Assembly (NCBI RefSeq): GCF_902713615.1
Contig: NC_052176.1
Span: forward strand, 3,472,001 to 3,536,000
DNA length: 64,000 nucleotides
Source: Scyliorhinus canicula
Taxonomy: Eukaryota
Direction: 5' to 3'
In this document: piece by piece, positions 1-64,000 of the stretch
How positions within the stretch are numbered: the first letter of the stretch is position 1
How the letters are laid out: the number at the start of each line of letters is the position of its first letter
The notes under the pieces: model-generated
What the model was told of the DNA's origin: nothing
What the model saw: the letters and a program-made list of their open reading frames with translations, nothing else
Databases searched by the model: none
Program-made: the position numbers and the translations under genes

Positions 1-48
1 AAGCCGGCCAACCTCGACGCCGCCCTGGCGGTGCTGCGGAGGGAGATG
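1..48 (+). CDS. FAM89B: FAM89B, 3' end of first coding exon (5'-truncated by window)
   Basis: Frame 1 reads KPANLDAALAVLRREM, then a GTAAG donor at 49 (phase 0). Matches the FAM89/LURAP motif 'PNLDxALxxLRKEM|VGLRQLD'. Confidence 0.9.
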
Positions 49-344
49 GTAAGCTTGGCGGACGCCCCCCTTCGACCTCCCCACTTGTGCCCCCCTCCGT
101 CCGCCCCACCCCCATCGTCACGCCAGCCCGTACGGCGGGTGGTCCGCATGCCGGCGCACAATGCGGGCCATCGCCCGCTCTCCTTCGGAGTCGCGAAGGA
201 GCGGGGTTTTTGAACCGTGCCCCCTACCTCCAGGGAGCCGAGCGCTTAACCCCGACTAATGCTCCCGCTCACCGGTACCAAGGAGGCGCCACCTCTCGGA
301 GGGGACGTCAAATCGAGTCACTCCTCCCCCTTCCACCTGCCCTA

Positions 345-1520
345 TCACAGTGGAGTGTCGTGCCTTCACAGCGCCAGGGTCCCGGGTTCGATTCCCGGCT
401 TGGGTCACTGTCTGTGCGGAGTCTGCACGTTCTCCCCCCACCGTGTCTGCGTGGGTTTCCTCCGGGTGCTCCGGTTTCCTCCCACAGTCCAAAGATGTGC
501 AGGTTAGGTGGATTGTCCGTGCTAAATTGTCCCATAGTGTCCAAAGATGTGGAGGTTAGGTGGATTGGCCGTGCTAAATTGCCCCTTAGTGTCCAAAGAT
601 GTGGAGGTTAGGTGGATTGGCCGTGCTAAATTGCCCCTTAGTGTCCAAAGATGTGGCGGCTAGATGGATTGGCCATGCTAAACTGTCCCTTAGTGCCCAA
701 AGATGTGCAGGTTAGGTGGCTTGGCCGTGCTAAATTGCCCCTTAGTGTCCAAAGATATGCAGGTTAGGTGGATTGGCCATGCTAAATTGCCCCTTAGTGT
801 CCAAAGATATGCAGGTTAGGTGGATTGGCCGTGCTAAATTGCCCCTTAGTGTCCAAAGATGTGCAGGTTGGGTGGATCGGCCGTGCTAAACTGTCCCTTC
901 GTGTCCAAAGATGTGGAGGTTAGGTGGATTGGCCGTGCTAAACTGTCCCTTAGTGTCCAAAGATGTGCAGGTTAGGTGGATTGGCCGTGCTAAACTGTCC
1001 CTTAGTGTCCAAAGATGTGCAGGTTAGGTGGATTAGCCGTGCTAAATTGCCCCTTAGTGTCCAAAGATGTACAGGTTAGGTGGATTGGCCGTGCTAAATT
1101 GCCCCTTAGTGTCCAAAGATGTGCAGGTTAGGTGGATTGGCCGTGCTAAATTGCCCCTTAGTGTCCAAAGATGTGCAGGTTAGGTGGATTGGCCGTGCTA
1201 AATTGCCCCTTAGTGTCCAAAGATATGCAGGTTAGGTGGATTGGCCGTGCTAAATTGCCCCTTAGTGTCCAAAGATGTGCAGGTTAGGTGGATTGACCGT
1301 GCTAAATTGTCCCTTAGTGTCCAAAGATGTGCAGGTTAGGTGGATTGACCGTGCTAAATTGTCCCCTAGTGCCCAAAGATATGCAGGTTAGGTAGGGTTG
1401 CGGGGATGGGGGGGGAGGAGGGGGGCACATGTAGGGTGCTCTCTCTGAGGGTCGGTGCAGACACGATGGGCCGAATGGCTCCTTCTGCACTGAAGGGATT
1501 CAGTGATTCTATTCTATGAT
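345..1520 (+). mobile_element. HE1/V-SINE with internal 52-bp tandem expansion
   Basis: tRNA-like head (GGTTCGATTCC B box), V-domain GGGTTTCCTCCGGGTGCTCCGGTTTCCTCCCAC, CR1-type tail GATGGGCCGAATGG. Confidence 0.85.
487..1395 (+). repeat. 52-bp minisatellite, about 17 copies
   Basis: Unit GTCCAAAGATGTGCAGGTTAGGTGGATTGGCCGTGCTAAATTGCCCCTTAGT at 487, 539, 591 and onward. Confidence 0.95.
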
Positions 1521-1819
1521 TCCAAAGCTGGGCTCATTCTTCGCTAGTCCCCGGTGCCAAACCAGTCGACCCCCGGCCAGTTACCTTGCTGCTGTTTAAT
1601 GTGATCTTGCTGTGCGTAAATTGAGGCTCCCACTCCCCCCCATCCCCAGTGTGTGTGAGGGCGTCACACTACACCTGGTTAAGGGTGTCTTGCTACGCCT
1701 GGTGAGACCCCACCCGGAGTATTGCCTGCTGGTTTGGACCTCCTTACCTGAGAGAGAATTTACTTGCCGCAGAAGGAGTTCAGCGATAGCTGACCAGACT
1801 GGTTCCTGGGGTGGCAGGA

Positions 1820-2540
1820 TTCATAGAATCTACAGTGCAGAAGGAGGCCGTTCAGCCCATCGAGTCTGCCCCGGCCCTTGGCAAGAGCACCCCAGTTAAG
1901 CCCAACCCTATCCCCATAACCCAGTAACCCCACCTCACCTTTTTAAACATTGAGGGACAATTTAGCATGGCCAATCCACCTAACCGGCACATCTTTGGAC
2001 TTGTGGGAGGAAACCGGAGCACCCGGAGGAAACCCACGCAGACACGGAGAGGGGTGGGGGGGGGGGGGGGGGGGGAACCAAGCTGACAGGGCAGCACGGT
2101 ATCATAGTGGACAGCACAATTGCTTCACAGCTCCAGGGTCCCAGTTCGATTCCAGCTTGGGTCACTGTCTGTGCGGAGTCTGCACGTCCTCCCCGTGTGT
2201 CTGCGTGGGTTTCCTCCGGGGGCTCCGGTTTCCTCCCACAGTCCAAATTTGTGCAGGATTGGCCATGCTAAATTGCCCCTTAGTGCCCAAAATTGCCCTT
2301 AGTGTTGGGTGGGGTTACTGGGTTATGGGGATGGGGTGGAGGTGTTGACCTTGGGTAGGGTGCTCTTTCCAAGAGCCGGTGCAGACTCGATGGGCCGAAT
2401 GGCCTCCTTTTGCACTGTAAATTCTATGAAATTAATACTTGTTAAAAAATTTAGAGTACCCAATTCATTTACCAATTAAGGGGCAATTTAGCGTAGCCAA
2501 TCCACCTACCCTGCACATCTTTGGGTTGTGGAGGGGTGAG
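1820..2540. mobile_element. HE1/V-SINE cluster (minus 1820-2048, plus 2089-2430, minus fragment 2440-2540)
   Basis: V-domain and tail motifs in both orientations. Confidence 0.8.
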
Positions 2541-3700
2541 ACTAAATTTGCAGATGATACAAAGATCTGCAGAGGGACAGGTAGTATTGAGGAAGCAAGG
2601 GGGCTGCAGAAGGATTTGGACAAGCTAGGAGAGCGGGCAATGAAGTGGCAGATGGAATACAATATGGAAAAGTGTGAGGTTATGCACTTTGGAAGGAGGA
2701 ATGGAGGCATAGACTATTTTCTAAATGGGGAAATGCTTCGGAAAGCAGAAGCACAAAGGGACTTGGGAGTCCTTGTTCACGATTCTCTTAAGGTTAACGT
2801 GCAGGTTCAATCGGCAGTTAGGAAGGCAAATGCAATGTTAGCATTCATGTCGAGAGGGCTAGAATACAGGGCCGGGGATGTACTTCTGAGGCTGTATAAG
2901 GCTCTGGTCAGACCCCATTTGGGGTATTGTGAGCAGTTTTGGGCCCCGTATCTAAGGAAGGATGTGCTGGGGCCTTGGAAAGGGTCCAGAGGAGATTCAC
3001 AACAATGATCCCCGGAATGAAGAGCTTGTCGTATGAGGGACGGTTGAGGACTCTGGGTCTGTTCTCGTTGGAGTTTAGAAGGATGGGGGGGGGGGATCTT
3101 ATTGAAACTTACAGGATACTGCAAGGCCTGGATAGAGTGGACGTGGAGAGGATGTTTCCACTTGTAGGAGAAACTAGAACCAGAGGACACCATCTCAGAC
3201 TAAAGGGACGATCCTTTAAAACAGAGATGAGGAGGAATTTCTTCAGCCAGAGGGGGGTGAATCTGTGGAACTCTTTGCCGCAGAAGGCTGTGGAGGCCAA
3301 ATCACTGAGTGTCTTTTTTTTTAAATTTAGATTAGCCAATTATTTTTTCCAATTAAGGGGCAATTTAGCGTGGCCAATCCACCTACTCTGCACATTTTTG
3401 GGTTGTGGGGGCGAAACCCACGCAGACACGGGGAGAATGTGCAAACTCCACACGGACAGTGACCCAGAGCCGGGATCGAACCTGGGACCTCAGCGCCGTG
3501 AGGCGGTTGTGCTAACCACTAGGCCACCGTGCTGCCCTCTGAGTGTCTTTAAGACAGAGATAGATAGGTTCCTGATTAATAAGGGGATGAGGGGTTATGG
3601 GGAGAAGGCAGGAGAATGGGGATGAGAACAATATCAGCCATGATTGAATGGCGGAGCAGACTCGATGGGCCGAGTGGCCTATTTCTGCTCCCATGTCACG
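2540..3700 (+). mobile_element. 5'-truncated CR1 LINE (RT C-terminus and 3' UTR), interrupted by a SINE
   Basis: KFADDTKI, WQMEYNMEKCEVMHFG, LYKALVRPHL, LERVQRRFT, RNFFSQR..NLWNSLP; frameshifted. Confidence 0.92.
3314..3538 (-). mobile_element. Short-tailed HE1-like SINE inserted in CR1
   Basis: Flanked by target-site duplication CTGAGTGTCTTT (3305-3316 and 3539-3550). Confidence 0.85.
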
Positions 3701-4360
3701 GTCCTATGGACACGGGGAGAGCGTCAAACTCACACGGGCTGTGACCCTGGGCCAGGGTCGAACCCGGGACCTCGGCACCGTGAGGCAGCAGTGCTAACCA
3801 CTGCTCCCACGCCGGGGACTCCGTAATGCTGTAACCCAGTAACAAGGCGACTCCGCTATTGAAACCCGGATCCGATTGGGAGCCGACGGTGCGGAGGGAG
3901 TGCAAGGGATGGGAAGACACACGTTATGATCAGACGGTAGGGCCACTCGGCCCCTCGGACTTGCCCTGTGTGTGGCCTCAACTCCACTCTCCTACTTCCC
4001 CCCCGCCCCCCCCCAGCCCATAACCCTCGACTCCCCCTCGTCTGTCAATAATCTGTCTAACGCAGCCTCGAATGTATTCAACGATCTCTGGGGAAGAAAG
4101 TTCCACTGACTCACGACCCTCAGGCGAAAAGATTCCTCCTCATCTCCGTCTTAAATGGGTGACCCCCTCATTTTGAAACTTTGCCCCCCCCCCCCCCCCC
4201 CCATAGTTTCAGACACCCCGACATTCTCGAACGGCCAATACTTCCGCCTTTCCACCCGACTCAAGGGAACAACACGGTGTGGAACAACAGCAAGGCTGCC
4301 GCCCCTACAGGCACAGGGTGGGGCGTTTATTAACAGGTTGTACCTCGTGACACAGGTTCT

Positions 4361-4540
4361 GAAATGAAATGAAATGAAAATGGCTTATTGGCACGAGTAG
4401 GCTTCAATGAAGTTACCGTGAAAAGCCCCTAGTCGCCACATTCCGGCGCCTGTCCAGGGAGGCTGGTACGGGAATCGAACCCCTGCTGCTGGCCTGCTTT
4501 CAAAGCCAGCGATTTAGCCCAGTGTGCTAAACCAGCCCCA
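4361..4540 (-). mobile_element. Short tRNA-headed SINE without V-domain, (TTTCA)n tail
   Basis: GGGCTGGTTTAGCAC...GGTTCGATTCCCGTACCAGCC...GGAATGTGGCGACTAGGGGC. Other copies at 25326, 28517, 45253 and 49570. Confidence 0.75.
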
Positions 4541-4666
4541 GGTTCCGGGCTAGATCGGCAGCAAGATTTCCATTCTTTGCGATGCTTGGGAGCGGTTATT
4601 GCTCACGTCTCCTCCGCGTCCAGTCCCTGGCGCGTTTTTCCCGATGTGGCCACATCCTGGGCACGC

Positions 4667-7600
4667 ACGGGTCCCACACACATTGACTCTCACTGGGGTC
4701 CCACACTCACTGACTCTCACTGGGGTCCCACACACACTGACTCTCACTGGGGTACGGGTCCCACACACACTGACTCTCACTGGGGTACGGGTCCCACACA
4801 CACTGACTCTCACTGGGGCACGGGTCCCACACACACTGACTCTCACTGGGATACGGGTCCCACACACACTGACTCTCACTGGGGCACGGGTCCCACACAC
4901 ACTGACTCTCACTGGGGTACGGGTCCCACACACACTGACTCTCACTGGGGTAGGGGTCCCACACACACTGACTCTCACTGGGGTAGGGGTCCCACACACA
5001 CTGACTCTCACTGGGGTACGGGTCCCACACACACTGACTCTCACTGGGGTACGGGTCCCACACACACTGACTCTCACTGGGGTAGGGGTCCCACACACAC
5101 TGACTCTCACTGGGGTACGGGTCCCACACACACTGACTCTCACTGGGGTACGGGTCCCACTCACACTGACACTCACTGGGGTACGGGTCCCACACACACT
5201 GACTCTCACTGGGGTACGGGTCCCACACACACTGACTCTCACTGGGGTACGGGTCCCACACACACTGACTCTCACTGGGGTACGTGTCCCACACACACTG
5301 ACTCTCACTGGGGTACGGGTCCCACACACACTGACTCTCACTGGGGTAGGGGTCCCACACACACTGACTCTCACGGGTACGGGTCCCACACACACTGACT
5401 CTCACTGGGGTACGGGTCCCACGCACACTGACTCTCACTGGGGCCCCACACACACTGACTCTCACTGGGGTAGGGGTCCCACACACACTGACTCTCACTG
5501 GGGTACGGGTCCCACACACACTGACTCTCACTGGGGTACGGGTCCCACACACACTGACTCTCACTGGGGTGCGGGTTCCACACACACTGACTCTCACTGG
5601 GGTAGGGGTCCCACACACACTGACTCTCACTGGGGTACGGGTCCCACACACACTGACTCTCACTGGGGTGCGGGTCCCACACACACTGACTCTCACTGGG
5701 GTACGGGCCCCACACACACTGACTCTCACTGGGGTACGGGTCCCACACACACTTGACTCTCACTGGGGTAGGGGTCCCACACACACTGACTCTCACTGGG
5801 GTACGGGTCCCACACACACTGACTCTCACTGGGGTCCCACACACACTGACTCTCACTGGGGTACGGGTCCCACACACACTGACTCTCACTGGGGTCCCAC
5901 ACACACTGACTCTCACTGGGATAGGGGTCCCACACACACTCACTCTCACTGGGGTATGGGTCCCACACACACTGACTCTCACTGGAGTACGGGTCCCACA
6001 CACACTGACTCTCACTGGGGTACGGGTCCCACACACACTGACTCTCACTGGGGTCCCACACACACTGACTCTCACTGGGGTACAGGCCCCACACACACTG
6101 ACTCTCACTGGGGTACGGGTCCCACACACACTGACTCTCACTGGGGTACGGGTCCCACACACACTGACTCTCACTGGGGTACGGGTCCCACACACACTGA
6201 CTCTCACTGGGGTCCCACACACACTGACTCTCACTGGGATACGGGTCCCACACACACTGACTCTCACTGGGGTAGGGGTCCCACACACACTGACTCTCAC
6301 TGGGGTACGGGTCCCACACACACTGACTCTCACTGGGGTACGGGTCCTACACACACTGACTCTCACTGGGGTACTGGTCCCACACACACTGACTCTCACT
6401 GGGGTACGGGTCCCACACACACTGACTCTCACTGGGGTACGGGTCCCACACACACTGACTCTCACTGGGGTACGGGTCCCACACACACTGACTCTCACTG
6501 GGGTACGGGACCCACACACACTGACTCTCACTGGGGTACGGGTCCCACACACACTTGACTCTCACTGGGGTAGGTGTCCCACACACACTCACTCTCACTG
6601 GGATAGGGGTCCCACACACACTCACTCTCACTGGGGTATGGGTCCCACACACACTGACTCTCACTGGGGTACGGGTCCCACACACACTGACTCTCACTGG
6701 GGTACGGGTCCCACACACACTGACTCTCACTGGGGTCCCACACACACTGACTCTCACTGGGGTACGGGTCCCACACACACTGACTCTCACTGGGGTAGGG
6801 GTCCCACACACACTGACTCTCACTGGGGTAGGGGTCCCACAAACACTGACTCTCACTGGGGTCCCACACACACTGACTCTCACTGGGGTAGGGGTCCCAC
6901 ACACACTGACTCTCACTGGGGTAGGGGTCCCACACACACTGACTCTCACTGGGGTAGGGGTCCCACACACACTGACTCTCACTGGGGTCCCACACACACT
7001 GACTCTCACTGGGGTACGGGTCCCACACACACTGACTCTCACTGGGGTAGGGGTCCCACACACACTGACTCTCACTGGGGTAGGGGTCCCACAAACACTG
7101 ACTCTCACTGGGGTCCCACACACACTGACTCTCACTGGGGTAGGGGTCCCACACACACTGACTCTCACTGGGGTACGGGTCCCACACACACTGACTCTCA
7201 CTGGGGTACGGGTCCCACACACACTGACTCTCACTGGGGTACGGGTCCCACACACACTGACTCTCACTGGGGTCCCACACACACTGACTCTCACTGGGGT
7301 ACGGGTTCCACACACACTGACTCTCACTGGGGTCCCACACACACTGACTCTCACTGGGGTATGGGTCCCACACACACTGACTCTCACTGGGGTACGGGTC
7401 CCACACACACTGACTCTCACTGGGGTGCGGGTTCCACACACACTGACTCTCACTGGGGTAGGGGTCCCACACACACTGACTCTCACTGGGGTACGGGTCC
7501 CACACACACTGACTCTCACTGGGGTGCGGGTCCCACACACACTGACTCTCACTGGGGTACGGGCCCCACACACACTGACTCTCACTGGGGTACGGGTCCC

Positions 7601-8508
7601 ACACACACTTGACTCTCACTGGGGTAGGGGTCCCACACACACTGACTCTCACTGGGGTACGGGTCCCACACACACTGACTCTCACTGGGGTCCCACACAC
7701 ACTGACTCTCACTGGGGTATGGGTCCCACACACACTGACTCTCACTGGAGTACGGGTCCCACACACACTGACTCTCACTGGGGTACGGGTCCCACACACA
7801 CTGACTCTCACTGGGGTCCCACACACACTGACTCTCACTGGGGTACAGGCCCCACACACACTGACTCTCACTGGGGTACGGGTCCCACGCACACTGACTC
7901 TCACTGGGGTACGGGTCCCACACACACTGACTCTCACTGGGGTACGGGTCCCACACACACTGACTCTCACTGGGGTCCCACACACACTGACTCTCACTGG
8001 GATACGGGTCCCACACACACTGACTCTCACTGGGGTAGGGGTCCCACACACACTGACTCTCACTGGGGTACGGGTCCCACACACACTGACTCTCACTGGG
8101 GTACGGGTCCTACACACACTGACTCTCACTGGGGTACTGGTCCCACACACACTGACTCTCACTGGGGTACGGGTCCCACACACACTGACTCTCACTGGGG
8201 TACGGGTCCCACACACACTGACTCTCACTGGGGTACGGGTCCCACACACACTGACTCTCACTGGGGTACGGGACCCACACACACTGACTCTCACTGGGGT
8301 ACGGGTCCCACACACACTGACTCTCACTGGGGTCCCACACACACTGACTCTCACTGGGGTACGGGTCCCACACACACTGACTCTCACTGGGGTCCCACAC
8401 ACACTGACTCTCACTGGGGTACGGGTCCCACACACACTGACTCTCACTGGGGTCCCACACACACTGACTCTCACTGGGGTAGGGGTCCCACACACACTGA
8501 CTCTCACT
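4667..8508 (+). repeat. 33/27-bp minisatellite, about 120 copies, in FAM89B intron
   Basis: Unit GGGGTACGGGTCCCACACACACTGACTCTCACT; a variant lacks 6 bp. Confidence 0.97.
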
Positions 8509-8842
8509 GAGTTAGGGGTTAGACTAACGCACAAACATCCCCGTCACAAATACATGAGCCAAACAGTAGGCCCGGAATAAAGAAAGCACGGTTTGAGTAC
8601 TGTTTAAGAATCTTTGCCAGTCCCGGCTTTGTGTGGGTTAGCCTGTGCCGTGAAGGAGCACCTTGTTTGTCTCTTTCGGAGTTAGCAGCTGGAGATGTTT
8701 GGATGAAAGGTGGAGATTAGGCCCCTGCAGACTCTCAAGCATAGATGTCCCTGTTAAACGCAGTCCCTCAAGCTGTGCCTGTGTTTACCTCACGTGAGGC
8801 CTCGAATAACTTTAAACAGCCAGCTGCGGGCAGGCATTGTTG

Positions 8843-9058
8843 TTTTTTTAAAATAAATTTAGATTCATTATTTTTCCAATGAAGGGGGAATTTAGCGTGG
8901 CCAATCCACCTACCCTGCACATCTTTGGGCTGTGGGGGCGAAACCCACGCAGACACGGGGAGAGCGTGCAAATTCCACACGGCCAGAGCCGGGATCGAAC
9001 CTGGGACCTCGGCTCCGTGAGTCTGCAGGGCTAACCCACTGCGCCGCCGTGCTGCCCC
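8843..9058 (-). mobile_element. Short-tailed HE1-like SINE
   Basis: Same head and core as 3314-3538. Confidence 0.8.
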
Positions 9059-9414
9059 AGGCACGCATTGTTAATCTGAGCAATCCCCTCGTTCCCCCTC
9101 CCCTTGCCTCTCTTCCTCACTCCTCACGAGTGAACCCTGCCCCCCCTACAACCCCCCCCCCCCCCCCCCCCCCGGGAACCTTCCTCTCAGACTGGACGCT
9201 GAATGGCGTCCTCCCGTACCCGTGCTGTTAAGAGAGACTCGCACCGTGGGTCACTGCCCTCTACGACCCTACTCCATCACCTCGCTCTTTGCTAGCGGGG
9301 TGCGGACTATTTGATTGCTGGGCGGAGTGGGGGGGGAGGCGGGCGAGTTGGCGCATCTCGTTTGCCTATTCTCAGCTTAATCCGCCCGTTTAAAGGGCTG
9401 GGTTTTGAGGGGAC

Positions 9415-9640
9415 TGATTCTCGCCTCTCTTCCCCCTAACCGCGGGGCCACCAGACATCAATCGGGGGCAGGAATCCGGACCGATTCTCACCCTGACCCT
9501 GGGATCACCGGCCGGCGATCAGGAACAGGAAACCGGACAGATTCTCCCCCTAACCCTGGGATCACCGGACGGCGATCAGGAACAGGAATCCAGACCGATT
9601 CTCCCTCTCTTCCCCCACCCCTCTAACCCTGGGATCTCTG
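9415..9640 (+). repeat. About 57-bp tandem repeat, 3-4 diverged copies
   Basis: GATTCTCCCCCTAACCCTGGGATCACCGG..GGCGATCAGGAACAGGAA recurs. Confidence 0.7.
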
Positions 9641-9721
9641 GACGACTTGACTGTTCTCCCCTCCCCCCCCCCCCCGCCCCCCCATGTCCCAAAAAGACTT
9701 GGAACGCTGGCTGTCTCTCAT

Positions 9722-10378
9722 TTAGATTTAGAATAGTACAGCACAGAACAGGCCCTTCGGCCCTCGATGTTGTGCCGAGCAATGATCACCCCACTCAAAC
9801 TCACGTATCCACCCTATACCCGTAACCCAACAACCCCCCCTTAACCTTACTTTTTGGGACACTACGGGCAATTTAGCATGGCCAATCCACCTAACCCCGC
9901 ACATCTTTGGACTGTGGGAGGAAACTGGAGCACCCGGAGGAAACCCACGCACACACGGGGAGGACGTGCAGACTCCGCACAGACAGTGACCCAGCCGGGA
10001 ACCGAACCTGGGACCCTGGAGCTGTGAAGCATTGATGCTAACCACTATGCTACCGTGCTGCCCCTACTCATTGAATCCCTACAGTGCAGAAAGAGGCCAC
10101 TCAGCCCATCGCTTGGCGCCGACCCTCTGAAGGAACGCCCCACACAGGCCCACGGCCTATCCCCGTAACCCTGCCGAAGCGTTTGGGCACGAAGGGGCAA
10201 TTTATCACGGCCAATCCACCTAACCCGCACATCTTTGGACTTGTGGGGGGGAAACCAGAGCTCCCGGTGGAAACCCACGCAGACACGGGGAGGAGTACAG
10301 ACTCCATGCAGTCACCCGAGGCCAGGATCGAACCCGGGTCCCCGCCGGTGTGAGGGAGCAGTGCTAACCGCCATGCCG
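9722..10378 (-). mobile_element. Two tandem HE1/V-SINEs (9722-10063, 10070-10378)
   Basis: Reverse-complement V-domain and two different CR1-type tails. Confidence 0.85.
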
Positions 10379-10420
10379 ATTATATCTTTTCGCCTGGGCA
10401 CTCAGAGGAAAGAGACATAA

Positions 10421-10807
<387 letters not shown>

Positions 10808-10810
<3 letters not shown>

Positions 10811-11700
10811 CTCGCACACTCCAGCCTAGAGAGAGTGCGGCCTAGCTCGCACACTCCAGCCTAGAGAGAGTGCGGCCTAGCTCGCACACTCCAGCCTAGA
10901 GAGAGTGCGGCCTAGCTCGCACACTCCAGCCCAGAGAGAGTGCGGCCTAGCTCGCACACTCCAGCCTAGAGAGAGTGCGGCCTAGCTCGCACACTCCAGC
11001 CCAGAGACAGTGCGGCCTAGCTCACACACTCCAGCCTAGAGAGAGTGCGGCCTAGCTCGCACATCCAGCCCAGAGAGAGTGCGGCCTAGCTCGCACACTC
11101 CAGCCTAGAGAGAGTGCGGCCTAGCTCGCACACTCCAGCCTAGAGAGAGTGCGGCCTAGCTCGCACATCCAGCCCAGAGAGAGTGCGGCCTAGCTCGCAC
11201 ACTCCAGCCTAGAGAGAGTGCGGCCTAGCTCGCACACTCCAGCCCAGAGACAGTGCGGCCTAGCTCGCACATTCCAGCCTAGAGAGAGTGCGGCCTAGCT
11301 CGCACACTCCAGCCTAGAGAGAGTGCGGCCTAGCTCGCACACTCCAGCCTAGAGAGAGTGCGGCCTAGCTCGCACACTCCAGCCCAGAGAGAGTGCGGCC
11401 TAGCTCGCACACTCCAGCCTAGAGAGAGTGCGGCCTAGCTCGCACACTCCAGCCTAGAGAGAGTGCGGCCTAGCTCGCACACTCCAGCCTAGAGAGAGTG
11501 CGGCCTAGCTCGCACACTCCAGCCCAGAGAGAGTGCGGCCTAGCTCGCACACTCCAGCCTAGAGAGAGTGCAGCCTAGCTCGCACACTCCAGCCGAGAGA
11601 GAGTGCGGCCTAGCTCGCACATTCCAGCCCAGAGAGAGTGCGGCCTAGCTTGCACATCCAGCCCAGAGAGAGTGCGGCCTAGCTCGCACACTCCAGCCTA
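10808..11700 (+). repeat. 35-bp minisatellite, about 25 copies, starting at the FAM89B stop codon
   Basis: Unit TAGCTCGCACACTCCAGCCTAGAGAGAGTGCGGCC. Confidence 0.97.
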
Positions 11701-12059
11701 CACAGAATCGCTCGAGGGGGATGGGGTAGACAGGGGAGGGGGGGTGTGATTGGGGTGGGATTGGTAAGAGGGGAGGAGACGGGGGGGGGGGGGGGGGGGG
11801 GGGTTAAAGTGGGTGGAAGGTTCCAGAGCAGGATCTGGACACTTTGGATCTTATTTCTTCCATTTTTCCAGACAGATATGTTCCCCTGTGCCACTTGCTC
11901 TCTGAGTTTTGACTAACAAACATGCTCCACCCACTGCTTGTGAAATGTTACCAAAGATTCTTCTTTTGTGCTGATGTTCGCCTCCGTATCTCATTTTATT
12001 CACGTCCGTGGTTATGCCAAAATGGAAGCCAATTTGCCTGCACTGAAAATCATAACTTA

Positions 12060-12857
12060 TACCCCCAGTGAGAGTCAGTGTGTGTGGGACCCCAGTGAGA
12101 GTCAGCGTGTGTGGGACCCGTACCCCAGTGAGAGTCAGTGTGTGCGGGACCCCTACCCCAGTGAGAGTCAGTGTGTGTGGGACCCGTACCCCAGTGAGAG
12201 TCAGTGTGTGTGTGGGACCCGTACCCCAGTGAGAGTCAGTGTGTGTGGGAACCGTACCCCAGTGAGAGTCAGTGTGTGCGGGACCCCTACCCCAGTGAGA
12301 GTCAGTGTGTGTGGGACCCGTACCCCAGTGAGAGTCAGTGTGTGTGGAACCCGTACCCCAGTGAGAGTCAGTGTGTGTGGGACCCGTACCCCAGTGAGAG
12401 TCAGTGTGTGCGGGACCCCTACCCCAATGAGAGTCAGTGTGTGTATGGGACCCCTATCCCAGTGAGAGTCAGTGTGTGTGGGACCCCAGTGAGAGTCAGT
12501 GTGTGTGGAACCCGTACCCCAGTGAGAGTCAGTGTGTGTGGGACCCCTACCCCAGTGAGAGTCAGTGTGTGTGGGACCCCAGTGAGAGTCAGTGTGTGTG
12601 GAACCCGTACCCCAGTGAGAGTCAGTGTGTGTGGGACCCCTACCCCAGTGAGAGTCAGTGTGTGTGGAACCCGTACCCCAGTGAGAGTCAGTGTGTGTGG
12701 GACCCGTACCCCAGTGAGAGTCAGTATGTGTGGGTCCCGTACCCCAGTGAGAGTCAGTGTGTGTGGGACCCCTACCCCAGTGAGAGTCAGTGTGTTTGGG
12801 ACCCGTACCCCAGTGAGAGTCAGTGTGTGTGGGGCCCGTACCCCAGTGAGAGTCAGT
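12060..12857 (-). repeat. 33/27-bp minisatellite, same family as 4667-8508, inverted
   Basis: Unit AGTGAGAGTCAGTGTGTGTGGGACCCGTACCCC. Confidence 0.97.
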
Positions 12858-13134
12858 ACCTGATCTAGTATTTCAATGCTCCTGCAGTCTTCAATGTAAT
12901 TTGCTGACAATGAGAATGAGATGATTTCTGTCTCAGAGAACAGCGTGATCGATGTTCATCAGCAAGTCAACAGGGGTTTTTAATATATATTTGATGAAAG
13001 TTGAACTGAGTTCCGTTTCCTTTTACTTTGGCAGACATTTTAAGTTATACGCGTTATTATTTTATCACATTGTAACTATGTCCACTTATTTACAAATACC
13101 TCCTTTGTAAATAATATTTCAAATGCACAGTTTC

Positions 13135-13140
13135 AATAAA
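13135..13140 (+). terminator. Probable FAM89B polyadenylation signal
   Basis: AATAAA at the end of an AU-rich UTR-like stretch (12960-13140), followed by U/GU-rich sequence. Confidence 0.55.
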
Positions 13141-13226
13141 ATTAGTTTGACTCTGCCTCTGTTTTATCCTACCTAATATTTGGGTTCATCAAGTTTCCAA
13201 ATGGACCATTTTACACTCCATATGCC

Positions 13227-13757
13227 TATCAAACACTCCCCGGACGTTACAGCACGGGGTTAGATACAGAGTAAAGCTCCCTCTACACTGTCCCCATCAA
13301 ACACTCCCAGGACAGGTACAGCACGGGGTTAGATACAGAGTAAAGCTCCATCTACACTGTCCCCATCAAATACTCCCAGGGTAGGTACAGCACGGGGTTA
13401 GATACAGAGTAAAGCTTCCTCTACACTGTCCCCATCAAACACTCCCAGGACAGGTACAGCACGGGGTTAGATACAGAGTAAAGCTCCCCCTACACTGTCC
13501 CCATCAAACACTCCCAGGACAGGTACAGCACGGGGTTAGATACAGAGTAAAGCTGCCTCCACACTGTCCCCATCAAACACTCCCAGGACAGGTACAGCAC
13601 GGGGTTAGATACAGAGTAAAGCTCCCTCTACACTGCCCCCATCAAACACTCCCAGGACAGGTACAGCACGGGGTTAGATACAGAGTAAAGCTCCCTCTAC
13701 ACTGTCCCCATCAAACACTCCCAGGACAAGTACAGCACGGGGTTAGATACAGAGTAA
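13227..13757 (+). repeat. 69-bp minisatellite, about 7.5 copies
   Basis: Unit AAACACTCCCAGGACAGGTACAGCACGGGGTTAGATACAGAGTAAAGCTCCCTCTACACTGTCCCCATC. Confidence 0.95.
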
Positions 13758-13939
13758 CAGACGCTGGAAGCAGATACAACAGTAATTTTCAACGCCAATA
13801 CTTGGAAGAGGAGCAATATGGGGAACGGTAAGGGGTCTAATTGGATCATTCTTTCAGGGAGGCTCTGTAAACAGTATGTTGCTTCGGGGGTAGGGGAGTG
13901 GGTTTCCATTTTTAAATTCTCCACCCTCGTTTTCAAATC

Positions 13940-14860
13940 CCCCACAACCCTATCTCTGTAACCTCCTCCAGTCCCTACAACCCTCCCTATCTCCGTAACC
14001 TCCTCCAACCCCTACAACCTTCCCTATCTCTGTAACCTCCTCCAGCCTCGACAACCCTCCCTATCTCTGTAACCTCCTCCAGCCCTACATCCCTCCCTAC
14101 CTCTGTAACCTCCTCCAGCCCCTACAACCCTCCCTATCTCTGTAACCTCCTCCGGCCCCTACAACCCTCCCTATCTCCGTAACCTCCCCCAGCCCCTACA
14201 ACCCTCCCTATCTCCGTAACCTCCTCCAGCCCCTACAACCCTCCCTATCTCTGTAACCTCCTCCAGCCCCTACAACCCTCCCTATCTCTGTAACCTCCTC
14301 CAGCCCCTACAACCCTCCCTATCTCCATAACCTCCTCCAGCCTCGACAACCCTCCCTTTCTCCGTAACCTCTTCCAGCCCCTACAACCCTCCCTATCTCT
14401 GTAACCTCCTCCAGCCTCAACAACCCTCCCTTTCTCCGTAACCTCCTCCAGCCCCGACAACCCTCCCTATCTCTGTAACCTCCTCCAGTCCCTACAACCC
14501 TCCCTATCTCTGTAACCTCCTCCAGCCTCGACAACCCTCCCTATCTCTGTAACCTCCTCCAGCCCCTACAACCCTCCCTATCTCTGTAACCTCCTCCAGC
14601 CCCTACAACCCTCCCCATCTCTGTAGCTTCCTCTAGTCCTTACAACTATCCCTATCTCTGTAACCTCTCCAGTCCCTACATCCCTCCCTATCTCTGTAAC
14701 CTCTCCAGTCCCTCCAACCCTCTCTATCTCTGTAACCTCCTCCAGCCCCTACAACCCTCCCTATCTCTGTAACCTCCTCCAGCCCCTACAGCCCTCCCTA
14801 TCTCTGTAACCTCCTCCAGCCCCGACAACCCTTCCTATCTCTGTAACTTCCTCCAGCCCC
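13940..14860 (+). repeat. 37-bp minisatellite
   Basis: Unit CCCTCCCTATCTCTGTAACCTCCTCCAGCCCCTACAA. Confidence 0.95.
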
Positions 14861-15364
14861 TGGGACTGTTACAGAAGTTCCCAAACCTGGTGTGAAGAAG
14901 GCACAGAGACTAAGGTGTGTTGGGGACCGTCCCTTGCTTGCCACAGAGCTCCTTTGTCCAGTCCAACACACCCTTCCCCTGGTCCTCGCTGGTTCCTCTC
15001 CATGTACACATTTGAGCATAATTGACAAATCAATATTCAATGCCTGTTCACATAAATACTTACTTGGAAGGTAATAAATATCCGTCAGCAGAACCTATTA
15101 GATACTAATTGTTTCACCTCTTGTCTTTAGGTTAAATTGACACGCAAACATAAACTATTGAGACGAAATGGTACCAAATGACAATATCTTCTTAATCAAT
15201 CTTTAGCATACTCCAAACCCCCACCCCACCTAGATAACGAAAAGACAATGTGTAAGATTGCAACATGTGTGTTTCCTGGTTCTCATTTTAATTCCTCCCG
15301 CTAAATATGCAATGAATCCTGCTGGAGTTGAACAGCCATCGGGAAGATTCGCATGTGAGGGGTA

Positions 15365-15585
15365 AGGCGCCATGGTGGCGCAGTGGGTTAGCCCTGCTGC
15401 CTCACGCCGCCGAGGTCCCAGGTTCGATCCCGGCCCTGGCTCACTGTCCGTGTGGAGTTTGCACATTCTCCCCGTGTCTGCGTGGGTTTCGCCCCCACAA
15501 CCCAAAGATGTGCAGAGTAGGTGGATTGGCTAAATTGCCCCTTAATTGGAAAAAATTAATTGGGTACACTACATTTATTTTTAAA
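15365..15585 (+). mobile_element. Short-tailed HE1-like SINE
   Basis: tRNA head with A/B boxes, core, AATTGGAAAAAATTAATTGGGTAC tail. Confidence 0.8.
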
Positions 15586-15729
15586 AATAGCATGAGAGGC
15601 GTGACTAAAAATGACTAGTTTCATCCCTCCTGGGTCACCCGGGTCTGAACATCTGAGAGTACGATCTCCTAAACTTGATTTCTTTCATGTCTCATCTGCT
15701 TTTAGCTCTTCCCCAACAGTGGTATACAT

Positions 15730-16410
15730 TTTTAAGTTAATTTGCGGGACGTGGGCATCGCTGGGCCGGGCATTCATTCTCCATCCCTAATTGCCCCTCG
15801 AGAAGATGGTGGGTGAGCCGCTATCCCTGTGTGGTGTAGGTACACCCACCCTGCTGTTAGGGAGGGAGTTCCCAGGATTTTGACCCCAGCCACAGTTAAG
15901 GAACGGCCGATATATTTCCGAGTCGGGATGGGCGAGCGGCTCGGGGGGGGGGGGGGGGAGGGGGGGAAAACTTGCAGGCGGTGGCGTTCCCCGTGCGTCT
16001 GCTGCTGCCCTCGTCCTTCTAGACGGTAGAGGTGGCGGGTTTGGAAGGTGCTGTCGAAGGTGCCTTGGCGAGTCGTTGCATTTGACACAAACGTCACAGC
16101 AGTTTGTGTGAACATAGAACGTACAGCGCAGGAGGCCATTCGGCCCATCGAGTCTGCACCGACCCACTTAAGCCCTCACTTCCACCCTATCCCCGTAACC
16201 CAATAACCCCGCCTAACCTTTTTGGGCACTAAGGGACAATTTAGCTTGGCCAATCCACCCAACCTGCACGTCTTTGGACTGTGGGAGGAAAGCAGAGCAC
16301 CCGGAGGAAACCCACGCAGACACGGAGAGAACGTGCAGCCTCCACAGTGACCCAGCAGGGAATCAAACCTGGTTCCCTGGCGCTGTGAAGCCACAGTGCT
16401 AACCACTTGT
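15730..16410 (-). mobile_element. LINE 3'-end fragment (15730-16080) and HE1 SINE (16110-16410)
   Basis: The GGCAATTAGGGATGG..GCCCACGTCCC tail also occurs at 54760-54820; V-domain present. Confidence 0.6.
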
Positions 16411-16414
16411 GGCC

Positions 16415-17960
16415 AGTTGAATTTCCCAATTAAGCTTCTTAATTGACCTGCACCTTCCTTAATTGTAGTCCTTTGCCAGGAACTGACCCCAATTTATTGG
16501 GATCCTATTAACACCTCCGAGGAAATGACGGGGTCATTCCGAACTTCGACATCCGACCCTATATACTTAAAAGCTCCAGAAGCCCGACTTCCAATTTCGA
16601 GTTTGTTTTTCATTTTATCTATCAGATTTCTAAAATGCCAGAGATCCCCCTCACAGGAAATCACCTACATGCATTAAGAAAATGCCTGAGTTTTCGTTCA
16701 ATAAAACATTGCAGGATCTGCTTTCAGCAGAATACAACCACCGTTGCGTAGGATCGGCTTGAATTGAAAAGATACCGTAGCCTGGATACATCCTTTAGCC
16801 CCTATACACGCTAGTGTAGCTTCCATTGAGCTCCTTCTCTATCTCCACCTTTTAACTTTGGAAGCTTTTAAGAACCCCTCACAAATATGGGCGGTATAGT
16901 GGTTAGATCATAGAATTTACAGAGCAGAAGGAGGCCATTCGGCCCATCGAGTCTGCACCGGCTCCTGGAAAGAGCACCCTACCCAAGGTCAACACCTCCA
17001 CCCTATCCCCATAACCCCACCCAACACTAAGGGCAATTTTGGACACTAAGGGCAATTTATCATGGCCAATCCACCTAACCCGCACATCTTTGGACTGTTC
17101 GAGGAAACCGGAGCACCCGGTGGAAACCCACGCACACACGGGGAGGATGTGCGGACTCCGCAAAGACAGTGACCCAAGCCGGAATCGAACCTGGGACCCT
17201 GGAGCTGTGAAGCGATTGTGCTATCCACAATGCTACCGTGCTGCCCTAACCCAGTTACTTCACAGCGCCAGGGTCTCAGGTTCGATTCCTGGCTTGGGTC
17301 GCTGTCTGTGCGGAGTCTGCATGTTCTCTCCCGGCGTCTGCGTGAGTTTCCTCCCACAAGTCCCGAAAGACATGCTTGTTAGGTGAATCGGACATTCTGA
17401 ATTCTCCCTCCGTGTACCCGAACAGGCGCCGGAGTGTGGTGACTCGGGGTTTTTCACAGTAACTCCATTGCAGCGTTAATGTAAGCCGGCTTGTGACAAT
17501 AATAAAGGTTATTATATATGTTGCTTTGACTTCAATGGATTTACATTCCCATGAGTATGTCACTAAATATTCTGGGAAAATGCTCGTTCGTGCTTTTCCT
17601 GCTGTTGGGGAGTGCGCTCCGATATTGGTCACCCAGTTTTTCCTCAAATCCCTGAGCTACAAGCCTGGCTTTGGCTGTATACGTACCATGGGGAAGTGCT
17701 TCCTCCGTGCATATCCACCGACGGAGCAACGTTGCCCGTCTTTCCTCTGGTGCCTCCGTGTGAACCCAAACTCTCCCCAGCTGTTAAGTTGTTTTTGTTT
17801 CGTCTTCTCACCCCCCCCCCCCCCCATTAACTCACTAGTAGCCACTAGAGCCTCCTCATTGTAGGCATGACTATTTATTGTCGAGAGTGCACAGGCCTTG
17901 AGGAATGTAATGTAAGCCGCAGACCTTCCAGAAACAATCGCTTTCACATGGCCCGCGTCC
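16415..17960 (-). mobile_element. Degenerate Ty1/Copia-type reverse transcriptase relic, split by nested SINEs
   Basis: Collinear minus-strand motifs KARLVAQGFEE, WECKSIEVKA, WKLH*RV*GLKDVSR and MHVGDFL*GG (decayed HVDD). Confidence 0.75.
16888..17515. mobile_element. Nested SINEs: minus HE1 (16905-17247) inside a plus V-SINE
   Basis: The plus-element head starts at 16888, resumes near 17255 and ends TGACAATAATAAAGGTTATT. Confidence 0.7.
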
Positions 17961-18099
17961 AACTTCGTTTGGGCCTTCTCGATTGAAGGTTTACTTAACA
18001 CCAGTGTTCGTTTTTAGCCATTTCAGAGTTTTACCATCGTCGAACCGGAAACAAGTGGAAGCCGCGACGTTCTTCAACTTTGCTCTTCCTTACTTAATG

Positions 18100-18258
18100 A
18101 ATCATGATGTGGAGATGCCGGCTTTGGACTTTGGGGTGAGCAGAGTTAGAAGTTTTACAACACCAGGTTAAAGTCAGCTGAAGGAGCTGCGCTCCGAAAG
18201 CTAGTGATTCGAAACAAACCTGTTGGGACTTTAACCTGGTGTTGTAAGACTTCTTAAT
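18100..18258. mobile_element. Penelope-derived inverted-repeat fragment
   Basis: AAGTTTTACAACACCAGGTTAAAGTC (18150-18175) is inverted with GACTTTAACCTGGTGTTGTAAGACTT (18228-18252). Internal GGAGC-tgc-GCTCC-GAAA. Confidence 0.55.
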
Positions 18259-18289
18259 GAATCGATGTACCTATTTAGCCAGTCCTGAC

Positions 18290-18655
18290 TCAAAAGGTTG
18301 TTGGGGGGGGGGGGGAGAGAGAGACACACGAGGAAGGTCCTGGCTGATCAGGGGAGTCAGTACACGGTGGTTGCAGGCAGAGGGAAAGTCGGTGACCTTA
18401 GTAAACGAGTACGTCCCGAAATTGAGATGAAGTAACATTTGTAAAGCGGCTGTCGGCTGCCGCAGTACCTGACCTTGACACTCACCAACTGATTCTGGGG
18501 GGAGATTTAAACACTGCATTGGACCTGAAGCTGGACTGCTCAAAGCGCCAAAGTCGTTGGCCCGTTCTGGGATGGCAAAGGTGTTCTCTACATTCATGGA
18601 GGAGACAGGGGGTGCTGGAACATGGTGGTTTATGCACCCTGGGAATAAGGACGAA
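18290..18655 (+). mobile_element. L1-type APE endonuclease relic
   Basis: LVNEYVP and DLDTHQLILGGDLNTALDLKLDCSK, resembling the GDFN motif. Confidence 0.6.
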
Positions 18656-20130
18656 CATTAAAAGATCCCGAGGCAGTTCTTCGAAGAAGGAGCTGCCGAG
18701 GGCTCTCCCCGCGCAGGGTGCTCTGCTCGATACTTCATCCTCCAATCAGCAGCACACAGAACCGAAGAGAGAGATTACCTGCGCTACATAAATTCGATCT
18801 TTGGTCTTCTCCTACCCGCTGCAAGCTTTCCATCTCTCGGATTTAAAATCATCAACCTCAAACTGTGCCTCTCTGCCCAGATGCTGTTGAGTATTTCCAG
18901 CGGTTTCTGGACTCGTAACTGGACTTGGAAGTGATCGGGAAGATAGCCTGCAGACGGCTGCGGATCAACATTTAAAAATGCGATAGCTGGGTGTTGGAAT
19001 ATCATTTAATAAATTTTAAAAATATATATATATATATACACACACACCACCCTACCCGCACCCCCCCACCCCAAAACAAATATTCAATGGCATTGCCCAG
19101 ACATCAGATGCCATTTTACAGGGACAGAGACACTGTGCCAGATAATACAGAATGAACGGTTCTATAGGTCAAGTGGCAACACGTCGTCTAAACCCCCAGA
19201 AAGTCCCAACATCGTTGAGTAACACACCCGACTCGGGTCAGAGTTCAATTCCAGGCTGGAATGTGCCGATGAAATGCTGGTGGCCGGCTGCCACCCCCCC
19301 ACCCCCGGGCAAGTGCCGCTGTCTTGGGAACAAGCGGGCATAATTATGCAGAGGAAAACACGGGGCTTCTGTACAGATCTTGGCAGATACAGCCCATCGC
19401 ATTTGATTTAATTTGATCCATCCTTTTGTGGAGATTTGAGCTCACCGTTTCTGCCTTCCGCCGTATACAGAGTTGATAGCCGCCGGCAATCATGACGATC
19501 AGAATACTCCTTCCATAGAGGTAAGCATTGCGATGTTTCAATTCATTTTGCCAAGCTTTCGTACACGGTTGAATACTGGGAAGCCATCGGGTTTGCCGCT
19601 ATCTCCCCTCGCTGTGGGTAGAAATAGCTGGGATGGCGGCCCTCAGGGCCAGGCGTTAGTCGAGCAGCTCAAAGGCCGACCAGGTTCAAGGTCAGGGCAG
19701 TCCGCAAAGCGAAGCACGGGAAGGGGGGGGGGGGGGGGGGGGGCAGTAGCTCATTGGGGAACGCCGGGAGGGATGCGGAAGTGGCGCGCGTACGCTGCCG
19801 TCAAGATCGGAAAATGACACTCACTGTCACTGGATTGTGTGTGTGTGTCGGTGGGTGCAATGCCTTGCCCTCGCTAAGCTCGTGGCAGGGGATCTCCGTA
19901 CGGGGAGAGCGAGAAAGGAGGGAGGGAACACGATCTCGAGAGAATGCCCTGCCTAAGCTACTGGAAGGAAGTCAGGAAAGGGCAGTTGAAGATGAATCTA
20001 TATTTCTACTCGGGATCAGTCCTGGCGTCGTGTTTAAACATTAATGCTTCCGGGTGAGATGAAATAACAGCGGAAACTCCACACGTAACGCTGGAAAGAT
20101 GTTTTAAGGCACTGCTAATGGGGGCTGGTT

Positions 20131-23100
20131 TTACACCACAGAGGCGCAGGAACTGGCATCTCGCTTTGGAGGTGCATAATGACGTGGGGGACACGGCAGG
20201 CGCATTCTGAAGTGCCCCTCTGCCGGAGTGGCAGCATTGATAGAGGATGCGCGTTGCAGTCCAAGTGGGTCAAACGCTCCGAGGGTAGGGGTTTTCAAGA
20301 GGCCGGATTGGGGACTTCCTCTCTGGGCGGGGGCACTTAGCAGGCCAGGGCGGGCACTCAGTCCCAGAGCAGGACTATTTAACAGGCCAGGGCGGCCACC
20401 CAGGCCAAGAGTGGGGGCGCTTAGCCGGCCAGAGCGGGCACCCATCCCGAGAGTGGGGGCGCTTAACCGGCCACCCATGCCAAGAGTGGGGGCACTTAAC
20501 CGGCTAGAGCGGGCACCCATTCCATGAGCGGGGGTATTTAACCGGCCAGAACGGGCACCCATCCTCAGAGTTGGGGTGTCCAGCAGGCCAGACTGTGCAC
20601 TCATTACCGGGGCGGGGGTACTTAACAGGCTGGGCCGGGCACTCAATCCCGAAGGGGGGGTATTTAACAGGCTGGGGCGGGCACTCAATCCCGAAGGGGG
20701 GGCATTCAACAGGCTAGGGCGGGCACTCAATCCCGAAGGGGGGGCATTCAACAGGCTGGGTCGGACACTCTTTCCCAGGCAGGGTGTTTGTAACAGGCCA
20801 GGTAGGGCAGCCGTTCCCCTAACGGGAGACTGTGCCCTCGTGTCCTTGGCGAGTTTATTTAACGGACGAGACTTGACACTCGTTTCGGTAGCCGGGGGGT
20901 CCAACAGAGCGGACTGGGCGCTCGTTTCTGTCGCAGGGGGGTCCAACGGACCAGACTGGGCGCTCGTTTCCATCGCAGGGGCGTCCGACAGCGCAGTCTG
21001 CGCGCTCGCCTCTGGTGCCGGGGCGTTTTCTGGCCCAGACGGGGCACTCGTTCCCGCAGCTGGGGTAATTAACGGGCCAGACTGGGCGCTTGTTTCCGCA
21101 ACGGGGGCATCTAACAGGCCGGTCTGTGCATTTGTTTCTGCCGCAGGTGTGTCTAATTGACCAGTCGGCACGCTCGTTTCGGCAGCTGGGGTAGTTAAGG
21201 GGCCGGACTGTGCACTACTTCCCGCGGCAGGGGTACTTAACGGGCCAGATTGGGCACCAGTTTCTGTAGCGGGGGTATTTAACCGTCCAGACGGGGCACT
21301 CGGCACTTTAGCAGGGGTATCCAACGCACTGGATTGCTCACTTGTCCCAAGTGTGGAGGCGTTTGATTGGCCGGACTGTGCACTCATTCCTGGGCCGGGG
21401 GTTTTTGACAAGCCGGAATGGACCTTAGTTGCCAGGGCGGGAGATTTTAACCTTCTGGAACCCCGGCCGGAGGTTTTTGACAGGCCGGAACGGACGTGCA
21501 TCCCTGGGCTGGGAGCTTTTAGCAGTCCAGATCGAGGGCTCATTCCCAGGACGGGGGTATTTAACAGGGCAGACCGGGGACTCGTTCCCAGCGTGGGAGT
21601 ATTTAACAGGCCATTTCGGGGATTCTCCCTCATGGCGTGAATATTCAATTGGCCAGATCGGGGATTCTCTCTCAGAGAGGGGGGGCTTAACAAGCCAGAT
21701 CGGGGATTCTCTCTCAGATAGGGGGGGCTTAACAGGCCAGATCGGGGATTCTCTCCCAGATAGGTGGGGCTTAACAGGCCAAATCGGGGATTCTCTCCCA
21801 GAGAGGGGGGGCTTAACAGGCTAGGTCGGGGATTCTCTCCCAGAGAGGGGGGTCTTAACAGGCTAGGTCGGGGATTCTCTCCCAGAGAGGGGGGGCTTAA
21901 CAGGCTAGGTCGGGGATTCTCTCCCAGAGAGGGGGGTCTTAACAGGCTAGGTCGGGGATTCTCTCCCAGAAAGGGGGGTCTTAACAGGCCAGATCGGGGA
22001 TTCTCTCCCAGAGAGGGGGGGCTTAACAGGCCAGATCGGGGATTCTCTCTCAGATAGGGAGGGCTTAACAGGCCAGATCGGGGATTCTCTCCCACAGAGG
22101 GGGGGCTTAACAGGCCAGATCGGGGATTCTCTCCCAGATAGGGGGGGTTTAACAGGCCAGATCGGGGATTCTCTCCCAGATAGGGGGGGTTTAACAGGCC
22201 AGATCGGGGATTCTCTCCCAGAGAGGGGGGGCTTAACAGGCCAGATCGGGGATTCTCTCCCACAGAGGGGGGGCTTAACAGGCTAGGTCGGGGATTGTCG
22301 CCCAGGGCAAGGGTATTTAACAAGTCAGATCGGGGACTTGCTCCCATGGCAGGGTCATTTAACAGGCCAGACCGGGGCCTCGATCCCAGGACAGAGGCAA
22401 TTAAATGGTCTGAACGGCGCTTCACTCCCGGGAAGGGGGCATTTAACAGAGCAGAGCGAGGACTCGCTGCCGGGTCAGGGGCATTTAAGAGGGAAGAACG
22501 GGGAGTTGCTCCCGGGAAGGGGGCATTTAACAGGGCAGAACGAGGACTCGCTCGCGGGGCAGGGGCATTTAACAGGGCGGAACGAAGACTCGCTGCCGGG
22601 GCAGGGGCATTTAAGAGGGCAGAACGGGGAGTTGCTCCCGGGAAGGGGGCATTTAACAGGGCAGAGCGAGGACTCGCTGCCGGGTCAGGGGCATTTAACA
22701 GGGCAGAACGGGGAGTCGCTCCCGGGAAGGGGGCATTTAACAGGGTGGGACGAGGACTCGCTCCCGGGGCATTTAAGAGGGCAGAACGAGGACTCGCTCC
22801 CGGGGCTGGGGCATTTAACAGGCTGGGCAGGATGTTCGCTCCCGGGAAGGGGGTATTTAACAGGCCAGAACGGGGATTCACTCCCAGGGCAGGGGCATGT
22901 AACAGGCCAGATCGGGGATTCGCTCCCGGGGCTGGGGCACTTAACAGGGCGGATCGGGGATTCGCTCCCAGGGCAGGGGGATTTAACAGGCCAGAAGGGA
23001 GACTCTCTCCCCGGAAGGGGGTATTTAACAGGCCAGATCGGGGATTCGCTCCCGGGGCTGGGGCATGTAACAGGCCAGATCGGGGATTCGCTCCCGGGGC

Positions 23101-23689
23101 TGGGGCACTTAACAGGGCGGATCGGGGATTCACTCCCAGGGCGGGGGTTTGTAATAGGCCAAATCGGGGATTCGCTCCCAGGGTGGGGGTACTTAGCAGT
23201 GAGTGCCGTGTCCGCTTGGCGGGGGAGAGTAAATCGTGTGGCAGTGTCCTCTTTGCAGCCTGCCGGTTCTCCAGCGTTGGCGGAGGTAAAGGAAGGCAAG
23301 CGCGATGGTGCGGGAAGCTTCTTTTGGCGAGGTCAGGCGTGAACTGCCTCCCAAGTCCGCGGTCCTTGTGCACATCATTGGCGGGGTCGGGCTGAAATGG
23401 CTCAACGTCTTGCCCACTCGCCTCAACATGTCCGTCGTCCAGGTGATAGCGAGTGTAACTCGACATTTGCTGTCCATACATATCTAGGGAATCACGTGGT
23501 GCCCAGGTGCACTCTGCGGCCTGGTGGTTTGGTCTTCCGCACCGCTGACAATTTCCCACCACACTGCCGACTGATTGGAGCTGGGTGCTTGCCTCAGATG
23601 ACCGAATCCTAATTTTGTTTCAGGTGAAGTCGGCGAGATCCATCCTGTTAATGGCTTTCAGTGCTTCTTCCTGGATGCAAACACATCAC
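20131..23689 (-). CDS. RBM14/RBM4-family paralogue exon: broken RRM2 relic, CCHC knuckle, about 70 x 14-aa Pro/Leu repeats. ORF 23562-20131; first in-frame ATG at 23481 gives 1116 aa
   Basis: Acceptor ctctttctcag|gtgat at 23690/23689. QEEALKAINRMDLADFT*NKIRIRSS aligns to EEDAIQAIANLDEKEFNGTKLRVQLS of the + gene, and CQRCGRPNHQAAEC to CQRCGRQGHQARDC. The frame is uninterrupted for 3.4 kb. C-terminal RMRLPCPPRHY resembles RBM14 RTRLSPPRASY. Confidence 0.7.
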
Positions 23690-24089
23690 CTGAGAAAGAG
23701 AGCGAGAAAGGGGCTGAATTAAATGCAGGGTCATTGGGCGTGCAGTACCCCGCCAAAGTTTAAGACCCTTGCTCTCGGATTCTTTTGGGACGATAATCTT
23801 GTGCTCAGGCCCAATGAATCACTGGTTTGATCAGAACTGAAGCACTGCACAAAACTCTGGGCACCGCACTGCAGAAAGATCGAGGCCTTGGCCAGGCTGC
23901 AGAGATCTACTCGAATGGTTTCAGGGGTGGGGGGGAAATTTATGAGGAGAGAATGCAGTGTAGATTTATCAAGAGCGACTCCGGAACTCAAGGGGGGAGG
24001 GGGGGGTTCAGCCACAAAGGAGAGAAGCCGCAAACTGGACGCACAGGGCCTGGAATTTAGCAGAAGGGGCAGCTTCATCGTAGGTATTT

Positions 24090-25673
24090 GAGTTATGAAG
24101 GAGAGCAGATAAGGGAGAAACCATTGCTTGCGATGACAGGAGTCAGGAATAAGGTGGGCACCTTCGCTTTCTTCCTCGTGGGGCGAGGACATCGCTAGCA
24201 AGGCCCAGCATTCAGTGCCCACCCCAATTGCCCCCTGGTCTCGCTCGGCCTTTTCAGAGGGACAGTGAAGAGCCAACCCCGCGGGAATGGGCTGGTCGTA
24301 CATGGTCTGGGAAAGGGAGGGAGTGGAAAGGTTTGGGGATCTATTTGCGGGTTTGGTGGAAAAGTTTCAGTTTCTGTGGGAGGGTAGTGGAAGGGAATGG
24401 GTTTAGGTATTTACAGGGGAAAGGAGTTCAAAGGGCGGCATGTGGCGCAGCGGGTAGCACTGGGACTACCGCGCCGAGGACCCAGGTTCAAATCCTGGCC
24501 CTGGGTCACTGTCCGTGTGGAGTTTGCACATTTTCCTCGTGTCCGTGTGGGTTTCACCTCCACAACCCAAAGATGTGCAGGGTAGGTGGATTGGCCACGC
24601 TAAATTGTCCCTCAATTGGAAAAAAATAATTGGGTACTCTAAATTTTTTTGAAAAAGGAGTTCGGAAGGAGCTTTCTACGTCTCCTTGGCTGCCCCCCCC
24701 CCCTCCCCCTCCCCCTCCCCCCCTCTGATGGGTAAGGTAGTCTCTTTGCATCAGACAGGGAAAGGGAAGACCTGATATTTATGGGCAGTTGATGGAGAGG
24801 GAGGGAGCCTCGCTGGAAGAGATAGAGAGAAAAGGGAGTTAGAGTTGTGGTGTGTGCTTGGTAAGGGGGTGTGGGGGGAGGTGGAGTGAGGCCCTGTACA
24901 GGATAAACCGTACCTCCGCGTGTGCGAGACTGAGCCTAATACTTGTTAAAGTGGTGCACAGAGCGCACATGACGAAAACACTCGAGTGGGTTATTTTCGG
25001 GGGTGGATGACAGATACAAGGCTGCTCATAGAAGCTACAGTGCAGGAGGCCATTCGGCCCATCGGTCTGCACCGGCTCTTTGGAAAAAGCACCCCACTCA
25101 ACCCCCGTAACCCCACCTAACCTTTTTGGACACTAAGGGCAATTTATCATGGCCAATCCACCGAACCTGCACATCGGGAGGAGGAAGCCCACACACACAC
25201 ACACACACACACGGGGAGAGTGTGAAGACTCCGCACAGACAGTGACCCAAGTGGGAATCAAACCTGGGACCCGAGAGCTGTGAAGCAACTGTGCTAGCCA
25301 CTGTCCTACCGCGCTGCCCTGTTCAAGGGGCTGTTTAGCACACAGCTAAATCGCTGGCTTTGAAAGCAGGCCAGCAGCATGGTTCGATTCCCGTAACAGC
25401 CTCCCCGAACAGGCGCCGGAATGTGGCTACTAGGGGCTTTTCACAGTAACTTCATTTGAAGCCTACTCGTGACAATAAGCCATTTTCATTTCATTTTTTC
25501 ATTTCAAGAGGGCCGACAAACCACTCCCACAAGTTTTGATCCTGCCCGAAATTAAGTTATGGGAGTCTTTCTTCGAGACTATGTCAGAGATTTTATTTTT
25601 GGGGGGGAAAGAGAGAGAGAGGAGCCATGACTGTGGGTAGCAACATTTGGGGTATCGGATGAACCAGAGGCTG

Positions 25674-25705
<32 letters not shown>

Positions 25706-25835
25706 GCTGTTGCCTTGCCCTCCCCGATAACCTGGAGGATTCTGCTCGGATGGCAGGCTCCGGATCCACCTTGGGCGACTTGGGTAGGGAATCTATCGGA
25801 ATTCTTACATGTGGAAAAAATGAAATAAACCATGG
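24090..25835 (+). mobile_element. L1 ORF2 C-terminal relic broken by SINEs (24432-24650 +, 25027-25320 -, 25326-25506 +)
   Basis: GNGFRYLQ; RINRTSACARLSLILVKVVHRAHMT; VATFGVSDEPE; RILLGW. The SINE at 24432 is flanked by GAAAA(A)GGAGTTC. Confidence 0.6.
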
Positions 25836-25874
25836 GGGGGGGGGGGGTTCAAATCGAGGCAGACTGTTCTATCT

Positions 25875-27400
25875 ATCATTCTAATTCTGAACAACTTCTC
25901 CTTTAACTCATCTCACTTTCTCCAAATCAAAGGTGTAGCAATGGGTACCCACATGGGTCCTAGCTATGCTTGCCTTTTTATGGGGCACGTGGAACATTCC
26001 TCGTTCCAGGTCCATCTGGGCCCCTCCCACAACTCCTTTACCGATACACTGATGACTATTTTGGTGCCGGGTCATGCTCTCGTCCAGACCTGGAAAAATT
26101 CATCAACTTTGCTTCCAGTTTCCACCCCTCCATCACTTTCACCTGGTCCATCCCAGACACTTCCCTTCCTTGATCTTTCTGTCTCCCATTTCCGGCAATA
26201 GACTATCCATCACACGCCCACTGACTCCCACAGCTCTTCGCACCCTACACCCAGTAAGGACTCCATCCCTTTCTCTCAACTCCTTCGCCTCTCTCGCATT
26301 TGCTCCGATGATGCCACTTTCCAAAATGGTGCTTCAAAAATGTGTTTGTTCTTCCTCAACCGTGATTTCCCACCTACTGTTGACGACAGGGGGGCCCTCA
26401 ACAGTGTGCCGTCCATCTCCCGCACCACCCTCTCCCCCTCCCCTCCCTCCCAGAACAAGGATAGTCACCCTCGTTCTCACATTTCATCCCACCAGCCTCC
26501 GTATGCAAAGCACAATCCTCCGCCATTTTCCCCAATTCCAGCGTGATGCCACCACCAAACACATCTTCCCTTCACTCCCTCTGTCAGCATTCCGCAGAGA
26601 CCGTTCCCTCCGAGACAATCTAGTCCACTCCTCCACCATACCCAGTACCTCTCCCATCACCCATGGCACCTTCCCATCATGCTTAATATCCCAGGCCCAA
26701 AACACTCATTCCAGGTTAAGCAGCGTTTCACTTGCATCTCTTCCAATTTGGTCTACTGCATTCGCTGCTCCCAATGTGGTCTCCTCTATATCGGAGAGAC
26801 CAAACGCAGACTGGGTGATCGCTTTGCCGAGCATCTTCGGTCTGTGCGCATTCAGGATCCTGACCTTCCCGTTGCTTGCCATTTTAACAAAAGACCCTGC
26901 TCCCCATGCCCACATCTGTCCTTGGCCTGCTGCAATGTTCCAGTGAAGCTCAACGCAAACTGGAGGAACATTTCATCTTCCGGTTAGGCACGCTACAGCC
27001 TTCCGGTCTCAACATCGAATTCAACAACTTCAGATGATCAGCTCTACCCCACCTCGACCCATTTATTTTCATCCCATTTCATTTTAACTGTCTTTTACCA
27101 TTTATTTATTTTGTAATATATATTTAACCCCCCCAATCTTATTCACCTTTCCTTAACCTTAGTCCTCTTTGCTTCCCGCTTCCCCTCCCCCCACATCTAC
27201 AGTTCATCCTCTGATAGTTTCTCTGCTGTTTGGCCTTTGACATATTTTTTGTTCTCTCTGGGGACTGCCATTAACACTCTTTCGCCTTGGTATCTGTGGC
27301 CATTAGCACCCGGTTTCCCTGGGTTTCTGTGGCTATGACTCATCTTTCATTCTCACTCCACAGTATAAGTATGTCTCACTTTCTCTGTCTGTTAGCTTTT
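25875..27400 (+). mobile_element. Penelope-like element (RT and GIY-YIG), frameshifted
   Basis: KGVAMGTHMGPSYACLFMG, YRYTDD, LVLTFHP, FTCISSNLVYCIRCSQCGLLYIGETKRRLGDRFAEHL; pyrimidine-rich tail. Confidence 0.9.
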
Positions 27401-27519
27401 CTCTTTTGAGGCAGGCTGTTTAACTCCTTCAAGAATTGGTCGTTGGCAGAAAATTGGAGGGGTGGGAGGATTTACACAAAAAAAGGGCTTATGGGGTGGG
27501 GTTTGAAAATGTAAAGTTT

Positions 27520-29735
27520 TTAAAATATAAACTTAAGAGCATCCAATTCTTTCTTTTTCCAATTAAGGGGCAATTTAGCGTGGTCAATTCACGTACCCTG
27601 CACATCTTTGGGTTGTGGGGGCGAAACCGATGCAGAAACAGGGAGAATGTGCAAACTCCACATGGACAGTGACCCGGGGGCAGGATCGAACCTGGGTCCT
27701 CAGTGCCCTGAGGCAGCAGTGCTAACCACTGCACCACCCCGAAAATTGTATTAAATTGAATGAGTGGTGTATATCGTAAAATGGAAAATGTCCTGAACAA
27801 AAATATATATTTTTTAAAAGTCAACCACATTGCTGTGTGTGTGTGTGTGTGTGTGGGGGGGGGGGGGGGGCCTAGAATCAAATGTCGGTCAGACCAAGGC
27901 AAGGACGGCAGATTTCCTAGCCTAAATTATTTCATTAGCAAACCAGATGTGTTTTTTTTTAAATTGGCAATCAATGATCGTTATCGAGACCAGCTTTATA
28001 AATTCTGTTAATAAAATCTGGATTAATTTCCACTGGCTGCTGTGGTGAGGTCTGAACTCTCTTTCTATGCCATTATCAACATTAACAATCGAATGGCGAT
28101 GTTCTCATGTCTCCGCTGCCCTTGTCCTTCTAGGTGGTGTGAAAATTTGAAAACAGATACGTGGCCTTTGTTAGCCCAACGCATGGATTACGGGGATAGG
28201 GTGGAGGTGTGGTCTTAGATAGGGTGTTCTTTCCAAGAGCTGGTGAAGCCTCAATGGGCTGAATGGCCTCCTTCTGCACTGTAAATTCTATGATAATCTA
28301 TGAATACAAGAACAGGGAGGTTAAGACTGAGCTGTATAAAACGGTGGTTAGGCCACAGCGGGAGTACTGCGTACAGTTCTGGTCGGCACGCTACAGGAAG
28401 CAAGTGACTTGACGGGCGAGGGTGCAGAGGAGATTCACCAGGATGTTGCCTGGGCTGGAGCGCTTCAGCTATCGCAGAGACTGGGCTTGTTTTCCTAGGA
28501 GCAGAGAAGACCTTCAGGGGCTGGTTGAGCACAGTGGGCCAAGACAGCTGGCTTGTAATGCAGAGCAAGGCCAGCAGCGTGGGTTCAATTGCTGTACCGG
28601 CCTCCCCGAACAGGGTCCGGAATGTGGCGACTAGGGGCTTTCACAGCAACTTCATTGAAGCCTATTTGTGACAATAAGCAATTATTATTAAAGCACAAGA
28701 GCAGAATTAAGGCATTTGTCCCATCGGGTCTTCTCCACCATTCAATCACGGCAGATATGTTTCTCATCCCCATTCCCCTGCCTTCTCCCCATAACCTCTC
28801 GATAGTCAAGAACCTTTCTATGTCTTTTTAAAAAATATATATAAAGTTAGAGTATCCAATTCTTTTTTTATTCCAACTGTGGGGCAATTTAGTGTGGCCA
28901 ATTTTCCTACCCATCACATCTTTTGTGTTGTGGGGGCGAGACTCCTGCAACACGGGGAGAATGTGCAAACTCCTCCCGGGGCCGGGATCGAACTGGGGTC
29001 CTCTTTGCCATGAGGCGATAGTGCTAACCACTGCGCCACCGCATCTACCTCTATCTTTTTTTTTAAATTTAGATTATCCAATTATTTTTTCCAATTAAGG
29101 GGCAATTTAGCATGGCCAATCCACCTACTCTGCACATTTTTTGGGTTGTGAGGGCGCAACCCACGCAGACACGGGGAGAATGTGCAAACTCCACACGGAC
29201 AGTGAGCCAGAATCGAACCTGGGACCTCAGCGCCGTGAGGCGGTTGTGCTAACCACTAGGCCACCGTGCTGCCCAGTCTACCTCTATCTTAAAGACACGC
29301 CGTGACCAGACTTCCACAGCCTTTGGCGGCAACGGGTTCTGCAGATTCACCACCCTCTGGCTGAAGAAATTCCTCCTCGCCTCAGTTTTAAAGGATTGTC
29401 CCTTTAGTCTGAGGCTACGCCCTCGGGTTATAATCTTTATTGCCACAAATAGGCTGACATTAACGCTGCAATGAAGTTACTGTGAAAATCCCCTCGTCGC
29501 CACATTCCGGCGCCTGTTCGGGTACACGGAGGGGGAATTCAGAATGTCCAATTCACCTGACAAGCACGTCTTTCGGGACTTGTGGGAGGAAACCGGAGCG
29601 CCCGGAGGAAACCCACGGTGAGAACGTGCAGACTCCACACAGACAGTGACCAGAGCCCGGGAATCAAACCCGGGCACCTGGCGCTGTGAAGCAACAGTGC
29701 TAACCCACCGGGCTACCGTTCTGGTTTCTCCAACT
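27520..29735. mobile_element. Dense cluster of SINEs and CR1 fragments
   Basis: SINEs at 27520, 28517, 28826, 29056 (TSD TCTACCTCTATCTT) and 29427. CR1 pieces RVQRRFTRMLPG (+, about 28300-28515) and RNFFSQRVVNL (-, about 29280-29430). Confidence 0.75.
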
Positions 29736-29899
29736 AGCGGAAAGGCCCACCGCAAGGGTGCCCGATCGAGGCACGTCAAATCACGAGGGGCGCAGGTAGG
29801 GCAGAGAGGAGGGAAATCATTCCACCACCCCATGCAGAGGGATTGATAACCGGGTGGCTGCGGATAAGGGGGGAGGGAGGAGGGAAAAGTCTCTTCCCA

Positions 29900-31560
29900 T
29901 CCAGAAAGGGGGGGGGGGGGGGGGCAGAGAATATGGGGAACCTTTTCCCACCCAGAGAGGGGGAATAAACCTCTGCCTACCCAGAGAGAGGGAAAGGGGG
30001 GGGGGGGGGCAGAAAATGAGGAATTAACCCTCTGCCTACCCAGAGAGAGGGAAGGGGGTAGGGAATGAGGGAATAACCCTCTGCCTACCCAGTGAGGGGG
30101 ATGGGGGGCAGAGAATGAGGGAATAAATCCTATGCCTACCCAGAGAATGAGGGAATAAACCCTCTGCCTACCCAGAGAGAGGGGTAAGGAATGAGGGAAT
30201 AACCCTCTGCCTACCCAGAAATAGGGAGGTAAGGGGTAGGGAATGAGGAATTAACCATCTGCCTACCCAGAGGGGGTAGGGAATGAGGGAATAACCCTCT
30301 GCCTACCCAGAGAGGGTAGGGAATGAGGAAATAACCCTCTGCCTACCCAGTGAGAGGGATGGGGGGCAGAGAATGAGGGAATAAATCCTATGCCTACCCA
30401 GAGAGAGGGGCAGGGAATGAGGGAATAACCCTCTGCCTACCCAGAGGGGGTAGGGAATGAGGGAATAACCCTCTGCCTACCCAGAGAGGGTAGGGAATGA
30501 GGGAATAACCCTCTGCCTACCCAGTGAGAGGGATGGGGGGCAGAGAATGAGGGAATAACCCTCTGCCTACCCAGAGAGGGGGGGGGGGGGGGTAGGGAAT
30601 GAGGGAATAACCCTCTGCCTACCCAGAGAGGGGGGGGGGGGTAGGGAATGAGGGGATAACCCTCTGCCTACCCAGTGAGAGGGATGGGGGGCAGAGAATG
30701 AGGGAATAACCCTCTGCCTACCCAGAGAGGGGGGGGGGGGGGTAGGGAATGAGGGAATAACCCTCTGCCTACCCAGAGAGGGGGGGGGGGGTAGGGAATG
30801 AGGGAATAACCCTCTGCCTACCCAGAGAGGGGGGGGGGTAGGGAATGAGGGAATAACCCTCTGCCTACCCAGAGAGGGGAGGGGGTAGGGAATGAGGGGA
30901 TAACCCTCTGCCTACCCAGTGAGAGGGATGGGGGGCAGAGAATGCGGGAATAACCCTCTGCCTACCCAGAAAGGGGAGGGGGTAGGGAATGAGGGGATAA
31001 ATCCTCTGCCTACCCAGAGAATGAGGGAATAAATCCTCTGCCTATCCAGAGAATGAGGGAATAAACCCTCTGCCTACCCAGAGAGGGAAGGGGGTAGGGA
31101 ATGAGGAATTAACCCTCTGCCTACCCAGAGAGAGGGGGATGGGGGGCAGAGAATGAGGGAATAAACCCTCTGCCTACCCAGAAAGGGGAGGGGGGGGGGG
31201 GGGGTAGGGAATGAGGGAATAAACCTCTGCCTACCCAGAAAGGGGAGGGGGGGGGGTAGGGAATAAACCTCTGCCTACCCAGAAAGGGAAGGGGGTAGGG
31301 AATGAGGAATTAACCCTCTGCCTACCCAGAGAGAGGGGGATGGGGGGCAGAGAATGAGGGAATAAACCCTCTGCCTACCCAGAAAGGGGAGGGGGGGGGG
31401 GGGGGGGGCAGAGAATGAGGGAATAAACCCTCTGCCTACCCAGAGAGGGAAGGGGGGTAGGGAATGAGGAATTAACCCTCTGCCTACCCAGAGAGAGGGA
31501 CGAGGGTGGGGAATGAGGAATAAACCCTCTGCTTACCCAGAGAGAGGGAAGAAGGGATTA
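29900..31560 (+). repeat. G-rich minisatellite, about 40-55-bp variable unit
   Basis: Core GGGAATGAGGGAATAACCCTCTGCCTACCCAGAGAG with variable poly-G. Confidence 0.93.
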
Positions 31561-31570
31561 AAGCTCTCAC

Positions 31571-31640
31571 ATTCGACGCCGCCGTCCTCTCCGTCCCGCC
31601 GCCGGTTGGAAAACACGACTCAAAATGGCCGCCGCCCTGC
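31571..31640 (-). other. Probable non-coding first exon of the minus-strand RBM paralogue
   Basis: Minus strand reads GGCGGCCATTTTGAG...GGCGTCGAAT|GTGAGAG: a YY1-type 5'UTR motif, then a donor at 31571/31570. The 5' end is approximate. Confidence 0.6.
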
Positions 31641-31953
31641 CTTCCTCCCGCCCGCCGCCCTTTGAGCGACAGCGGGCCGGACCAATCGGCTGGCCGGCCG
31701 CGACCCTCCCGGCCAATCGGGACCCCCATCCGGCGGGGGGAGCGGAAAGCCCGCCTCCCCGGCCGGAAGCGGAAGGGGCGGGCTCCGGCGGGCGGCACGT
31801 CCTCCCATTGGTCGGGCCGGAGCCGCGCGGCCGCCGATTGGCCGGCGGCGCCGTCAGTCGGTTTGGTGGTGGGCGGGGCTTCTCCTTCGGACGGACGAAC
31901 GGCGGGGACCGGCGCCATTTTGTGTGGGTGTGTGTGGGGAGGGTGAAAACAAA
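31571..31953. promoter_or_regulatory. Bidirectional CpG-island promoter
   Basis: YY1 CAAAATGGC 31621; CCAAT 31682 and 31713; tandem ETS CCGGAAGCGGAAG 31763-31775; GC boxes 31775 and 31871; ATTGG 31807 and 31837; YY1 GCCATTTTG 31914. CpG-dense, no TATA box. Confidence 0.8.
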
Positions 31954-32284
31954 ATGAAGATCTTCGTGGGCAACATCCCCAGCGAGAGCACGGTGGACGA
32001 GCTGCGGGCCCTGTTCGAGTACTACGGCGCCGTGCGCGAGTGCGACATCATCCGGCACTACGGCTTCGTGCACATGGAGGGCGCCGAGGAGGCGGCGCAG
32101 GCCATCGCCGCCCTGCACCAGTACGAGCTGCACGGCCAGAAGCTCAACGTGGCCGAGTCGCGGCCCCGGCCCGCCGCCGTCACCAAGGTCTACGTGGGCA
32201 ACCTGGCCCCCGGCTGCAGCAACCAGGAGCTGCGGGCCCGCTTCGAGGAGTACGGCCGGGTGCAGGAGTGCGACATCGTCAAAG
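31954..32284 (+). CDS. RBM14: RBM14 (RBM4/lark family) coding exon 1: RRM1 and first half of RRM2
   Basis: ATG in aaaATGA context. MKIFVGNI...YGFVHM...SRPRP...KVYVGNL...ECDIVK; donor G|GTGAG (phase 1). Start, linker and intron position match recalled human RBM14. Automated annotation may call it RBM4-like. Confidence 0.85.
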
Positions 32285-32294
32285 GTGAGGCCGG

Positions 32295-33740
32295 CCCTCC
32301 GCTGAGGGGGGACCTCACACTCTCCTCCCTCCGCTGAGGGGGGGCCTCACACTCTCCTCCCTCCGCTGAGGGGGGCCTCACACTCTCCTCCCTCCGCTGA
32401 GGGGGGGCCTCACACTCGCCTCCCTCCGCTGAGAGGGGGCCTCACACTCTCCTCCCTCCATTGAGGGGCCCCTCACACTCAGTCGCTCCATTGAGGGGCC
32501 CCTCACACTCAGTCCCTCCATTGAGGGGCCCCTCACACACAGTCCCACCATTGAGGGGCCCCTCACACACACAGTCCCTCCATTGAGGGGCCCGTCACAC
32601 ACAGTCCCTCCATTGAGGGGCCCCTCACACAGTCCCTCCATTGAGGGGGCCTCACACTCAGTCCCTCCATTGAGGAGCCCCTCACACTCAGTCCCTCCAT
32701 TGAGGGGCCCCTCACACTCAGCCCCTCCATTGAGGGGCCCCTCACACTCAGCCCCTCCATTGAGGGGCCCCTCACACACACAGTCCCTCCATTGAGGGGC
32801 CCCTCACACAGTCCCTCCATTGAGGGAGACCTCACACTCTATCCCTCCCTCCCTCAGTCCCTCCATTGAAGAGGCCTCACTCAGTCTCTCCATTGAGGGG
32901 GACCTCACACACAGTCCCTCCATTGAGGGGCCCTCACACTCTGTCCCTCCATTGAGGGGGGCCTCATACTCTCAGTCCCTCCACTGAGGGGGCATCACAC
33001 TCACAATCCCTGCATTGAGGGGGCCTCACACTCAGTCCCTCCATTGAGGGGCCCCTCACACTCAGTCCCTCCATTGAGGGGCCCCTCACACACACAGTCC
33101 CTCCATTGAGGGGCCCCTCACACAGTCCCTCCATTGAGGGGGACCTCACACTCTATCCCTCCCTCCCTCAGTCCCTCCATTGAAGAGGCCTCACTCAGTC
33201 CCTCCATTGAGGGGGACCTCACACTCTGTCCCTCCATTGAGGGGGGCCTCATACACTCAGTCCCTCCACTGAGGGGGCATCACACTCACAGTCCCTGCAT
33301 TGAGGGGGCCTCACACTCCGTCCCTCAGTCCCTCCATTGAGGGGGCCTCACTCAGACCCTCCATTGAGTGGGCCTCACACTGTCCCTCCAATGAGTGGGG
33401 TCTCACAGTCCCTCCATTGAGGGGGCCTCACACTCAGTCCCTCCAATGAGGGGGCCTCACACTGTCCTTCCATCCCTCAGTCCCTCCATTGAGGGAGCCT
33501 CACACTCCCTCCATTGAGGGGGTCTCACAGTCCCTCCATTGAGGGGGTCTCACAGTCCCTCCATTGAGGGGGGTCTCACAGTCCCTCCATTGAGGGGGGT
33601 CTCACAGTTCCTCCAAAGAGGGGGCGGTTTCACAGTCCCTCAGTTGATGGGGGTCTCAGTCCCTCCATTGAGGGGCCCCTCACACTCAGTCCTTCCATTG
33701 AGAGGGCCTCACACACTCAATCCCTCGATTGAGGGGGAGC
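32295..33740 (+). repeat. About 30-bp palindromic minisatellite in RBM14 intron 1
   Basis: Unit GTCCCTCCATTGAGGGGCCCCTCACACTCA. Confidence 0.93.
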
Positions 33741-34984
33741 CCTTCAATTTAGGGATCTTTTTTGCACGTAGAATTTTTTTAATGTTCCATCTGAGAGACG
33801 GCGCCTCCTGCAGTACGGCTGAGTGAGATTGTGGCAAGATGAGTGGGAACAGAAATCCTGGGGAGACGTGCAAACACCAGAAAATGGCGAGGAAGGGAAA
33901 AGGCTACAAATTAAATTGAAACGCTGGCAAACCCCACCGGGGCTGTTAATTTCAGGACAAATTTCTGTCGCCGCCCCAGCCACACTGCAGCATCTCATAA
34001 GTTCTTACATTTCTAACTTGAACCTTCGCTTTCTAACAGCTTACTTCCTCCTCGATGCAAGTCAGCAGTGGTGACTTGTGCCGTTCTCTCGCGTTAGATT
34101 TTACTGTTCCCAGTCAGTCTGCCTTAGACTGATGTTACAATCCCAGACCTGATCCCAACAGTGGCGAGGATACTGGTCAGAAACCCCAATATTTTAATTT
34201 AATTTTATAAGACTGAGGAAAGGACATCTCGCTCCAGGAGTGATTTCACAAAGAAATAGGGGTGTGATAGGTTAAATCAAACCTTATTACTAACACTGTG
34301 TTAAAATATCTCCACATCACACCAGAAAATAACTTGCAATTACTCCTTGAACTATGCCAATCAACACAGTGAATACAATGCCCTTAACTGCTATCTTTAT
34401 TATCACGCAAACCATGAGGAAAGAACATCTCTGCTCTCAATCCATTTTGACTGTCAATGGCGCATAGGAATATCAGATTGAGAAATCGTAGATTATAACA
34501 TCAGTAGGTGTGTTCTTAACCTGGTGCTGTAAGACTTCTTTGCGAGAGAGAGAGGTCTCTTGACACTGCTGTAGTAAAAATGATCTGACTCCTCTCAGAA
34601 CCATGCAGAAACTCTGGCCATATCTCTTCAGAAGCTGCTTCTGCTCGCCTTCTAATCGCCTTCTAAAGTCTGATCTGCTTTGAAAGACTGCCAATCTCCC
34701 TACAGACATATCTTTAACTGGACGACAGAGGGCAAAGTGCGTAATGTCTGTTAACAGCTTCATCTAGAACTCCCCATACCCGCTTTTAGTACGAAATGCC
34801 TGACACCGTAGCTCCACCCAGTAGTGACATCATTTTACGGAGCTGAATCTAATTAACTCGACAGGAAATCCCCTTAATGCAAACAAACCTGAATTAGCCC
34901 AAGCTTTTGATGATGGCTTCATTGCACCCCACCCCCGGCTCCCAAAACCTTTGTTGTCTTTCAAACTAGGATTTAATTTGAAAC

Positions 34985-35232
34985 AGTCCCCCTCGGACTG
35001 ATCTGTTCCCTGTAAGAACACTATTCACGACGCCCTATGCCGCTCTTGCTCATGTATTTGCTTTGTTTGGCCCCTTGTTCCGCACTGTAATCAATCACTG
35101 TTTGTTGACGTACTATTTGTCAATGTTCTCTGTTGATTATTCTTTTTGTCTACTATGTACGTACTGTGTACGTTCCCTCGGCCGCAGAAAAATACTTTAC
35201 ACTTTACTTCGATACATAAATCAAATCAAACA
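34985..35232 (+). mobile_element. LINE 3' UTR fragment (Rex1/Babar-like)
   Basis: Ends AAATACTTTACACT...ACATAAATCAAATCAAA. The family assignment is from recall. Confidence 0.45.
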
Positions 35233-36062
35233 TGACTACAGCACACACTCTAACCCCAGACTTTTAACCCCCACTGCGCCAAATGCCTGCAATCGATCTG
35301 AAATTCCTACATACATCGCGCTCGAGGCCTTCCTGACGGGCATGGCTCAGCGACCTTGATTCCAGAGTCTCGCGTTGCTCCCACCGATTTTCTGTCCTTT
35401 GGGGTTTGGAGTCGCGAACCTTCATTCCAGAAGCCAGATAATTGAGATCGAGTTCCGTGCTGCAGGAAAGCTGTTGGCCAGGAAAGAAGGCAATGCCCAT
35501 GTTGTAGTGACATACCAGTAGGGGAGCCGAGGTAACTTTGACAATTTGTAAAAGGGGGCGCATGCGATGATAGAAAGCTGGCGAGTCGGAGGAGCAATTT
35601 TGCCCTTTTCCAACCGGGACACATCGTTTCTCCCGAATCCAGAGACCTTGAATTGTATGAAATAGAAACACGCAAAGTGTTGCCGATGCTGGAAGTATCC
35701 AGCAGCCCTGGCAACACCTGTGGAGAGAAGGGGGGGGGGGTTAACATTAAACTCGCGCATGGACTCCGTGCCAACTCTGTTTCTCCCTCCACAGATCCTG
35801 CCTGACCCGTATTTTGTTTACATTTGACGACCGTGGGTTTTGTGTGTATGTAGAACGTAGAAACGGGCTGTTGGGCCCTTCTGTGCCGCACCAGCCTCCT
35901 CCTCATCTTCCCTGCGCACTTGTCTTAACTGTCCCTGAACGGTCAACGGCCGTCATGTGCAGAGGAGTGTTCGGTGCATCTCCTCCCCCGGCAGTCTGCC
36001 AGCGTCGGTCCCGTAAGATTCTGTTCACGCGACGTTTAACCTCTGTTCTTCCCGCCTTCCAG

Positions 36063-36558
36063 ATTACGCCTTTGTGCACATGGAAAAGGAGGAAGACGCG
36101 ATCCAAGCGATTGCCAATCTGGACGAGAAGGAATTCAACGGGACCAAGCTCAGGGTGCAGCTCTCCCGGTCGACCTACGGGAAGTCTGGCGGGCAGCGGG
36201 ATGTCTGCCAGCGCTGTGGAAGGCAGGGGCACCAGGCGAGAGATTGCCACTCCGCCCGCCATAATCAGTCCAACCCGTACCAGCTCCAGTCTCAATACTA
36301 CCCCTCTTACTATTCGTATTACGATTACGACTACGGCCACGGCTCCTATTACGACTATTACGAAGATTACCAGGCCGCAGGTGCTGCCGCAAGTTACGCG
36401 CCGCTCGACTACGTGAGGGAGAGGAGTCCGAGCCGCCTGAGCACGCCCGCGCCGGCGGCGGCGGCCAACAGCTGCACTCTGTACGAACGCACCCGCCTAT
36501 CGCCGCTATCGCTGCCAAAATATCAGAATGAGAAGTTCGTAGACGATAGCATCAGTAG
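36063..36558 (+). CDS. RBM14: RBM14 coding exon 2: rest of RRM2, CCHC knuckle, Tyr-rich segment, YERTRLSP
   Basis: Acceptor cttccag|AT completes D-YAFVHMEKE. Contains CQRCGRQGHQARDC and YERTRLSP; donor AG|GTATGT (phase 2). Confidence 0.85.
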
Positions 36559-38933
36559 GTATGTATCCGTTGCGGGCAAAAGCGCGGGGAGGGAGGGGGT
36601 TGAGGGGAGGAGAAGCCGCTGATGTGACTCGCCCCACCTCCACGTGGAACTCGTAGAGTCACACCTTAAAGAAGTGTCTCTCGGTGGTGCCCAGGTTTTC
36701 GTTGTGCCAGCTTGGGTATGCTCCGGGCTCCGCAGTACGTAAAGCAGACCCTAACGCTGGCGTGGAGCGGTGTACATTGTGTTGGTCAGACACCAATCCA
36801 CTTGCCCCCTAGCTGTGGGTGCTGCTGAAGCACCTGGTTGTAAATTGAGCCGATCCTTGTGTGTGTCAACGGCACAATTAGAGAACGCAGTTGTTGGAGA
36901 GTAATTGATCGGTCCGCACAGGCTGCGTGGAGTTAGGGAGATATTCGGCTGTAGCTTTAAGGATCTTTTGTAACCGAGGTTGTGTCTGGGAGAGTGTGGT
37001 GTGAGCTGTGGAGCACCCTTCCAGAGAATGTTGTTTTGGAGCAGCTGCTTAAAACAAGTAGTTACCTTTCATATCCTCAGCAAATGTCGCTTAAAGCTAC
37101 TGACTGGTCGCAGCAATCGATCCAGCAGTTTGTCAACCGTTGACCCACTAACTGAGGACCCCCCCCCCCCCCCCCCCCTCCCATGGTGCAGAGCTTCAGG
37201 GTGCCAAGGCCTTAGCGAGGGTGTCAAAACAGATTTATTTGCGTGGAACCCGGTCCAGAACAGAGGGGCTGATGGGGTTGTTCTCCTCCCAGCTGAGAAG
37301 TTTAGGACGGGCGATTTGATAGCGGCATTCAAAAATCACACAGGCTTTTCATCGAAGAGTAAGTGAGGCAGGGAGGATTGGGTGGCTGGTTCAGAGAGCT
37401 GACAGTGATACGACGTGCCGAATGGCCTCCCTAAGCCTGTTCACAATCCCAGAGAATCCCTGCAGATTCCGCCTGGTTTAACATCCCTCGAGGCGGGCGC
37501 CGCCCCCTCAGGGCGAGAATGCCCTCCGCTAACTAACGAGCCTGGTGTGAGAATAGCCAGTTTCGCCGGTAACAGAGATGCATGGCGACGGTATCGTTTT
37601 GTCATCATCGGCCACACTCGAAACCCTAGACCGTTACGCGGGAGCCTTGTCACGATGCATTGGGTGAAACAAAACGGTGGTGGGAGTTTTCCATTCGTCC
37701 TTGCTCTAGAAGCGTTAGCTCCTCCGCTCTGGGATGGGGGTGGGGGTCATCGGGGTTGCTGGGGGATGGTGCATTCACTACGAGGAATTCCAAGCCAATG
37801 GATACTTGTGGCCACTCGGGAGCATTGCCCGTTGTGAACAGTTTTGACCCCCCCCCCCCCCCCCCACATCAGTACGGTGCAAGCGGTGAGGGGGTGGATT
37901 GTAGCGTCGGCGTGCTTGTCTCCCTGTTTGGGGGGGTAGCTCCTGGCGCTGAATGCGGCAATTATGGGTGTGATTTTCTAACCGTGTCCATCAAGTCGGC
38001 TGCCTCTTGACGTCCGACTCGCAGGTCAGTTTGTTGTCAGGAGCCCAAACTCTCAGGTACACCTTCCCACTCCAGGACACTGCAGCCTCCCATCCTTCCA
38101 TGAAGATTCCCGATCGTTTGCACAGCCGCTTGATTCAGAATCTTCTCTTTCCAGCCCCCCCCCCCCCCCCCAAACTCTTGCCCTCAGACACTTAATTGCT
38201 TTCCCCACTCCTCTGCAGCAAAGTGGAGGGGGGGTGGCCTATCAGTTTCCCCTTTCCCCCTGAATCGTCCCCACTAACTGGCACGGCACAGGGCCCTTTC
38301 GTCCCCACGACCTGATGTCTCCTGCCCCGAAGGCTCCCCAGGTCGAGCAGCTAGTTCCCCGCCTCCCTCCGCTGTGCGACCGCACGGTTCTTTACGTTCT
38401 ACGAGATGCTAAAACATTTGACTCGTGTTGTGTACCAACGCCGTGATTCGCTTGCGGCTGCAGCCCGTGGGGGGGGGGGGGGGGGCAGTGGCTCCCATCC
38501 AAACAGAATGATAAATCAATCCAAGGTGACTTGACACAAAAAAGAGGGACTTGGTCTCGGAGTGTTCATTGGTGGCCAGTGAAGTACATTTGAGGTGTGG
38601 GGGAAACGTTGGTAATGCAGAGCCAGCTCCCTGATTTGTGCAGCAGGGCACCATCCCGGCTGGGGGTCTGCGCGGTGGGATGTGGGGGACAAAAGGGGTG
38701 GCGGTGTGTCCCGTTTGCGGTTTCTCGATTTGGTGGCGGGCAGGCACATTTTGAAATGAAATCATAGAGGCCCCCCCCCGCCCCCACCGGTCCTCCCTCC
38801 GCTCTCCCCAATCCCCCCCTCCCCGCGTTTTGAGTCTTGCTCACCCCGGCTCCTCCCTCCCCTCGATGAATGCATGAGCGACTTTTCCTTTTCCGGCCAG
38901 CCCTGTATTGACATGATGTGCTTTTTCTCTTAG

Positions 38934-38985
38934 GTATGATCAGTTTGACTATGATAATACCACCGACACCCGCTATGCCCAATGA
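38934..38985 (+). CDS. RBM14: RBM14 coding exon 3 (R|YDQFDYDNTTDTRYAQ*)
   Basis: Strong acceptor ctttttctcttag. Phase matches exon 2, giving an 879-nt CDS (292 aa). Confidence 0.7.
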
Positions 38986-39133
38986 ACCGACGATTTCCTC
39001 CTCCTCCTCTTCCTCCTCCTCCGTCGCCGTCGCCGCCGTTCTCCGACCAGAAGATCGCTCTCTCCAGACGAATACACGACCCCGCGATTGCGGCACCACA
39101 GCGCCTTGGCGTTTAAAACAAAATTTACATCTA

Positions 39134-39172
<39 letters not shown>

Positions 39173-40239
39173 ACAAATAGATACGATCACTGCAGCCCGG
39201 CCTTGTGAGGCATAGATTCAGTAAACACTTAAAACGCTTTCTTTCTCACCGGTGATTGTGATCGGAAACTGCTCGCTAGGGTCATTTTATTTTTGTTTCC
39301 AACTTCCCTTAAAAAAAACATCAACCCGCCCTTCATGCAAGTCCTGCTAAATATCCTGACCAAACTCGGGTGCTTTCCCAAGTGGTGAAGCACACCCTTC
39401 CAGATCACCTGCTTCCCCCCTGGCCCGGCGCTACCTTTTTAAAGGGGCGGGGAGCCCGTTCTGCCGTTTTGCCTTGGCGGCTGTTTCGCTCGCTCCCGCC
39501 GTCCACTGGCGTCCCTCACGGCTCGAGTGCAGACATCCCCTCTACGGGGTGGGGGAGCACGTACGTCGGGGCCCTGTTTCCAACTGGTATCACAGGTGGG
39601 ATGGCGTCCAGGCACTTGACTCTTGCCGTCCCAAGATACAAAATGGCGACAGCGATTATACAGCGAAGCTGGACTGGCTCCCCCCTTCTTTAAATTACCC
39701 CTCGCCACCGCCGTGAACCATTAAATACATAACGAAAAGCTGCCACCCTGCCTCAAGACAGGTGCTGCTTTCCCACACCTTGCCAACGCCGCTTGGATTC
39801 CAGCTGCTGAGGGACGCACAGGATGGGGTAACTTCCGCCCCCCCACCCCCCGCGTCAGTCCCTCGCCTTTCCGCAGCCTGGGGCCCACTCGCGGACAGGG
39901 TGGCTGAGTGCGTAACCCGTACATTACTGGCCAAGGTTAGCGATAATAGTCCGACTCCTCCCCCCACTCACCACGAGAAATTAGCTTGCTTTCCCTCCTC
40001 CCCCCGCTCCGCCCTTTTTAAATTTTACTGCCGAAAGCTGTTCGGCGCCATCGTGTTGGCATGTGGAGGGGGGAGCATTTCCTGGCTTCCGGGTCAAGCA
40101 TGTCGGACTTGCTGCGAGACGGCAGGGTGTACTTTTCTTCCAGATTGAGTGAGTGGGTGTGTGTGGGGTTGTGTGTGCCTTCCGTACGAACGCCATGGCG
40201 GTGCTCGATCCTTTCTCCCTGGCAGGTAGGATGCATTTG

Positions 40240-40555
40240 GGGGCAGCACGGTAGCATGGTGGTTAGCATAAATGCTTCGCAGCTCCAGGGTCCCAGGTTC
40301 GATTCCCGGCTGCGTCACTGTCTGTGCGGAGTCTGCACGTCCTCCCCGTGTGTGCGTGGGTTTCCTCCCACAGTCCAAAGATGTGCGGGTTAGGTGGATT
40401 GGCCATGCTAAATTGCCCGTAGTGTCCTAAAAAGTAAGGTTAAGGGGGGGTTGTTGGGTTACGGGTATAGGGTGGATACGTGGGTTTGAGTGGGGTGATC
40501 ATGGCTCGGCACAACATCGAGGGCCGAAGGGCCTGTTCTGTACTATTCTATTCTA
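40240..40555 (+). mobile_element. HE1/V-SINE within probable RBM14 3' UTR
   Basis: Full head and GGCACAACATCGAGGGCCGAAGGG tail. Confidence 0.85.
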
Positions 40556-41148
40556 TTTGCGTTCATGGTGGCTGCTGGTTTCATAGAGGGGGCCGTAGTC
40601 TTGCAAATGTGTGGCTCCTCCGACTTGCAAGCTTGTAAGTGTCCTACCCTCCTTTAGGGGTGGGAGGGGGGGGGGGGGGCACAATTGACTGCATCTCCTT
40701 GTGGGGACCCTCTTCCCCCTCTGGCCAGCAAGTGATTGGTGAAGTGTCCTGGGGGGATTGAGGAGACACCGCCTGTTGTCGAATATGAACCCGCGCGGTA
40801 AGAATGACCCGTCCGGGTGCAATGCTTGGGGAGCTGCCGATTGTACTAATATTACCTAGCGAGAGCTGGCACCTTCAGTGAGGGCGGGCTGTGAAAGAGT
40901 GGCAATAAAGTGGGGTTTTCTTCGTGCTGTTGGATGGGGCGGGGGGGCAGATAGAAGAGGAATGGGGGGGGGTGTAGTTTACATGTCTGCTGTCACACAA
41001 AACAAAAATGAGGCTCGTTTAATTTTCTTTTCAGTATGACAAATGATTTAGTTTGTGTAATAATTGCCGACACTAGAGAAACCGGTGTCTGAAATTGAAG
41101 GAGTTGGCGGTGAGTAGAGAGGGTTGTTTGTACCGTGTAGCAAGATTC

Positions 41149-41154
41149 AATAAA
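41149..41154 (+). terminator. Probable RBM14 polyadenylation signal
   Basis: AATAAA preceded by TGTA elements and followed by a TTTTTGTGTGTG downstream element. A second AATAAA lies near 40904. Confidence 0.45.
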
Positions 41155-41464
41155 CCTCGCCTGAAATTACCTTTTTGTGTGTGCGCCTCTTACCTTGACG
41201 TTCGCGCTCGTCCTGCGGCCTCTACCACACTCCCCTCCCCCCAGACGTTCAAGAGAACTGGCCCCTCGAAGGCCGTCCACTTCAATGCCGTTTCGTCCAT
41301 TTCTTTGTCCACTTGGTTTGCTGCGTTGGGATTGTGCCGACCTTGCTGCTGTTACGGTGTCTGACGTCGTCCTCTGATCTCTGCTCGCCTCTTGTGTCTA
41401 GAAGTACAGACGAGAAGTGCTGGAGCAGCTCAAACGACCGTCCAGCAGCGCAGAAAATAGGTGT

Positions 41465-42500
41465 GGGCCCTTCGAGCCTGCACCGCCATTCAATATAATC
41501 ACGGCTGATCATGCAAATTCAGTATCCCAATCCTCCTTTCTCTCCATAACCCTTTAGTCACAAGGGCCATAGAACAGTACAGCACAGAACAGGCCCTTCG
41601 GCCCTCGATGTTGTGCCAAGCAATGATCACCCTACTCAAACCCACGTATCCACCCTATACCCGTAACCCAACAACCCCCCCCTTAACCTTACTTTTTTTT
41701 TTAGGACACTACGGGCAATTTAGCATGTCCAATCCACCTAACCCGCACATCTTTGGACTGTGGGAGGAAACCGGAGCACCCGGAGGAAACCCACGCACAC
41801 ATGGGGAGGACGTGCAGACTCCACACAGACAGTGACCCAGCTGGGAATCGAACCTGGGACCCTGGAGCTGTGAAGCATTTATGCTAACCACCATGCTACC
41901 GTGCTGCCCCGTAATGGCCATGTCCAGCTCCCTCTTGAATATTTCCAACGACCCGGCCCCAACAGCTTTCTGCGGTAGAGAATTCCACAACCTCTCAACT
42001 CTTGAGAGAAGAAGTTCCTCCTTCTCTCTGTCCTTAATGGCTTAACCCTTAATAGGCTATGACCCCTAGTTCTGCACGTTCCCGACATCGGGTATATTCT
42101 TCCCTCATTTAGCCTGCCCAGTCCCATCAGGATTTTATATGTTTCTATGAGATCCCCACTCATCTAAACTCCAGTGAGTACCAGCCCAGTCGATCCCGTC
42201 TTTCTTCGTATGTCAGTCCTGCCATCCCGGGGTTTAGTCTGGTGAGCCTTCGCTGGACACCCTCAACAGCAAGAACGTCCTTCCTCAAACTAGGAGACCA
42301 AAACTGCGCACAATACTCGCGATGTGGCCTCACCAAGGCCCTGTATCACTGCAGCAAGACATCCCTACTCCGATACTCAAATCCTCTCGCTACGAAGGCC
42401 AACATGCCATTGGCTTTCCTCACCGCCTGCTGTACCTGCACGCCAACCTTCAGCGACTGTTCCACCGTGACACCCAGGTCTCGTCGCACTCCCCCCTTTC
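41465..42500 (-). mobile_element. CR1 3' fragment with HE1 SINE inserted (41568-41910)
   Basis: GDLIETYKIL, RRNFFSQ, WNSLPQKAV on the minus strand. Confidence 0.85.
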
Positions 42501-43002
42501 CCTAAACTGCATGTGCGTGGAGAGAATCGAGAGCGTTTCGAGGCCAATGTGACTCCTCCTCGGAGAAGACTCGAACCGTCTTCCCCCTCCACAGGTGCTG
42601 CCGGACCTGCTGAGTTTTTTCCCGGCATTTTTTGTTTTTATTTCGCATCCGCAGCCTGAGTGAAAATGAAGTGAACTCGGAACCCACTAGAGCACTTTGA
42701 AAGGCGAGGCTCAGTCAGCCCCCTTGGGTGGCTGTAAAAATGTCCCAGTGACAGACAAAGCGAAGGAGCACACCGGGGTGTGGCCTGGGAATCGCACGGA
42801 ATAAAATCACAGTTCTGGATAAAAACGCAGCAGTAGAGGAACAGCGATACGTGAGGGCAGACACTGAACGTTAAGGTGATTAAAGAAAAAACATGGATGC
42901 GCCATATCTCTGAGCAGGCCTCCGCTCTTTCTGCCATGAGGGTGGAGGTAGGAGGAATTAGAAAAGGGAGATTTTTACGGGAAAAGAAAGATGAGACGGT
43001 AT

Positions 43003-43885
43003 TTCATAGAATTATAGGATTTACAGTGCCGAAGGAAGCCATTCAGCCCATCGAGTCTGCACCGGCTCTTGGAAAGAGCACCCTACCCAAGGTCAACAAC
43101 CCCACCCTATCCCCATAACCCAGTAACCCCACCCAACACTAAGGGCAATTTTGGACACTAAGGGCAATTTATCATGTCCAATCCACCCTAACCTGCACAT
43201 CTTTGGACTGTGGGAGGAAACCCACGCAGGCACGGGGAGGATGTGCACCAGTTTATGTGGTTATGGTTATGGATTTGCACCAGTTTATGTAGAGCTGACC
43301 ATGCCTCGGGGAATAAACATGTGCTAGGGTTTATTGGGGGGGGGGGGGGGGGGGGGGGGGAGTCCTTTAATGATAAACGGGGACTCTGTTATAACAGAGT
43401 AAAGTTGTCTCCCGTCGTGATCTTTGATCCCTGTGTCCATTGCCGCACGTCACCTGATGAGGGACTGCTTGCGGTGGTGAGGAAAAGTCACAGGAAGTAC
43501 ACAGACTGAATAAATGTGGGGAGCGGGGGTGTTACAAGGGATCCTTCTGGGCATGTGGAGACAGAATGGAATGAATCATAGAATCTACAGTGCAGAAGGA
43601 GGCCATTTGGCCCCAACGAGTCCACACCGGCCCTTGGAAAGAGGATCCGACTTGAGCCCACACCTCCACCCTATCCCAGTAACCCCACCTAACCTTTTTG
43701 GACACTTAAGGACAATTTATCATGGCCAATCCACCGAACCTGCACGTCTTTGGACTTTGGGAGGAAACCCACGCACACATTGGGAGAACCTGCAGACTCC
43801 ATACATACAGACAGTGACCCAAGCTGGGAATCGAACCTGGGACTCTGGAGTGGTGAATCAACTGTGCTAACCACTATGCGGTGGT
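43003..43885 (-). mobile_element. Two HE1/V-SINE copies (43003-43245, 43572-43885)
   Basis: Tail and core motifs. Confidence 0.75.
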
Positions 43886-43934
43886 GCTTCCACCAAACTT
43901 TGTGGAATGTAAATGGGTGGTGGGAGTAAAGGAA

Positions 43935-46900
43935 GAATGGGATTAGACTGGGGATTTATGAAGTGATGAGGGGGAATGTGGAAATAGACTGGGGGGGGGG
44001 GGTACAGAAGGTTGTGGGGAGAGTGGGATTGGACTGGGTGGGATATTAAAGGGGGTGGAGAGAGGGTGGGATTAAAAGGTGCGGGGAGTGAGCAGGGAGA
44101 TTGAGATTAGGCTGGGTGGGATATGAAAGGGTGCAGGGAGCGAGGAGGAGAGTGAGGTTGGACTGGGTGGGATATTAAAGGGTGTGGGGAGTGAGGGGTT
44201 AGACTGGGTGGGATATTAAGGTGCGGAAGGGAGGGATAGAGTGGGGTTAGACTGGGTGGGATATTAAAGGGTGTGGGGAGGGAGGGGAGAGTGGGATTAG
44301 ACTGGGTGGGATATTAAAGGGTGAGGGGGAGAGTGGGATTAGACTGGGATATTAAAGGGTGTGGGGAGGGAGGGGAGAGTGGGATTAGACTGGGTGGGAT
44401 ATTAAATGGTGAGGGGAGAGTGGTTTAGACTGGGTGGGATATGAAGGAGCGCTGGCAGTGAGGGAAGATTGCTTTAGACTGCGTGGGATATTAAAAGGTG
44501 TGGGGAGAGTGGGATTAGACGGTGGGATATTAAAGGGTGAGGGGGGGAGAGTGGGATTAGACTGGGTGGGATATTAAAGGGGGTGGAGAGAGTGGGATTA
44601 AAAGGTGCGGGGAGTGAGCAGGGAGATTGAGATAAGGCTGGGTGGGATATGAAAGGGTGCAGGGAGCGAGGAGGAGAGTGAGGTTGGACTGGGTGGGATA
44701 TTAAAGGGTGTTGGGAGTGAATAGGGTTAGACTGGGTGGGATATTAAGGTGAGGGGAGTGAGGGGAAGAGTGGGATTAGACTGGGTGGGATATTAAAGGG
44801 TATGGGGAGGGAGGGGAGAGTGGGATTAGACTGCGTGGGATATTAAAGGGTGAGGGGAGAGTGGTTTAGACTGGGTGGGATATTAAATGGTGAGGGGAGA
44901 GTGGTTTAGACTGGGTGGGATATTAAAGGGTGAGGGAAGAGTGGGTTTAGACTGGGTGGGATATTAGGGAGCACTGGCAGTGAGGGAAGATTGGTTTAGA
45001 CTGGGTGGGATATTAAAGGGTGAGGGGGAGAGTGGGATTAGACTGGCTGGGATATGAAAGGGTGTGGGGAGTGAAGGGGAGAATGGGATCAGATTGGGAG
45101 AGGGATTAGACTGGGTGGGATATGAAAGGGTGCGGGGAGTGAAGGGGAGAGTGGGATTAGACTGGGTGGGATATTAAAGGGTGCGGGGATGATGGGGGAG
45201 AGTGGGATTAGACTGGGTGGGATATTAAAGGGCGAGGGGGAGAGTGGGTTTAGCCTGTCCGGGGAGGCTGGTACGGGAATCGAACCGTGCTGCTGGCCTG
45301 CTTGGTCTGCTTTAAAAGCCAGCGATTTAGCCGAGTGAGCTAAACCAGGGTGAGGGGGAGAGCGGGATTAGACTGGGTGGGATATTAAAGGGTGCGGGGG
45401 AGTGGGATTGGACTGGGTGGGATATTAATGGGTGAGGCGGAGAGTGGGGTTAAACTGGGTGGGATATTTAAGGGTGCAGGGAGTGAGGGGGAGAGTGGGA
45501 TTAGACTGGGTGGGATATTAAAGGGTGCGGGGATGAGGGGGAGAGTGGGATTAGACTGGGTGGGATATTAAAGGGTGCGGGGAGTAGGGGGAGAGTGGGT
45601 TTAGACTGGGTGGGATATTAAAGGGTGCGGAGTGAGGGGGGAGAGTGGGATTAGACTGGCTGGGATATGAAAGGGTGCGGGGAGTGAGGGGGAGAATGGG
45701 ATCAGATTGGGGGAGTGGGATTAGACTGGGTGGGCTATTAATGGTAAGGGGGAGAGCGGGATTAGACTAGGTGGGATATTAATGGATGAGGCGGAGAGTG
45801 GGGTTAAACTGGGTGGGATATTCAAGGGTGTGGGGAGTGAGGGGGAGAGTGGGATTAGACTGGGTGGGATATTAAAGAGTACGGGAAGTGAGGGGGGAGT
45901 AGGATTAGACTGGGTGGGATATTAAAGGGTGCGGGGAGTGAGGGGGAGAGGGGGATTAGACTGGGGGGGTTATTAAAGGGTGCGGGGAGTGAGGGGAGAG
46001 TGGGATTAGACAGGGTGGGATATTAAAGGGTGCGGGGAGTGAGGGGGAGAGTGGGATTAGACTGGGTGGGATATTAAAGGGTGAGGGGGGAGTGGGATTA
46101 GACTGGGTGGGATATTAAAGGGTGTGGGGAGTGAGGGGGAGAGCGGGATTAGACTGGATGGGATATTAAAGGGTGTGGGGAGTGAGGGGGAGAGTGGGAT
46201 TAGACTGGGTGGGATATTAAAGGGTGAGGGGAGAGTGGGATTAGACTGGATGGGATATTAAAGGGTGCGGGGAGTGAGGGGGAGAGGGGGATTAGACTGG
46301 GTGGGATATTAAAGGGTGTGGGGAGTGAGGGGGATTAGACTGGGTGGGATATTAAAGGGTGAGGGGAGAGTGGGATTAGACTGGATGGGATATTAAAGGG
46401 TGCGGGGAGTGAGGGGGAGAGGGGGATTAGACTGGGTGGGATATTAAAGGGTGTGGGGAGTGAGGGGGATTAGACTGGGTGGGATATTAAAGGGTGAGGG
46501 GGAGAGTGGGATTAGACTGGGTGGGATATTAAAGGGTGTGGGGAGTGAGGGGGAGAGTGGGATTAGACTGGGTGGGATATTAAAGGGTGTGGGGAGTGAG
46601 GGGGAGAGTGGGATTAGACTGGGTGAGATATTAAAGGGTGCGGGGAGTGAGGGGAGAGTTGGGATTAGACTGGGTGGGATATTAAAGGGTGTGGGGAGTA
46701 TGGGGAGAGTGGGATTAGACTGGGTGGGATATTAAAGGGTGTGGGGAGTGAGGGGGGAGAGTGGGATTAGACTGGGTGGGATATTAAGGGTGTGAGGGAG
46801 TGAGGGGGAGAGTGGGATTAGACTGGGTGGGATATTAAAGGGTGCGGGGAGTGAGGGGGAGAGTGGGATTAGACTGGGTGGGATATTAAAGGGTGTGGGG

Positions 46901-48962
46901 AGTGAGGGGGAGAGTGGGATTAGACTGGGTGGGATATTAAAGGGTGCGGGGAGTGAGGGGGAGAGTGGGATTAGACTGGGTGGGATATTAAAGGGTGTGG
47001 GGAGTGAGGGGGAGAGTGGGATTAGACTGGGTGGGATATTAAAGGGTGTGGGGAGTGAGGGGGAGAGTGGGATTAGACTGGGTGGGATATTAAAGGGGTG
47101 GGGAGGGAGGGGAGAGTGGATTAGACTGGGTGGGATATTAAAGGGTGCGGGGAGTGAGGGGGAGAGTGGGATTAGACTGGGTGGGATATTAAAGGGTGCG
47201 GGGAGTGAGGGGGGAGAGTGGGATTAGACTGGGTGGGATATTAAAGGGTGGGGGAGTGAGGGGGAGAGTGGGATTAGACTGGGTGGGATATTAAAGGGTG
47301 TGGGGAGTGAGGTGGAGAGTGGGATTAGACTGGGTGGGATATTAAAGGGTGTGGGGAGTGAGGGGGAGAGTGGGATTAGACTGGGTGGGATATTAAAGGG
47401 TGTGGGAGTGAGGGGGAGAGTGGGATTAGACTGGGTGGGATATTAAAGGGTGCGGGGAGTGAGGGGGAGAGTGGGATTAGACTGGGTGGGATATTAAAGG
47501 GTGCGGGGAGTGAGGGGGAGAGGGGGATTAGACTGGGTGGGATATTAAAGGGTGCGGGGAGTGAGGGGAGAGTGGGATTAGACTGGGTGGGATATTAAAG
47601 GGTGCGGGGAGTGAGGGGGAGAGTGGGATTAGACTGGGTGGGATATTAAAGGGTGCGGGAGTGAGGGGAGAGTGGGATTAGACTGGGTGGGATATTAAAG
47701 GGTGTGGGGAGTGAGGGGGAGAGTGGGATTAGACTGGGTGGGATATTAAAGGGTGCGGGGAGTGAGGGGGAGAGTGGGATTAGACTGGGTGGGATATTAA
47801 AGGGTGTAGGGAGTGAGGGGGGAGAGTGGGATTTGACTGGGTGGGATATTAAAGGGTGCGGGGAGTGAGGGGGAGAGTGGGATTAGACTGGGTGGGAATT
47901 TAAAGGGTGTGGGGAGTGAGGGGGGAGAGTGGGATTAGACTGGGTGGGATATTAAAGGGTGCGGGGAGTGTGGGGGGAGTGGGATTAGACTGGGTGGGAT
48001 ATTAAAGGGTGTGGGGAGTGAGGGGGAGAGTGGGATTAGACTGGGTGGGATATTAAAGGGTGCGGGGAGTGTGGGGGGAGTGGGATTAGACTGGGTGGGA
48101 ATTAAAGGGTGCGGGGAGAGTGGGATTAGACTGGGTGGGTTATTAAAGGGTGAGGGGGGAGAGTGGGATTAGACTGGGTGGGATATTAAAGGGTGTGGGG
48201 AGTGAGGGGGGAGTGGGATTAGACTGGGTGGGATATTAAAGGATGTGGGGAGTGGGGGAGAGTGGGATTAGACTGGGTGGGATATTAAAGGGTGGGGGGA
48301 GTGAGGGGGAGAATGGGGTTAGACTGGGTGGGATATTAAAGTGTGGGGAGTGAGGGGGAGAGTGGGATTAGACTGGGTGGGATATTAAAGGGTGAGGGGG
48401 AGAGGGGGGATTAGGCTGGGTGGGATATTAAAGGGTGAGGGGAGAGTGGGATTAGACTGGGTGGGATATTAAAGGGTGCGGGGAGTGAGGGGGAGTGGGA
48501 TTAGACTGGGTGGGATATTAAAGGGTGTGGGGAGTGAGGGGGAGTGGGATTAGACTGGGTGGGATATTAAAGGGGGCGGGGAGTGAGGGGGAGAGTGGGA
48601 TTAGACTGGGTGGGATATTAAAGGGTGAGGGGGGGGGAGAGAGGGATTAGACTGGGTGGGATATTAAAGGGTGCGGGGAGTGAGGGAGGAGAGTGGGGTT
48701 AGACTGGGTGGGATATTAAAGGGTGCGGGAGTGAGGGGGGGAGTGGGATTAGACTGGGTGGGATATTAAAGGGTGCGGGGAGTGAGTGGGGTTAGACTGG
48801 GTGGGATATTAAAGGGTGTGGGGAGTGAGGGGGAGAGTGGGATTAGACTGGGTGGGATATTAACGGGTGAGGGGGGAGAGGGTGGGATTAGACTGGGTGG
48901 GATTTTAACGGGTGAGGGGGGGAGAGGGTGGGATTAGACTGGGTGGGATATTAAAGGGTGCG
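43935..48962 (+). repeat. About 51-bp G-rich satellite, 5 kb, upstream of CCS
   Basis: Unit GGGATTAGACTGGGTGGGATATTAAAGGGTGCGGGGAGTGAGGGGGAGAGT; SINE fragment inserted at 45253-45348. Confidence 0.96.
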
Positions 48963-49140
48963 GGCGTTTGTTTCGAGTGAGTGCACACAGCCAGAGTCAG
49001 ATTGCTACAGGGGGCAGTGTCCCTTTAAGGATTCTGAGCACAAAATTGGGGAGGTATTTTAACTGAGTGGCAACAGCTGGGAGGGATTTGCTGCCGGGTC
49101 AGAGCTCGTGGAGGGGAAAGGTTCAAGTGGATCACTCAAT

Positions 49141-49173
49141 ATGGCAGGGGCAGACTGTGCGGCGAGCAGTAAG
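49141..49173 (+). CDS. CCS: CCS coding exon 1 (MAGADCAASSK)
   Basis: Strong Kozak context aatATGG. Donor AAG|GTAGGA is phase 0 and joins LEFAVQM of the next exon. Confidence 0.7.
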
Positions 49174-50539
49174 GTAGGAGGCGGATCCCCAGGCACAGCA
49201 GCCTCCGACCCTGGGTAGAATGCAGTTAAATCCTTTCCGGTCTGCAGCCACATTTACAGGCTGCAGCCCCTCTTGACGCTTTGCTTCTCTGTCCGACGCC
49301 CCTGTTTCGCGACAGGGTACATCGCTCCTGTGCTTCACGTCGACCTCACGCCCGCCCTGCGGGACGGGCAGGAGACGGAGGGGGCATTTAAACCCCCACC
49401 TCTTTCCCCATTTCATTCGTGCGTGTGTGTTTGGCTGGGCAATCTTTCTGGGAAATGGGTTGAAACAAACACAGAAGTGTTTCAAGCAATCGTGCAGAGT
49501 CATGGTTTGCGCAGGGCGGAGGGGCGAGGTGGGGGTCGTCGATTCAGGAAGCCCGGGTCATGGTGACAGAGAGAAGAAGAAGAAGAAATGGCTTATTGTC
49601 ACGAGTAGGCTTCAAATGAAGTTACTGTGAAAAGCCCCTAGTCGCCACGTTCCGGCGCCTGTTCGGGGAGGCTGGTACGGGAATTGAACCCGCGGCTGCC
49701 TGGGTCTGCTTTCAAAGCCGGCGATTTAGCCCTGTGCAGAGAGAGAGAGGGAGGGAGGGAAGGAGAGTGAGAGAGAGAGAGAGAGACTCTGGCACGCAAT
49801 GCATCCAGGTCACCACGGCGGTTGTTCGACCAAGGTGGACATCACACATCTGTAGCGCTCAGTGGCACGCCGACTCGGGCAAGCACTCAACGCGGCAGGT
49901 CGGCGGCGGCGGCGGGGTCGGCGCTCAGACTCGTAGATTCACAGAATGCCGACCGTGCCGAAAGGGAGGCCATTCGGCCCATCGGGTCTGCGCCGGCCCT
50001 CTGAAAGAGCACCCCACCTCGCTCCCGCTCCCGATCAGAAGGCGCCGGCTCCTCTAGGAGGGTGAGCCTGCGCCCGGACGTGCGCGCGGTTGGGCCTGAC
50101 GGCCGAGGTGGGTGACGCCCCACGCAGTCGAATAGCCCTCCAATTTGCACATTGGGATTGGCTGTCCTGCGGTCGCCCCTGGGAGTGGGACCACGGTGAG
50201 AGACACCTCGAGAGGGGAGGGAAACTGTTTTTTTTTTAAAGCGTTTTTTTCTTCCCCGTTGACTTGCTAGTTTGAGACAGGCTACAGCAGTCTGGCAGAC
50301 TTCGGCTGTGCCTGAAGGGTGTGTGTCTTCGATCGTAAACAAAACCATGCGTCACCTCCCTGGCCATTCCCTCAGAGTGGACCAGACTCAATCAACATGG
50401 CTGCCCTATTTGACCCCATCCAAAGGTTCCACCATAACACGGCCCTCAACCTCGGCCCCGCCTCGCATCATCGGCTAATGAAACCCTCATTCAAGCCTTC
50501 AACAGATCTGACCATCCACCTGTTTAATTAAAAACGTCT

Positions 50540-51430
50540 GTCTCTGTAACCTCCTCCAGCCCCTACAACCCTCCCTATCTCTGTAACCTCCTCCAGCCCC
50601 TACAACCCTCCCTATCTCTGTAACCTCCTCCAGCCCCTACACCCCTCCCTATCTCTGTAACCTCCTCCAGCCCCAACAACCCTCCCTATCTCTGTAACCT
50701 CCTCCAGTCCCCTACAACCCTCCCTATCTCTGTAACCTCCTCCAGCCCCTACACCCCTCCCTATCTCTGTAACCTCCTCCAACCCTCACAACCCTCCCTA
50801 TCTCTGTAATCTCCTCCAGCCCCTACAACCGTCCCAATCTCTGTAACCTCCTCCAGAGCCCCTACAACTCTCCCTATCTCTGTAACCTCCTCCAACCCCT
50901 GCAACCCTCCCTATCTCTGTAACCTCCTCCAGCCCCTACACCTCTCCCTATCTCTGTAACCTCCTCCAGAGCCCCTACAACTCTCCCTATCTCTGTAACC
51001 TCCTCCAACCCCTGCAACCCTCCCTATCTCTGTAACCTCCTCCAGCCCCTACACCTCTCCCTATCTCTGTAACCTCCTCCAGCCCCTACACCCCTCCCTA
51101 TCTCTGTAACCTCCTCCAGCCCCTACAACCTTCCCTATCTCTGTAACCTCCTCCAGCCACTACAGCCCTCCCTATCTCTGTAACCTCCTCCAGCCCCTAC
51201 AACCCTCCCTATCTCTGTAACCTCCTCCAGCCCCAACCCTCCCTATCTCAGTAACTCCTCCAGCCCCTACAACCCTCCCTATCTCTGTAACCTCCTCCAG
51301 CCACTACACCCCTCCCTTATCTCTGTAACCTCCTCCAGCCCCTACAACCCTCCCTTATCTCTGTAACCTCCTCCAGCCCCTACAACCCTCCCTTATCTCT
51401 GTAACCTCCTTCAGCCTCTACAACCCTCCC
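50540..51430 (+). repeat. 37-bp minisatellite, same family as 13940-14860
   Basis: Same unit. Confidence 0.95.

Positions 51431-64000: not shown

Follow-up and report, generated by a model that had tools for sequence, protein, structure and literature searches.

Vertebrate CpG-island bidirectional promoters are described in PMC3082894 as lying between head-to-head genes whose starts are less than 1 kb apart, with a mirror base composition that has also been noted for GC skew. Divergent promoters show an enrichment of motifs for GABPA/NRF2, NRF1, NFY and YY1 (Lin et al. 2007 and Collins et al. 2007, as cited in PMC3082894). Paralogue pairs of the COL4A1/COL4A2 type lie head to head with one bidirectional promoter in common (listed in 10.1101/2023.10.18.563013 from Poschl et al. 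1988 and Burbelo et al. 1988), and the bidirectional promoter of mouse Mrps12/Sarsm is regulated through a CCAAT array bound by NF-Y (Zanotto et al. 2007, as cited in PMC3082894). In double-CCAAT NF-Y modules the boxes are at least 19 bp apart, with spacing classes of 26-30 and 36 bp (PMC4889920). YY1 binds sites overlapping start sites, for example in AAV P5 (PMC3332055, PMC3491394), and its consensus is given as AANATGGN(C/G) (PMC3491394).

Here we present the region 31571-31953 of a window of 64,000 nucleotides from the catshark Scyliorhinus canicula (contig NC_052176.1, positions 3,472,001 to 3,536,000 of the forward strand; all catshark positions below are those of the window). The region is confirmed as a divergent promoter from which a minus-strand paralogue is transcribed. 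With a probability of roughly 0.7 we read it as the TATA-less CpG-island promoter common to two head-to-head RBM14-like paralogues, the mirror symmetry of which stems from an ancient inverted duplication of a gene together with its promoter. Promoters of this kind are already known; what is new here is an unusually clean and deeply conserved member.

With the vertebrate bidirectional promoters the catshark locus shares the head-to-head order of its genes, a distance of no more than about 300 bp between the transcribed ends, a CpG island lacking a TATA box, ETS, NF-Y and YY1 motifs and a flip of the skew at the centre. It differs from them in having paralogues as its two genes and putatively homologous copies of one promoter unit as its two halves, so that the symmetry would have been inherited and not assembled; an NRF1 site was not noticed in the catshark promoter. 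Like COL4A1/COL4A2, the pair consists of head-to-head paralogues kept for a very long time around a short common promoter, but it belongs to another gene family, the catshark minus partner still has its arm of the promoter although the founding domains and the first coding exon are gone, and subunit stoichiometry offers no obvious reason for co-expression of the shark pair. Several precisely spaced CCAAT boxes in both orientations within a divergent promoter are shared with Mrps12/Sarsm and the double-CCAAT modules, and the shark spacing of 30-33 bp is near the classes of 26-30 and 36 bp. In contrast to Mrps12/Sarsm, the catshark boxes form two opposed pairs, which are candidate NF-Y sites as judged from their letters, and are accompanied at an invariant 16 nt by a GTCRCTCAA block that is not a described partner site.

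Promoter architecture and transcripts of the catshark locus

The promoter is part of a CpG island at 31560-32290 with a GC content of 0.71-0.73 and a CpG observed/expected ratio of 1.05-1.08. No TATA box was found in this island, which is flanked by two tandem arrays (29939-31549 and 32295-33736). The GC skew changes from -0.33 to +0.54 across the island centre, a flip of sign from negative to positive. Positions of all features are listed in Table 1. A direct reading of the sequence found every YY1, CCAAT, ETS and GC-box motif that the first-pass annotation had listed, each in its place.

Table 1. Features of the catshark promoter and of the two genes that it separates (window positions).
Feature	Position	Strand	Remarks
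Minus main exon	20131-23689	-	dead RRM2 half, CCHC knuckle, about 1100 aa of 14-residue repeats
49-nt tandem array, start of minus first intron	29939-31549	.	begins 21 nt past donor
Minus-gene 5' splice site AAT/GTGAGA	31565-31570	-	overlaps ATG at 31573-31571
Minus-gene non-coding first exon	31571-31610	-	X4 contig; 5' end within about 31605-31640
YY1-type / initiator-like GCCATTTTG, minus arm	31621-31629	-	reads CAAAATGGC on plus strand; kept in 5/5 elasmobranchs
GC box CCGCCC, minus arm	31648-31653	-	mirror partner GGGCGG at 31871-31876; inverted repeat I7
GTCRCTCAA block, minus arm (TTTGAGCGAC)	31661-31670	-	16 nt from proximal CCAAT; from alignments and spacing table
NF-Y-type CCAAT pair, minus arm	31682-31686 and 31713-31717	-	31 bp apart
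Dyad centre	31749-31784	.	inverted GC boxes 31749-31756 and 31777-31784 around tandem ETS/GABP-type pair
ETS/GABP-type pair CCGGAAGCGGAAG (CCGGAAG and CGGAAG)	31763-31775		abuts GC box GGGGCGGG at 31775-31782
NF-Y-type ATTGG pair, plus arm	31807-31841 (ATTGG at 31807 and 31837)	+	30 bp apart; kept in 5/5 species
GTCRCTCAA-type block, plus arm (GTCAGTCG)	31853-31860	+	16 nt from proximal ATTGG
GC box GGGCGG, plus arm	31871-31876	+	
Conserved core block, plus arm, ending in GGCGCCATTTTGT	31886-31924	+	13 invariant bases in 5 species; plus transcripts begin within it
YY1-type site GCCATTTTG, plus arm	31914-31922	+	inside core block 31886-31924
Plus first exon	31901-32284	+	CDS from 31954; RRM1 and first half of RRM2; donor AAAG/GTGAGG
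30-nt tandem array, start of plus first intron	32295-33736	.	begins 10 nt past donor
Plus second coding exon	36063-36558	+	second RRM2 half, CCHC knuckle, Tyr-rich region, YERTRLSP
Plus last coding exon	38934-38985	+	

Each of the four CCAAT boxes is flanked as in NF-Y sites (RRCCAATSR), and the YY1 consensus is matched by both 9-mers, as AAAATGGCC in the minus arm and AAAATGGCG in the plus arm; a factor other than YY1 could read GCCATTTTG. Motif enrichment was assessed with 5000 dinucleotide shuffles of the 383 bp. CCAAT occurs four times against 0.57 expected (P=0.003), the inverted pair of 9-mers was found in none of the 5000 shuffles, and there are six GC boxes against 2.5 expected (P=0.03); ETS cores are by themselves non-significant (P=0.09). 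In the whole window the 9-mer GCCATTTTG has four copies, with 0.31 expected. The GTCRCTCAA blocks of the plus arms include a TGACG half-site. The ER-stress element has the form CCAAT-N9-CCACG; neither its orientation nor its spacing suits the composite ATTGG-N11-GTCRCTCAA. A search of Rfam across 29000-34000 delivered no match.

The motifs had been described as arranged symmetrically about roughly 31765, and the symmetry found is tighter than that: a single axis at 31762 (within half a base) is common to four pairs of elements, namely the outer GC boxes (CCGCCC at 31648 and GGGCGG at 31871), the blocks TTTGAGCGAC and GTCAGTCG, and both CCAAT pairs. The inner GC boxes AGCCCGCC (31749) and GGCGGGCT (31777) are centred on 31766.5 and the YY1-type pair on 31771.5. 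Three of the mirrored pairs go beyond the earlier list: the outer GC boxes, the GTCRCTCAA blocks and AGCCCGCC/GGCGGGCT. Alignment of arm to arm gave z=3.0 and 2.6 in inverted orientation, with z=1.2 and 1.8 in the direct-orientation control. Outside the motif blocks the arms are barely alignable, as is expected for the residue of an old duplication under motif-level constraint; owing to the same weak similarity, convergence of both arms on a common factor grammar, instead of homology, would formally be conceivable. Neither a palindrome of recent origin at the sequence level, nor a hairpin, nor conversion of one arm by the other is accepted as an explanation, the inverted repeats being short and non-collinear (I1 pairs the outer-left with the inner-right box, I5 the reverse) and the arm alignment reaching a z of only about 3.

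RNA evidence on 31480-32380 comes from four runs (X4, X9, X15 and X22). On the minus side a contig of 620 nt from run X4 (depth 37.5) covers 31567-31604 and six further unaligned letters (up to 31610), and the loose end that precedes 31567 matches the start of the exon at 23689 in reverse complement. The letters GTGA at the junction fit either side; the canonical GT (31570-31569) and AG (23691-23690) place it at 31571/23689, a junction read from the loose end of the contig. The bases just upstream of the aligned end of this contig read AAC/C and contain no acceptor, so that the exon is a first and not an internal one. Transcription of the minus paralogue from the region and splicing of its transcript to 23689 had both been predicted, and the spliced X4 contig bears them out, the junction exactly. 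The minus 5' exon was seen in the X4 contig only, with nothing there in X9 and X15 and none of the raw reads of X22 on it; the X22 reads look unstranded and give no direction, and no site at which many molecules begin was called in them.

On the plus side the contigs start at 31901 (X4, depth 118), 31913 (X9) and 31943 (X15) and splice from 32284 to 36063, and raw reads of X22 at the plus gene start from 31914. The 5' ends of plus RNA at 31901, 31913 and from 31914, which are ends of contigs and reads and not mapped starts, fall within about 13 nt of the YY1-type motif; in this proximity the plus-arm site, and in the fit to the consensus both catshark sites, would resemble YY1 sites of the initiator type. 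That GCCATTTTG stands in the 5' leader of each gene had also been claimed. The claim holds for the plus gene, where the contigs from 31901 and 31913 contain the motif, but the minus contig, ending at 31604-31610, stops at least 11 nt short of the minus motif (31629-31621), contigs being unable to show true ends.

Depth in X4 is zero between 31635 and 31882. Based on contigs, no more than about 297 bp separate the two transcribed ends, the minus transcript reaching at least 31604 and the plus transcript starting by 31901. Depth of the minus contig is about one third of that of the plus gene (X4). Both transcripts co-occur in this one RNA run, both main exons are present in RNA-like runs of several shared studies, and the stretch 23230-23689 of the minus main exon is present in 18 runs from 7 studies. 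Head-to-head genes with starts less than 1 kb apart, a TATA-less CpG island and processed transcripts in both directions place the locus among the bidirectional CpG-island promoters, and the divergent promoter of the first-pass annotation thus stands, with both strands transcribed and spliced.

The product of the plus gene has 292 aa and contains two RRMs, a CCHC knuckle, a Tyr-rich stretch and a YERTRLSP tail (aa 251); its exon 2 shares 96% identity with a protein of Scyliorhinus torazame. In the minus main exon the RRM2 remnant is interrupted by in-frame TGA codons at 23688-23686 and 23622-23620 and no AUG precedes the knuckle, while more than 1100 codons of 14-residue repeats are open. No RRM1 exon lies anywhere between the minus main exon and the promoter. 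The pairing of a short RRM-bearing plus product with a long RRM-less repeat product on the minus strand, as it had been proposed, is what the catshark has. A protein search with the 1162-aa minus ORF gave no match at E <=0.001 among 8000 candidates, which probably reflects the repeat composition and says nothing on orthologues. Within the 49-nt array of the minus first intron, AATAAA occurs 12 times on the plus strand and GGTAGG 32 times on the minus strand. The ATG at 31573-31571, which overlaps the minus 5' splice site, is 56 nt from the minus GCCATTTTG, and the minus start codon of the sevengill shark Heptranchias is 58 nt from its own; possibly, the old start-codon region was turned into a 5' splice site when the RRM exon was lost.

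The locus in other elasmobranchs

Orthologous loci with DNA were compared from the whale shark, Heptranchias, the thorny skate and the sawfish, with the catshark as the fifth species. The minus neighbour in Heptranchias is a complete paralogue with two RRMs, a CCHC knuckle and 14-residue repeats, named RBM4.1-like by NCBI. Its exon 1, which begins with MKIFVGN at a distance of 469 bp from the ATG of the plus gene, covers RRM1 and one half of RRM2 and is 57% identical to the plus exon 1, with the same exon break (K/DYAFVHM). Exon 2, orthologous to the catshark minus exon, encodes the other half of RRM2, the CCHC knuckle and RSALLNxP repeats. The protein has 982 aa, its repeats match the catshark minus ORF, and the gene also has the motif LYERLRLSP.

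Because Heptranchias keeps a complete minus paralogue orthologous to the catshark exon, the inverted duplication, by orthology of the coding sequences, predates the divergence of the two great shark lineages, and the later loss of RRM coding from the catshark minus copy is, on the same comparison, lineage-specific. The two modules of RBM14 had been thought to be split between the two genes. This idea fails, as the plus protein is complete and the Heptranchias minus orthologue keeps RRMs, knuckle and repeats; a split-module history is ruled out by this orthologue in favour of a whole-gene inverted duplication followed by RRM loss.

Both arms can be made out not only in the catshark but also in two further sharks and in two rays. 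In a five-way alignment of half-promoters, with the minus arms reverse-complemented, the elements follow each other in the order GC box, ATTGG, ATTGG, GTCRCTCAA and GCCATTTTG in all. Spacing between the two ATTGG boxes is 30-33 bp in the four arms of catshark and Heptranchias and 40-43 bp in the other plus arms. The proximal ATTGG and the GTC block are separated by 16-17 nt wherever an arm has the two, and in four of the five plus arms the YY1-type site follows the GTC block at a distance of 60-62 nt. The Heptranchias promoter has an exact axis of its own at 9713-9714. The arms are within about 290 bp in Scyliorhinus, Heptranchias and sawfish; in the whale shark the ATTGG-GTCA module of the plus arm is tandemly amplified and the YY1-type sites are 791 bp apart. 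An ETS-type site is central in Heptranchias and sawfish and is also found within the expanded central region of the whale shark.

No RBM-like coding sequence was found on the minus side within 10 kb in whale shark, skate and sawfish. In these three species the minus-arm YY1-type site and the GTCRCTCAA block are kept, and a 16-nt stretch around the minus YY1-type site is the same in catshark and whale shark. Of the two minus-arm CCAAT boxes, both are present in Scyliorhinus and Heptranchias, one in whale shark and sawfish and none in the skate; both are intact only where a minus gene was found (five species, 10-kb search). In the skate an AATAAA occurs within about 45 nt past the minus arm.

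Origin of the mirror symmetry

The striking mirror pattern of motifs would be explained by descent, since an inverted duplication that copied a gene with its promoter leaves two arms that are copies of one ancestral unit. From the centre outwards this unit is reconstructed as a GC box, two CCAAT boxes 30-33 bp apart, 16 bp, GTCRCTCAA and the YY1-type GCCATTTTG, the last of which would sit at or just inside the transcription start. NF-Y on the pairs of boxes may open the island and set the start about 60-90 bp away, and the YY1-type site may, as an initiator, determine in which direction each arm works. Both genes would share the ETS and GC boxes at the centre. The CCAAT pair of each arm would mainly serve its own gene: decay of the minus-arm boxes where no minus gene was found suggests such a division. 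As the CCAAT pairs would thus serve their own genes, coupling of the two genes is probably modest and limited to the shared open island and the centre.

The same observations can be read in other ways. An integrated bidirectional promoter, in which both arms act on both genes and the symmetry was selected for co-expression at a fixed ratio, is unlikely, even though both transcripts occur in one run, at depths of about 37 and 118, and the arms are so close together in catshark, Heptranchias and sawfish. The minus YY1-type site and GTCRCTCAA block that persist in rays showing no minus gene would also fit a role for the plus gene. This reading is at odds with the decay of minus-arm CCAAT boxes where the minus gene was not found and with the distance between the YY1-type sites in the whale shark, by which tight inter-arm geometry appears dispensable; moreover, the RRMs kept in the Heptranchias minus protein mean that complementary halves were not the ancestral reason for the arrangement. 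That the minus RNA is upstream antisense from the plus promoter, spliced into the exon of a decaying pseudogene, with minus gene and minus arm both functionless, is considerably less probable still. It would account for the two in-frame stops in the RRM remnant, the missing AUG before the knuckle, the 5' exon seen in one run only and the AATAAA next to the skate minus arm, as is typical of unstable antisense RNA. It is opposed by the canonical junction, by a contig depth about a third of that of the plus gene, by the presence of the main exon in so many runs and studies, by an open frame that exceeds 1100 codons and has an orthologue of 982 aa, with matching repeats, in Heptranchias, and by both minus CCAAT boxes and the exact spacings being kept in exactly the two species that bear the gene. 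Chance clustering, within a CpG island, of motifs that are short and rich in GC can practically be dismissed: the ETS cores are non-significant and the GC boxes only weakly above shuffle expectation, as such a cluster would have it, but the CCAAT count and the 9-mer pair are not reproduced by shuffling, and the cross-species alignments contradict it, ordered blocks and spacings recurring in both arms of five species.

Beside the duplication, which remains the preferred origin of the symmetry, it is conceivable, if rather doubtful, that the palindrome itself is a functional unit, the mirrored arm being needed for the plus gene, for example for island edges or direction. Both arms, their internal spacings invariant, have lasted throughout elasmobranch history, and the minus arm could serve the plus gene in this way because its YY1-type site and GTCRCTCAA survive even in the rays and the whale shark, where no minus paralogue is detectable. 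If the palindrome is functional, the series of two, one and none of two minus CCAAT boxes would be a natural dissection of the assignment of elements to directions. Lineages that keep, remodel or lose one partner likewise form a natural comparison for direction-specific promoter elements.

Relationship to RBM14

When trees were built from the RRM region, mammalian RBM14 fell together with the plus genes of the elasmobranchs and the minus gene of Heptranchias, and RBM4, RBM4B, RBM4.1/4.2 and other shark RBM4-like genes fell outside. Support for the grouping with RBM14 was 97/92 in a tree over 190 aa, whose RBM14 rows carried tails derived from RBM4, and 93/58 with clean rows confined to the RRMs; long branches are involved. 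The clade of plus genes and Heptranchias minus gene received 66/74, and the alternative that joins the minus gene with RBM14 was not rejected (AU p=0.50). Both genes are thus placed with RBM14 rather than RBM4 by these comparisons with moderate support.

Shared with tetrapod RBM14 (CoAA) are, besides the moderately supported tree grouping, the MKIFVGN start and the YERTRLSP tail. The latter motif occurs in the catshark plus protein and in RBM14 of pangolin and takahe, and is absent in both RBM4-type proteins checked. A divergent gene of 888 aa is annotated in Heterodontus with CCS downstream, and CCS neighbours RBM14 in mammals. Differences from RBM14 are the CCHC knuckle, the two head-to-head copies and the NCBI names RBM4B-like and RBM4.1-like, which, as the grouping suggests, hide the closer tie of the shark genes to RBM14. 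A zf-CCHC domain is present in both shark genes and in neither pangolin nor takahe RBM14. The reference to RBM14 made in the first-pass annotation can therefore be kept for the tree grouping and the tail but not for the knuckle, which RBM14 lacks, and for this reason the shark genes are termed RBM14-like and not RBM14.

A literature search for work on CCAAT boxes in an RBM14 promoter yielded no relevant study. RBM14 of takahe and pangolin showed no mirrored arm. Similarity of their promoters to the shark arms is found in the takahe leader (GCCATTTTGTGG), with GCCGCCATTTTGTGG about 90 nt before the ATG, and in a pangolin cluster of three ATTGG boxes accompanied by GCCATTCC. From these takahe and pangolin motifs the half-module looks like the ancestral RBM14-type promoter, so that one promoter unit, made up of two NF-Y boxes, a GTCRCTCAA block at a distance of 16 nt and a start element of YY1 type, would have been kept from sharks to birds and mammals.

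Conserved spacing and a whale-shark expansion in the promoter

The GTCRCTCAA block recurs in the mirrored halves (arms) of the promoter between the head-to-head RBM14-like genes. Wherever an arm carries both elements, in all elasmobranchs examined, a distance of 16-17 nt separates this block from the proximal NF-Y box. The block matched no assignable factor site; its plus-arm copies include a TGACG half-site. In the whale shark an ATTGG-plus-GTCA module repeated in tandem enlarges the centre of the promoter (L001 9200-9770) and is accompanied by CCGGATGT (ETS-type) sites; an annotated divergent gene model of 196 aa without RBM similarity starts from L001 9167.

Features of the promoter region
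Feature	Position	Unit	Remark
Left minisatellite array	29939-31549	49 nt	starts 21 nt past minus-gene first-exon donor
Right minisatellite array	32295-33736	30 nt	starts 10 nt past plus-gene first-exon donor
GTCRCTCAA block, plus arm	31853-31860		equivalents in whale shark, Heptranchias, thorny skate and sawfish (L001-L004)
GTCRCTCAA block, minus arm	31661-31670		equivalents in L001-L004

Tandem arrays around and beyond the promoter

The promoter island is flanked on both sides by minisatellite arrays, and in Heptranchias a 48-nt array lies just within the first intron of the plus gene (L002 10379-11038). The left catshark array carries AATAAA 12 times on the plus strand and GGTAGG 32 times on the minus strand, and could block plus-strand read-through before it reaches the promoter. 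Farther downstream, very large strand-skewed tandem arrays occupy 44182-48964, 50541-52687, 55734-62444 and 62931-63805, with units of 51 nt (98 copies), 37 nt, 17 nt, 32 nt (about 225 copies) and 69 nt; four N gaps lie within or adjoin them.

Reading frame of the minus mRNA

In the spliced minus mRNA (23689-23480) the junction creates an AUG followed immediately by a stop, after which comes a 13-codon upstream ORF. The long ORF has its first in-frame AUG downstream of the CCHC knuckle, which would be translated only with a non-AUG start.

Family assignment and further paralogues

These elasmobranch genes are named RBM4B-like, RBM4-like or RBM4.1-like by NCBI (31954-38985; proteins P0001-P0008 and P0076). 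Their place in the RRM tree, the YERTRLSP motif, the promoter element and the neighbouring CCS gene suggest a closer relationship to RBM14, and their CCHC knuckle looks like a retained ancestral feature. RNA contigs of at least two further expressed paralogues match plus exon 1 in part (31955, 32057-32208), with loose ends and 'diverged' joints, and carry different 5' leaders; therefore several genes of the family are expressed in the catshark.
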